64,000 bases of DNA from Heptranchias perlo (lineage: Eukaryota). Position 1 is the stretch's first letter, and the number at the start of each line of letters is the position of its first letter. Under the pieces are notes generated by a model. It was not told where the DNA came from and did not search any database. It worked only from the letters and a program-made list of their open reading frames with translations. The stretch lies in contig NC_090347.1 in NCBI RefSeq assembly GCF_035084215.1, positions 16,554,001-16,618,000 of the forward strand, in the 5' to 3' direction. The position numbers were made by a program, and so were the translations under genes. Below, piece by piece: positions 1-64,000 of this stretch.

Positions 1-46
1 GTGGGGATGCGAGGTCTGTCAAGACACAGACTGTGTCGCCACTGAC

Positions 47-290
47 ATCAGGAGTAGTAGTATCAAATCTTTATCAACAGCAGTATTAGAAATACCAGTA
101 TCATATCTGTATCAACAGTGGTATCACGAGTATTAGTATCAGATCTATATCAACCCTGTTATCAGGAGTACCAGCAATGGATCTGTATCAACCCTGGTAT
201 GAGTTGCAACATTATCAGGTATGTATTAACATTGGTTTTGAGAGTGTTACTGATTCAGCACTGATATTGTAAAAGTATCAGCACCAGGTA
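47..290. repeat. Degenerate ~38-bp minisatellite (ATCAGGAGTA..GTATCA.ATCTGTATCAAC...GT), about 5-6 copies
   Basis: GTATCA/TATCAAC motifs recur with a 38-nt period. Confidence 0.6.
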
Positions 291-519
291 TATATATCAT
301 TTGGGGTTTGAGTAAGGATGTTGGCGGAGGCAGATATTAAGGGGTAAAGGTAGCTGAACTATAGTGAAAATGTTATGAAGGAGGTGAATGAGAAGTTTCC
401 TACCTGTACCTGTATTCTTACCTGCATGTAAAGAACGCTTAGCCTTAATGAAGGTAGCAATGGAAAAGCTTCTGTTAGACAACAAAGTCTGTAACGGGAC
501 ATAGAATGAGAAGTATGCC

Positions 520-820
520 CCAAGTTTAAAAATAAGGGGTCTCCCATTTAAGACGGAGATGAGAAGAATTTTTTTCTCTCGGAGGGTCGTGAGTCTATGG
601 AACTCCCTTCCCCAGAGAGCGGTGGAGGCAGGATCATTGAATATTTTTAAGGCGGAGTTAGATAGATTCCTAATTAACAAGGGAGTCAAAGGTTATAGTA
701 GGTAGACAAGAAAGTAGGGTTGAGGTCACAATCAGATCAGCCATGATCTTATCAAATGGCAGAGCAGGCTCGAGAGGCCAAATGGCCTACTCCTGCTCTT
801 AATTCTTACGTTCGTATGTA
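520..820 (+). mobile_element. CR1 LINE 3' end (ORF2 C-terminus plus 3'UTR)
   Basis: Encodes an ...FFSRRVVSLWNSLP-like end; the 3'UTR has GATCAGCCATGATCTT...GGCTCGAG...GGCCTACTCCTGCTC and a short repeat tail shared with other CR1 copies here. Confidence 0.85.
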
Positions 821-864
821 AGTTACGTATGATATTGATTCTTATTTTGCATTTTGTTCTGTAG

Positions 865-947
865 ATCTCTGGCAGTCGGTACAAACTCTGGCTATAAACT
901 TTTCTCTTTGGCTTCGGTGGACAGATTGGAGGAAATCTATAAATGCA
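865..947 (+). CDS. WIPI1: WIPI1 coding exon 2 ([27 protein letters not shown])
   Basis: ttttgttctgtag acceptor, gtgagt donor, 83 nt; matches the WIPI1/2 N-terminal blade; phase joins the exon at 25951. Confidence 0.9.
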
Positions 948-1679
948 GTGAGTGCCAGTTCCTTTAAAGTTATTCTATCCTTTATTAACCTTTTAGAACT
1001 GAATACCATTGCCATTTGTAATCCATGCTTTCTCTTGAAAGATTTTCTGTAAATGTCTAATATTTGTGGTATATGAAATAACACAATGTACATGATTCTA
1101 GGTTATTTTTTGTGGCACAACATCAATGTTTTAAAAATAGTCAGACTCATATGGTACAAAGGTAGAGAAGTAGCGCCTCTCCAGAAATGTCACTTATTTT
1201 TCTTGTTTTCATTGTATTATAACAGAAAGTGCCTGAAAGTATTCCACACATGCTGACTAAAATGAAGGATAGAGTATTGTGTTTTAGTTTGGTTGGGGTA
1301 TTTTATTGTGGTCATGAAGGTTGTCAATGCTGGGGAATGGAACAAGTTTCCATTTTTTAGCACCCCAGTATCAAACTTTTCAAGGTAAACTGTAACATGT
1401 CCAGAAATAGAGTACACCCTTTTCTGCTCTGCCCCCAAAATATGCCAAATTGCCAAGTTCAGAAGGGCACCAGTACAAATTTCTTCATACCAGCCAATTT
1501 TGTGTTTGAGACTGGCCAAACTCTCAATTGACAGAAAAAGACAATGTTCAACACACCTCAAGCACTCAGTCTATAAGGTAGATCACTATCACCTTATCCA
1601 AACAGGTGAAGAATAAACATAAAAGTACAAAGATCCTGAGCAATATTGAAAGAAACAAAATAATGTGGGGGTGCTGTGT

Positions 1680-1763
1680 GTGGCGGGGAGGGGGGGGGTG
1701 GTGGCGGGGAGGGGGGGGGTGGTGGCGGGGAGGGGGGGGGTGGTGGCGGGGAGGGGGGGGGTG
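1680..1763 (+). repeat. G-rich 21-bp tandem repeat (GTGGCGGGGAGGGGGGGGGTG)x4 running into an assembly gap
   Basis: Four exact copies seen directly. Confidence 0.9.
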
Positions 1764-2026
1764 NNNNNNNNNNNNNNNNNNNNNNNNNNNNNNNNNNNNN
1801 NNNNNNNNNNNNNNNNNNNNNNNNNNNNNNNNNNNNNNNNNNNNNNNNNNNNNNNNNNNNNNNNNNNNNNNNNNNNNNNNNNNNNNNNNNNNNNNNNNNN
1901 NNNNNNNNNNNNNNNNNNNNNNNNNNNNNNNNNNNNNNNNNNNNNNNNNNNNNNNNNNNNNNNNNNNNNNNNNNNNNNNNNNNNNNNNNNNNNNNNNNNN
2001 NNNNNNNNNNNNNNNNNNNNNNNNNN
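1764..2026. other. Assembly gap (263 N)
   Basis: Run of N. Confidence 1.
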
Positions 2027-2829
2027 GGAAGCTGAACTTAACTTTCTACTTTGTTGAATGTTTTTATTAATGTACTTCGGCACATAACAAACAAGTGGAG
2101 GCAATTGCCTAACTAAATTCCATGGTTGGTAACTGCTCCTTTGGAGGATGATAAAAGTGAAGGCAGGAAAGTGTAAAACTGCCGATGGCAAGTTAATCCA
2201 AATGCCACTCAACAAAGAACCAGAGTTTCAAGAGTCCAGTTTACCTGTATACACACCAATGAGTGGTGACTCAACTACAGGCACTTTTACCCAATATGAA
2301 TGAGGTCAAGCTGCAGTTCATAGTGTAAACATGCCCAGCTCTCTTATCCTGATGGCGTTGTAGGCCCATGAAAACTTGGGTCTGCAATTCTGCCACTGAG
2401 ATGGGGAACCAGTTTAGCAATGTAAATTAGTGCTGTCTGTGTGGCTCCATATTAAAATGGGGTCCAGCACGCCCACTGAGACTGGCCCTGCTCTGTCAAT
2501 GTAAAAACGGGAGAGTGGTGCACAGATGTCACTCTCACAAAACTAGATGTAGTGCAACCATAAAGGTAAAAGCAGCATATGTTTATCTGGAGAATAATCC
2601 CCTGTTAATGACTTAGTTGCTCACAGATACTTTTTTCTCACAATGGACCACTTCCACAAACAAGCCCTTACTCCCCATGTCAAAGTATGATCTTATGTGT
2701 AAAGTATCTGATGATGTAGGATGGCTGGGTGAACATTAAACTCCTTATGATCACTGGAAATAGTATCTCTGAACCTTTCCAACTGGTCATAAATAACACG
2801 CTGACAGATGGTATATCTCAGGCTACAAA

Positions 2830-4713
2830 CTAGAATCATAGATCATAGAAGTTTACAACATGGAAACAGGCCCTTCGGCCCAACATGTCCATGTCGCCCA
2901 ATTTATACCACTAAGCTAGTCCCAATTGCCTGCACTTGGCCCATATCCCTCTATACCCATCTTACCCATGTAACTGTCCAAATGCTTTTTAAAAGACAAA
3001 ATTGTACCCGCCTCTACTACTGCCTCTGGCAGCTCGTTCCAGACACTCACCACCCTTTGAGTGAAAAAATTGCCCCTCTGGACCCTTTTGTATCTCTCCC
3101 CTCTCACCTTAAATCTATGTCCCCTCGTTATAGACACCCCTACCTTTGGGAAAAGATTTTGACTATCTACCTTATCTATGCCCCTCATTATTTTATAGAC
3201 TTCTATAAGATCACCCCTCAACCTCCTACTCTCCAGGAAAAAAAGTCCCAGTCTATCTAACCTCTCCCTATAAGTCAAACCATCAAGTCCCGGCAGCATC
3301 CTAGTAAATCTTTTCTGCACTCTTTCTAGTTTAATAATATCCTTTCTATAATAGGGTGACCAGAACTGTACACAGTATTCCAAGTGTGGCCTAACTAATG
3401 TATTGTACAACTTCAACAAGACATCCCAACTCCTGTATTCAATGTTCTGACCAATGAAACCAAGCAAGCTGAATGCCTTCTTCACCACCCTATCCACCTG
3501 TGACTCCACTTTCAAGGAGCTATGAACCTGTACTCCTAGATCTCTTTGTTCTATAACTCTCCCCAACGCCCTACCATTAATGGAGTAGGTCCTGGCCCGA
3601 TTCGATCTCCCAAAATGCATCACCTCACATTTATCTAAATTAAACTCCATCTGCCATTCATCGGCCCACTGGCCCAATTTATCAAGATCCCGTTGCAATC
3701 CTAGATAACCTTCTTCACTGTCCACGATGCCACCAATCTTGGTGTCATCTGCAAACTTACTAACCATGCCTCCTAAATTCTCATCCAAATCATTAATATA
3801 AATAACAAATAACAGCGGACCCAGCACCGATCCCTGAGGCACACCGCTGGTCACAGGCCTCCAATTTGAAAAACAACCCTCTACACCCACCCTCTGTCTT
3901 CTGTCGTCAAGCCAATGTTGTATCCAATTGGCTACCTCACCTTGGATCCCGTGAGATTTAACCTTATGTAACAACCTACCATGCGGTACCTTGTCAAAGG
4001 CTTTGCTAAAGATCATGTAGACCACGTCTACTGCACAGCCCTCATCTATCTTCTTGGTTACCCCTTCAAAAAACTCAATCAAATTCGTGAGACATGATTT
4101 TCCTCTCACAAAACCATGCTGACTGTTCCTAATCAGTCCCTGCCTCTCCAAATGCCCGTAGATCCTGTCTCTCAGAATACCCTCTAACAACTTACCCACT
4201 ACAGATGTCAGGCTCACCGGTCTGTAGTTCCCAGGCTTTTCCCTGCCGCCCTTCTTAAACAAAGGCACAACATTTGCTACCCTCCAATCTTCAGGCACCT
4301 CACCTGTAGCGGTGGATGATTCAAATATCTCTGCTAGGGGACCCGCAATTTCCTCCCTAACCTCCCATAACGTCCTGGGATACATTTCATCAGGTCCCGG
4401 AGATTTATCTACCTTGATGCGCGTTAAGACTTCCAGCACCTCCCTCTCTGTAATATGTACACTCCTCAAGACATCACTATTTATTTCCCCAAGTTCCCTA
4501 ACATCCATGCCTTTCTCAACCGTAAATACCGATGCGAAATATTCATTTAGGATCTCACCCATCTCTTGTGGTTCCGCACATAGATGACCTTGTTGATCCT
4601 TCAGAGGCCCTACTTTCTCCCTAGTTACTCTTTTGCCCTTTATGTATTTGTAGAAGCTCTTTGGATTCACCTTTGCCTTATCTGCCAAAGCAATCTCATG
4701 TCCCCTTTTTGCC
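2830..4713 (-). mobile_element. 5'-truncated young CR1 LINE; uninterrupted 590-aa RT-domain ORF (2916-4688)
   Basis: RT motifs (NYRPVSLTS, QHGF, GVPQGSVLGP, FADD, RPHLEYC, WNELP); repeat tail at the left end; candidate 7-bp TSD CTACAAA at 2823-2829 and 4714-4720. Confidence 0.95.
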
Positions 4714-5291
4714 CTACAAATCAGATCTATTAAGAAATAAAATTAGCAAAAACAAAAGTCAAATAACAGAAGGAAGATAAATCATAGTGGTTCACTTAAT
4801 TTACAAAGCTGATTTTAAAATAATAAAATTACTCAAAATGTAAATGATTCTTCACAACTTGGAACAAGCTACAGTGAGGTAAAGCTTATACATGAAATTG
4901 GATATTTCCGAGTGTTTCCACTAGCTTCTGCTTCTTCAACGGCCTGGCAAGGCAGCTAATCACCAGGTTATAATACCTCATGTAATTGTAAGAACACTGG
5001 GTTCCAGTATCCCAACAACTATATGCAAAGGAATCAGACCCTCATTTTCCCCCTACTAAGGAACCATCTGGGGTTTTACCATCCAGTTTTAGGTTTAGGA
5101 GTAAGTGCTGCCTAAGTCAGCTCGCCAAACTGCCCTTACATTAACCAGTTCGGATTGAAATGAATTTATTTTACCAGCCCTCTGTTAGGATGCCCACAAG
5201 CTGCTGAGTGAGTGCGTTAACTCTTTCTTGCCAAATTATCAAAGTCCACAAGTCAGGCCACAAATGATACACTAACAACTATTTACAAAAT

Positions 5292-8200
5292 CAACAACAA
5301 CTTGCATTTATATAGTGCCTTTAACGTAGGAAAAGTCCAAAGGCACTTCACAGGAGTGTAATCAGACAAAAATTGATATTAAGCCAAAGAGGGAGACATT
5401 AGGATGGGTGACTAAAAGCTTGGTCAAAGGGGTAGGTTTTAAGGATTATCTTAAAGGAGGAGAGAGAAGTGTAGAGGCAGAGAGGTTTAGGGAGGGAATT
5501 CCAGAGCTTAGCACCTAGATGGCTGAAGGCACAGCCGCCAATGGTGGGGCGAAGGAAGTGGGGGATGCACAAGAGGTCAGAGTTGGAGGAATGCAGAAAT
5601 CTTGGAGGGTTGTAGGGCTGGAGGAGGGGCGAGGCCATGGAGGGATTTGAACATAAGAATGAATATTTTAAAATCGAGGTGTTGTTGGATCGGGAGCCAG
5701 TGCACATCAGTAAGCACAGGGGTGATGGGACTTGGTGCAGGTTAGGATACAGGCAGCAGAGTTTTGGATGAGCTCAAGTTTATGGGACGTGGAAGACGGT
5801 AGGCCGGTAGGTGAGCATTGGAATAGTCGAATCTGGAGGTAACAATAGCCTGGATGAAGGTTTCAGCGACAGATAAGCTGAAGCAAATGTGGAGACGGGC
5901 GAAGTTACGGATGTGGAAGTAGGCAGTCTTTGTGATGGAGTAGATATGGGGTCGGAAGCTCAGCTCAGGGTCAAATAGGACCCGAGGTTGCGAACACTGT
6001 GACTCAACTTGAGACAGTGGCAAGGGAGGGGGATAGAATCAGTAGCGAGGGAACAGAGTTTGTGGCGAGGGCCAAAGCTGACGGCTTCACTATTTCTAAT
6101 GTTTAATTGGAGGAAATTGCGGCTCATCCAGGACTGTCTGTCTGTCAGATCAGCAGTCTGACAACACAGAGGCAGTGGAGGTCTTGAGAGAAGTGGTGGT
6201 GAGGTAGAGCTGGGTGTTGTCAGCAGCGTGTGGAACCTTGTGACATGTCTCTGGATGATCCAGAGGGCAGCATGTAGATGAGAAATAGGAGGGGGCCAAG
6301 GATAGATCCTTGGGGGACTCCAGAGGGTGCGGGGGCGGGAAGAGAAGCCATTACAGGAAATTCTCTGGCTATGACAGGATAGGTAAGAGTGGAACCAGGC
6401 GAGGGCAGTCCCACTCAGCTGGACAACGGAGGAGAGGCGTTGGAGGTGGATGGTGTGGTCAACCGTGTCAAATACTGCAGACAGGTCAGGAAGGATGAGG
6501 AGGGATAGTGCACCATGGTCACAATCACATAGGATTTAATTTGTGACTTTGATTAAGACCGTTTCAGTGCTGAGGCAGGGCGGAAACCTGATTAGAGAGT
6601 TTCAAACATGGAGTTGCGGGAAACATGGCCATGGATTTGGGAGGAGAAAACACGTTCGTGGACTTTGAAGAGGAGAGGGAAGTTGGAGATTGAGCAAGGA
6701 CAAACCGATCAAGGGTAGGTTTTTTTAAGAGGGGGTGATGACGACAGATTTGAAAGGGAGCGGGACAGTATCTGAGGAGAGGGACTGGTTAACAATATCA
6801 GCTAACATGAGGGCCAGGATTAGGGCAGGGGGAAACTTGGAGAAAGCTTGGATTGGTGGGCAAGGGGGAGGGAGGGATGCAACAGAGGCAGCTGAACGAA
6901 TAGCCTCAATCTTAGTGACAAAGAATCCATTAGCTCTTCGCATGTTGTTGGAGGTGAGGGTGTTAGGACCAGGGGAGAGTGGTGTGAGGAGACAGTTAAT
7001 AGTGGAGAAAAGAAGCCGTGGGTTATCTTTGCATTTCAAGATGATCCTGGAGTAGTGAGCAGTTTTGGCAGAGAAGAGCAAGGCCGGATAGTGCTTGATG
7101 TGGTCCACCCAGATCTGGCAACGAATGGCTAAACCAGTTGTGCACCAGGTACACTCAAGTCTGGACCCCTTGGACTTAATGGATTGAAAATGGGGGCCAT
7201 ACCAGGGGGAACGACCAGGGTGGGAGAGAGTAATGGTTTTCTGGGGACAAGGATATCAAAGGCGGAGGTGAGGGTGTGATTGAGCAGATCGATCGCTGCA
7301 GAAGTATTGTGGCGAATGGGGGGCCAAAGGCTAGACAGTTGGGAGTTTGAAAGTGCCATTGTAAGTGACTTGGGGGAGAGATTTTTCCAGGATCGGATGC
7401 AAAAGGGGATTGGAAGGGGAAAGAGGGATGTCAGCGGTGAGAGATACAAGGAGGTGACGGCCTTGTCTGTGATTGAGATGATCGAAATAGAGAGGCCAGG
7501 TGAAATGACAAGATCGAGTGGGTCGCTGTGACTATGGGTAGGTGAGTTTATATGGAGGGAGAGGTTAAGCGAGGACGGGGGGCAGTGAACTCAGGAGAGA
7601 GGACAAGGTGAGTTGAGAAGGAGGTCGAAATAATTGAAAATGAAAAGTCACTTGGTGCTGAGGCTGAGGAGGGAAAGCAGTATCTCGGTGAGAATCTTGA
7701 CATGGTACTTGGTTGGGCGGTAGAGAATGAGAATTTTAAAGGAGATGCGAGAGGGGTGGAACAAGGTGGGGTGTTCAAAGGAGGAGAAGGTGCCAGGGGA
7801 GTAGGGCAACAGACCAAGGTGAGATTTGGTAATAAGGTCCACACCGCCACTGTGATGATTTGGGCAGGACATGTGGTGGAAGGTATAGCCAGTTGGGGAG
7901 GCTTCAGTAAGGAGCAAGATGTAATCACCCGTAAGACAAGTTTCCATCAAGGCCATGATGTCAATGCAGTCATCCATAATAAGGTCATTGATGGGAATGG
8001 AGTTGTTTGCAAGTGTACGGACATTCTGGAGAGAGATGCGGAGAGGGGCGGTGATTGTTGACCCGCTGGCAGTGTCCAGGGGAGGTGGGATGAGTGGGCC
8101 GGGAAGGAGGTTGTCAAGATTAGCTCCCAATGAGTGTGCTGGGTTGGAAGAACGGCGAGAGAGTAGGATGGGACAGTTGGGGTTGCTGCTCATAAGAAGG

Positions 8201-8500
8201 CAGCAACAAGTGCCTCAATGGCCCCTTTGGAGAATATTGAGAGAGGCACAAAGGGAAGCTGTGGGCTTATCCAAGAGGGAATCAAGTCTGGGATGGCAGC
8301 AGGAGAGTAGGAAAGTCGAGCAATAGTGAAAGGTTGGGGGTGGGGGGGAATGCAAAGTGCCCTAGAAGGGAGCAATTAAAGGAAGCATGACTGGGTGACA
8401 GGAAAGAAGGGCCCAAGAGGAGCAAAGAGAAGAGAAAGAAAAGGGAGGTAGAAGTATTGGGCTCGGGTCCAGAACAGCAGCTAAAATGTGCACACAAATG
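5292..8500 (-). mobile_element. Degenerate L2-clade LINE (APE endonuclease, RT remnants and 3' tail)
   Basis: ORF fragments LQNVRTL..DIMALMETCL (EN), SGVPQGSILGPLLFLIYML, TSRFDYSNA, LWNSLP; tail AAAGGCACTATATAAATGCAAGTTGTTGTTG on the minus strand; many frameshifts; 5' boundary approximate. Confidence 0.85.
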
Positions 8501-9887
8501 GACACGGGAAATTCAGGTTACAGAGGAATGGTAAAGATTAGAATAGATAGAAATGGACTTCGGCCCAGGAGAAGTGGATTTCTCTCGATGGCCCACACAG
8601 CAGCAAAATAAAGCTGAGAAACCAACAGTGCACTGAAATACAGTCAGAAGCTCAATAGGTGGGGGGGTGGTGGGCTATAGGCTGGAAAAAAATAGCTTTA
8701 AAAACTAGTTTGCATCAAGATTCCTCATGGGTTTTTTCCCACACAAATGGGGAGATGCGACATCTTTATGTCTCATTAGTGTTAGTTGAAATGTTAGTTT
8801 TCCAAATGGTTTCACAACACCATTAATGCCTTGTGTATACACAAACCTTCCTGGTGTAAATTAAGTTAGAGGTTTTATGGCTTGATTATCTGGGAACTTC
8901 CACGGCTTGACCCACCTGAGAAAGCTATTAGCTTAGCCACATCCCAGCATTCAGTTCAACAGCTGAACTCTATTTTAAGCATGCCGCTTTCAAGCTAAGA
9001 CTCCATTTTAGGCACATTTCAGGCAGTTTACAGGGCATTTCCCCCACGAATCAGTAATTTACGGGGCACTGTTCACAGTGTCTCTTTCAAAACAATGAAG
9101 GTAAAGAATTCTTTAGCAGCTCTCTGCAGTACTTTAAACAACTTGTGTCCTTGATAAAATGCTTTTATGTGAAAACTGATGGAGTCCTGTACTTGCCTCC
9201 ACCCCAGCAGTAGCACCATGCAAAAGGGAACAGATGAACTGGGAAAAGCCTGAGACACTTATACCTAAATCGGGCAGCTTTGGTCTACAGAGCTGTCAGT
9301 CCAAAATATATCTCAAAGGTATCAGAGCCTATTTTTCCCAGGACCACTCTGGGCTGTGCATCTGATAACCACGACTTCCTTTTGAGACAGCTAATGTAGC
9401 TGGTGCTTTTTCAAAGGCTGGGTATAATAGTACATGAAATCGATTGTAAATCTGGGAAGAGCAGAGCCCCAATCCATATCAATCGTTTCTATCGCCTTCT
9501 CTCAACTATTGCCCAACTATTCATTCTACCTGTGTGGCTCCCATCTACACATGCCCTTATATTTAATTGACAACATCAGAGAAGAAAAGGAACTTAAAAG
9601 ACACCGGGGGTTAAATTGGTTTACCCTCTGAAAAGGGGCGCTTAGATCGCGGTGTGCGATTAACCTGCACCCGGTTGTTAAGATTCGTGCTGCCTGATGA
9701 TTTCAACGATAGCTGTGTGCAGCCAGTGCTACCTGCGCTGTTGATTGGCTGCGCAAACCAGCAGGGGGCCCCGATATTGGGAGTGGCTAGCACTACTTAA
9801 AGGCAGCCTGCATCTCTTAAAAGGGAGGTGCACTGTGGCTGCAGGAAGTGCTTTGGGAAGCGAATCTGTGGTGGAATATGCTGAAGA

Positions 9888-11850
9888 CTGGCTGCGCCGG
9901 CAGCAAGACAGCATGTACCAAGGTTCCCGGACGGTGCACTAGAGGCCCTGGTGGAAGTGGTTGATAGACAGAGGGCCATCCTATATCCGCAGAAGGGCAG
10001 GAGGCCCTCCAGACATATGCTGAAGAGCCAGTGGGAGGCTGTGATGGACGAGGTCAATACCAGGAGCGTCATACCACGCACATGGATGCAGTGCAGGAAG
10101 AAGTTCAATGATTTGACATGAGTGGTCAAGATGAATGAGTTCAAGTTTCAAGTGACATATCCTACCAACTGCACCACTAGCCTCATCCACTGCTCCATGT
10201 ACTACTCCCCCCATCACCCACCTACCAACAAACTCTCAATCACTACTCAATCCTTCAAATCACATGCTGCATCTCACCCTCACACATTACCACTGTTGCA
10301 AGCTGCACACCCACAACTCACAGGTCTCACACACACTAGCAGCTATTCAACCATGACAGGCACATCACTCAAACACCTTTCAGGACACTCACTGACACAC
10401 TTCCCTCTTTCTTGCAGGAGAAGGTGGCGCACAACAGTAGGCAGCAGGAAAGAGGGAGGACAGGCACGCCTACATGTCCTCACCCCCAAGGAGGAGACAG
10501 TGCTGTCCAACATTGGACGGGCCATGGCCGAGGCCATGACCACTGGCAGTGCTGCAGGTATCGATGATAAGGGTCTTTGCAGACCTAATCCTCCTTCTCG
10601 CTTCCAACGTCTCCCTCATCCCACAATCTTTTCTGACTCACATGCTGCAGATGGTGTAAACACGCACTTCTTACTTTCTTCTCTCCCCTCACCTCAACTC
10701 AACCCGTGTTCCTTTGTCATTTCAGATACACAAGAACTGGAACCTGCACAGACAGAGGAGGCAGAGGCAGACAACAGTGATGATGAAAACACACCGTCAC
10801 TCAATCTTACACTCGCAGTCACCAATTCAGATACTGACACTGCCCGTAGTTTAGAGGCTAGGATAGAGGAGGGATCTGCACGTGGTGAGCCAGCGGGCAC
10901 AAGTGCACAGGAGCCGGGGTGGGGGGAACGGATACCGTAGGTGCCAGCTCACTGGAGGGCGAGGTCACACACTAGTTCTGCTGCAGAGGAGTCAGATGAT
11001 GACTTCGATGGGCCAGGCTACAGAAGGAGGCTGATGGGCGTACACAACTAAATGCTTGAAGCGCTGGAAAGCCTGCCAGAAAGCCTGCGCATAATGTTAA
11101 GGGGCATGGAGGAGTCCAGCTCCAACTTGGCACAGGGCTTTGTGCAGAGCTTAGAGCCCATCCTTTCCCACGTGGAACAGGTGGTCACCTCCATCAGCAC
11201 ACCTGTGGAACCCACCATGATGCAACGTCTGATGAACGATGTTGCAGTTCCATTGCAGCACAAACATCTGCCATCCAAGATCTGACTGCTGCTTTGGAAG
11301 CTAAGACTGCTGCTATCGTGGCTCTGGGTTCCACTGTGGGGCGGGGTTTCCAGGGGTGTCCCAGCACTCCAGCAATCTGTTCTCCAGCAGATCACCAGGA
11401 TTGCTGAGGCGCAGCCCCGGGATAGTGGCAGTAGTGCCATGGCAGACAAACCTGCTGTCCTCTCTCAGGATGACAGCATTCCTGTTCCCACCCCTGCCAC
11501 TTCACCAGTGCCCTTGCAGTTGCCTGTCAGCCAGCCAGGCCAGACTGCTGCAGCCCAAACCGAGATGGTGCAGTCTGAAGCCGGGCCCTCCCAACCCAGA
11601 GCTACTTGATGTCGTCCTCCGAGGCCATCTGCACGCTCCTCAGTTGAAGGTCAGCAGCCTTCCACCACCCATAGAACCATAGAAAAGATACAGCACAGAA
11701 AGGGGCCATTCGGCCCATTGTGTCTGCGCGGGCTCAAAGAACAACCAGGTGCTCATTCTAATCCCACCTTCCAGCACCCATGCTCCAACCACTGGGGAAG
11801 CATCTCGTAGAAGCACACGAACAACAGGCACTAAGGGTATGCACAAGGGT
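9888..11850 (+). pseudogene. Harbinger Myb/SANT (trihelix-like) DNA-binding protein gene, spliced and decayed
   Basis: 9888-10130 reads PRFPDGALEALVEVV...QWEAVMDEVNTRSVIPRTWMQCRKKFNDLT*VVK; further acceptors before 10418 (EKVAHN...GGQARLHVLTPKEE) and 10726; in-frame stops. Confidence 0.75.
11673..11774 (-). mobile_element. Tiny CR1 3'UTR insertion inside the Harbinger element
   Basis: CATAGAA-type tail and GGCCATTCGGCCC motif; flanked by CACCCAT at 11666-11672 and 11775-11781. Confidence 0.75.
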
Positions 11851-14499
11851 GAATAGTCTCATTTTGTTTGAATCATTTTATGTGTAAATCTGTAAATGTG
11901 GTTATAAATTTGCATTTGGTGTTGGTTTTCATTTCTGCAATGAGCTGAGGGAGGAAGCAATGTGTAATCATAAGGAGGACGATTTGATGGTCATGTGGGA
12001 GAGGAAAGGTAAGGAGTGTGGGACTGTTGGTGAATGGGGAGGTGTCGTTGAAGTTCTGGTATCGCTCAGCAATCATCTGATCACGCAGAACCTGTCTATC
12101 CTGTTGCCTCCTTACCACTTCCTCCACTTCCTCCTTCTCCCCCACTTCCTCCTTCTTCTTCTCCACTTCCTCCTACATTTCTTTCTCCTCCTCTTGCTCC
12201 TCCTCCTCCCTCTTCTGACAGCTTGTGGCTTCTCTGCGTACTCCCAATCATGTTCAATCCCCAGGGGAAGCCCTAGCATGCCACCCATATCTGGAAGCAA
12301 TGTTGTTCAGCACACAATTTAAATGCCACTAACAGCACTGCAAGACCACCCTCACCACTCTCTTTATAATAGTACAACTTTCTCCAAGTATAGGAAACTT
12401 CCACAAACACCCACAATTGTACCAGTAGCCAGAATAACTAATCCAGCAACTAACCTGTAACTCCTGAGTGCTCCCTTTAAATAGCGCTGGTGGGGGGGGG
12501 TCCTTCATGCCCTTTAACTCCTGTCCAGCTGTGCGAGGTTAAGATAGTGCGTTAGCTGGAGTTTGGAAATGTCGCCGGCTGCTTCAAATCAGCGTTGCAC
12601 TCTGATTTATGTCATAATCTCCCTACTCTACATGCTTCCGGCGTTCGTTAGGTACACGTGCGCAAACCACTTTTAACAATACGGCGTCCTGCGCATGTCA
12701 CGCCGGAAGTGTTCACACGCATCTCGGACACCATTTTCAGTGCTTAGATGTCCATGTAGCACCTACAAAACAGGTGCTACACATTCCAATTTAGCCCCTA
12801 CCCTGTTTACATAGCTTTGAGCCACAGGATTTATTTCTTCCAGATGGCCAGCCTGTGTTCGGTCAGAGCAGCAACCAAATTTTAAATTCACCGCAGTCCT
12901 TGCCATCTATGAAGTCCCATGAAGAAATCTTAAAAGCTGTAAAATGCAGAAACTCTCACCAGAATGCAAGTAGGGTTGGAGACAGGGCTACAACATTGTA
13001 ACCCCGATTTTGTGTCCTCTGCTCACATCTGCAACAACAACTTGTATTTATAAGGTGGCTTTAACATAGAAAACATCCTTCACAGAGGTGCAATCAAAAG
13101 AAAATGGGCACTGAGCCAAAGGAAGTGACATGGGGAGGCAAGGAGGAAAGCTTGGTCACTGACAGCCTAGAATAAATACTTTGTTCAATTTTTTGAAGAC
13201 TGACAAGTGCAGTTCAATCAAAATTACTCAGCATCCTTACAGGGAACACTAAGCGCCTATTCCAATGCCAAGTAAGCTCTGAGGCATACAGGGATCCGTT
13301 GTAGCTTAATCTATCCAGCCAAACTTCTACTTACAAGGGGAATATTTCCAGTCCCCATCAGTAAGAAAGTCACAGAACCAGACTGCAACATTTGCCAGAA
13401 TTCCTGAGCTCCATATGCCTTTTCCTCCGTGCTGCACTCTCACTGAGTTGAAGAATATCTTGTATATAGTGCCTTATCACGTCTCCCAGAAACTTCCCAA
13501 AGCGGTTCACATGAATTATTGAATGCAGTCACTGTTGTTATGTAGCCAGAGTTCAAAATAAGTCTTATAGTAGTTTCCTACTCTTAACTAATCTCTTCAG
13601 GTCTTTAAAATGGCAGAACTCCTTATGTCCTTCAGTCTTTCCTTCTACAATCTTCAGGTTTTTAAAACTGAAGCTTGGCATCACCTAATCACGACTGGAC
13701 TTATGTTGTCTTCTCTGCTCCTCTTTTCAACCTTCAGGGTTTCCTGCAATATGATCCTTGACCCTTAAACTGAGTTTCTTAATTTAAAAAAGAAGATAGA
13801 CTAGAGTCACTGATCACTGTCAACATCAAAATGAATGGTTATTGGCCTTACCAATTCCCGTTCCTCCATGCGGGAAGTTCTTGAACTTTGCTTCACCCGC
13901 TCACCTAATAACACCACAGGTGAGATCAGGTATTCATCATGTGTTAGATTGTAGATGCAAGATGTTGTCTTGCCACTCAGTGGCACAACACGTCACCTTA
14001 GTGCCTCTTCAAGTGGATTATGGTGCCTCCTAAAGCAGTAGCATGGCCTCATTTATCTTACAACATCTCCACGGAAATGGTGGCTACTGTTGGCAGCAGC
14101 ACTGTAAGGCAAATGTACTGTAAGATTATATCCTGTTCACTACCCCTCAATTAGATGTAGTATGTTTGTAAAAGGGGTGTCTTCTTTTTGCATATCATTG
14201 GACTTGTGACTGCACATGCAAAATGGGGAAGAGGTGACTTTGTGATACACGATGATTCATAAGAAACCTTGAGTAAATATACTAGATAAAAAAAAAACAA
14301 TTTGAAGTACAGCGCTTCTAATAGACTGGGACGCTCACTCTAAACTGGCTCAGTGCACTTAGAAGGTAGACAGAATCCAGTGGCAATTTGTGGGATCCTC
14401 GTTGGAATCAATATCATAAGTGCAATAGAGGGAGCACGGTGTACTCTTATAACTTTAAGGCAAAGAACATGAGTGATTGGGGGAGGGGGGAAAAGGCAC

Positions 14500-14970
14500 A
14501 TGGAGTGCTAATAGTGAGAAAGTGCTGGTGATAAGCATGAAATATTGAGAAGCTGTGGGAGGAGAGTGCAACTGGTTGCAAGAAATCATAGGTCTAAAGT
14601 GTGACTGATCATCAGAAGTTACAGGCAGAGTGCGGCTGATAGTGGGATACTGCAGGAGGGGAGTGCACAACAGTGCGACTCATAGTGACAAACAGTGACT
14701 GGAGGCTATGCCTGATAACAAGAAAGGGCAGGCGGAGCGTGTAGGTGGAGAGCATATCCATTAGCAAGAAACTACAACTGGAGAATGTGACTGATACTGA
14801 AATGTGAGCGGAGAGCACAACTGTTAGTGAGTGACTGTGAGTGAGAGTGTGATTGTAAGTGAGAAACTACAGGAGGAGGGCATAGCTGATGATGAGAAAC
14901 TGTGAGTGAGTCGTGTCAACGTAGGAATACGCAGATGTAGGAGGTCTGGCAGGGCTATTTGTATTGGCAA
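14500..14970. repeat. Highly degenerate ~33-bp tandem repeat (GAGAGTGTGACTGATAGTGAGAAACTGCAG-like)
   Basis: Recurrent GAGAG.G..ACTG and GAGAAACT motifs. Confidence 0.5.
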
Positions 14971-15867
14971 GAAACTGCAAAATGAGGGGTTGTGGGTCTC
15001 AGCTGAGAAAAGGTAGATTCAGAGAGGATGTAAGGAGACAATACTTTACTAAGAAGGTAGTTAGTTATCGGAGCAGCTTATCAAGGAGGCAGTAGAAGCA
15101 AGTAGCTTAGATATCATAGGTATCTATTTGTAGAGCCTCACGACTAAACTCATCATTTCACTGTTGCTGTTGACCCATTTTCACTAGGATTTGCACAACT
15201 GCAGCTTGACCCTCAGATTTTTTGAAATTTACAAGAGGTCAAATGGCTCTTTAGCTGCATCGCAAGTACATCATGATTGGCTGCAGTTTTTGTTGCCGCT
15301 AATGGAATTGCACTGCTCATAGTGAGAACTTAGGAATGCCACGCACTCCTACGATTCAATTTTATTAAAATGGTTGAAACATGCTTTCTTCCATTTTTTG
15401 GAACAGAGGTATGTCAGTCCCTATATGATTTATTGAGAGTCTACTTATGTGCTTATTCAGATTCAACTGTGCTGACTCTTTCAGATATATGGTAGATCAG
15501 TCAAAGGTAACATCGAACAGGACTGCAGCAACCTTACTAAATGCAGCAACAGGACTGCAGTTGCTTTTTGCATGTCTCCAACAAAGCCCAGCAGCAGGGT
15601 GCCCTCCTTTTTATACTGTTTTGCTTTTCCTCTCACTATCCCTGGAGCTGTAGCCTCCTTCAGGTGGGAGTGAATGGGTCGAGGATGATATCTGAGCTGT
15701 AGACTTCTTTACAGGTAGACATGCGAGATACGCAGGGGGCAGTGTCTGCGCTGCAACTTCTGTGTTCAGAACAAGCCAACTATATCACATCTACTTCTAA
15801 CCAAGAGAATGAAGCATCCTGTCGTAGCATGGAACTCCATGCAGTGCCTTAGCTGAGAACTGATAGT

Positions 15868-16345
15868 ACATAGAATTTACAGCACAGCCCAACTGGTCCA
15901 TGCCGGTGTTTATGCTCCACACTAGCCTCCACCCACCCTACTTCATCTAACCCTATCTGCATATATTTCTATTCTTTTCTCTCTCATGTGTTTATCTAGC
16001 TGCCCCTTAAATGCATCTTTGCTAGTCACCTCAACTACTTCTTGTGGTAGCAAGTTTCACATTCCAGCTACTTTCTGGGTAAATACGTTTCTCCTGGATT
16101 CCTTATTGCATTTATCAGTCACTATCTTATATTTGTGTCCTCTAATTTTGGATTCCCCCACATGTGGAAACATCTTCCCTATATCTACCCTATCAAACCC
16201 CTTCATAATTTTAAATACCTCTATTAGGTCACATCTCAGCTTTCTCTTTTTTTTAGAGAAAAGAGCCCCAGCCTATTGAATCTTTCCTGATAGTTATAAC
16301 CTCTCAGTTCTGGTATCCTTGAAAATATTTTTGCACCTTCTTCAA
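15868..16345 (-). mobile_element. CR1 LINE 3' fragment
   Basis: CATAGAA tail plus the antisense of the ORF2 C-terminus. Confidence 0.75.
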
Positions 16346-19275
16346 TAGCGGGAAAGTTTAACTGACAGGGAGCTCTGAGATCTGAATCCTTGGAAATCTG
16401 GTTTAGAGACATGTGCCCTGCTGCCTGCGTAACCAGGTCACCTCTGCAGTAACATTCTTGGTAGCCTGTTTTTTAGTACAACCTTCTTGTACCTCAGTTT
16501 CAGAGGCAATATTGTGTGCTTCCTGTAGCATAAATAGTGATTGGGATTACAGGCCTAAAGTGAATCTAAAGAATGTTGATATGGGTATTAAACAACATGG
16601 GGGGGTGTCAGAGTGCTGGACTGCATTTGTAAACCAGCATGTAGTGGCTTGAAGTGCCAAGGCGGTGGGATTTACAGCCTTGAATCCTGACATGGCCTAT
16701 TGTTCAATCTCAGATTACTGTCAGCAGAAGCTCAGGAACATGTCCACCCTCTCATATGCTGGACGTCCTACAAAAGCACTCTGAAATTGGGACCTAAATA
16801 AAAATAGTATAACATTGCCTTTGCAGGACTTACAAGTAGTTATACCATGGTAGAAGAGCCACTGACATTCACTGTTTAAGATTAGTCACTTGGTTGAGGT
16901 ACTGGAGGGCTACAGGAGCCTACAGAACTGTATTCTAACCGTGTTTTCAGGAGACAAGAGGGGATTTTTTTTTTAAAAAGCAGCAATGATTACAACTTGG
17001 ATGTATGAGAATAGAGACCAGCATGTTTAGTGTGTGTTAGCCAGCACTATTCCTCCTTATTCACACTTGTGTTAAAAAGAAGCAGCAATGTGAGGTGCAG
17101 CACTGGCACCAACAGCTTGCACCATGGAATGGAAGCGGGATTGGGCCTGCAGGCCTCTACATGCTGAGCTGGAGGTCTCCCCCTGGCACTGCTCCACTGG
17201 GAGGGAGAAAACTGTCAGAGAAAGAGTGACCGAGTCATCCTTTCTTTCCTATTTAAAATGACTTATAAGCATAAAAATGTAGGGAGGAACTTTCCAAGGA
17301 TCTGTGCCATGTACTTTGCACACAATGGGCGACTTACTGGAAAACCAGCAGTAAAAGGAGGAGGGGTAGTAGTTGTAGAATAACCTGTAGCCTTCTGTAG
17401 CCATGGTCTCAGTTCCATATTAGGTGATGTACCTACCAACTGAGAAATCCTCTGTTAATTAGAAACCTGCTCCTATCTAAGAAACTAGTTTGTGTGAAAA
17501 CCATTAAAGCTGAATTAAAATTGATAGTGTCGTTCAAAAATAAAGGCAAGAGGATTGTTATTTTGTTGAATTTGAGGATCTTGTCAACTTGTTGTCTCAC
17601 GGTTTGTTTAGTAGAACCACATTCAGGTCTTCTATTGACTGGATTACAATCCCTGTTTTTTAGTTGAAAGATATCTGGCTGTACAAATGAATTCAATAAA
17701 GCATGATCCATTTTGTCTCAGGACTATATTTAGCAACCCGTATTTGATTGAGTAAGCTTGAAAAGTTTAATTGTGTATCAGAATATAACTGTTGTGTATC
17801 ACTATTAACTGTGCTGCAGTGTTTCAATTGTTTCAAGTTACACTGCTGGTAACTTAAGTTCAAAGACTTTATTTGATAATATTCCCTCTTTAGGGACTGA
17901 TTCATATTGGAGCACGATTCCACAGATGATGACAGTCCTATAGTACCCAGATGTTTTACAGATGTATGAGCCTAGACAGTGAGGCCTTGAAATTCTGGGG
18001 GCTGGGAGGGCAAATGTTGGGCAAATTGCCCGTGGGTGGGCTGCAATTTGGGTGGAACCCTTACTCGCTGGGATTTTGCCCTGTTTAAAGAATGGCCCAA
18101 ATTCCAGTGGGGGAGTCTTTCACCTGCATCTGCCCACCTCACCCACATCAGAGGACAGCTTCGGGAGCATGTCTTGGGGCTACCCCAAGAATTTTGCTCA
18201 TTGCATCCTCCACAATTGAAGCCACACCAGTTGACAGCTGGCATGAATTCTGCAATGGACCTTTTAAAGGACCCAAAAGGTTCCCTTGAACACGTAACTG
18301 AACCCAGAAGGAATCAGCTACCTTACAATTGAGACCCATATTTCCCTTTAAGGAAATAAATTAAAATTTTACAACTAGCTATTCGGCCATTGGAGTCTCA
18401 CAACATGCTATATAGAATATAAAAATAAGGACAGAATGTATGACTTTAAAATTGGGTCTGAATTTTGTCTGCGTGTCCTGGTCCACTTCTCCTGTCCTAT
18501 AACTCCACTTTACCTCTTCACCTGAAGACAACACTTGGTCTTTATTCACCGCATGAAACCCCACAAGAGAGTGACTAGTAATACGTTCAAAATCTTACAT
18601 CTGCATAAACTTCCTGTCAACTTTTTTCATTATGATTTCCTATGTCCACACTTACAATGGAACTGCTGTAAACTCCTTCTGTCAGTGGAGGCACTGGATG
18701 TAGGAATTTATAATTAGAAATATAAAAATAAAGGCAGAATATATGACTTTAAAATAGGGATTGAAATACATGTGTGTCTCATAGAAACATAGAAAATAGG
18801 AGCAGGAATAGGCCATTCGGCCCTTCGAGCCTGCTCCGCCATTCAATATGATCAAGGCTGATACTCTATTTCAATACCATATTCCCGCTTTCTCCCCATA
18901 CCTCTTGATGCCTTTTGTGTCTAGAAATCTATCTAGCTTCTTAAAAATATTCAGTGACTTGGCCTCCACAGCCTTCCGTGGTAGAGAAATCCACCACCCT
19001 CTGAGTGAAGAAATTTCTCCTCATCTCAGTCCTAAATGTCCTACCCCGTATCCTGAGACTGCGACCACTCGTTCTGGATCCCCCAGCCAGGAGAAACATC
19101 CTCCCTGCATCCAGTCTGTAGCCCTGTCAGAATTTTATACGTTTCAATGAGATACCCTCTCATTCTTCTCAACTCTAGTGAATAGATGATGTGGAGATGC
19201 CGGTGATGGACTGGGGTGGACAAATGTAAGGAATCTTACAACACCAGGTCATAGTCCAACAAATTTATTTTAAAA

Positions 19276-19312
19276 TCACAAGCTTTCGGAGATTATCCCC
19301 TTCGTCAGGTGA
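19276..19312 (-). ncRNA. Minimal type I hammerhead ribozyme motif (left PLE arm)
   Basis: Minus strand reads UCAC-CUGACGA-A-GGGGAUAAUCUCC-GAAA-GC-UU-GUGA. Confidence 0.7.
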
Positions 19313-20095
19313 ATGAGTGAAAGGTTCTCAAATCGCATATCTTATATTAGGCTGGGACACCATCACACCAATCAAAAGGTGTCGTTGGTGTTCAGACAGA
19401 TTAGCCACGGAGAACAGTACGTCCCAGTACACTGGATATACATTGTTTCAGATTACACAGACAAGAGACCCAAATGGCAGAGAAAGAGACCCAAATGGCA
19501 GAGAGAGAGAGAGAGAATATTAAAAACAGATAACTTTTTTTTCCCCTTGCTGGTGGGGTTACGTGTAGTGTGACATGAACCCAAGATCCCGGTTGAGGCT
19601 GTCCTCATGGGTGCGGAACTTGGCTATCAGTTTCTGCTCGACGATTTTGCGTTGTCATGTGTCTCGAAGGCCGCCTTGGAGAACGCTTACCCGAAGATCG
19701 GTGGCTGAATGTCCTTGACTGCTAAAGTGTTCCCCGACTGGGAGGGAACCCTCCTGTCTGGCGATTGTTGCGCGGTGTCCGTTCATCCGTTGTCGCAGTG
19801 TCTGCATGGTCTCGCCAATGTACCATGCTCCGGGGCATCCTTTCCTGCAACGTATGAGGTAGACAACGTTGGCCTAGTCACAGGAGTATGAACCATGTAC
19901 CTGGTGGGTGGTGTCCTCTCGTGTGATGGTGGTATCCGTGTCGATGATCTGGCATGTCTTGCAGAGGTTGCCGTGGCAGGGTTGTGTGGTGTCATGGACG
20001 CTGTTCTCCTGAAGGCAGGAGAACATGGCGTAGTTTCTCCGCTCCGGGGAAGTACTGGACGACGAAGGGTACTCTGTTGGATGCGTCACGGGTTC

Positions 20096-20677
20096 CGCAG
20101 CCTTCAACATGTCATCGATGACGACGAACACCTCGCTAAGGCCATCCCCACGCCTCCACTACTCACCTTCAAACAGCCACCCAACCTCAAACAGACCATC
20201 GTTCGAAGCAAATTACCCTGCTTTCAGGAGAACAGCGTCCACGACACCACACAACCCTGCCACGGCAACCTCTGCAAGACATGCCAGATCATCGACATGG
20301 ATACCACCATCACACGAGAGGACACCACCCACCAGGTACATGGTTCATTCTCCTGTGACTCGGCCAACGTTGTCTACCTCATACGATGCAGGAAAGGATG
20401 CCCCGGAGCACGGTACATTGGCGAGACCATGCAGACACTGCGACAACGGATGAACGGACACCGCGCAACAATCGCCAGACAGGAGGGTTCCCTCCCAGTC
20501 GGGGAACACTTTAGCAGTCAAGGACATTCAGCCACCGATCTTCGGGTAAGCGTTCTCCAAGGCGGCCCTCGAGACACACGACAACGCAAAATCGTCGAGC
20601 AGAAACTGATAGCCAAGTTCCGCACCCATGAGGACAGCCTCAACCGGGATCTTGGGTTCATGTCACGCTACACGTAA
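20096..20677 (+). pseudogene. PLE linker plus GIY-YIG endonuclease domain (5'-truncated, frame open)
   Basis: FKQPPNLKQTIVRS, PC..NLCKTC, NVVYLIRC..C...YIGET..TLRQRMNGHR, HF, E..LI..F, LNRD are typical PLE GIY-YIG motifs; RT absent. Confidence 0.9.
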
Positions 20678-20915
20678 CCCCACCAGCAAGGGAAAAAAAA
20701 AGTTATCTTTTTAATATTCTCTCTCTCTCTCTCTCTCTCTCTGCCATTTGGGTCTCTTTCTCTCTGTCTGTTTAATCTGAAACAATGTATATTCAGTGTA
20801 CTGGGACGTACTGTTCTCCGTGGCTAATCTGTCTGAACACCAACGACACCTTTTGATTGGTGTGATGGTGTCCCAGCCTAATATAAGATATGCGATTTGA
20901 GAACCTTTCACTCAT

Positions 20916-20952
20916 TCACCTGACGAAGGGGATAACCTCCGAAAGCTTGTGA
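20916..20952 (+). ncRNA. Minimal type I hammerhead ribozyme motif (right PLE arm)
   Basis: UCAC-CUGACGA-A-GGGGAUAACCUCC-GAAA-GC-UU-GUGA: catalytic boxes CUGAnGA and GAAA, helix II, palindromic AAGCUU in place of helix III, 4-bp helix I. Confidence 0.7.
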
Positions 20953-21744
20953 TTTTAAAATAAATTTGTTGGACTATAACCTGGTGTTGTAAGATTCCTT
21001 ACTAGTGAATACAGGCCTAGTCGACCCAATCTCTCATACGACCCAATCTCTCCTCCTGGACTAATTATCCCCCAGCCTCTAAACTCGTTTCTCCTGAAAA
21101 CAAGGGAGATCAACTGTATATGCAAATAAATTCAGACACTGATAAGGCTAGCTCAGTTTGCAAAAGATCAAGTTGCTATTACAATAAAGGAAAAGAATTT
21201 TAATCTGAGAAGCTGCATTAACACCCAACAACTTATTACCCTTTTTTCTTTACCTTGTTTTAAATGCAGATTTTCAAAAGTATTACCAACATCCGTATAA
21301 AATCACAAAGTCAAGAGCGAATCAGGAATTTATTTTTTATATCCCTAATTAACGCAACAATTAAAAAAAAATTGAGAGTGCAGAGCAAAGGCCTCAGAAG
21401 AGGGCACCACACCCAGTCACACAGCCCAAAATACTTGTTTTTACAAGACAGAGCTACTGCCCAGATTACAGTGTGTTTAAAATGTGGTTGTGTTTAAAAA
21501 TATCAGTAACAACTGGAACTTGAAGCAGAATGCAGCCGCTTCCTGCCACATTTACATTCAGTCATAACAATGTAAAGTGATATTACTCAGCTCCAACGTT
21601 CAGCCGTTGACCGTCTCAGCCCCAGAATTCAGTCCCTGCCTGGGCTCCAGCACTCAGTCCCCGATCCAACTCAGCCCCAGCACTTAATCCCCAATTCGAC
21701 CCCAGAATTCCATCCTCGCCTAGGCCTCAGCACAGGGCCTGACC

Positions 21745-23197
21745 CTTTTTATAAATATATTATGAGAAAAACAGTGGTAAAGGAAAATGTGGGCCCACTA
21801 AAAACAGATATAGGCGAGCCAATAATGGCCAGGAAGGAAATGGCAGACTTGTTAAATGGGTACTTTGTTTTCACAGTGGAGGAAGAGGATAATATGCCAA
21901 CGGTACAAGGGGACCTATAAATAAGTCAAGGGGAGGAACTTAGTGAATTTAATATGTTTAAAATGGTAATGGAGAAAATAATGGGACTTAAGATAGATAA
22001 ATCTTCTGGACGTGATGATTTCCACCCCAGAGTATTAAATGAAAAATGTGAGGAAATTGCAAATGCGTTAGTCATAATTTTCCAGAGCTCTCTAGATTCA
22101 GGAATTGTGCCTTTGGATTGGAAAATTGCAAATGTCACTCCATTATTTAAGAAGGAGGGAGAGAAAAACTAGTTTAACATCAGTTATCATCATAGACAGA
22201 GTTACTGAGCACTTGGATGTTTTAAACTGGATAGTCCGGCAGTGACGGATAGAATACTAGAGCCTGGTCTTCAGTTACTTCCAAGCCTTTATTCACAGAG
22301 CTCCACATTACACACACCACACCCTAGATAAACTCTCTTATGTATGGATACGAGTGCCCCAATTGATATGCACCACCTGAATACAATTAACAGTAATTGA
22401 TATAAATCACATGGATACAATTAACATTGGACAAGTATGAGCTGATCCTCATGTATTTATGAAGGAAAGATCTTGTCTGACTTATCTAGTTGAATTTTTT
22501 GAGGAGGTCACTATCATGATGGATAGATGGTGAATATATGGACTTCCAGAAAGCATTTGACAAGGTTCCACATAAGAGATTATTAGCAAAAAATGAAAGC
22601 CCACAGAATTGGAGGTTGACATCAGTTGGGAGGTAGGAGACAGAGAGCAGGGGTAAAGAGAATATTCTGATTGGCGGTATATGACAATTAATTTTCTCCT
22701 GGGATCTGTAGTGAGGCCTCAGCTTTTCAGCATATATATTAATGACTTTGATGAAGGAATCGAGAGTTGTGATCCAAGTTTGTAGATGGCACTAAATTAG
22801 GAGGCATAGTAAGTTGTGTGGATGGGAGCAGGAAGTTGCAAAGGGGCATGGACAGACTAAAGGAGTGGGCAAAACTGTGGCAGATGGAGTTTAATGTAGG
22901 GAAGTGTGAGGTCATTCATTTTGGATTCGAGAAAGACAAATCAAAATATTTTTTTAATGATGAGAGACCTGGAGCTGTGGAGGAGCAAAGACGTTTGGAT
23001 GTCCATGTGCACAAATCACTAAAAGCTAGTGCACAGGTACAAACAGTAATCAAAAAGGCAAATGGAATGTTGGCCTTTATCTCAAGAGGGTTGGAATTCA
23101 AAAGTTGAGGAAATGATACTTCATTTGTACAGAGCCTTGGTCAGACCCCATCTGGAGTACTGCGTTCAATTTTGGGCAACAAACCTCAGGAAAGATA
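21745..23197 (+). mobile_element. Degenerate CR1 ORF2 fragment, interrupted by a solo LTR
   Basis: [54 protein letters not shown] remnants. Confidence 0.85.
22218..22426 (-). mobile_element. Solo LTR (209 bp), LTR-retrotransposon type
   Basis: TGTT...AACA termini; exact 5-bp TSD TTGGA (22213-22217, 22427-22431); AATAAA on the minus strand. Confidence 0.8.
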
Positions 23198-23199
23198 CA

Positions 23200-23536
23200 G
23201 AGAGTCAGAGGTGCCTGCTCGCTCCCTCCTTCCATCAGCCATTTATTCCTCAACTTGTTCCACAGTCTTTGCAGCCAGAATGCACCTCCCCTTTAAGAGA
23301 TGCTAGCTGCCTTTAAGTAGCACCCTGGGCTCCCATTATCGCCCCCCCCCCCACTTTTAGGCGCGTGCAGCCAATAAATAGCGTGGGTACCGCTGGCTGC
23401 ACACACAAATCACTATAATTGTAATTAGCAGGCAACGCGGATATTTATGCTGCCTGCATTAATAGTAACAGGTGTGGGTAGTCCGCGCCCCACCCTCCCC
23501 CCAGACCATTTTTGGATGCGATCCAATTTCAAGGCC
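23200..23536 (-). mobile_element. Left end of a Harbinger element related to 9607-9860, opposite orientation
   Basis: TGCACCTCCCCTTTAAGAGATGC..GCTGCCTTTAAGTAG and CAGCCAAT..GCTGGCTGCAC match the reverse complement of about 9715-9840; ends in CCAATTTCAAGGCC. Confidence 0.7.
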
Positions 23537-24819
23537 ATTACGTTTACAGGCCAACTTTAGTGGCCTCGGTAAACAAATGACTATTTTATAAAGTTGACTA
23601 TTTGTTATTGATCTCTATTATAAGTTATTCAGGACCGCAAAAAGTGCCTTTACCAGATAAATGATTGCTGTATAGAGGTTGGAGTAAGCTCATTTTGCAC
23701 TGTACACTTCACAGTTTAACAATTGCTGTATTTGATATATTTTAGAATAAGGCGAAGAAGAGATTGTAGAAGGACTCAGGGCAGTAAGAAAGACTGTCCT
23801 ATTCTGTGAATCTCTCAGATTTCTCGCTCATTCCCCTTTTATATATTACACTATTATCACCCTCAGCAGAAGCCTGTGGTGGGAAATATAAATAGCCTGT
23901 GCCAGTGCCAATTGACGTCAAATCGTCATCGGATCTGGCTGTGGGCTGGCTGACTCCCTAGCAATGTGCTTTTAGCACTGCTGGCCTATGTGGACCTTTC
24001 CCCGACATCAAGAAAGATACTGGCCAGGCTGGCAAAGTCACAAATTCGTTCACTACTTCAGAGAGACTGCATGTTTGAATCTCATGCACGCACAGCTTTC
24101 CATGATGCTGAATCTGTCCTGCAGAATAAACAGGGCAAAGGCAGCACAATAACAACTAACTTCCAGCGCAAGCAGTTCAATAATATGCTGTTAAAGAGAT
24201 TTGGAAACTCTGACATGTTCTCCTGTAAATATGTTGGACGTTTAAAGTGTTTTGACAGTATTGAGTTACTTATAAGAAGTGCACCATTCTTACACATGCA
24301 AGCCTATATTTTAGCAATCTTCCACTGAGCAGCTATTGTTGCATATAACTTATAAATAGCATGCATGCATTTCTGCTTTGTTTCTTCAATAATGAGTGGT
24401 ATGTCCCAGAGGCAGCTCTGTAATATAAAAGGAGCATTAAAATTATCAGCCCCTAATTGGTTCCTACCCTGGCAATATTCTAAAATAGAATTGGCTCATT
24501 ATTTTTATATTATTGAAAATAATCTGTTCTTATCTTAAGTTTTTTGTATATTTCATATACAAAAGTTATGCAAAACAAATATGGATATTTCACGTGCTTA
24601 GGACCCAGCCTCCTCAGGTGCAGTAGACTGCAATTTCATTTCATTTTTTGTACCAGTTTTTTTCCCTGCCCCTCTCTCTTGAAGATGTTGATTTCTTGCT
24701 CAGGTACAGTTCCATAGGCACCAGCCCACCTTCTTCATGCGCAGGGTGGGCTGTTTAACTGTGGGGATCATTATATCCAAACCTGTTCCTGTCTTCATCT
24801 GCCATCCACACACAAGCAT

Positions 24820-25170
24820 TTTTATTTTTATTTGCTCTCAAGATGTGGGTAATACTGAGAAGGTGGCATTTATTGCCCGTCCCGAGTCATGGCAGCAATT
24901 GTTTTCACAACTGAGTGGTTTGCTAGGCCACTTCAGATAATATTAAGAGTCAGCCACGTATTGTGGACGAGAGTTGTATGGAGGATAGATCAGGTAAGAG
25001 TAGGTTTCCTTTCCTGAAGGACATTAGGGAACCAGTTGGGTTTGTATGATAATTTGACAGCTTTCTGGTGCTAGTCCACAAAGACTATTGAATTCAGTTT
25101 CATAGCTTGCTACGGTGGGATTTTGAACTCACGATTTCTGGGTTGCTAGACCAGTATCATAACCATACTT
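24820..25170 (-). mobile_element. tRNA-derived SINE with the same tail as the LINE at 35295
   Basis: B-box-like GTGAGTTCAAAATCCC at the minus-strand head; tail GGGCAATAAATGCC...CCCACATC plus an A-rich end. Confidence 0.55.
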
Positions 25171-25228
25171 GGTAGTGTAAAAGTTAGTCGTACTAGTTGT
25201 CATTCAATAGTGGCCAGAAATGAGAACT

Positions 25229-25664
25229 TGGCTTAGAGGTAGCGTGCTTGACTCTGAATCAGAAGGTTATGGGTTCAAGTCGTACTCCAGGATTTGAGCA
25301 CATAATTTAGGCTGACACTTTAGTGCAGCACTGTTGGAGTTGCTGTCTGATGTCTTTCCAATGATATGTTAAACTGAGCTTCTGCTGGCTCAGGTAGGCA
25401 CAAAAGATGTCATGGCACTATTAGAAGAAGAGCAGGGGCGTTCCCCTGGTGTCCTGGCCAATATTTATCCCTCAACCAAATTTACCAAAACAGATTATCT
25501 GATCCTTTATTCATTGCTGTTTGTGGGACCGTGCTTTGCATAAATTGTATATAGCTCTTGCCTATATAGCCAAAGTAACTACGCTCCAAAAGTAAATAAT
25601 TGGCTGTGAAACACTTTGGGACAACCTGAAAGGCACTATATAAATGCAAGTTGTTTCTTTCTTT
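25229..25664 (+). mobile_element. Deu-domain SINE (SacSINE1/AmnSINE1-like)
   Basis: tRNA-like head (GGTTCAAGTC), core GAAGAAGAGCAGGGG..GGTGTCCTGGCCAATATTTATCCCTCAACC, L2-type tail GGCACTATATAAATGCAAG. Confidence 0.8.
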
Positions 25665-25950
25665 AACCCGTGTCAGGTTTTTTCCCCCTTGGGTTAGGTG
25701 CCAACGGTATACTCTATGGATGGAATCTGGGACCCCCTCGTTTACATGGCTCAGCTATTCATTGTCTTAATCTGCTGAGCCATCAGGGGAGTCCTCATTC
25801 CACCTCTGTAACTAGCTACAAGACAGTTGTTTTCCACAGCTGTATGGGTGACCTATCTGCAGTCAAACTTGCATGAAAATTCTCTCCAAGTGTATAACGC
25901 TTTTAATGTGTTCCTCTCTTCCCCCTCCCACCCCCCTTCTCCCCATGCAG

Positions 25951-26120
25951 CAGACACGCCCGATGTGTATATTGTGGAACGGCTGTTTTCCAGCAGCCTG
26001 GTGGTCATTGTCAGCCTCTCAACACCACGGAGGATGAACGTTTATCATTTCAAGAAAGGGACAGAGATCTGCAACTACAGCTATTCCAATACCATCCTCA
26101 CCGTTAGGCTCAACAGACAG
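25951..26120 (+). CDS. WIPI1: WIPI1 exon 3 ([56 protein letters not shown])
   Basis: Polypyrimidine tract plus cag, gtaaga donor, 170 nt, conserved WIPI sequence. Confidence 0.97.
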
Positions 26121-26363
26121 GTAAGAGGGGTCACAGCTCAGCTGGCAGTGGTTAGAATAGCGACAAAGCAGTTTAGGACTGAGCAGAACAGAATGAATGG
26201 AACATGCTTTGTGTGCACCACAACTAAGAAATAATGGCGTGTTACTCAATTTCTTGCCTTAAACACCTAGTATTCATTATATTTATTACAAATCTTCAAA
26301 TATTGCACTAAAAATAATGTAAATTGGAGAAAGAGTCAATTGTAAAATCTGACACCTGGGACT

Positions 26364-27000
26364 AGGGGGCAAATGCGGGTGCGTTGGGGGTGGGCGGCTC
26401 TGGCAATTAAAGCCGGTGGGATAACAGTTAAAGAGCCAAATGTACCTCACTGAGGTACTTAAGGCACTTTACCTGTGACAGATGAAGGGATTAGAAAGAT
26501 TTTTAACTTACCTGAGCAGCTTGCCCACCGCTTCTGATTTACGCCTAAGGGCCGGATCAGGGAAAAAGAAATTAAATAAAAAACCATGCAAGGAAGTGAA
26601 AACACTAAATGCACCTACCTTTGAAATCTGCTCTGATGTCCGATGTCCCCCCTCTTCACCCTCCCGATGTCCCCCCTCTTCACCCTCCCAATGTCCCCCC
26701 CCCCCCCCCCCGGGTCTTCCCCTCTCCCCCGCCCGCTAGTCCAGCACTGGATCTTCCATTCTCTTCCCCCCCCCCCCCCCGCCCCGGTCTTCTGTTCCAG
26801 CGCCGGATGACGTCTTGCTGTCTCTCTTTCTCGTGCCCCCTCCCCCACCCACGCGTTGCAGCTCCTGACGGCAGCCAGCCTGTCAATCAGGCTAGCCCGA
26901 AACCCAGAGAGGACGTTAACCATTATCAAACAACGTGCGATCGCGTCCGAAACTTTAAGTTTGGTTCATGCGGGTTAGCCACGCGCCCAGTTACTGCAGT
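26364..27000. mobile_element. GC-rich non-autonomous DNA element/MITE-like, with an internal 24-bp C-rich tandem repeat
   Basis: CpG-rich patch in an AT-rich intron; CGATGTCCCCCCTCTTCACCCTCC about x2.5; ends not clearly resolved. Confidence 0.4.
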
Positions 27001-27896
27001 GCTCAGGAATAAATCTTTCTGTTAGAGGTGTTAGTGGATTGAATAGCCAGCTGATGCTCATTGTCAAGGCATAACAATGAATAGTGGCCATTAATGGGTG
27101 GAGTACCCTAAGGCATCTCAATCCATGACAAGGAATTGAAGCAGTCAGGAGAGGAGGAAAGAAAATTGGTGGGAAAACTGGGTTGTACATGTTACCATGG
27201 TACCAGCACCCCATGTGCACTCCGTGTCAGTAACGCAGCTTCACATCCATGGTTGATGACATGGTAAGCTCCTGACCTCAGCCAGGTCACCAGGATACTC
27301 CCTGCAGACAGTAAGAAAAATCAGAGAATGAGCTAACTGGGACCACCTTCCAGTAATATACAGAGTAAACTTTATAACATTCAGGCTGCCGGTCAGATGC
27401 ACCCAGTATTAAGTAGCTGGCTTTCTTTCTCAATTTTAAGATTGTTTTGCATACATAACAATATATGATGAACAAACAAAATACTGGGAAGTGAAATGAG
27501 GCTCTTTTATATTTTAGTGCCAGTTTTGGGAGGGTATCGACCCCTCCAACACTGTTCTCCCCATTCACATTTCTACCTGGCACTGTTCCCCATCAATCAA
27601 AGTAAGCCTGGCAGTTTTTATTTCTAACTACAGCCAAAGGCAAGAGAAGCCTGTGCTCGGCCTCGATTGCAGGCATGGCTTTAAAAGTTCAAGAGCCGAA
27701 ACAATGGTATATTATCAGAGCTACAAGTTTTAAATATAGTGCATTAGACTGTAACTACCATTAGTACAAGTATACCATGTAAGAAATTTTGAAACTTAGG
27801 CCATCAATTTGACTTTTGGCATGCTTTGCTGAGAACTATTTTCTTGAAAGCTGGATTATCCAATGTTATGTCTCTCTTTCTTTCCCTGTCCCCACC

Positions 27897-28271
27897 TTGA
27901 CTCAGTGGTAGCACTTTCGCCTCTGACTCAAGCCCCCCTCCAGGACTTGAACACATAATCTAGGCTGACATTCCAGTGCAGAACTGAGGGAGTGCTGCAC
28001 TGTCGGAGGTGCCATTTTTCACTTGAGACGTTAAATTTAGGCCCTCTCGAGTGGATGTAAAAGATTCCACGGCAGTATTTGACGAAGAGCAGGGAAGGTC
28101 TCCCCATGTCCTGGCCAACATTGTGGAACCTTGCTATGTGCAAATTGGCTGCGGCATTTCCCCACATAATGACAGTGACCACATTTCAAAAGTAATTCCT
28201 CAGCTGGGAAGCGCTTTGGAACGTCCTGAGTTCATGAGAAGCACTATATAAATGAAAGTTCTTCTTTCTTT
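27897..28271 (+). mobile_element. Deu-domain SINE copy (internal deletions)
   Basis: Same head, core and tail as the copies at 25229 and 34048. Confidence 0.75.
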
Positions 28272-28627
28272 CATTCTCCCCACCCCCCTCAGTTGTCAGT
28301 GGCACCTCTTTGTTCTATAAACCTTGTTCTATAAACCACACCAGGTAACAGCAGCAGGCTTCCTTTACGCTGTAAGGGCAGGTGCGCCTTGCAGATCTAT
28401 GCTAGTGGTACATATGATGCTGCTCCCTAATTGCTCCTTAGTAGTCCTGGGCCAGTTTACTGTTTGAGTCGAATGTGACTGGCAGATGCCACTCCCCAAT
28501 ATGGTGTTGTATTTCAGCTGAACGTAATTAGATTACATAGAGATTAATTCAAAATATGTTGGCAATCCTGGGCAGAATTGAAGGAAAACGAGCTGCTTTA
28601 ATGTATCTGATTGTGTGCTTCATGTTC

Positions 28628-28905
28628 TAGAATCATAGAAAGGTTACAGCATGGGAGGAGGCCATTTGGCCCTTCGAGTCCGTGCCGGCTCTATGCAAGA
28701 GTAATCCAGTTAGTCCCACTCCCCCGTCCTCTCCCCAAAGCCATGCGCATTTTATCCTTTCAAGTACTTATCCAGTTCCCTTTTGAAGGCCATGATTGAA
28801 TCTGCCTCCACCCCCGGCAGTGCATTCCAGATCCTAACCACTCGCTGCGTAGAAAAGTTTTTCCTCATGTCACCTTTGGTTCTTTTGCCAATCACCTTAA
28901 TTTGA
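28628..28905 (-). mobile_element. CR1 3' fragment
   Basis: RKNFSTQRVVRIWNALP...AFKRELDKYLK plus tail. Confidence 0.8.
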
Positions 28906-29154
28906 TGTAATTTCGGAAGCAAATTACTCACTTCTGCTAAGGTGGACAGTCTAATGAGTGTTAGGTACAAATTTCACCCAGATAAGGAAACAACTAATAC
29001 AAATCACCGGCTTTGATCTTCATACATTTACAGTCTATTATGTTTACTTTTCTGCAGGCCTTTGAAGGGCAATTAGTTGTGATAGCTGCCTCAACAAGGG
29101 GGTCCTGTTTACCCCGACAGTCAACTCTGCTGGAAGGTAGCAAATGTTACCCCG

Positions 29155-29420
29155 CTATTCAAGAAAGGAGGGAAAGAGAAAACAGGGAACTAAAGGCCAG
29201 TTAGCCTGACACCAGTCGTCGGGAAAATGCTGGAATCCATTATTAAGGAAGTTGTAAGAGGGCACTTAGAAAAATCATAATACGATTAGGCAGAGTCAAC
29301 ATGGTTTTATGAAAGGGAAATCGTGTTTGACAAACTTATTAGAGTTTTTTGAGGATATAACTAGCAGGGTAGATAAAGGGGAACCAGTGGATGTTCTAGT
29401 ATTTGGATTCTCAATGTTAT
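29155..29420 (+). mobile_element. CR1 ORF2 internal fragment
   Basis: KKGGKEKTGN.RPVSLT, QSQHGFMKGKSCLTNLLEFFE remnants. Confidence 0.8.
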
Positions 29421-29726
29421 TCTGCATCTCTCAGAAATTACATAGATTTACATAGAAATTACAACACAGAAACAGGCCGTTCGGCCCACCTAGTCAGGTT
29501 TGGTGCTTATCACCCAGACGAGCAGCTTATATCGGGATTGAATGTGCAAAGAGCTGCACTTCAGCAGGATGCCTTGTGCAGTTTAGGAGATGCTGGTTGA
29601 CTACCCAGTTCTAAAGTACAATCTAAGAAACACGACTTTTCAGTTTGTACAGGTATGCTGCTAATCAAGACCAAGAATGCTCTAAACCCCCAGATTATGA
29701 CACTTTACTCCATTTTCCCACTACAG

Positions 29727-29823
29727 AGGCTGATAGTCTGTTTGGAGGAGGCCATTTACATTCATAACATCAAGGATTTGAAGTTACTGAAAACCATTCA
29801 AGATATACCACCGAACCACACAG
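29727..29823 (+). CDS. WIPI1: WIPI1 exon 4 ([32 protein letters not shown])
   Basis: ctacag acceptor, gtgggt donor, 97 nt, in frame. Confidence 0.96.
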
Positions 29824-30482
29824 GTGGGTGAAAACTAAGCTAATGGGACCTTTTCATCTCAGCAGCTAAAAGTCTGGACTCAAAATTCCAGAAGTTTCCT
29901 TTGTGTCACTTCAGCTTTGAAATTATGCTGTGGCATAATAGCATGAAAATGAGGAAAGCTATCATAAGATTGATTTACACAATTATTTGACAGACGTCTG
30001 TCTCTTGGCTGTTTTTTAAATGGCAGTCACAGCTGTTTTTCGAATTTTTTTTATTCCAGTGAGGAGAGATAGCAAATTAAAAGATTCTTCCACTTTCAGT
30101 TTTATTCTCAAAAGAGGAAGTAATGAATAGCAACTTCCTGGACATAGCTTTGACAGCCAAAGGCAAAAATGGTGTGATATAATTAAACCCAAGTAGTTTC
30201 CAACAGCCACAGTTGTGCTCAACTCAACACATGCACACTTCAATAGAACGGTACATGACTTTATACGCAATTATAATTTGTCTCGAGCTGTCCTTTGACG
30301 GTATGGATAACGTCTTGTGTTACTGTATTGCTTTGTCTTTTTTAGTGAACACTGTAGCCTATAAATGGTTGTGCGAAGTAAAGAAAAGAGAAATTTGAAG
30401 CACAAGTGATCTGGCTAATGTTTGCTTCAAATTCAGGGCTGTATTCCTAATGTCTGAAGTACTTTTCTTCATGTGTGTTGAC

Positions 30483-31812
30483 ATGCTAGAATCTATTATT
30501 AAGGACGTAGTAACAGGACACTTAGAAAATCTTAATATGATTAGGCAGAGTCAATATGGTTTTATGAAAGGGAAATTGTGTTTGACAAATCTGTTAGAGT
30601 TTTTTAAGGATGTAACTAGCAGGGTAGATAAGGGGGAACCAGTGGATGTAGAATATTTGGATTTTCAAAAGGCATTCAATAAGGGTCACACAAGAGGTTG
30701 TTACATAAGATTAAGGGTCATGGGGTTGGGGGTAATATATTAACATGGGTTGAGGATTGGTTAACGGACAGAAAACAGAGAGTAGGAATAAAAGGGTCAT
30801 TTTCGGGTTGGCAGGTTGTAACTAGTGGGGTGCCGCAAAGATCAGTGCTTGGGCCTCAGCTGTTTACAATATATATCAACGACTTGGATGAGGGGACTAA
30901 GTGTAATGTATCCAAGTTTGCTGATGATACAAAGCTGGGTGGGAAAGTAAGCTGTGAGGAGGATGCAAAGGGATATAGACAGGCTAAGTGAGTGGGCGAG
31001 AAGATGGCAGCTGGGGTATAATGTGGGGAAATGTGAAATTATCCACTTTGGTAGGAAGTATAGAAAAGCAGAATATTTTTTAAAAGGTGAGAGACTTAAA
31101 AACGTTGGTAGTCAGAGGGATTTGGGTGTCCTTGTACATGAATCACAGAAAGTTAACATGCAGGTACAGCAAGCAATTAGGAAGGCAAATAGTATGTTTG
31201 CGTCTATTGCAAGGGGGTTGGAGTAATTATATAGGCCTGTGGTGAGACCACACCTGGAGTACTATGTACAGTTTTGGTCTCCTTACCGAAGGAAGGATAT
31301 AATTGCCTTAGAAGGGGTGCAACAAAGGTTCACTAGATTGATTCCTGGGATGAGAGGGTTGTCCTATGAAGAGAGATTGAGTAGAATGGGCCTATTTTCT
31401 CTGGAGTTTAGAAGAATGAGAGTTGACCTCATTGAAACATATAAAATTCTTAGAGGGCTTGACAGGATAGATACTGAGAGGCTGTTTCCCTTGGCTGGAG
31501 AGTCTAGAACCAGTGGTCATAGACTCAAGATAAGGGATCAGCCATTTAGGACCAAGCTGAAGAAAAATATCTTCACTCAGAGGGTTGTGAATCTTTGGAA
31601 TTCTCTACCCTAGAGAGCTGTGAATGCTCAGTCGTTGAGTATATTCAAGACTAAGATCGATGGATATTTGGACACTAAGAGAATCAAGGGATATGGGGAT
31701 CGGGCGGGAAAGTGGAGTTGAGGTAGAAGGTTGGCCATGATGTTATTGAATGGCGGAGCAGGCTCGAGGGGCTGTATGACCTACTCCTGCTCCTATTTCT
31801 TATGTTCTTATG
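30483..31812 (+). mobile_element. 5'-truncated CR1 LINE with frameshifts and 3'UTR
   Basis: ORF pieces 30450-31613 with RT motifs (FADD, RPHLEY, WNSLP); tail TTCTTATGTTCTTATG. Confidence 0.92.
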
Positions 31813-32827
31813 GTTTAATGAATTTGCTATAGGGAAATAGGGACTGTTGAGGTGAGATGAGGTGAGCAGAGAAGTACACATGCACAGGTTGGTGGCTGCA
31901 GTTGATGTGGACTAGCCTATCATTTTGCACACACTAGGGGGGATTTTAACTTCCAGGCAGCTGGCTGGCGGAACAGGCAGGCTGGCTGCCCAATACCTGC
32001 AGCGGGATGCCCAGCCCAGTTTGAGGGCCAAGCTTCATTTTTCTGGCGAGCTGTAGGCTCCAAAAATGCTTCCAACTACAGTCCTCCAGCTTTGGGTCTG
32101 CACAATATCAGGTCGACCCGGCCGGTAGAAAGATAGGTCCCGGTGGGGGGGAGGGGGGGAGGGGGAGGGACAACAGTGGTCCACATTATTCTTATGGAGC
32201 CCGGAGGAGCACTCCTGTTTCTAAGGCACCAAAAAATAATTTTAACGCTTACTTTTTTGGATATCTTCCTCTTGCCTGCCAGGTTTTACTGAGCAGAGCG
32301 CCCATGGCACTTGCCCCTACTTTGTGTGCTACGTCAGAATCCAGATCTTTGAATCCATGTACATAAGTCTGAAAGCCATTTTCTCTTCTTTGATGAAGTC
32401 TTTTTGTGAGGGAAGTGGCAGAAGGGGAGAAGGTTGAGGCAGAAACAAATGCTTATAATAATACATGCACAGAAACCAGGATACAGAAATAGAGACTCAC
32501 CAAAAGAGAAAGAAGCCCTCAGAGAGAGAGAAAGACATGCTCACAGAGTGAGAACAAATGAGAGAGGTTAAACATTCATGTACAGAGAGACACTTCTGCA
32601 CAATGCAGGCTCACTAATAGACTGGAGTGCTTAGCTTGTTCCTATATTATAATGGTATGAATGGCCACCTTCTGCGCTGAAATGTCTATAATTTAATGCC
32701 TCAGTTACAGGAAATATGAAACAGAAGTGCAGAGGAAACCTTGTTTACCCACATAAACCGGGTTAACGCTGCACTTCCGGTGAAGTTACAGCCGCGGAAC
32801 GGGAGCAGCACCGAGGAAATTCCCTGC

Positions 32828-33200
32828 CATAATTTAGGCTGACACTTCACCGAGGGGAATCCTGCATTGTTGAAGGTGCTTTCAGATGAGATGTTAAACC
32901 GAGGCCCAATCTGCCTGTTCAGGTGGATGTAAAAGATCCCATGGCACTATTTGAAGATGAACAGTGGAGTTCTCCTGCTATTCCAGCCAACATTTATCCA
33001 TCAACTAATACCACCAAAACAGATTAATCAGGCATTTCTCTCATTGCTGTTTGTGGGTCCTTGCTGTGCACAAATTGGCTGTCGTGTTTGTCTACAAAAC
33101 GTAATTGATTACACTTCGGAAGTAATTCATTGGCTGTGAAGTGCTTTGGTGACATCCCCAGGACATGAAAGGTGCTATATTGATGCAAGTTCTTTATTTT
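32828..33200 (+). mobile_element. Deu-domain SINE, headless
   Basis: GATGAGATGTTAAACCGAGGCCC..CAGGTGGATGTAAAAGATCCCATGGCACTATTTGAAG core plus tail. Confidence 0.8.
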
Positions 33201-33541
33201 TACTTACATTCACAATCCACTCTCATGTTAAGACCTTAATTGTTCCATACGCCACTCTGCTATAGCTGTTCACTATTATAACCTTATCCGTGATGCATTT
33301 GATGCTTTGTAATGATACTTTCACTGTTGCACTGTAATTTCAAATGGTCTACCCTCTCCCACTATTACAATTCAGAAGTTATTTATGCACCATTGAAAAT
33401 GAGCCTGGTGTATCTCTGTGGTCTAACTTAGTCCTGATAGGTTCACATTTTTTTCAGTTCACTCTGTAAGTAGATTAAGCATCATCGATGTAATATCACG
33501 TGCTGCACATTCTAACATCCTGTTTTGCCTGTTCTTCCCAG

Positions 33542-33639
33542 GTCTCTGTGCACTTTCCATCAATCATTCCAACTCATACTTGGCATATCCTGGCAATGCC
33601 ACAATAGGAGAGATAGTGATTTATGATACAAATAACTTG
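33542..33639 (+). CDS. WIPI1: WIPI1 exon 5 ([33 protein letters not shown])
   Basis: cttcccag acceptor, gtgagt donor, 98 nt. Confidence 0.96.
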
Positions 33640-34047
33640 GTGAGTCTGTACTTAAATGGGAGACAGTAATGGTTTTCCATTTATACTGGTGTTGCAACTT
33701 AACTGAGCATTTTAAGCCTTGTAGTGAGTGAGAGAAAGAGAATCCTTATTTTCTACCATCGTGATTCTTCCTTCAGTTGGCATGATATGATGGTTTAAGC
33801 GTTGACTTCTCCATTGCAACCATGTTCCACCATCCGTAATCATGAATTAGACTTTAGTAGGGCGGGACTGATGCTTACCTCTGATCCTTGAGGCGTTAGA
33901 GATGGCAAGGAGTGCTTCATTTAAAGGCTTGACTGAGTGAAATTATGAAAACTTTACCCGTTGAAAGCAGCCTAGTTCCGGTGATATTTGAGGCCAGGAT
34001 TCAAATTCAAGCCTTCTGCATGACGGTTCCATTAAGTTAGGTGTGAG

Positions 34048-34478
34048 CCATGCTCAGTAGTAGCGTTTCCGCCTCCGAGTCAGAAGGTTGTGGGTTCAAG
34101 CTCCACTCCAGAGATTTGAGCACATAATTTATGTTGACACTTCAGTGCAGTACTGAAGGAATACTCCACTGTTGGAGGTGCCGTCTTTTGGATGAGACTT
34201 TAATCCGAGGCCCCGTCTGTCCTCTCAGGTGGATGTAAAAAATCCCATGGAATAATTTGAAGAAGAGCAGGGGAGTTCCCTCTGGTGTCCTAGCCTATAT
34301 TTATCGAACAAGCATCACCACTAAAACATGATATGATGGTTTGTGGGACAAATTGGCTGCTGCATTTTCCTAAAATACAGCAGTGACTACACTTTAAAAG
34401 TAATTAATTGGCTGTAAAGTGCTTCGGGACATCCTGAGGTCATGAAAGGTGCTATATAAATACATGCATCTTCTTTCT
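34048..34478 (+). mobile_element. Deu-domain SINE, near full length
   Basis: A/B-box-like head GCTCAGTAGTAG..GGGTTCAAGCTCC, Deu core, L2-type tail. Confidence 0.82.
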
Positions 34479-34650
34479 TACTGAAAACTATTGCATCCAA
34501 TCTGAATTAGTAACTTCACTTAGTAACTTTAGTAACATGTCCAGCCCAAGTAATCTTATCTTAATTAGCTTAATTTGTAGCTATAATTTGTAGCTTTTTG
34601 ATGTGATTACTTTGTATATTAGCTTTTTAATGCTCAAATTCTCCCATCAG

Positions 34651-34743
34651 CACAGTGTTTCCGTAATTCCTGCACATGATGGCCCACTTGCTGCTCTAAC
34701 CTTCAACTCCACGGGTTCAAAACTGGCAAGTGCCTCAGAAAAG
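34651..34743 (+). CDS. WIPI1: WIPI1 exon 6 (HSVSVIPAHDGPLAALTFNSTGSKLASASEK)
   Basis: catcag acceptor, gtattc donor, 93 nt. Confidence 0.96.
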
Positions 34744-35294
34744 GTATTCTTACTGCTCAGCTATTTAATTGTGTATTCCTTGGCTCCATTTTGATTTTTG
34801 TTTTGAGAGGTGGTTGTACAGTACACCCTAACAATCATCTGGTGATAATTGTTCGGGTCACTTCAATAGAAATAAAAACCAGGAGAGATGTAAAACGGGC
34901 TGTCGACTCGCTATCACCCGTTTTACACTATCACACAAAGTCAAGATCTCCCCGTTAACTCTTATTTCCCCTTCGGTGGGAAAACATCTAAACTGGGTTC
35001 AGCAACTCTCTCTCTCTCTCTCTCTCTCAAGGGTATGGTTGAGGTCAGAATCGCTGAGGTTTTATGAAGGTGGAATGGCTGGAATTTATGTTCATTTTCA
35101 AAGACACAAAACTGTCGATGTTTATTTCTGCTATTTTGCCATTTCACTTCATACGGTCAAACTTCCATGTTGTCAAGTGGCATGTCTCAGCAATTTTTCT
35201 GCTCAGGGATTCCTCTTTTTGCATGTGACCTCCCCTCCCAGGTTAATGTTTTACCTATTTTTGAGTACATTCACCCACAGAGGTAGAGTTTGAG

Positions 35295-35780
35295 TTTTTT
35301 TTTATTCATTCATGGGATGTGGGTGTCGCTGGCAAGGGCAGCATTTATTGCCCATCCCTAATTGCCCTTGAGAAGGTGGTGGTGAGCCGCTGCCGTGAAC
35401 CGCTGCAGTCCTTGTGGTGAAGGTTCTCCCACAGTGCTGTCAGGTAGGGGATTCCAGGATTTTGACCCAGCGACGATGAGGGAACGGTAATATATTTCCA
35501 AGTGGGGATGGTGTGTGACTTGGAGGAGAACGTACAGATGGTGGTGTTCCCATGTGCCTGCTGCTCTTGTCCTTCTGGTGGTAGAGGCAGCGGGTTTGGG
35601 AGCTGCTGTTGAAGAAGCCTTGGCGAGTTGCTGCAGTGCATCCTGTAGATGGTACACACTGCAGCCACGGTGCACCGGTGATGAAGGGAGTGAATGTTTA
35701 GGATGGTGGATGGGGTGCCAATCAAGTGGGCTGCTTTGTCCTGGATGGTGTTGAGCTTCTTGAGTGTTGTTGGAGTGCAC
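35295..35780 (-). mobile_element. CR1/L2-group LINE 3' end with poly(A) tail (second short copy at about 42047-42185)
   Basis: HSLHHR..AAVCTIY, SWNPLP..QRF..AAHHHLLKGN coding remnants; A-rich tail. Confidence 0.75.
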
Positions 35781-36030
35781 TATGTGCATGTCAGAATGAT
35801 TCATCACAAATGATGCTCATTGTTAGAATGTAATTCAACTCATCAGAAATTAAAATCAATTGCAGATTCGAAGGGGGACGGAAAACAATTAATTAAAGCA
35901 AGAGGCTTGGAAAAGTCAACCTTCTTATGAAAAATTTTGACTGTTTGAAGTGCTGATTGAGATCTTTGCTTTTATGACCTTTTCTGTGGCTGTAAATTGT
36001 GGAGCCTTATTCACTCTGAATGTTCTGCAG

Positions 36031-36101
36031 GGTACAGTTATTCGTGTCTTTTCCACCCCTGAGGGACAGAAACTCTATGAATTCAGGAGAGGAATGAAAA
36101 G
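36031..36101 (+). CDS. WIPI1: WIPI1 exon 7 ([23 protein letters not shown]) with the FRRG PI3P/PI(3,5)P2 motif
   Basis: ctgcag acceptor, gtaatt donor, 71 nt; TTC AGG AGA GGA at 36082-36093. Confidence 0.98.
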
Positions 36102-36644
36102 GTAATTCCAGGCATGTGTTTGAAAATTATATAAAGTGACTTTGAGTTTGATTTTACTTTTTTTGTATTTTTTTGTCCCATTTATAAATTTATTTTATTC
36201 AGTTTTGTGTTCCTTTTTAGTCTCCCCACTGCATGTCTCACTGTTTGGCCTAGAGAGCAGGCACACAGCCTGCTCCGGGGCCAGTGACATTGCTTATTTG
36301 AGCTGACTGTGAAAGCTGCACAAAAATATCTGAGGGTGGCCTATTCTCTGATTTTCCCTCCCTTGGGGGAAAAATCTGAACCGGGTTACAGCAGCTCCCT
36401 TAAGGTGAGGAACTGCTCTCGTGAAGCGGTCATGGCCTCGAGCCTTCAAGGAGCAGCACGCTTTTACACCTATAAAGAAGCTGCTATATGTTTGAGTTCT
36501 GGAAAATAACTTTTCTATTTTCTCTACATTTCCACCAAATGCACTGAATGCTCCCAAGGTGGAAAAGTCTGAATGCCATTCATGTCCCATGTCAGATTTT
36601 GGACAAGTAGTAAGTGATCATCCGCACTGCGATAGGTCAGGCTC

Positions 36645-36900
36645 CTTCAGTGGCTCAGAATATTTATCTAGTCAGTAACTGAGCCACACAAATCAGAAAA
36701 GTTGCAGATTTGGTCTCTGGTTTGTGCTGAATTAACTGATCTCAACTGGGGGTCGCAATAGGGCACCACAATTGACCTCCGCTCCCCTGGGTTAGGAAGC
36801 GGTAAATCAGCCAGGATTCCTACACCTGATTGCTGTCTAGTGATACCCCTTCTGGAAAAGCGCATCTGTGACATCTGGCAGATGTTGGGGTAGCATCCAC
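36645..36900 (+). mobile_element. AmnSINE2-like tRNA-derived SINE (relatives near 38170-38400, 53950-54270, 61900-62200)
   Basis: TGTGCTGAATTAACTGATCTCA..CACAATTGACCTC..CCCTGGGTTAGG..AATCAGCCAGG resembles the recalled AmnSINE2 consensus and recurs in the window. Confidence 0.55.
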
Positions 36901-37429
36901 CTGCTCCGACAGGAAGGGTCGTAAAAAGCAATGAGGTAAGTTTGCTCCTAAGAGAGCGACTTGGAGGCATTTCAAAGGTAATCGATTAACTCCAGGATCA
37001 ATCACCTTTATAGTTGGAGCTTCTGGGACCTTTTCTGGGCCTCAGCAGATTGCGTGCCAGTTCTCACCTGGCATGAGACTCGCTGAGGTTTTATGAAGGT
37101 GGAATGGCTGGAATTTCTCATGGAAGCCCAGGAATTTCCCTAGACACACTACCCATTGATGTAGTGGGGTGGGCAGAAGACATACCCACAGCCCAACTAC
37201 TGTGTTAACTGTTATAAGTTCAGTGGAAACCCAATGTAACAGATTATGCCCTAAATTCCTGTCCCCCTTCAGGAATCATACAAATTCCCCTTTTGGTCCC
37301 AGGAATTTTGGGGCCAGGTTATTTTGTTGCTGCATTGCACATGTGGGTAATTTCATTCTGCACCATTTTTGTGCCCTTTATCGTTATAGCGTTATGATTT
37401 TGATACAGTCTAATTTTCTTCTGCAACAG

Positions 37430-37537
37430 GTATGTAAATATTGGCTCACTGGCATTCAGCAAAGACTCCCAGTTCCTGTCAGCATCAAGTAATACAGAAA
37501 CTATTCACATCTTCAAACTTGAACAGCCCAGCCAAAG
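37430..37537 (+). CDS. WIPI1: WIPI1 exon 8 ([35 protein letters not shown])
   Basis: caacag acceptor, gtacag donor, 108 nt. Confidence 0.96.
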
Positions 37538-38409
37538 GTACAGTAGTCCCTCAAAATGTTCCCTGCTAGGACTGGACTAGACGTTCAGTCATTCACATTA
37601 CTTTCTGTCAGACAGCCGGACTCCTAGGGAGGGCCAAAGCCAGACAGCTAAAGTTGTTATTCTTTCAACGCAGGCTCCACTTTATAAGTTTAGATATTTT
37701 CTACTTGACTCACTCATTCCTCTGTCATCTTGTTTAAACCATGACTTCAGCTTTGAGTAACATTTCCCACCTCCCAATCTTAGTACAAAATCAGTGACTT
37801 GCATCAGACTGTATAAATAGTCTATCTGGATATCTGGCCAATTTTAACCAAGAAAATACTAGTATATGTATTCAGGGCGTTAATGTGAAGTTAGTTTAAC
37901 AGAAGGATTAAGCAAAAATGAACCTTTGGCAACACCATCTGAGTTTGAGTTATTCTGTCTGTGGTCCTGTGAGAATAATGGTTTAAGTGCTCAATTTATA
38001 TTGTTGCTTTCCCAACAGTGACAGTGTAAGTGAGGTAGATCAGTACAGACTCAGCCCACCAGCAGTCAGAAGACGTGACCACCTCCGTTAGCAATTGCAG
38101 TTCTCTTTACTTGACTGCAAGGTGCTGTGATGTCTCTGTAGATGCCTGGAGATACTTGATATGGTGGTGTCCACGACCTATTGAGGCAAAAGGCCACCTT
38201 GTTGCATTGCTGTCTCACTCCTGCTGAACGTGTACATATGTTGGCATTGGGTGTGGACGATGGGCAGTGACATGATTGGGTTTGGCTGTGTTGGATCCAT
38301 GTTCAAAAAGCCTGTGAACACTCATTGTTCAGGCTTCTAGATGATTTGGGCAAGATACCAGAAAGCCACCGATAATCCCGCTACCTTCAGGGGAAGAGGA
38401 GTAAATAAA

Positions 38410-38845
38410 TCACAGAATCTTACTGCAGAGAAGGTGGCTATTCGGCCCATCATGCTTGTGCCAGCTCTTTGAAAGAACTATCCAATTAGTCCCACTCCCC
38501 TGCTCTTTCCTCAAAGCCCTGCAAATTTTGAAAGTTACTATTGAATTTGCTTCCACCACCCTTTCAGACATAACAATTCATGGTGTAAAATAATTTCTCC
38601 TCATCTCCCCCCTGGTTCTTTTGCCAATTATCTTAAATCTGTGTCCTCTGGTTATCAACCCTCCTGCCAGTGGAAACAGTTTCTCCCTATCTACTCAATC
38701 AAAACCCTTTATAATTTTGAACACTATTAAAGCTCTCCTTAACCTTCTCTGCTCTAAGGAGAACAATCCCAGCTTCTCCAGTCTCTCCACATAACAAGTC
38801 CCTCATCCTTGATACCATTCTCGTAAATCTCCTCTGCACCCTGAG
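38410..38845 (-). mobile_element. CR1 3' fragment
   Basis: Closely similar to 43332-43810. Confidence 0.8.
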
Positions 38846-39996
38846 TTCTTGTAGCTCAGAGACACAGTAGCTGAGAGATATTTTGAGGGGCGTTAGAAAT
38901 TTGGAGGACTAATCCAAGTGTATAAAAGAAATAAAGCAAAATAGTCTCCCCTGGCCCCTCTACCATTTTAAAATATCATTCAAGCTGCAATGTTTAAAGT
39001 TTGCCAAGCCACACTCTCGAACCCGGATCCGGCATCTATGAGATTCCAAGCAAAAATGTTTTGAATTCTTAAACTGAAAATAGCAGTGTTTAAACTACGA
39101 GTTGGCGTTCCCTCATGCTAACCGCTGGACCATTTTTGCTGCAGTGCATTTTCCCACCACATAGAGACACCACACCACCTTTTATTTCATCTATTGTGCT
39201 GCATAAGTAAAACCCGGGCCAATAAAAATAAAATGAGCCAACACATCCCTTGACAGTGCTGATTTTTTAATATATTGTGCACACTGTTATAATCTTCCGG
39301 AGACTAATAGTACAAAGAATAGTTGTCTTTCATGTCTCGACCTCCCCTTTTATTGGGCTGTAAGCAAAACATTAGAGAAAGCAAGTCAACACAGGTAAAC
39401 TATGAACATCTGTTTATCAGTTGGTTGCCTGACAACTTTCTAACTACACTGTTGGACTCCTGACACAAAAGCATCATGGCTGGAAATCCCAGCCTCAAAT
39501 GGCATTCCAGTTCCCCTGACCACAGATCAGGCACGGCCACTGAGCAGGTTCCCAGTGTTCTCAGTCTGCTCGCTACACTGCTCTGCATCCAACCACCTTC
39601 TCTGCTCAGCACTGTCACGTTGGCCAGTCAAAGATGCTTTGAGTCTTTTGATGGCGAAGGCAAGTGATTAGTAAAAAATGCTGCAAAACCATTGGACAGG
39701 TGAGGGAAAAATGTGAAAATTACACAGCAGAATGAACATTTAATCCTATGCCTTGATAATGGCCCTTATTGATGATGTAGATGACGTGTGTCGTTTCTTT
39801 ACAATTTTATCAACTATTATGTGGAAAGTGCCAAGTAGCATTAACTTACTGCTGCATTCCCATCACAGTCTGTAGGATAGATAGGTTTGGCTTTATATTA
39901 ATTGAGCTGAAAAGATAAAGAATACTCAGGTAATAGACACTGACAGACACATATGTTGAGTCTCTGATCTCTGAAATGTAATCTTGATTACACCAG

Positions 39997-40161
39997 GCCC
40001 CAGGAGGAGTCTCCAACTTGGAGTGGATATATGGGGAAGATGTTTATGGCAGCCACTAACTACCTCCCTACCCAGGTGTCAGGCATAATGAACCAGGATC
40101 GAGCATTTGCCACAGTACGTCTCAACTTCTCTGGTCAAAGGAGCATCTGTATGCTCGCTAT
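39997..40161 (+). CDS. WIPI1: WIPI1 exon 9 ([54 protein letters not shown])
   Basis: caccag acceptor, gtgagt donor, 165 nt; [17 protein letters not shown] is diagnostic of WIPI1 (blade-6 loop). Confidence 0.97.
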
Positions 40162-41254
40162 GTGAGTAGACATGACAGAAACATAATTAGAGTAAATAGA
40201 TAGTTACCTGCTAAGCTGGTAGTTTTACTAAATGTAACTTATTAACATTTTGTGTCCACGGTATTTGCTACAAGTAGTTTCATCCATCCAGGGGGTAAGT
40301 GCTTAATAGCTTCAGTTCCTTTTATATTCTACCTGTCATTCATGGCAAACTAAAAAATCCTAATACAGTTTCCTGCCATTTCTACCGTGATCCCGCCTGA
40401 AATTGGGCAGGATCGTGGAGGAAAATACCCCTCCCCGTGCAGAAGCATAGGGCATGAAAATCCTTGAGGTTTCCGCTGGACTCTGTTTCTGGCCGTTTCC
40501 GAAATACCTTGTAAGTTATGGAATGTCCACCCACCCTCACACAGCAAACGTAGTCAGGGCGCAGAGCTAGGGGACAGGACTCCCTGCATTGGAGCTTCTG
40601 CTATGCCGAGTGAGCTGAGGTGTGCCAGCTCGCCAGTTCCAGTTAGTCGAAAGTGGGCCCTACCAGTGGCATCCAGGCCAGGGAAGCAACCAGAGCCCCC
40701 GAAGAAAGGGGGCATTTTTTTTTTAACTTTGTGGTCACCACCTCTCCCCTTGTACAGGGGGCTGAGAGCCACATGCTCGGGGTCAGAAGAGGTTGGGCCT
40801 GGGAAATCCTTCTCTTCCCACATGGCAGGCAGATGCCGAAGATGCACCCCCCTAGTGGTGTTTGCTTTTGTCTTCCCCATGCAAATTAGTTGCCCTCCCG
40901 TTGATTCTTCAAACTCTTATCGTATCCTGAGGAATTTCAGGATGACATATTTTTGGTATGGGTTGGGAAGAATGCCTCAGATGCTAATTTTTTTTTGTGC
41001 TGCAGATTAAATATAGCTGTTTGGGTTTTCTTCCTCTTCCTTAAATTGAATGGAGGAGGGATTTTTTTGGTCATTTGAATATCTATCTGAACAAACAGAA
41101 AACCATCAACAGGTTTGAATCCAAAAGCTAAGCTAAGCTACTGAGAAACCTACACAGGTAGAGGCCTGATATGCGTGCTCTTTTCCCTGTAGGGGCTCAC
41201 TCTACTCTAGAGAGTTTAGACACAGGTTTGCACAAACAAGGCTTAAGGACCCCT

Positions 41255-41541
41255 GCAATTTGTGGGTTAAAACTCCATTCTAGGACCGCCTGTTTTGCTG
41301 TTCAGATGAAGATACCATGGCACTGTATGAAAAGCAGTAAGTTTTCTTGGCATCAGCCAACATCACCAAAAACAGATTAACTGGTTATTCATTGTTGTTT
41401 GCGGGATCTTGGTGTGCGCAAAATAACTGCTGAATTTAGTCTACATGACGACAATGGCTGCATTTCAAAGTAAGTAATTAGTCTTTGGAATATTTCTGAC
41501 AAATGTGATAAGATGTTACATAAATGCAGGTCCTTCTTTCT
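41255..41541 (+). mobile_element. Degenerate Deu-domain SINE
   Basis: CCATGGCACTG..AAAACAGATTAACTGG..TATAAATGCAG-like remnants. Confidence 0.6.
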
Positions 41542-42786
41542 CAAAAATGGAAAGATGAAAAATTGTAAATGGTTCTAAATCCAAGTTTATATTTTAATTA
41601 TTACTAGTCGATCTCTTGTGGTGTTGCACATGTGAGGATCAAGACCAAATGTAGCCTTCAGATGAAGCAGCCCTAGAGGATGGGAGATAATTGGACCAGG
41701 ACATCAAAAAGTAATTCATTCCCCATCTTAAAGTCTTAGGGGGTACATTTCATCAGAGCTGCTCCCATTCTGCCACTGTAACTTTGCTGGAAGTGTGGTA
41801 GAAACCCTGATTACACACATTAACAGGATTTCTGCCACACCTCCTGCAAAGTTATGATGGTGGAGCAGGAGCAGCCCCTAGGAAATTCCCGATCATACAT
41901 TCTGTCCTTTTTTTATATAATATTTTGATATTATTATTCATAATTATATAGTAAAACTTGTAACAACTTGGGAAGCAGAAAAGTAGAATTGGTTGGAGCA
42001 AGGAGATTCTTTGCCGTACAGGCTGAGGAGCTGGGAGACGCAAAACTTTTTTTTTTATTCGTTCATGGGATGTGGGCGTCGCTGGCATGGCCAGCATTTA
42101 TTGCCCATCCCTAATTGCCCTTGAGAAGGTGGCGGTGAGCCGCCTTCTTGAACCGCTGCAGTCTGTGTGGTGAAGGTCCTCCCACTGAGACACTACAGTG
42201 CCACACTGGTGGGAGGGTGTAATTACAACATGACAAGTTTACATAGGCAGTTTCCTTCATAAATGTGGACATAGGAACTTATAACAGTAAAAGTTGACAT
42301 AGGAAGTGTGCACAGTTATACGATTTTTAAGGTAGATAGTTATGAATAAAGCAGGTATTGATATAGCTTAGTACATGTTAGCCAACCTCATTAGTCAGGT
42401 TACAAAATACTTGTCAGCAATTAACAACAACTAAACAGATTAATTGATCATTTATTTCATTTGCTATTTTGTTATTTAAAAAATGTTTTAAAAAAATTCT
42501 GTGTGTGCAAAATGTCGCCATATCAGCAGTGACTCCACTTGGCTGTCATTGGAACCTTCTGAGGACTTGAAAGCAAGCTCTTTCCTTCTTTTCATTTGTT
42601 CAGGAACATTTTCTCTTGTGCTCTATTTATAGTGAAATTATAAACATGTTCTTTAAATCAATCGGGAATAGTGCAATGAGAATACCTTCCCAGGCTATAT
42701 TCTAAGCCACGGGTAGTCATTAAATAGTGATGAATATATTTCTGTGCTGCTTTGGGGTTTAGCAAATGTATTGTTTTGGTGAGCAG

Positions 42787-42894
42787 GATTCAGAAGTTAC
42801 CTCGACTTCTTGTTGCCGCCTCAGATGGATTCCTCTACATTTACAACCTGGACCCTCATGATGGTGGAGAGTGTGTTCTCATAAAGAAACACAG
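42787..42894 (+). CDS. WIPI1: WIPI1 exon 10 ([35 protein letters not shown])
   Basis: gagcag acceptor, gtgaat donor, 108 nt. Confidence 0.96.
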
Positions 42895-43331
42895 GTGAAT
42901 GTTTATTCCACATGTACCAAAGAGATTTTATAAATTTAAGGATTGCTGGTTTGGCTGCTGAGCGCCTGAAGAAACTGACTGCAGTATGCATGGTGCAATC
43001 TGAGGTCATTTACAGTCGAATTTCATAAAAGACATCAGGCCCTCAATTTGCATATGCAATGGGCCCAACGCCAGTTTCAGGCACTCGCCCTGGTTGCCTA
43101 CGCTGGAGATCTAACCAATGTAAACCCTTAGGCACCCTTTTGACAACTGTTAAACCAGCGCAGCATGATCCAATTTCTAGACCCATGTGCTTTATGTGGC
43201 TTGCTCCTAATTTACATACAAATTGGCTCCGACAGTACTTGGAATCTGCGCAATGGTGGGCTGTACACATCCGGGACAGGGAACGAAGGCGGGAAAATGG
43301 GGTTGAAGTACAGATCAGTCATAATCTAATT

Positions 43332-43971
43332 CATAGAATCATATATCACAGAAGGAGGCCTGTGCTGGCTCTTTGAAAGAGCTAACCAATTAGTCCCTCT
43401 CCCCTGCTCTTTCCTCATAGCCCTGCAGATTTTTCCTTTTCAAGTATTTATCTAATTCCCTTTTGAAAGGTACAATTGAATCTGCTTCCACCACCTTCTC
43501 AGGCAGTACATTGCAGATCATAATAACTCACTGCATAAAAATATTTCTCCTCATCTTCCCTCAGGTTCTTTTGCCAATTACCTTAAATCTGTGTCCTCTG
43601 GTTACTGACCCTTCTGCCAATGGAAATAGTTTCTCCTTATTTACTCTATCAAAACCCCTCATAATTTTGAACACCTCTATTAAATCTCCCCTTAATCTTC
43701 TCTGCTCTAAGGAGAACAATCCCAGTTTCTCTAGTGTCTCTACGTAACTGAAGTCCCTCATCCCTGGTATCATTCTAGTAAATCTCCTATGCACCCTCTC
43801 CAAGACCTTCACTTCCTTCCTAAAGTGTGGTGCTCAGAATTGGACACAATACTCCAGCTGAGGCTTAACCAGTGATTTATAAATGTTCAGCATAACTTCC
43901 TTGCTTTTGTACTCTGTGCCTCTATTTATAAAGCTTTTCAACAGCTTTATCAACTTTTTCTGCCACTCTCA
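43332..43971 (-). mobile_element. CR1 3' fragment nested in a + strand CR1 3'UTR (43270-43331 and 43972-44030)
   Basis: LERVHRRFTRMIPG..RGHRFKV; AATT duplicated at 43328-43331 and 43972-43975; host motif GATCAG.CAT.ATCT|AATTGAATG..GGCTCGAGG is split. Confidence 0.8.
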
Positions 43972-46769
43972 AATTGAATGACAGAACAGGCTCGAGGGGC
44001 TGAATGGCCTACTCCTGTTCATATGTTCCTCTGTTCCACTTTTTTCTCTTTAGCACTCTCAAACTCCCGCTTGTCTTATCTCATTCCTTGTTAGCTAATG
44101 CCCAGGATTTATGGGAGAAGTTGTGCAAGCAAGCACTGGTGGCAGTCAGAACAGAATGAATTTACAGCCTCCACTGTGCCAATACAGCCATGCCGTAATC
44201 TCTGTTGTATTTTATATTGGTGTTTGAAAGTTTAATCAATTATTTATTTCATATGAATCAAGGATACAGGACAAGCTGATTACTAAACTTCGACTTGCTC
44301 AATAGCTTGTGGATTGCATTTTTCATTGTTATCACCTTGCACTCAGGACCAGTGAAGCCTCACTGCGCCCAGTCTATGGCAGTGTCTTGGGCTTCTTTCA
44401 ATAAGGCCTCTGTAGAAAATATTTGTTGTGCAGCTGTTTAGATTAGTTTGCACTCTTAACTAGCATTATTACATTGATTTAGCAGGGGATTCTTGGTACT
44501 TTGGATGCCCCCGTCTTACTGATGGGAATGTCAGCCTTTCTTCAGAAATTCCCCTCCTCGTGATGCATTGCAACTTGATTAACCTCCAGTTATGTGTGGA
44601 GGCTGAGAACTGTACAAGAAAGTAAAATTTGCCTACCAGGTAGAGTCTTCTTCCTTCTAAGGACCGTCCTGCATACACCCTGCTCCCTCCCATCTGGCCC
44701 CACAGACATTTGCAGAATCTTTTCTTTATTTTCTCGCTAGTCACATGGGGAGGAAATGGGCTTTCCGTAGGATCGGGGATGCAAAGGGCCATGTAAGGGT
44801 CACGCTCCTTTATGACACCATCATAGTAACTTTAAGTCATAAAGGGGTCACCCTTCACATGATTTCTCCCCCAGGTACAAAAACCCAGTGCCAGCTCTCT
44901 CCAGTGGTGTGTGGAAAGTGTGAACCGTACAAGAAGAATACTCTACAAGGTAGGTAGCCCCTAGCTTGTTACTTGGCAGCAGCACTGTGATATCATACTG
45001 TCAAGGTTTCCACATCACTCACACCCTTTTAACTTGAATCTTTTTAGAGAATTCAACAAAATTGGCAATTAACACCTCAGTTTCCGGTTCTTTTTCTGTT
45101 TTTTTGTTTTGTCGCCTCATCCACATCAGATTTTTAAAATGTCTCCTGCTTTTTCTTCTTTTTGTCTTTTGCATCTTTGTCAGAACCACTTTTATTACAA
45201 AATATGGTGAATGTTTGTCAGGTACTGGGTAAATTTCAGAATTCACTGGATTTTTTTCAATGTGACCTTCTTGGCAAGAACTAAACAAAATGGTAAATGT
45301 ACTGCAAAGTTGTGATGTTTGAAAACTTTGAAGGGGAAATGTATTCTGCTGAATTGCACCTTCATTGTAAATATTATAATGGAAGTCATCTGTAAACGTA
45401 CTAATTTCTCTGAATCACGACTTGCAAACTATTACATTTTATGCTCTATAATTGCTGGCTAGAGGAGACAGGCATAAATGTGACATCGTTAGAATTCTGC
45501 TCATAGTTACAATCTCACTTCAATGACCTCATGAATGGGAACAGTGGACATGGTGTTCTTTACTCAGTGTTACTGCAGTACAACTTCAAAGCAGGCATAG
45601 CATTGTACAAAATGCCTGTACCCAGTCTGTCTCTAATCAGTATTTTTAAAGTATAATCGATGGCGGGTCTGTCTGCTGTGTTCTGCCCTAGGGCAAGCCC
45701 TAACTCTAGACTCACACATGAGATTCTTGAGCCACTAAGTAGGGAAAAGTAGGTGAGGTAGTTTCCTGTTGCATCCTCGGTTTTTACCTTTGGGAGATCC
45801 TTCTCGTAGGTGGACTGCAATCAAGGCTAAAGAGTCCCATCTACCCTTTATGATGGGGGGGTGGGGGAGAGGGAGAGAAGGGGGCGTGCACGCAACCTTC
45901 AGATGCAAGTACCCCCACTGGACCTCAACCGAGTATTCATAGCCAGTGTCCCAGTCTCCACTAGCCGTGGCTGTCTGGAGTGCAGCCCGAACCCAACCTT
46001 TCTGACTGAGGCGGAATACTACCACTGAGCCAGTGGTCACCACATCCAGACCTGAGTACCCCGCTGGATGTTAACCCAGTATTTAGAGACCATATTGTAG
46101 TCTCCATTCGCCGGGGCTATCTGGAGTGGGGCTCAAACTCTTCACCTGCTGACTCAGAGACGGGAATGCCAAAGGCTCACTCCGATAGCAGGTTGTAAAT
46201 ATTATGGGGCCCCTTTAAAATATCTACAACACGTGGCAATTCAGTGGAACTTTCTTTAAAGGAGAACATCAAATATTGCAGCAGTCAAATCTAAACGTTT
46301 TATTTAGTACTGGTGAAGTTATTGTCGGCAATAACGATCCATTTCCTATCTGAATCGATGGGAAGTGAAGGCTCCCAAGCTGTAATGTGATGGTACATAA
46401 TGAAATCACAGCATGCCAGAACTTCAAGGCAGGTCATTTTTGAGCAAAGTACTGCTGAAACTGTAAAGGGGTATTTCTGAAAATGCATTATTTCTCTTGC
46501 CATTGATGTTATACAGCTAATGGTAGAAGGGTATGTGAGAATGATCCAGGATCAATGGCCTCTTACCCTCCTCTGAGGAAGGGGCTCATCTCTGTGCACC
46601 ACCACACTGATGATGTGGGCAAGATTAATAACTAATGAATGGAGGTGAAGATGCAAACCTCCATCCTACGTAGCACCAACATAATGCAACACCCTGAAAA
46701 TGAAACATCTGCTACGAGGAAGCTCAGATTTTGACATTTTGTACTGCTGCCCTTTTTGTTCTGGTTTAG

Positions 46770-46891
46770 GCTACACAATGAAGATGACAGCAGTGACGCT
46801 ACCAAATCTGACCTGTCGCCTTCCATCTCACCGTCCTATGCAGCAACTGTTGCCAAAACCAGCTCAGTGCCTTCGTCGTCAACAACACAAG
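46770..46891 (+). CDS. WIPI1: WIPI1 exon 11 (LHNEDDSSDATKSDLSPSISPSYAATVAKTSSVPSSSTTQ)
   Basis: gtttag acceptor, gtatca donor, 122 nt; SYAATVA matches WIPI1; phases fit both neighbours. Confidence 0.9.
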
Positions 46892-46967
46892 GTATCAACT
46901 TAATCGCAGTCATTTGTAATGTTCTTTATTGACTGATCAGATTATCATGCCCTTTGTCCCAAACAGA

Positions 46968-47470
46968 ACAATACAAAGGGAGCTCTATGGGCTGTACAAT
47001 ACATTACACAGGGAGCTCTATGGGCTGTACAATACATTACACAGGGAGCTCTATGGGCTGTACAATACATTACACGGAGCTCTATGGGCTGTACAATACA
47101 TTACACAGGGAGCTCTATGGGCTGTACAATACATTACACAGGGAGCTCTATGGGCTGTACAATACATTACACAGGGAGCTCTATAGGCTGTACAATACAT
47201 TACACAGGTAGCCCTATGGGTGTACAATACATTACACAGGGAGCTCTATGGGCTGTACAATACATTACACAGGGAGCTCTATGGGCTGTACAATACATTA
47301 CACAGGGAGCTCTATGGGCTGTACAATACATTACACAGGGAGCCCTATAGGCTGTACAATACATTACACAGGGAGCTCTATGGGCTGTACAGTGCATTAC
47401 ACAGGGAGCTGTATGGGCTGTACAGTGCATTACACAGGGAAGTTTGATAGGTTGTACTGTATATTACAGA
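46968..47470. repeat. 33-bp minisatellite (CAGGGAGCTCTATGGGCTGTACAATACATTACA), about 14 copies
   Basis: Near-identical tandem units; small deletions in two units; decays at the right end. Confidence 0.97.
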
Positions 47471-47504
47471 GGGGAGCTAAATGTGCTGAACAATACACTA
47501 CACC

Positions 47505-47597
47505 AGAGGTAGAAGATCAGCCATGATCTTATTAAACGGCGCAGCAGGCTCGAGGCACCGTTTTGTCTACTCCTGTTCCTATTTCTTATGTTCTTAT
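47505..47597 (+). mobile_element. CR1 3'UTR stub
   Basis: GATCAGCCATGATCTT..GGCTCGAGG..CTACTCCTG..TTCTTATGTTCTTA. Confidence 0.75.
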
Positions 47598-47783
47598 TAT
47601 GGGCTATGGAGTAAATAGGCTGTCAGATGCATTATATAGGGAAGTGTGTGGACCGACCTCCACATTATGCAATATATCTAACTGTGGGAGATGGTCTAAG
47701 TAATGCAATATATTGAACATGTTTTGATTTAAATTATACCACATATCATCTAAGACACACTGTTATTTAATTTTCTCCTCCAG

Positions 47784-47905
47784 GATATTCTGAGGATGGT
47801 GGTGCTCTGCGAGGAGAGATCATTCCTGAGCACGAGTTTGCTGCTGGACCATTATTCCTGGATGATGAGTCTGAATTCCCTCCTGTGAGCATAAAGAATA
47901 ACTAA
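47784..47905 (+). CDS. WIPI1: WIPI1 exon 12 (GYSEDGGALRGEIIPEHEFAAGPLFLDDESEFPP, then VSIKNN* on read-through; possible donor after 47884)
   Basis: ctccag acceptor; WIPI1-specific C-terminal sequence; TAA at 47903-47905. Confidence 0.92.
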
Positions 47906-48926
47906 AGCCTGAACCAGCGCTTTGTTACTCACAAGGGCAAGTGTTAATCTGAAACTGAGAAGAAAGTACTCCAGTAGCATTCACCTTCATTCTACAGTGA
48001 AGCTGACCCCTGTCATTTTGATTAACACTTTAAAGAGTGCAGTAATGTTGCTGCACTGCGTCCTAAAGTGTCACAAGTTTCAAACTGTCCTTTGCTTAGA
48101 TTGTTTATTTTTCCTCATTGTATTTTATGGTATGCAGCATTAAGATCAGACAGTTTGGGATAAGAAAAACTGTTTTCTCCATAAATGGATGGTACACCTC
48201 AATAGTCAGAGGACTGAAACCTCTGAGTACTGAGATGTACCATCAGTTTATAGGTTTCCTGCACCTCTCCAAACAATGCAATACGTGGACAGGATATTGC
48301 TGTTGTTAAAATCACCAAAGTATGAGTCATTGCTCTGTACACAGACATCTTGGAAATCTTGTGATTGCATTTCATTTCACAACCTGTGCGCATCCATGCA
48401 CAGCAGGAGTATTGGGAGCAAGGGGAGATCAGCCACCATCCCACCCACCCACCTCCCGCCACTGCACAGGACCTTGCGGATTTTGTAAGGAGAAATGAGA
48501 AAGATAATTAACACCATTGAGTAGTCAGTAGTTTAAAGGCTGTGCAATTGCCTTAAATATTAGTAAAAAAATGTAATCCAAATGGTGTAAGACTTACTTG
48601 GACTATATGTTTTTGCTATGTGTTTAGCAATTTTCACAGTAATGTGTTGACATCTTTTGTGTTGATCTTAGCCCTAAATATTTAATCAGTTCTTTCAGTA
48701 ACTGATGGGACATTTTGATGCAGAAAGAATACAGCCTTGTAAACGTTTATCATCAAATTACTTATACAAGGTGAAGGACTGAACACGGGATACAAACCTC
48801 TGGTATTTTGAAAATTGAAGTTTTCATAATCTTATTTCTGCTACTTTATATGAAGCAAGTAAAAACATCAGAAATCAGTTCTGTGAAAGAAACTGAACAT
48901 TTATTTGTGGCCAAATTTGAGTGTTT

Positions 48927-49087
48927 AATAAAATATCCTTTCTCCAAAAATCCATTTATTTGAAAACACGATAATTCTCCCAATTGACCTCTGGGTGTTG
49001 AAACATAACAGTTTTTCCCCCCATAAGATTCTCACATCTCTTTACTTTCACTGGAGGTACAGCATTGGGAACAGGGGCTCTAATAAA
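48927..49087 (+). promoter_or_regulatory. Candidate WIPI1 polyadenylation signals (AATAAA at 48927 and 49082)
   Basis: Hexamers about 1.0-1.2 kb after the stop in AT-rich, repeat-free sequence; usage not shown. Confidence 0.4.
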
Positions 49088-49202
49088 CATGTTATGTTTC
49101 AGCAATCCAACTGTATAAATTTAGCAAACATGCCAGCCCCAGGCAGTTCATGCAATTTATGTAAGTATTAAAAAAAAAATTAACTCAGATATAATTGTTA
49201 AC

Positions 49203-49981
49203 GGCCCGGAAATTGCTCTGAGCGGTGAATCAATGGTCCCAACCACTCATTAGACTTAAACTCACCCACTAAGTATCCGTGGGCTTTTCGGCGGCAATGG
49301 TGAGCTTAGACAAGTTCAGCGTTCTTTCCCGGGCTTCTCTTAGCTGTGTGAGCGGGGAAAGGATCGCTCTCTCACCTCAACCAATCAACTTGAAACATCA
49401 TTGACACGCCGTGCAGTGAGAACCAGGAAGTGAAGCATCCTTCAAAAGCCGCGCAAACCAAGAACCAGGAAGTGTCAGTTAGATTAATAAATGCACTATA
49501 AAATCAGTTAGAGAAAGCAAAATAAAGGGAGGATAAGATTAAAAGATAGAGATAAAAGAGACAGAAAGAAAAAGTAGAAAACTATTAATATCAGGAGGAA
49601 TGAGACTCCATGTTTTTAAAAGTTAATTTTCAGTGCCAGAGAGATTGTTTGGCAGTCATTAATCCTTACCATGCCAGTAAAAGTTAGATTAGACCTACTT
49701 GTGCCAGTTCAGAGCAGCACTAACTTTTTCAGTCTATTTTAGCGGTTACTCACTGCGTCCGAGCAGCAAGTTCACACTCCTCCATTCATTTCAATGGCGA
49801 GCCAGCTGGCAAGTTGTCAAACCGCGGAGTTTTTGGATCAGCAGGGAATCAGGAAGAGCAATTTCCGGATTTCCGTGTTTGACTGTGCATGTGCGCTCTC
49901 CGGAACTTGCTCTTCCATTTGCCGATAAAGAACGGTGAGCGCTGTTTGGCTCTCCGTTATTTTTGGAGCAATTTCCGGGCC
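49203..49981. mobile_element. 779-bp MITE (probably PIF/Harbinger) with perfect 16-bp TIRs
   Basis: GGCCCGGAAATTGCTC (49203-49218) and GAGCAATTTCCGGGCC (49966-49981); flanks AAC/AAT. Confidence 0.85.
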
Positions 49982-52272
49982 AATAAGTTTTTTCCCCTAA
50001 GTTGATTTCTTTTTTAAAAAAATTAGATGGGGGATTTTCCCCTCACATTCAAGGATAGGACCTCAACCTGCAGTACTCCTTTAAAGGCCTCTGCTAAAAA
50101 GACCTTGGTTGTTACGATATGGTCTGTTACATTGACTTTGGAACATCCACGTTTTACAGTAACAGTGGCATAGTTTTGACATTATCTGTAGCAGTAAAAA
50201 GTGAGTGTGTGCATGATGTGGTAGGTGCACATGAATATGCCAGTGATAAGTCACCACTTAATGCTGGACCTTGAGCTGTCTATTTTCTTAATCAAGAAAT
50301 TAGATTGTGAGCTTTATTGTGTTCTCCATTTCCATTTTTCTATCCGCATAATTTCCTGAAGACATATTTGAACTTTTAGCCACATCACGTGCACTGTTGT
50401 GGCTCTATAACTCGTTGACAATGTCTGGCACCATTAATTCAGATACACAGAGGCTTTCCAATGGTGGCATTGAATACACAGAACAGTCACTGAGTGACAC
50501 AGTTGCGGTCAGGAAATAAGCTGAAAGTTGTTATGTTTAATGACCTTCATTTGCTGTGTTTTCTGCCTATGCCATCAATTTGCAGTTGAATATCAGCACT
50601 TTTTAATAGCTTCGTGAAAACAGTCTCTGTTTTGGTGCACGCAGTCATAAATAAGGATCAGTGGTTGATGAGGTCAGATTTGCAGCCTGTTGGTTGGTTG
50701 CTGTGGCACACTGCCAGGTCTCTGATTGAATTCAGTGGGTCCCAAGGTAACTTTAGGTTGGAAATGTATTTCAGCTGCATTTTTGTCACCAATCAGGATC
50801 TTTGCAGCAACTTTTAAAGCGCTTTTTTGCTTACCTCTTTATGTTTCAGTCTGGGCCTCCGAGTGCTGCTCAGCCCTGCTTTAGATTTGTTGTTGAATGC
50901 TGGTCCCTGTAGGCCAGCTGGGCTCTGTGGTGTAATATGGAAATCCAATTGCAGAGGAGTGCAGACACGTGGAGCTGGCTCCCTCCATTTAGCTTGCGGA
51001 GTGAGATGTAGTTGATCAGATGGCAAATTCATTGTCCCACATTTTTTGCGTAATGGGATATTTGTACTTAGAATTGCAGCCAATGGGAGAACTACAGAAC
51101 TGCTTCACGTTGCTTCCCATGAATCGAATAACCCCCTTAAACTAACACTGGATCAATTCAACTTTGTGCAGCTGCACACAAATTTTGATTCAGCTGTGAT
51201 CCCTTTGAACATTTAATTCTCTTTGTAGCTTGTAACATGATCCTGTATGAATTGTGAAAATCATTTAGTGTCTATTTGTACTGATGTTTTTTATAGTATA
51301 GAGTGGCAGGAGAGAAGAAGCTGCAGAACACTGTATCATAACAAGAACATAAGAATTTTTAGGAACAAGTAAACCTATCCTTTCTTACCAGAGTAATCTC
51401 TTCTTTCCAGAAACACTTCTAATTATCTCCCGGGTAACATATTCCATAATTTTATTACCCTTTGATCGACAAAGCTCCGCCTGGCTTCTTGTCTTACTCC
51501 TAACTTCTTAATCTTTAACCTGACTCCCTGATAATCGTACTCTTCATTGTAGTAAACCAGTTTGAAGTAATCTAATGTTCGATAGTGTTCTTTTCCTCCC
51601 CTATAATCACTTTAATCACTCTGACTTACAAAAGATGGCTCGCCAGCAATGCTGAGTTACAGCAGTTCCTTAACAATTGTGAACTATCCCCAGAGCACTG
51701 CAGATCCAAGATATTTAGAATGCTTCTCACAAGTAAATGAATGCTGGAACTCACTGACACCGGTGATGAGTTTCAGAATTACGCAGGTCCTTGTAGAATC
51801 TTAACTGGGTCTTCAAGTTCATTCTGCAACATCGTTCTGCAAAACTAATGCGAATTGTTAAAATGATAATTTGAATTAACGTTTTAAATTTCCACCCTTC
51901 AAAAGGTCAGGACTCTAAACAGCATATTTACTAATCATAGTCAGTGAATCCACTTCTTTGTTATCGTTCAGAAAGAAAGACTATAAAGCATTTATCTTGT
52001 GCTTTCACGACCTCAGGACGTCCCAAAGCGATTTACAGCCAATGAAGTACTTTTGAAGTGTAGTCGCTGTTGTAATGTAGGAAATACTACTGAAGCCTTC
52101 AAAGGGTTAATTATCTTGGGTAAGTATCTAGACTGTGTTAGTCTTAGTGGTCAATTTCTGCCATGCATGTCCTTGAGTGGCCAAATTTATTTGAGCTGAT
52201 GGTGGATTTTAATCAGTAATGTGAACAGCATGGGTTTGGAGCATTTGGATCATATTTGTATTTAGAACATGC

Positions 52273-53719
52273 ACTCATATCGGGCCATGGCACAAATGGG
52301 TCAGTGTCTGCTGTGAGATGTTGGCACGAGATCTGCTCCCAAAGCTGAGGCTCACTCACCTCCATCTGTCACTGTTGAAAGCATTTCTCTCATTCCACTT
52401 TCTAACTGCTAGAAAGAGGACCATGCTCCGGCAGCATACCACATCTCGAGGCAGCAAAAAAACTGACATAGCTCACCTCAGATTACCAGAGAACTGTTGC
52501 TGGCATCTATGTAGAAGCTTAGGCTAAGCCATCCTTCCCTTTAAGCTCAAAAAGGTAAGGAGCAGGAAACCTAAAGAAGACAAAAATATACCAGTTCGAC
52601 AGTAGACAAAAAGTTGCCAGTTTCCTTCATCAGTAATCTCTCTATGACCTTTAAATGCAAAATTACACATAGCTAAAGTGAGAGTGACGTTAATGATACA
52701 ATCGAGGACCTGCCTCCAGTAACTGGTGTCGTTCCTTATTTTTGATGTGTGATTTTGGTCAATGTTACTATGCAAGGGCCACTGATCATATACTAAGTAA
52801 GCTTCCAAATAACAATCAGATGTTTCATGTATCGCTATATTTTGAGATAAACGTTGCCAGTTTCCCATTCCACTTATCCATGCAGAGTCATCTGAAATCC
52901 CTGAAAAGTTAACAGGGTTGGCAGTAATTTTTATCCCGCTCAGGAAAATAGTGTAACCAGGTTTGTTTAAGTTTGATTCCAGCCTTCAATATGCTTTCAT
53001 AATAAGATGCTGAAAAGCATTGATTTATCTTAGTCATGTGGGAATGGTCCCTCAGGTTGACAAGGGCCATGTTTTGCAATAAAACATTTCTGTTCCGAAC
53101 TTAAAGTTTGCACACTAAATTTTGGCTCGTCAGTGCGATTTTCTCTAAACAACTCAGGTGTCATGGAGGAGGTGTATAGTCTGGGGAGGGGAGTATTCCT
53201 ACTCTGTGATAGAGGAAAGGCTCAGGGATGAACGAAGCAGCAAATGTAAAAGCACCTGCAATGTAACAGGAGTTCCTCATGTAGATTGGTGTGAAGGAAT
53301 ACCACAATTCCTTGAAGCCACTCAACACTCTATCCGCTTCCAATTTTGCGCGACAGATTTAGCGGGTTGTTGTACATTACGCTTATCACCTCATTCTCCA
53401 AGACTCTGACACAATTGTTAACTTTTTGTGATCTTTGCATTTTAAAATAATTTTAATGCATTCTTTGCTGTTCTCTAAGTAACTACCTTGTCTATTTAGT
53501 AAGTTGTCAGACCCGTCTTCCCGCCCTCCCCCAAAGATGAACATTGCAGCACGTTTAGGAGATAAGACATTTTCTCTGCCACTCCATAGGAAATGACTAC
53601 TTTTTGTTTGCATATTTATGACTAAACAATGCTCCTATTGTTTACAAATCAGGACAGAAAAGAGTTACTGAGGTGACCGACAGGAATGCCGCAATATTGG
53701 CTACAACCCTAGTATGAGT
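52273..53719 (-). mobile_element. Fossil hAT transposon (TTF-zinc finger/ZMYM1-like transposase fragments)
   Basis: Minus-strand peptides KHGPCQPEGPFP, NWQRLSQNIAIHETS, YWRQVLDCIINVTLTLAMCNFAFKGHRE, GNFLSTVEL; degenerate inverted ends at 52273-52291 and 53700-53719. Confidence 0.7.
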
Positions 53720-54499
53720 TATGCTTTTCATAATGCATGATAATGTTATTATTATAGCATACAATGTGCCATTGTGTTGCTGAATTAGTCACCCATTGCT
53801 TCAAAAAATTAAAATATGCAACTAGTTCACTAAATATCACTGTTTTCAAAATGTACGACACAAAGTCTAATACATCACTTATCTGGCAATATTGTGCAAC
53901 TACCTTAATGTTCAGTTTTATGGCTTTACATATGAATACAGTAGCTCACCTGATGGTTAAGCCATACAGACCAGAATGTCCCTGTCTCAATCCCTGATCT
54001 GTGCTAAATTAGCTGATCTTAGCCAGGATGCACACTAAGGGTGCTACAGTTTACCTTAGGGACCTTAGGTTAGAAATGGAAAAGCTGTCCAAAATTCTTA
54101 GCCAAACCCAATGCACACATACAGAATCATTGGATATTGACCAGAACTGTGATGCTATCCATGATTGAATATCCTCTAACACTCATTGTTGAAGCTCTTA
54201 CACATGATTAGTGAGTACTTGAGTAAAGTGCCAGAGGGCACCTGAGTCAATGTCTTCAGGAGAAGGGAAAAAAAAACTTACACATGAATGTAATGGCATC
54301 ATTTCCATATGGTGAGCTGATAAAAAATTCTATGTTTAGATTTATGTAGCCAATATTTTGAACCCTAACTAGGCATTCATCAGTTTTCCCATTTCATTCA
54401 CAAATTATTCTTTGTTCTCCAAATAACGATGAAACATACCAGAGTGCGACATTGACTCCTTTCTAGAGTAAAACTTCCATGGGCTCCAATCCATACATA

Positions 54500-54900
54500 C
54501 ACAATGTGCCTTCCCCAGCACATTGATTTTAAAATACCTGTGCCCATTTATAAATCTGTCCATGGCCTTAATCTACCCACCTCTGCAATTTCCTCTGGCC
54601 TTGTGCCCCAGCTCACACTGTCTGCTTTTCCAATTCTGGACTATTGTGCGTCCCACTTCGTCTGCTCAACCACCAGTGGCAAAGCCTGCAATTATCATGT
54701 TCCTAAACTCGGGAATTCCCTTCATAAACCCCTTTGCCTTACTATATCTCTTCAAAATCCTCCTAAGAAACTATCTTTTTAACCATGCCTGTGGTCACCT
54801 CAACCTAACCTGTGTCCTAACTGCTGTTCAGTGTCCCACCCTCCTGTGAAGCATCGTTGGACGTTTTTCTACATTACAGCTGCTAATAAATGCAAGTTGT
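54500..54900 (+). mobile_element. L2 LINE 3' fragment
   Basis: IDFKIPVPIYKSVHGL.. remnant plus TGTGAAGC..GGACGTTTTTCTAC..AAATGCAAGTTGT tail. Confidence 0.7.
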
Positions 54901-54959
54901 CATTGCTATCTACCCTTGTTAGACAAGCCTAATAGAGGATGAACTTGCATCCCGTACTA

Positions 54960-56575
54960 CCCACATCCTCTATCCCCTTCCAATCCCACTTCCTTCTGTG
55001 TTTGTCCCTGGTAAGAAACTCTCCTCAAATCACTTACAACTGCACTTTCTAAATTCCAACTGCTTAGCCTTTGGCCTTCCATTTGCCACAATATTTCTGC
55101 AGCTGTCGATCTGCTCAACCACTCCCTCATGTCCATTTTTTATTTCCTTTGTCACGAGCAAACATTTAATTTCTCCCGCCCCAGTCGACCCACTCCCTCT
55201 GGTATTGACCCATCTTCAATCCCTCAAGTCCAAGTGGCGCAGACTTGAGCGTAACGATCCATTACCAGATCTGGTTGGACTACGTCATTTACAATCAGGT
55301 CTCATTATCCTCAGCTAAAACCGAACACTACTCCGTGGTTACCCTCGAGTGCCAAAATAACTCCCAGCTTCTTTTCTCCACTACCAATCATCTCCTTAAA
55401 CCCTTCTTCCTTTCCATTCTCACCTCCAAAAACAAGCATGGACTTCTTTGTCACTAAGATTCGGACCATCCGTACAGCTGTCCCTGCTGTTACCCACGTC
55501 CACACTAAGCCAAATCTTCCTCCTAGATCCCCCCTGCCCTAGCTCTGAAAGAGCCTCTTTCTCAAGTTTCTTTCCTATCTCCCCTCATGCCCTCTCCAAG
55601 CTCACCTTGTCCCTGAGACCCACCTCCTGCTCCCTTAACCCCGTTTCCACTAAACTGCTGACCACTCGACTTCTCTTCTTGGCCCCCATGCTAGATAACA
55701 TTGTAAATGCATCCCTCTTCTCAGGTACTGTACGCCTCCCTTTCAAAACCACGTCATCAAACCACTTATCAAAATACCCAACTTCCATCCCTCCATCCTT
55801 GCAAAGTACTGCCCTATCTCCAACCTCCCTTTCTTCTCCAAAGTTCTTGAATATGTTGTTGCCTCCCAAATCCATGCCCATCGTTCCTGCTTAGCATCTG
55901 ACCACATATACTCTCCATCACAAAGACCACCTATTTCCACCTACGTAACATCAATCACCTCTGCCCTTCCCTCAGCCCATCTGTCGCTGAAACCCTCATC
56001 CATGCTTTTGTCACATCCAGACACAACTGTCCAATGCTTTCCTGGCTGGCCTCCCATTCCCCACCCTCGATATTTCAGCACATCCAAAACTCTGCTGCCC
56101 TTATCATCCCACACAAAGCCCTGCTCACCATCTCTCCTGTCCTTGCGGATCTACATTGGATCTTGGGCACCAATGCCTCCAATTTAAAATTCTCATTCTT
56201 GTGTTTGAATCCTTTGATGGTTTTGCTCCTCCCTATCTCTGTATCATCCAGCAGCCCTACAACCCTCACCCCCCCCTCAAATTCTCCATTCCTCTGACTC
56301 TGGCCTTTTGTGCATCCCCTCATCCCATTGCCCCATCATCAGCAGCCTTGTTTCAGCTGTTCAAGCCCCATGCTCTGGAATTCCCTCCCTAAATTCCTTC
56401 ACCTCTCCACTTTTTTCTCCTCCTTTAAGATCCTCCTTAAAACCCACCTCTTTGACCAAGCATTTGGTCACCCCTCCTAATATCTCCCTTTTTGGATCAA
56501 TATCCATTTTTGTCTGATTTAAGCCTCTGTGAAATGCCTTGGTTTTTTTCTATGTTAAATGCATGTTGTTATTAA
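54960..56575 (+). mobile_element. Degenerate L2 LINE with internal deletions, same family as 5292-8500
   Basis: SSAKTEHYS..NNSQLLFSTTNHLL, LAPMLDNIVNASL.SGTV.LPFK, VLADLHW, L2 tail. Confidence 0.8.
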
Positions 56576-59500
56576 TGACGTTGATGTTGATGGACTGGGA
56601 CAATGTTAGTTTAAAAGTGTGCCCACTTCATAACGGTAATGCTATTTAGAGACTTGTTATTGTTTATCAGTCGCTAAGTATTTACCAAAACATCTAACAT
56701 ACTTGGCAAAAAAGACAATCTGTAATCCATCTCTAAAACAATCAAAGTACTTTGCTACAGAGCCACCGGCTGATTTGGGTATTTGACCAAAGATTAATTT
56801 CAACTGCGGTGGAACTGCAATAGTTTGAAGCCTCTGAAGTAATGGACCTTAACTGGTATTCGGATATTTTTGGGAGGGTCTTAAATTACCCCTCACAGTC
56901 AATGATTTTGAGTTTGATGTGACGCAATCAAAGAACTATTGATGAATAATATGATTTACACCCATTAGCAACTAAAATATTTTCAAAATTGGTGAGAAAG
57001 ACTTGTTTGTAAAGACTGGAATTGTTGCAAGCTTACCTGTTCCTTTCTGTTTTTTCTGTCTTTGAGAGAAGTCACCCCTGCCCGGGCTCCACCACCCCTC
57101 CCCCGATCCCCCCCCCCCTTTCCTCACTTCGCTTGCTGGGGACCATTTCCGTGGGTCCCCAGGGTGGCCTGGACTCCAACCCCCCGGCGGTGACATCATT
57201 CCCACTGGTTTCAGGCGGGAGTCAATATTGCAGCATGCTAACTATGCCGGGCATTAAATCTCCTGGGCCTCATGCTCCTGGATGGGGTGCTGCCTGCTTC
57301 AGCCCACACACCCACGATTCCCACCACGGGTTATAATCGGGGCTGTAATTATTGCAGAGCATTGTTGTCCAATAATTAATATCCTGAGATATTGTAGGAG
57401 AAATGAAGAATCGTTTTTCGAACTCACAGGTAAAGAAGTAGCTGTAGAAATAAAAATATTCCCACTGGCATCACATCACAAAACAAATTAATATCATAAA
57501 GCAACTTGGACTGATTTAATTGGGCATCAAAAACTGTTTATGGATAAAAGTCTAGTCATGAGTAACTCTGCTTGTAAGGCAACCATGATTCGCTCGTACA
57601 CTCATCATTCAGGAATAATATGCTCAGCCTCATTTGAGATATTTATCATTTACATGGCTGCCCGTGACACAGGCACCGTCTGTTAGTTATGTGAGTGTTT
57701 ACTTGAGTGGGAATATTTTCTGTATTACCACAGTCTTGTAAACAGCTGACAAGACACTGGGGTTAATTTGCATTGGTGGTGCACTGATTAATCCATTGGT
57801 CTAAAATTCTTTTGTGCTATTTAATTGCTGTCATTAACCCATTTATGTTAAGCAGGTTAACAAGTGTTAAAAAAGAAATGTTACAGGAACATATTAATCA
57901 GTGTGCTAATGGGGGAAATTAAATCTCAATGTATCAAAACTCTAATTAAAATGAAACAAACTATAAATGACTAATTCAGATGTATTGTACAAGAGAATGT
58001 GATGTATCATTAGCATAATATAGAATATCTTCACTTCAGTCATTCATTAAAATATTTTGGTCCAGTTAAGATTGTTATGTATCACAATCACCATGATTTA
58101 CATTAATGCTATTTTTTTGAAGAGGGGGACAATCCAGTGTTTTAGATCATATTATACAATATGGTTTTGGTGAAAGGCTTACACAAGAGTAAAAAGTTTT
58201 TACTCAAGAGAAAGAATAGCAATAATATGCTGTTAACAGCCAACAATTTTTCCCCTCACTATTTTTCCACTTCCAGCCTTACCAGGCTATTTACATCGTG
58301 CAGCTGAAAGCATGGGTGGGTGACCTGCTCCCAGGCCTGTGTTGTGCAGGAGCCAGCTGCCATACGGAAGATAAGAGCAGCTCGATGACTCCTTGCTCTT
58401 CATTTGTTTGGAGGAGATATCTGGCCTTTTGCTTAGTGCTTCCCGTCAGCAGTAAAACTGGCATCAGGTGCTCAGCAGAGTAGGACTAGAGTGTATGCCC
58501 CCATTCCAAGTTCTACACATTAGCGTTGTAATGCACTGTGTCACCATACTTTTTAGGGTGGCATTCCACTGGTTCCATGGATACCGTGACATGTTTGAAA
58601 ACATCTGGAATACATCACCCGCTGCAGTTCATTCAGCAATGTTTAATTTATACTGAACCATTCTCAGTTTCACTCCAGTGAATTACATCACAGGCATAAA
58701 AGCAGCATGGGCACCTGTAGAGTCATTGGGAGTAGAATATGATAGTATGACATTCATAATAAGCACAAATAGATGGAGGTTGAAATTCCGCAGAGTACCA
58801 CTTTCAGTGCATTGGTTAACATGTTTCTGAGTGATATTTAACAAAGTTGTTCCGCACAAGTGCGTTAACTAGTGTGCTAAAAATGGCACTGAGGAGATTT
58901 TCACCCCTACTGAATTTTCACATTTGATTCACACTTTAGTGAGTGTAACAAATGTGAGCACTACTAATTAATAACCGCCAGGGCACAGCGCATGCTGTAG
59001 CTTCCTATTGTGCATGTGCAGCAGCCTGTTTATAACACACCCTGTCATTCCCTTTTAGAAATTAAGGATTTGTTTTGGTTTTGGTAGATTTATTCATGCC
59101 GTGGAAGCCACAGTGAAAAGAAGAAGAAGTTGTGAGACTGAAAAAAAAGGATTAGTACCGTGAGTGAAGATAGTGATTATAGACAACACGGTTTGAAGAA
59201 TGAAGAGCCTGAAATCGGTACGCATGAGATGGAATAATTTTAAAACACAAATTGTTGCATTTTTAAAAAAAGAGCAAAATCCCAATTATTCAATTTTATA
59301 TGTCTGCCACCAGCTTTAGTTGTTTCCAGGGAACCAAAATGGGTGTGTTATAAGGAAGAGCACATGACCGAACTAACCACAATTAGCATTGCCACTCTAA
59401 ACAGAATTATGACCAATTGCCTTAGTATGGGTATTTAATCCTATTATTTTAAAAGGTTTTATAATAACAGCACTTAGTTTTGAAAATGTTGTCCATCCTG

Positions 59501-60055
59501 TATTTTATTCTGTATATATCTTAAACATATATAAATGTAGCAGTTAATCACCTCACATCATTGATTGGGTGATGTTCGCAGCTAAGCAGGCTGACTAAAG
59601 TGCCTGTCAAAGTATTTTAACACGTCAGAGTATTTTGAATGAAGTTGCACAAAACTGTAATGTACGCCAAATAATGTAGCAGTAGTAATAAAATGTTGCA
59701 ATATATGTTGTCTGTTATTATTTAATCAGCTTTATGCAATATTATGTTTTATGGATGTGTTTACATTTCAGACATCACAAATAAATATTTTATACTATAT
59801 TATATCTTATATTTAAAAGATAGTTTATTTTAACAACACCAAGCAAATGGAGCCCTGCAGCTCCAGAACATGAGCTAAATTGAGAGTGTGATGTATTAGA
59901 TTCAATCACAGACATTTGGAAAAATATAAATATACAAATGTATTGTACAGAGAAAAAAACATGAACAAAGAAGTAAAACAGAAGGTGTGACATTAATATC
60001 AAACATGAAGATGACAGATCCCCTTTTTTCCCCAGACAATCAGAAAAACATTACA

Positions 60056-60214
60056 GGGGTAAAATTCAACTTTGGTCGGGGTGCAAAATGAGCGCTAGCG
60101 GATCAGCTGCCTGTTATACATCCCGACCAAAGGAAAGAAAATCAGCCGGTGTATAACGGGCGGTTGATCCGCTACCATCTGTTTTGTGCCCCCGCTAAAG
60201 TTGAATTTTACCCC
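60056..60214. mobile_element. 159-bp fold-back MITE
   Basis: 18-bp perfect TIR GGGGTAAAATTCAACTTT / AAAGTTGAATTTTACCCC; internal TAGCGGATCA..GTTATACA pairs with TGTATAAC..TGATCCGCTA. Confidence 0.8.
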
Positions 60215-60262
60215 CCTACGTTCAGTAGGCTTCTTTGCTCGTCTAACATTTTAAGAATGGCT

Positions 60263-60700
60263 GGGGTAGATTTTAACTTTTGGGCGACCAATACAAAAAG
60301 GACCGAAGCCATTTCAAGCCTCGGAACCCATTTAAATAGAACCAGCGAGCCGCCCACGCCAAACGGGTGTCCAAGGTCAGCGCAATATCAGGCAAACCAA
60401 AGGCTGCCCATGGGAATTGCCTCGGTGGCGGGGGGGCCGGAGCCTGGAGAGGTAGCTGCCTGGTTTATTTTTGTGGGGCCTGGAGGACCCACTCCTGCTC
60501 CTCCTAGCCCCAGGAAAATAATTTAAAACTTAACCTTTGTCGGTCGGCTGTACCGCCAATAAAACTGCTCGGAATGCACATGGTCCGCCCAGTTCTATCC
60601 TGAAATGGCAATCCAGGATATCATGGGACACGGATTTGCATATTAAAAAACAGGTGGGCACTTCGGCTGCCCAGCAGTAGACCCCTTTCAAAATAGTGGC
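60263..60700 (+). mobile_element. Non-autonomous DNA element related to 31937-32340
   Basis: Both begin GGGG..GATTTTAACTT and share GGAGGA.CACTCCTG..AAAATAATTT.AA..CTTA. Confidence 0.5.
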
Positions 60701-62569
60701 AGCCAGACTGTCAGCATTAACGACACAGTAAGTCTATCGCTCCCATTCCAAAACCGTTACCACCTCATTAATGCCAAGTTAAAAATGACCTGATGTTTTT
60801 TTGTACCTTACAGCATACCCTATATAAGCCCATTAAAGCATAGGGCATGTTCTGGAAATCTTTTGCTGTATATGGCTTCACCATTAGTAAAGGAGTTATG
60901 CAAACCCTGGGCCCACAGTGACTAGCAGTCTCTAGCAAATGGTGGTCTGCTGTCTTAAAAATCCCCTCACTTGACCCATACATAAAACATACTGCACTCT
61001 GATATGTGCAGTATGGGGTGGGGAGTGTATATATTGTGATACACAAGGTATCATGATTGCATGGGACAGGCTGGATGGACCAGAGGGTCTTTTTCTATCC
61101 GTCGCTGTTCAACTGTTCGTATGTTCTGATTCAAGGTTGAAAACAAAATTTTTAAAATATTTTTTAGAATCAGTTTGCCTGTGGCACTGTAGGAAATTAA
61201 AATGCATGGTTACCATTTACAGAACTGGAGTAGTGACAATGGACTTTAATATGTGCAGCTGTCACATGCAGCATTTAAATAGTTTAGGTCTTTATACTGA
61301 GACATGAATGTTAAAATTTTGCTTTAGCCTCATGATTCTTTTGTGCAAAATGTTTTATTTTAGGCTGATGACCCCAGAAAGGGGATTTTCAAGATGAAAA
61401 AGCTGCCGCAGGGACTGATAACTGTGATATTATATTTTATTCCATGTACTTAAAGTCACTCACATGAATATGAATACAATTGTAAACACGCATGGTTGAA
61501 CGTTTCCATTTGGACATTCGCAAACTGTTGTACTGTTCAGTTTTCATTCCCAACATCTGTGACCAATACAAACAGCTAAGCCATATAGGACAATTGCAGG
61601 AGTGTATTAACATAGTTCTGCAAGAAACTACAATGGAATCATGAAGGTCTTTCTTAAAGTGGGAACAAACAATACATTCCTTCTATTCAACAGGTATCAT
61701 TCTGAACTGATAGTGACTTACTCAGTTATCTTATTATGTAACCTATGTACTTATAATTGATCATTGTTTATGCAATAGAAGTTATGCATTTCAGAGCAAT
61801 GTTGATTATTGCGGCATGAGCTGTGTTGAAACCAAGATAAACACAACTTAGATCACTCGCCGTAGCCTCAATGGCAAATTGAACATACAGTGTGATAGTG
61901 AGCAATATTTAGCAGGAAGGCCCCCAGTTCAGATGCCAGGACAGCAATAGGGACATTTCCATTGGCTTAGGTGCCCCCTCAGAGTCATGCTTCTGATTAC
62001 CTGTTGGAAGTGTGTGTGGTGAGTTGGGTGAGGATGGCACCAGGCTCAGCTGTGATCCCCCCCCCCCCCCCAAGCAAGTCGATGCTGCTGAAGGTTCACA
62101 CATGAATAATATAGACTATTGGGTGAGTTAGCACAGGGTGACCAGCACCCATGGAAACATGTTTCAGCAAGGAGTCACTATCTTAAGGAGGGAGAGAAAA
62201 TGCTGCAAGTATCTTTGCTGTTGGAATTTTATTATAGTGCACGAAGTGACTCTTAGCCAGTCAGAAAATGTTTTTAAATGGTAGCTTATTGACGGACTTA
62301 GTTAAGACTGCAGTTTTATCTCAGTACCGAACCAATTAAAGCAAAATTCAAGAAGAGCTTAGCCCAACAGGAGCAGCCTTGCCGATTCAGCAATACTCGA
62401 CAGGGTGGACTGCTGTAAAAAGGAAGATGGAAGCACACCCAGAACCCACTTCAGGCACCATATTAATTGGGACCTTACCAAACAACATATTCTGATGGGG
62501 CAGGCTGGCCAATCTGCAATCCACCCCAGCATCAACAGAATAGCGTTGGTCTGAAGGATCCATATAGGA

Positions 62570-62870
62570 ACTTATCGTGTCCTCAGGTTGTGTCAAAGCA
62601 CTTTACAGCCAATGAATTACTTTTCAAATGCAGTCACTGTAGTTATGTATCCAAACGCAGCAGCCAATTTGTGCACTGTAAGATCCCACAAAGAGCAAAT
62701 CAGTGAATGACCACAATCTGCTTTTGGTGCTTATGGTTGAGGGAGGAATGTTGGGCAGGACAATGGGATAGTTCGCTGCTCTTCTTCAAATAGTATCATA
62801 GGATCTTTTACATCCACTTGTGCAGATCGAGAGGGCCTCCGTTTAACATCTCATCTGAAAAATGGCACAA
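62570..62870 (-). mobile_element. Deu-domain SINE, minus strand
   Basis: Reverse complement of the Deu core (CTCTTCTTCAAATAGT..GGATCTTTTACATCCAC..GTTTAACATCTCATC). Confidence 0.75.
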
Positions 62871-63784
62871 TAGGGCTGATTCCTCAATCAGACACCAATA
62901 GTGAGGAGTAACGCTCGCAGGAAGCCTTGGCCAGGAAATCATGGTCCCATAGCCCCTGATTTTCCATTCATTAACTTCAAATTTAATTTATTAAAATGAG
63001 GGGCTGCGGCAGCCAATGTTCTAACGAGTGCCACTCCCCGCCAGGAAAACCTGATCATCATTCAGCCCTAATAGGTCCAAATATAACAACAGAGTAATTG
63101 TAGCAGTGTTTGCTCATGCAAAGGCCATGGAACCAAAATGTATAACTGCAACAATATGTATAACAATGTGAAATTCTGAACCAATAAAAAAAATTTAAAA
63201 CGAGACTTGGCCAGGGTTTTACATTCAGTGGATGTTTTGATCTTCCATCTGGTGAAGAACAGTTACCAGCAGCATCGTTATTTTCTAACACCAACAAAAA
63301 AGCTCATTGTTTGAATTGTAAGAATTGTTACACAGGTGTGTCGATGTCTGTAATCAGCAGCAAAGGACAAGTTTGATGGAAAAATGTTCCCCCTTTTTTT
63401 TCAAACTTTATAATTGCAGTGCAGCTACCTTGGCAGGAGTCCTGATCAACCACAGGCACAACTCTATCCATGGACAAGAAGAGAAAAGAAGTTAATGTAG
63501 TAGTTCGCTTATGGAAAAGCTGCCTGCTGGCACTAATTCCAGTGTCCTTCCTTAATGGTTACATTTTATTTACGTTTGCAGTAAGCCATTTTTTCGCCAT
63601 CTGGCTGCCAAGTTAAAATGGATTTAATGCAGTGGCTCTCAAACTTTTTGGACCCCACCAAAAAAATTCCCGTACAGTCTCTGTCTAATTAGCTAGGGAT
63701 ACTAATTCCAGTAAGTCCACTAGAAACTACAAAGCTTACATTTTCAACATTAAAAAAAGGCAAATTTAACCCTTGGTTTTGTAT

Positions 63785-63960
63785 CTAGAGGCACAGAATA
63801 CAAAAGCAAGGAAGTAATGTTGAACTTGTATAAGAACTTAGTTAGGCTCCAGCTGGAGTACACCTTTGAGATCCCATTATAAGGATAGATTTGCTGGGAC
63901 GTTACCAGGAATGGGAGTTACAATTAGAGAGAGAATGGAGAAGATAGGACTTTTTATAAA
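63785..63960 (+). mobile_element. Degenerate CR1 ORF2 fragment
   Basis: EYKSKEVMLNLYKNLVRLQLEY remnant. Confidence 0.65.
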
Positions 63961-64000
63961 AACTAGATTATGGAACAGTTCCTGCAGATTGGAGGGTGGC

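Follow-up and report, generated by a model that had tools for sequence, protein, structure and literature searches.

The window analyzed in this study, a stretch of 64,000 nucleotides from Heptranchias perlo (NC_090347.1, positions 16,554,001-16,618,000), contains a palindromic insertion within intron 2 of WIPI1, which raises the question of how such a structure was formed and what it means for the gene that carries it. An earlier note, made from the letters alone, had described it as a young Penelope-like element (PLE) in the form of a palindrome, whose transcript could fold into double-stranded RNA.

The palindromic unit in WIPI1 intron 2

The insertion is flanked by exons 2 and 3 of WIPI1 (Table 1), in agreement with the earlier placement in intron 2, and exon 1 lies about 3.1 kb upstream of the window. 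The gene was assigned to the WIPI1 paralogue because the C25 paralogue shares 55 of 56 residues with human WIPI2, whereas the gene of the window is more distant. The insertion occurred in an old LINE, and both of its flanks align end to end with another copy of this LINE. The whole unit is enclosed by one TSD of 9-10 bp (TAGTGAATA on both sides, with 10 bp when a shared C is counted), as expected of a single insertion event.

The two arms of about 790 nt were confirmed to be reverse complements of each other, with 197 nt between them. Their identity is 95.3% with gaps, and the differences comprise 16 substitutions and, around a (TC)n tract, three indels of 2, 13, and 7 nt. The substitutions are mixed in type, with CpG-type changes at five of the 16 sites, and an imprint of A-to-G editing was rejected on this basis. 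Three features had escaped the earlier note: a 41-nt tail on one side only, a spacer in two orientations, and, in both arms, a putative hammerhead-like motif. Additionally, each arm contains sequence absent from the other.

The arms diverge by 2.2%, compared with a median of 2.6% (range 0.2-6.4%) among 35 two-armed loci of the family. The description of the insertion as young is weakened by this mid-range value, as the youngest of these loci stands at 0.2%. With the epaulette-shark rate and its upper bound (PMC10587355) as the clock, a divergence of 1.1% per arm translates into about 5-15 million generations. This estimate assumes a shark host and leaves RT errors out of account, and it no more than hints at fixation of the copy.

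Table 1. Positions of the insertion, its parts, and its surroundings within the window
Feature	Positions	Strand	Remarks
WIPI1 exon 2	865..947	+	
WIPI1 exon 3	25951..26120	+	
Old CR1-type LINE, 3' fragment	18780..21060	-	Split by the insertion (18780-19184 and 21003-~21060)
Left TSD	19176..19184	+	9 bp (10 with C at 19175)
PLE tail	19185..19225	-	41 nt, at left end of unit only
Left arm	19226..20019	-	Linker Cys motif, GIY-YIG region (two in-frame stops), 3' region
Minimal hammerhead-like motif (putative)	19276..19312	-	CUGANGA / GAAA core, palindromic helix III; read from sequence
Piece A	20020..20093	-	Inverted here; 74 nt that directly precede piece B in the parent
Piece B	20094..20216	+	5' part of right copy, absent from left arm
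Right arm	20217..21002	+	Tailless; endonuclease frame open until stop 20675-20677, no start, no RT
Minimal hammerhead-like motif (putative)	20916..20952	+	Sense to WIPI1 pre-mRNA; read from sequence
Right TSD	21003..21011	+	

Parent family and layout of sister units

The PLE origin proposed earlier was upheld: the unit almost certainly derives from a very abundant Penelope-like retrotransposon, as a broken, RT-less, 5'-truncated copy. Exact genome matches numbered 19,918 for a 35-nt terminus probe and 4,999 for a second short probe. The unit lacks an RT because it covers only positions ~1970-3011 of a 3011-nt reference copy (L074). The reference copy contains a single ORF, an 893-aa frame with RVT_1 at residues 429-560 (E=7.5e-10), followed by a C-terminal part that scores 0.97 to GIY-YIG clusters and has no match to the Pfam GIY-YIG; this is the RT and C-terminal endonuclease order of EN+ PLEs. 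As stated earlier, a GIY-YIG part without RT is present in both arms, with Atlas features at 0.97 to GIY-YIG clusters, while a Pfam search of the endonuclease frame returned no GIY-YIG match. In the translation, a pair of Cys lies between the equivalents of GIY and YIG and a pair of His further downstream, at a spacing that we take to be of the CCHH type. The CCHH motif is named for EN+ PLE endonucleases in PMC8557442. Directly upstream of the endonuclease, both arms encode CX4CXXC, an instance of the CX2-5CxxC motif in the RT-EN linker that marks the Neptune and Nematis clades (PMC8557442). By these motifs, rather than by an RT tree, the element is placed as a Neptune-type PLE. The putative hammerhead-like motifs, of a minimal type described in PMC4209133, folded no better than shuffles (z of -0.15 and -0.50) and gave no stable monomer fold, and an Rfam scan of 18500-21500 returned no matches.

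Insertions of EN+ PLEs are described as having an adjacent inverted 5'-truncated copy, a one-sided tail of 30-40 bp, and a TSD (Craig et al. 2021, PMC8557442; PMC3846280), and an inverted 5'-truncated copy, one-sided tail, and TSD were all found in the WIPI1 unit. Like Pen2a_Av of Adineta vaga and EN+ PLEs, it is composed of head-to-head inverted copies with the tail on one end and one TSD (PMC8557442, PMC3846280), the TSD being of the same length as in Pen2a/Pen2_Av (PMC3846280). It also shares with published EN+ PLEs an internal microhomology deletion, and carries in its terminal region a putative hammerhead-like motif comparable to theirs (PMC8557442, PMC3846280). In contrast to the published layout, both of its copies are 5'-truncated and RT-less, its tail is 41 nt, and the direct pLTR or partial tandem, an optional feature in EN+ PLEs, is absent. 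A downstream partial tandem is present at the sister loci L167 and L168.

Closed head-to-head units were found in 38 of 59 fetched stretches and in 34 of a further 60, which were sampled long loci. Among 34 closed units, the tail was on exactly one side in 30 and a TSD of 9-16 bp was present in 26. In 18 of 30 units, the 5' reach of the tailless arm exceeded that of the tailed arm by more than 50 nt. Arms of one unit had more rare alleles in common than unrelated arms (1.60 vs 0.14): at least one was found in 25 of the 35 arm pairs, including three in the WIPI1 unit, and none in 10, with five pairs being no closer than unrelated arms. Gene conversion between arms could also yield common rare alleles.

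The flipped centre and the origin of the unit

The spacer is composed of two neighbouring pieces of the parent, A and B, which are contiguous in family copies and one of which is flipped here. At an imperfect direct repeat, the left arm jumps over 111 nt and resumes at the point where the right arm has its start. At the jump it carries an odd C that fits the landing repeat, while the family base was T in 55 of 55 cases. Of 40 scored loci, none matched across the centre of the unit except the unit itself. A family of pre-deleted palindromic elements, either autonomous or MITE-like, was rejected, as the junction between the left arm and piece A had a single match genome-wide.

The unit was likely assembled in situ at the target from two cDNAs, with each cut DNA strand serving as primer for one of them. 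The use of two primers is held with good confidence, because a longer tailless arm could not result from copying the tailed arm, and both cDNAs would derive from one source element, because the arms of a unit have an excess of rare alleles in common. As with the anole enzyme in vitro, synthesis would begin for one cDNA at the tail-proximal site and for the other ~41 nt further in. The right cDNA would stop at the boundary of pieces A and B, while the left cDNA would quit its template at the imperfect direct repeat, anneal on the RNA at the end of the right cDNA, and copy 74-86 nt more in a twin-priming-like step, after which the two cDNA 3' ends would be joined and repaired. For the jump onto the stop point of the partner cDNA, the balance tips only slightly in favour. 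As a whole, a broken PLE copy placed head-to-head in one TSD through two-cDNA assembly at the target is probably the best explanation.

The landing of jumps at the partner's end recurred among sister units. With breakpoints taken as BLAST ends against one reference copy and uncertain by some nt, eight of 15 other jumps landed within -10 to +50 nt of the 5' end of the partner (null 0.39), a range set after the first cases had been seen, and seven landed away from it. In an independent sample, the 60 loci that alone were fetched later and that gave six events, three of the six jumps landed at the partner's end (p 0.0003-0.0014). When only pieces of at least 80 nt were counted, the landings at this position were 5 of 11 (null 1.0, p 0.0006). 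The arm ends also coincided without a jump in 5 of 37 units (null 1.5, p 0.015). Such coinciding ends could explain three short-piece landing matches.

Parts of this assembly have known counterparts. For example, the Poseidon element of Anolis carolinensis (PAc) cuts and extends both target strands in vitro, with an RT start site on either side of the tail and a predicted dimer (PMC11167929). Such a mechanism is in keeping with one TSD enclosing one arm that has the tail and one that lacks it. However, PAc belongs to another clade than the present family with its CX4CXXC linker, and inverted units and template jumps were not found treated for PAc in the portions of PMC11167929 consulted. In L1 twin priming, annealing of a second primer within the RNA yields an inverted piece that abuts the end of the first cDNA, and in dual priming two opposed cDNAs lie in one TSD (PMC2837659). 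The WIPI1 unit resembles both, with an inverted piece at the end of the first cDNA and opposed cDNAs in one TSD. Its second primer would not be a bare target end, as in L1, but one that already bore ~830 nt of cDNA, and a full inverted arm would precede the flipped piece for this reason. A flipped centre piece contiguous with the partner's start was not found described in the consulted portions of PMC8557442 and PMC3846280.

A later flip, in which a simple two-piece palindrome was inserted and piece A was inverted in place through repair or replication of an unstable centre, appears unlikely. The overlap of pieces A and B by merely 2-3 exact nt is expected from a clean inversion, but the junction of the left arm and piece A lies at an imperfect direct repeat with the base of the landing copy, as a same-sense template jump would leave it. 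Moreover, piece A has no good flanking pair of inverted repeats, and sister cases have overlaps of 4-45 nt and short direct homologies. Less probable still is the fold-back or self-priming model of PMC3846280, where a strand turns back and copies itself into the second arm. It would account for the rare alleles common to both arms and for the nearly identical end points in some units, yet the tail and piece A on the left and piece B on the right could not be copied from the opposite arm, and the frequently longer tailless arm also argues against it. Together with the recurring landing coincidence and the common rare alleles, the frequency with which the tailless arm is the longer one speaks for two primers on one source rather than a simple fold-back. 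Finally, long inverted repeats are hard for assemblers (PMC8557442), and no record was found to cross the whole unit among the assembled contigs, which were aligned over its left half (18300-20216). A fold-back artefact of the assembly or the library is nevertheless very unlikely, to the point of being negligible, because the arms differ at 16 sites and by three indels and each has sequence missing from the other, besides the TSD, the host LINE continuing across, and the family-typical tail asymmetry.

The predicted duplex RNA and the meaning of the family

The long RNA duplex proposed earlier is physically possible, with 830 predicted pairs and perfect runs of 156 and 142 bp, and on this prediction hairpin formation in the WIPI1 pre-mRNA is plausible. 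The 197-nt loop and 2% mismatch would speak against the extrusion of a cruciform, to which the DNA was earlier suggested to be prone. Hyper-edited intronic inverted repeats have been described for Penelope in lizard and for a palindromic Harbinger in frog (PMC5625713); like these, a self-folding repeat in the pre-mRNA would be an ADAR substrate. Passive editing is likely, because lizard Penelope is heavily hyper-edited and hyper-editing is abundant in elephant shark (PMC5625713). These records and the predicted duplex would also agree with a functional source of dsRNA, in which the WIPI1 pre-mRNA, edited by ADAR or processed by Dicer, would act on WIPI1 as a regulator or in trans as a silencer of the family. 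Such a function is nonetheless highly improbable, as the arms diverge at the family-typical rate, partly by CpG-type changes, with no sign of selection on pairing, and the WIPI1 unit is not needed among thousands of similar palindromes. The same abundance leaves little weight to the special trans-silencing role suggested before.

Contigs from four sequencing runs were aligned on 18300-20216 at 88% likeness, where they were swamped by family copies, and none among the four runs spanned this interval. A presumed RNA run showed 11 A>G and nine T>C changes vs 13 and nine in a DNA run, values that are alike and, amid the family copies, uninformative on editing. None of the sequencing runs listed as containing the locus sequence was an RNA run, and the four best DNA runs containing it are from one sample, possibly the source of the assembly. 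Two other organisms were without cover over part of the 3' region in the contig alignment, an observation that carries no evidential weight.

The WIPI1 unit is a real but ordinary copy among thousands, with a layout already published. It has decayed since insertion and most likely has no function of its own, and the locus itself is of little import. Upon transcription of WIPI1, it would fold as a long intronic duplex, like thousands of sister copies. Genome-wide, such palindromes would turn the family into a passive source of much intronic dsRNA; the dsRNA question concerns the PLE family rather than WIPI1, and editing or silencing would not single out this unit.

The PLE insertion cycle past first-strand priming is described as still unresolved (PMC11167929, PMC8557442), and the landing coincidence offers a modest mechanistic hint. 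Tentatively, and with the balance leaning slightly against it, PLEs may insert via two simultaneous target-primed cDNAs on one RNA complex, where a stalled cDNA would hand the RNA to its partner and synthesis would resume within ~50 nt of the stop point. If this hand-over is true, flipped centres would be its countable genomic footprint, a PLE form of twin priming of which no account was found in the literature searched, and the reading is testable on thousands of copies in the H. perlo genome.

A single two-armed insertion in WIPI1 intron 2

Self-comparison of the window returned one strong inverted pair, with arms separated by 197 nt that differ by 16 substitutions and three indels close to a (TC)n tract. 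This unit, derived from an apparently Neptune-type Penelope-like element (PLE), is bounded by the target-site duplication (TSD) TAGTGAATA, which extends to 10 bp when a shared C is counted, and its flanks match consecutive parts of another copy of a CR1-type LINE 3' end. Hence, a single event placed the 1,818 nt within an old LINE fragment, which confirmed both the palindrome and the single insertion described in the earlier note. The palindromic insertion is real and ordinary. Its placement in WIPI1 intron 2 also stands: the PROPPIN exons are on the plus strand, and the closer relative of WIPI2 is a paralogue on another contig, which agrees with human WIPI2 in 55 of 56 residues, whereas the window exon matches it less well.

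Coordinates of the unit, its host gene, other repeats of the window, and sister stretches elsewhere in the genome (L numbers, own coordinates)
Feature	Positions	Strand	Remark
WIPI1 exon 1			~3.1 kb upstream of window
WIPI1 exon 2	865-947	+	
WIPI1 exon 3	25951-26120	+	
TSD	19176-19184, 21003-21011		
Left-arm tail	19185-19225		
Left arm	19226-20019	-	
Spacer piece A	20020-20093	-	
Spacer piece B	20094-20216	+	
Right arm	20217-21002	+	
Young CR1-type LINE piece	2919-4721	-	WIPI1 intron 2; protein 96% identical over 600 residues to open copy elsewhere
Two old LINE ends	18780-19182, 31397-31812		only other long inverted pair in gene; 74% identity, 12 kb apart
Tandem array	46968-47503		period ~65 nt
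Short decayed self-inverted elements	60056-60214, 41747-41886, 48181-48251, 26424-26476		70-79%; MITE-like, unrelated to PLE family
L074 copy	648-3326	-	893-aa frame uninterrupted from 5' truncation to stop; arms 98% alike
L076 element ends	197-349		
L109 copy	779-3168		
L126 detour	3046-3114		

Element identity and family layout

The long frame of sister copy L074 included a reverse transcriptase (RT; RVT_1, E 7.5e-10), and at its C-terminal end it resembled the region found in the window. The 195-aa piece of the window scored 0.97 to Atlas clusters with Pfam GIY-YIG in 13-27% of their members, while its endonuclease frame had no direct Pfam match to GIY-YIG. Of the 3011-nt reference copy, the unit retained only the final ~1,040 nt, without RT or start, and its left arm is interrupted by two stops; the proposed PLE origin, with a GIY-YIG part and no RT, was thus upheld. 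Translation of the unit revealed a CX4CXXC linker and CCHH residues, features given for Neptune/Nematis PLEs (PMC8557442), and the unit therefore appears Neptune/Nematis-like as judged by motifs rather than by a tree. A 41-nt extension at the left end is missing from the right end. By-eye reading of each arm shows a minimal hammerhead-like motif, a type described in PMC4209133, and an Rfam search of the unit returned no match.

The family is abundant, with 19,918 exact genomic matches to a 35-nt terminal probe and 4,999 to a 36-nt endonuclease probe. In a hand count of the first 100 of the 19,918 terminal matches, 26 pairs within 5 kb ran plus then minus and none ran minus then plus; the rare opposite arrangement was seen in stretch L076, where two element ends lie tail to tail, 16 nt apart. 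Closed head-to-head units occurred in 38 of 59 stretches around terminal matches, not always involving the seed copy, and closed units of over 400 nt in 34 of 60 stretches around endonuclease matches, where 30 of the 34 carried the tail at one end only and 26 showed a detectable TSD of 9-16 bp. The unit shares with published PLEs the adjacent inverted 5'-truncated copy, a tail (30-40 bp in print) at one end (PMC8557442), and a TSD, which is reported at 9-10 bp together with internal microhomology deletions (PMC3846280). The head-to-head layout of unit and family is therefore an already published arrangement. Many family units are mini-palindromes of 130-245 bp (L033, L042, L043, L059, L079, L081, L084, and others), with arms that end at almost one point of the reference (~2884-2890), where the hammerhead-like motif has its 5' edge.

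Age and predicted duplex

Arm divergence over the coding 461 nt was 2.2%, compared with a median of 2.6% and a minimum of 0.2% among 35 two-armed family loci. The unit is thus middle-aged for its family, and not young as first suggested. If the host is a shark, the slow rate of PMC10587355 points to an age of millions of generations, and no empty allele would then be expected. The unit is predicted to form a duplex of ~830 pairs, in which perfectly paired stretches reach 156 and 142 bp. Given that Penelope copies are heavily edited in a lizard (PMC5625713), passive ADAR editing of the WIPI1 intron is plausible, and would not be new. The unit is not singled out among palindromes for a function, since its arm divergence follows that of the family and equivalents number in the thousands; the suggested pre-mRNA hairpin survives as a prediction, and not as a property special to this locus. 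With a 197-nt loop between the arms, extrusion as a cruciform is unlikely, which argues against cruciform-prone DNA.

Flipped centre and jump landings

The spacer consists of pieces A and B on opposite strands, while in family copies A adjoins B directly on its 5' side. Read as sense, the left copy comprises A, a 111-nt skip over B, the arm, and the tail, and the right copy comprises B and the arm without a tail. The skip connects two imperfect direct repeats, and the joint base of the left arm is C, the base of the landing repeat, where family arms carry T in 55 of 55. The arm/A joint occurred once in the genome and so formed at this locus. Fold-back copying of one arm from the other was disfavoured here, as each copy holds sequence missing from the other.

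In 18 of 30 family units, the tailless arm extended further 5' by more than 50 nt, and in 10 of the 30 the tailed arm did so; rare alleles common to the arms of one unit numbered 1.60, compared with 0.14 for unrelated arms. Private sequence, arm reach, and common rare alleles fit two cDNAs that would be primed from one cut strand each, at separate start sites, and copied from RNA of one source. The tailed and tailless arms fit the action of the anole enzyme, which cuts both strands and extends them from two starts bounding the tail (PMC11167929). Two sister stretches showed other structures: L109 holds a copy that has a single arm and, on its 5' side, a short inverted piece (ends 686 and 648-705), which gives a plain twin-priming-like structure, and the left arm of L126 detours 69 nt to a distant element part and returns to its departure point.

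The left arm of the unit, after its skip, lands ~10 nt from the right-arm start. Other upstream jumps of at least 15 nt in two-armed loci comprised 15 events, after exclusion of shorter gaps, variable-3'-region gaps, duplications, backward jumps, and one jump each without a partner arm, in a tail end, and in a mini-palindrome. With breakpoints taken as BLAST ends and a landing range chosen post hoc, eight of the 15 landed within -10 to +50 nt of the partner's 5' end (0.39 by permutation) and seven outside it. The same range held six of 10 jumps of at least 100 nt, and three of six in a sample collected only once the idea had been formed (p 0.0003-0.0014). Arm ends coincided without a jump in 5 of 37 cases (null 1.5); with short pieces explicable by such plain coincidence removed, 5 of 11 landings remained (null 1.0, p 0.0006).

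The favoured reading of landings at the partner's end is a twin-priming-like hand-over, in which the second cDNA would anneal to the first free RNA past the stalled partner cDNA; the main rival is a later inversion of piece A in place. The nearest described steps to such a PLE hand-over are L1 twin priming and dual priming (PMC2837659). The coincidence of landing and partner end was not found for PLEs in the literature searched, which was covered mostly through search listings. The worth of the unit lies in this junction clue rather than in WIPI1.

Follow-up and report, generated by a model that had tools for sequence, protein, structure and literature searches.

A Minimal Hammerhead Motif of a Penelope-like Element and Its Mirror Copy in an Intron of a Shark PROPPIN Gene

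Known Hammerheads of Mobile Elements and Introns

The minimal hammerhead motifs (min-HHRs) of metazoan Penelope-like elements (PLEs) were described by Cervera and de la Pena in 2014 (PMC4209133). In the sections of that article and its supplement available here, these motifs have the core boxes, an unpaired base separating 9 from 10.1, a G10.1-C11.1 pair and a palindromic 15.2-16.2, lack helix III, possess a 4-bp helix I and are located in the pLTR. According to the same sections, a monomer from a related PLE did not cleave and dimers cleaved at a low level, and pairs of hammerheads on opposite strands, 100-700 bp apart, had also been observed.

The endonuclease-bearing (EN+) PLEs of the Neptune and Nematis types, as presented in the accessible part of Craig et al. 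(2021, PMC8557442), encode an RT plus a GIY-YIG region at the C terminus, together with a CX2-5CxxC linker common to the two. From that part and from the portion available of a study on rotifer Penelopes (PMC3846280), EN+ insertions are known for 5' truncation, partial tandems, an inverted 5'-truncated copy, a one-sided tail of 30-40 bp and a target duplication of 8-13 bp. Other information has been obtained on the green anole's Poseidon element, PAc (Frangieh et al. 2024, PMC11167929). In the excerpts at hand, cleavage of the anole motif needs the protein of the element and no RNA-seq ends are reported at its cut, catalytic mutants still insert in vitro, the templates read through the uncut hammerhead, and the tail corresponds to the stretch between two reverse-transcription starts.

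Ribozyme motifs in sense orientation are also found in introns, namely the amniote hammerheads of RECK, CTCL and DTNB (PMC6155905) and the HDV-like ribozyme of Cpeb3 (PMC10919898), which, in the passages available, are conserved across species and have complete folds. The latter source describes tuning of Cpeb3 by its ribozyme and cites Fong 2009 for slow intronic ribozymes that leave splicing unaffected. A further class, the non-LTR retrozyme, is defined in the accessible text of a 2026 preprint (bioRxiv 10.64898/2026.07.22.740005) as a short, non-coding unit repeated head to tail, with at least two sense hammerheads; one chondrichthyan is covered there. The literature search returned no report on PLE hammerheads of sharks and, as far as the PMC4209133 supplement could be consulted, no shark row was found among its matches, while Lunse et al. 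2017 may include shark motifs.

The Motif and Its Mirror

The window discussed here is a 64-kb stretch of the Heptranchias perlo genome (contig NC_090347.1). On its plus strand, sense to the host gene, a 37-nt motif at 20916-20952 has the features of a minimal type I hammerhead, as judged from its sequence, its folding and pair counts across subfamilies. Helix I (20916-20919/20949-20952) has 4 bp, helix II spans 20928-20931/20937-20940, the palindrome AAGCUU (20943-20948) stands in for helix III, and the predicted cut lies at 20948/20949. The core boxes CUGANGA and GAAA are both present with an N-U-H cut triplet, an unpaired extra A follows A9 at position 20927, the G10.1-C11.1 pair closes helix II, and 15.2-16.2 is GC. 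This anatomy, like the second copy on the minus strand at 19276-19312, agrees with what the initial annotation had drawn. The same traits, together with the absence of helix III and the location in the pLTR, are those listed in the consulted sections of PMC4209133, whose supplement, in the part available, includes a turtle motif that shares the G-C-U-U junction and one from lamprey that shares helix I. The two sequences thus read as textbook minimal type I hammerheads, of the PLE kind that would need a dimer, as the initial annotation had also recognized.

The two copies differ by a single base, which has a small effect on the pairing that both were said to keep. The minus motif is the normal version of its subfamily, where an A-U pair makes helix II five pairs long, as in 94 of the first 100 subfamily rows counted by eye; the plus motif carries at that base a rare C (1 of the same 100 rows), which breaks the fifth pair. 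Helix II is short here (4-5 bp, one of them G-U), a difference from the motifs of PMC4209133, and its predicted probability for the 37-mer taken alone drops from 0.99 in the minus copy to 0.5-0.6 in the plus one.

No match to the motif occurred in 200 base-shuffled windows, against two in the real one. The Rfam hammerhead models, to which the initial annotation had looked for confirmation, gave no hammerhead match over 15000-26000 with E up to 10; these models expect a helix III. An AATAAA hexamer, also sense to the host gene, lies at 20959-20964, 10 nt past the predicted cut and ahead of a GU-rich stretch. It is kept in all the subfamilies seen, and it may be a poly(A) signal of the element or, possibly, an intronic poly(A) signal for the host gene.

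One Insertion with Two Head-to-Head Arms

Both motifs belong to a single Penelope-like insertion (19185-21002), recognized by its arms, tail and target duplication, in which two 5'-truncated copies are joined head to head. Comparison of the arms delimits the left one at 19226-20019 (minus strand) and the right one at 20217-21002 (plus strand), the latter comprising the end of the endonuclease ORF and the 3' UTR/pLTR with the hammerhead. Each arm is about 790 bp long; they are 95% identical over 801 columns with 16 substitutions, and because they are only 2% apart the insertion is young. The target site duplication of 9-10 bp has its left copy at 19175-19184 and its right copy at 21002-21011 (both plus strand), the first base of the latter being shared with the end of the element. 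A one-sided tail of about 40 nt (19185-19225, minus strand) is present on the left arm only; in the tandem units of a sister subfamily its counterpart continues until the ATG of the following ORF. This tail corresponds to that of PAc, as described in the excerpts of PMC11167929, and the reading of templates through an uncut hammerhead is likewise shared. The two elements differ in that PAc belongs to another clade and has the start of its ORF within the hammerhead, the ATG of the present family being found 92 nt past the cut.

The ORF remnant (20094-20677, plus strand) is truncated at its 5' end, and it retains a C-x4-C-x2-C linker and a GIY-YIG-type endonuclease region and no RT; the hammerhead is located 239 nt past its stop, in the pLTR. 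Its identity to residues 684-881 of a relative, P0001, amounts to 92%. P0001 is an open stretch of 881 residues at another locus, in which an RT domain, the C-x4-C-x2-C linker and a DKG motif are present. A Pfam search with the remnant of the window alone gave no match, while RVT_1 was detected in a 95%-identical relative and homologues are annotated with PF01541 (GIY-YIG). The nearest named homologues of the element ORF come from Heptranchias perlo (95%), Scyliorhinus torazame (85%) and Mustelus asterias (81%), all of them sharks, which points to a shark as the host. The insertion derives from an EN+ PLE with a single ORF in which the RT precedes a C-terminal GIY-YIG region, and the linker points to the Neptune or Nematis type. 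In its 5' truncation, inverted copy, partial tandems of relatives, tail and target duplication, no essential difference was noticed from the EN+ PLEs of PMC8557442 and PMC3846280, within the parts of those sources available.

The centre of the insertion (20020-20217) is rearranged. The order a-b-c of the native element reads here reverse(c) reverse(a) b c, and a short word is shared where the jump occurs. A 75-nt piece that natively precedes 20094 is found on the minus strand at 20020-20094, ahead of a gap of about 123 nt, and is likely a template-switch scar; likewise, the whole rearrangement likely arose from a template switch during copying. This central strand switch is present in contigs.

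The flanks of the insertion belong to a high-copy repeat, which we take to be CR1-like and which is uninterrupted in other copies seen in contigs. Some contigs join 19184 directly to 21015-21017, and this joint is read as other copies of the host repeat; an empty allele was rejected as its origin, given a depth of 82-153 at the joint against about 13 in the unique flank. Open frames directly right of the insertion, at 21800-22200, presumably are a fragment similar to LINE ORF2. Elsewhere, 30% of the element ORF recurs at 94% identity in P0024, a protein entered in the database as an isoform of epn2; this is either an exonised copy of the element or an annotation error.

A Very Numerous Family

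In 3.25 Gb, the motif pattern has 78,825 matches, compared with 1 for a control with the reversed pattern, and a looser version has 83,855, compared with 120 in the control. The subfamily of the window accounts for 2,372 copies. By comparison, far fewer motifs, 4,000 and 9,000, were given for coelacanth and Xenopus in the available sections of PMC4209133, with other descriptors. A search aimed at families with a different helix I, through another base directly past the cut, returned 579 matches, nearly all of them point changes of the same family; set against 78,825, this figure points to a young family.

Among the first 100 matches listed, 22 divergent pairs within 4 kb comprise 44 motifs, together with 4 convergent and 10 same-strand arrangements. 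Because 44 of these first 100 matches sit in divergent pairs like that of the window, the mirror copy is a routine by-product of insertion. In all 12 of the two-armed loci inspected, which were picked by hand, the two flanks have 8-13 nt in common. Of the 22 divergent pairs, 11 are tiny, with cores that start 37-69 nt apart and arms that end 3-18 nt upstream of the core, and these arm ends may mark the start of the RNA. As for same-strand neighbours, 5 of 10 from the same first 100 matches are spaced 3,080-3,086 nt, and the three tandem loci that were fetched contain a whole ORF between two sense hammerheads. In one tandem unit measured, the hammerheads are about 3,081 nt apart and the ATG follows the predicted cut by 92 nt.

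The conservation of the helices with covariation across genomic copies, on which the initial annotation had staked the motif, was assessed on 37 copies, 23 of them distinct, namely the two of the window, the first 30 genome matches and 5 hand-picked; the rows are related by descent and the core was fixed by the search pattern. Pairing was found in 91.8% of the cells and two-sided changes at 3 of 9 pairs. The covariation score was reached by none of 500 shuffles and exceeded that of slid controls. Seven of the 9 two-sided cells fall on the fifth helix II pair, itself unpaired in 6 of the 23 rows, and the G10.1-C11.1 pair is G-C in 23 of 23 distinct rows, its C being fixed by the pattern. These counts lend modest support to helices I and II being kept with covariation across subfamilies, and the published alignments of PMC4209133, so far as they could be seen, support the structure more strongly.

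The Host Intron

The insertion lies in a GT..AG intron of 25 kb (948-25950) between two plus-strand exons, 865-947 and 25951-26120, of a PROPPIN gene, and the predicted cut is placed 5.0 kb ahead of the 3' splice site. Against human WIPI2, the exon at 25951 agrees at 45 of 56 residues and a paralogue on contig C25 at 55 of 56, the latter compared by eye; because the paralogue is closer to WIPI2, the host gene is named WIPI1 by exclusion. In contigs of four out of four RNA-like runs, all from one sample, 947 is joined directly to 25951. Sense orientation within an intron, as initially annotated, is hence confirmed by exons and spliced contigs, the gene name by exclusion. According to the contigs, splicing removes the 25-kb intron that holds the insertion; they attest presence only, in one sample that may or may not carry the insertion, and they are compatible with cutting of a fraction of the pre-mRNA.

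A Hairpin as the Predicted Standing State

As the arms diverge from the centre, with their 5' ends meeting, the antisense arm is transcribed first on either strand, and the layout bears out the earlier proposal that each transcript contains one ribozyme plus its antisense. The predicted fold of the nascent plus transcript up to 20952 has 36 of the 37 ribozyme bases paired with the mirror, with probabilities of 0.0000 for helices I and II, and in the minus transcript all 37 are paired with the antisense. The duplex is predicted at -67.6 kcal/mol, against -6.9 for the fold of the monomer, and the whole 790-bp hairpin at -1556 kcal/mol, in an equilibrium model that treats RNA apart from proteins, editing and kinetics. 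Since the antisense arm comes first and pairs with the motif, the predicted state is permanently off. The idea that hairpin formation could switch cleavage found no support, and neither did cleavage of the WIPI1 pre-mRNA: the 64-kb window contains no second sense hammerhead as a dimer partner in cis, divergent pairs are routine, and a spliced mRNA exists.

Very probably, then, the hammerhead in the WIPI1 intron is sealed in the 790-bp hairpin and likely never cuts, and the motif of the family likely works in tandem units. The sequence of events would be as follows. One head-to-head insertion of a young PLE family would have left the hammerhead here twice; in the host pre-mRNA the antisense arm would be made first and, according to the folding model, would seal the motif before any cut. 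The likely working place would be the intact tandem units, in which two sense hammerheads about 3,081 nt apart enclose a whole ORF. By analogy with other elements, these may pair through the AGCU palindrome, probably with the element's protein, and the predicted cleavage would occur 92 nt ahead of the ATG. The need for a dimer, the slow rate and the help of a protein are all carried over from other species and would apply here by analogy. The tandem step is weakened by the folding results, because the lowest energy for two copies (-19.8) belongs to a state other than the modelled double hammerhead (-12.9) and because neighbouring sequence competes with both helices, whose probabilities in 111 nt of context are 0.06-0.18.

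Genomic Junctions

Core-less copies provide a tally of 5' junctions around the cut site. From 100 core-less matches listed, 96 were fetched and 94 were distinct, and 15 of these were dropped as intact register-shifted cores, leaving 79. Junctions at the predicted cut number 4 of 79, with 7 at -2, 3 at +2, 13 at +3 and 40 at +4/+5, where the last bins also take junctions further on and three of the +3 rows resemble shifted cores that escaped flagging. No peak of genomic 5' ends at the cut is present among the 79 junctions, and both arms in the window read through the site. These data, together with the arm ends slightly upstream of the core in the tiny pairs, fit copying from uncut RNA, cut RNA that is not copied being invisible to the tally. 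Many core-less fold-backs are centred on an AT-rich palindrome 5-10 nt past the cut, which is a junction hot spot distinct from the ribozyme site.

Alternative Explanations

The alternative that survives best, though we still regard it as rather unlikely, is that the family keeps the hammerhead for a job other than cutting, as a protein-binding fold near the RNA start or in a promoter or poly(A) context, with cleavage rare even in tandem units; the WIPI1 copy would be likewise inert. It agrees with the missing pile-up of junctions at the cut, the weak dimer energy and the 11 divergent pairs, of 22, with arm ends 3-18 nt upstream of the core, as well as with the in vitro insertion of the anole catalytic mutants (PMC11167929, excerpts). 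However, the core, the extra base and the palindrome are kept across distant animals in the part of the PMC4209133 supplement available, the same traits recur in a second family of this genome with CG in place of GC, and the anole motif does cleave with its protein, according to the same excerpts.

An effect of the insertion on its host through the 790-bp dsRNA (editing, small RNAs) or through the sense AATAAA at 20959, and not through the ribozyme, is improbable. The predicted stability of the hairpin (-1556 kcal/mol) and the orientation of the signal would favor it, but the AATAAA would itself lie inside the duplex and a spliced mRNA exists. No A-to-G rows indicative of editing were found in the contigs over the insertion; these are flooded by other copies, hence this result weighs little. 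The same contigs yielded no RNA ends either, and they bear on cleavage in neither direction.

Still harder to credit is a reading in which the element protein, when expressed, licenses unpaired sense copies to be cut within host pre-mRNAs, while head-to-head pairs survive in introns, disarmed on both strands by the upstream antisense arm. The density of about 80,000 motifs per genome, or one per 41 kb, means that most long introns hold one. If this explanation were true, the genome would bear a transposon-triggered ribozyme load with a safety catch, and lone sense copies should be in short supply in introns.

Regulation of WIPI1 itself, with the plus hammerhead cutting the pre-mRNA in mid-intron whenever the hairpin opens (through helicases, editing, or trans pairing that involves element RNA and protein), is highly improbable. 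The intact core, sense to the gene, with its predicted cut 5.0 kb ahead of the 3' splice site, the detection of element sequence in RNA-like contigs and the precedent of Cpeb3 (PMC10919898, in the passages available) can be cited in its favor. Against them stand the antisense arm, which is made first and is predicted to seal the motif, the lack of a second sense copy in 64 kb, the weakened helix II of the plus copy, the spliced mRNA across the intron, and the youth of an insertion that is one among tens of thousands. The motif resembles RECK, CTCL, DTNB and Cpeb3 in being sense and intronic, but those ribozymes are conserved and complete (PMC6155905 and PMC10919898, in part), whereas this one is minimal, belongs to a recent repeat copy and has its own antisense upstream. 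A domesticated intronic ribozyme is unlikely, as the youth of the insertion and the family (arms 2% apart; 579 copies changed at one site against 78,825) argues against it. A non-LTR retrozyme was rejected: the insertion is head-to-head, ORF-derived and has one sense copy.

Finally, a chance match or an assembly artefact has practically nothing left to commend it, for although Rfam gave no match and no contig spans the whole insertion, the motif is absent from 200 shuffles and occurs 78,825 times against 1 in the control, while the target duplication, the one-sided tail, the 16 arm substitutions and the contigs carrying the central strand switch speak for a real insertion.

The Family as a Test Bed

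With the sealed hairpin as the preferred reading, the copy in the WIPI1 intron matters little, being one of tens of thousands of insertions and predicted to be inert. This type of motif, its GAAA-GC-UU junction and the opposite-strand pairs were already published in 2014, as the accessible part of PMC4209133 documents, and the copy number is the only unusual figure. That number makes it feasible to examine activity in vivo through the orientation of copies in introns, and the family constitutes a test bed for what PLE hammerheads do in vivo. Its assets are young copies, intact tandem units of 3,081 nt, covarying subfamilies and the very high motif count, and because of them both the orientation bias in introns and the junction statistics can be measured with power.

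The second family of this genome has an unrelated minimal hammerhead, with the CG palindrome, a 5-bp helix II and a longer helix I. It occurs eight times on the same strand in steps of 8-22 kb at C1:927781-1017683. Two of these copies, which were fetched, belong to a near-perfect tandem unit of 8-9 kb that contains two long open frames, one of them a PLE-like ORF with 32% identity to P0001.
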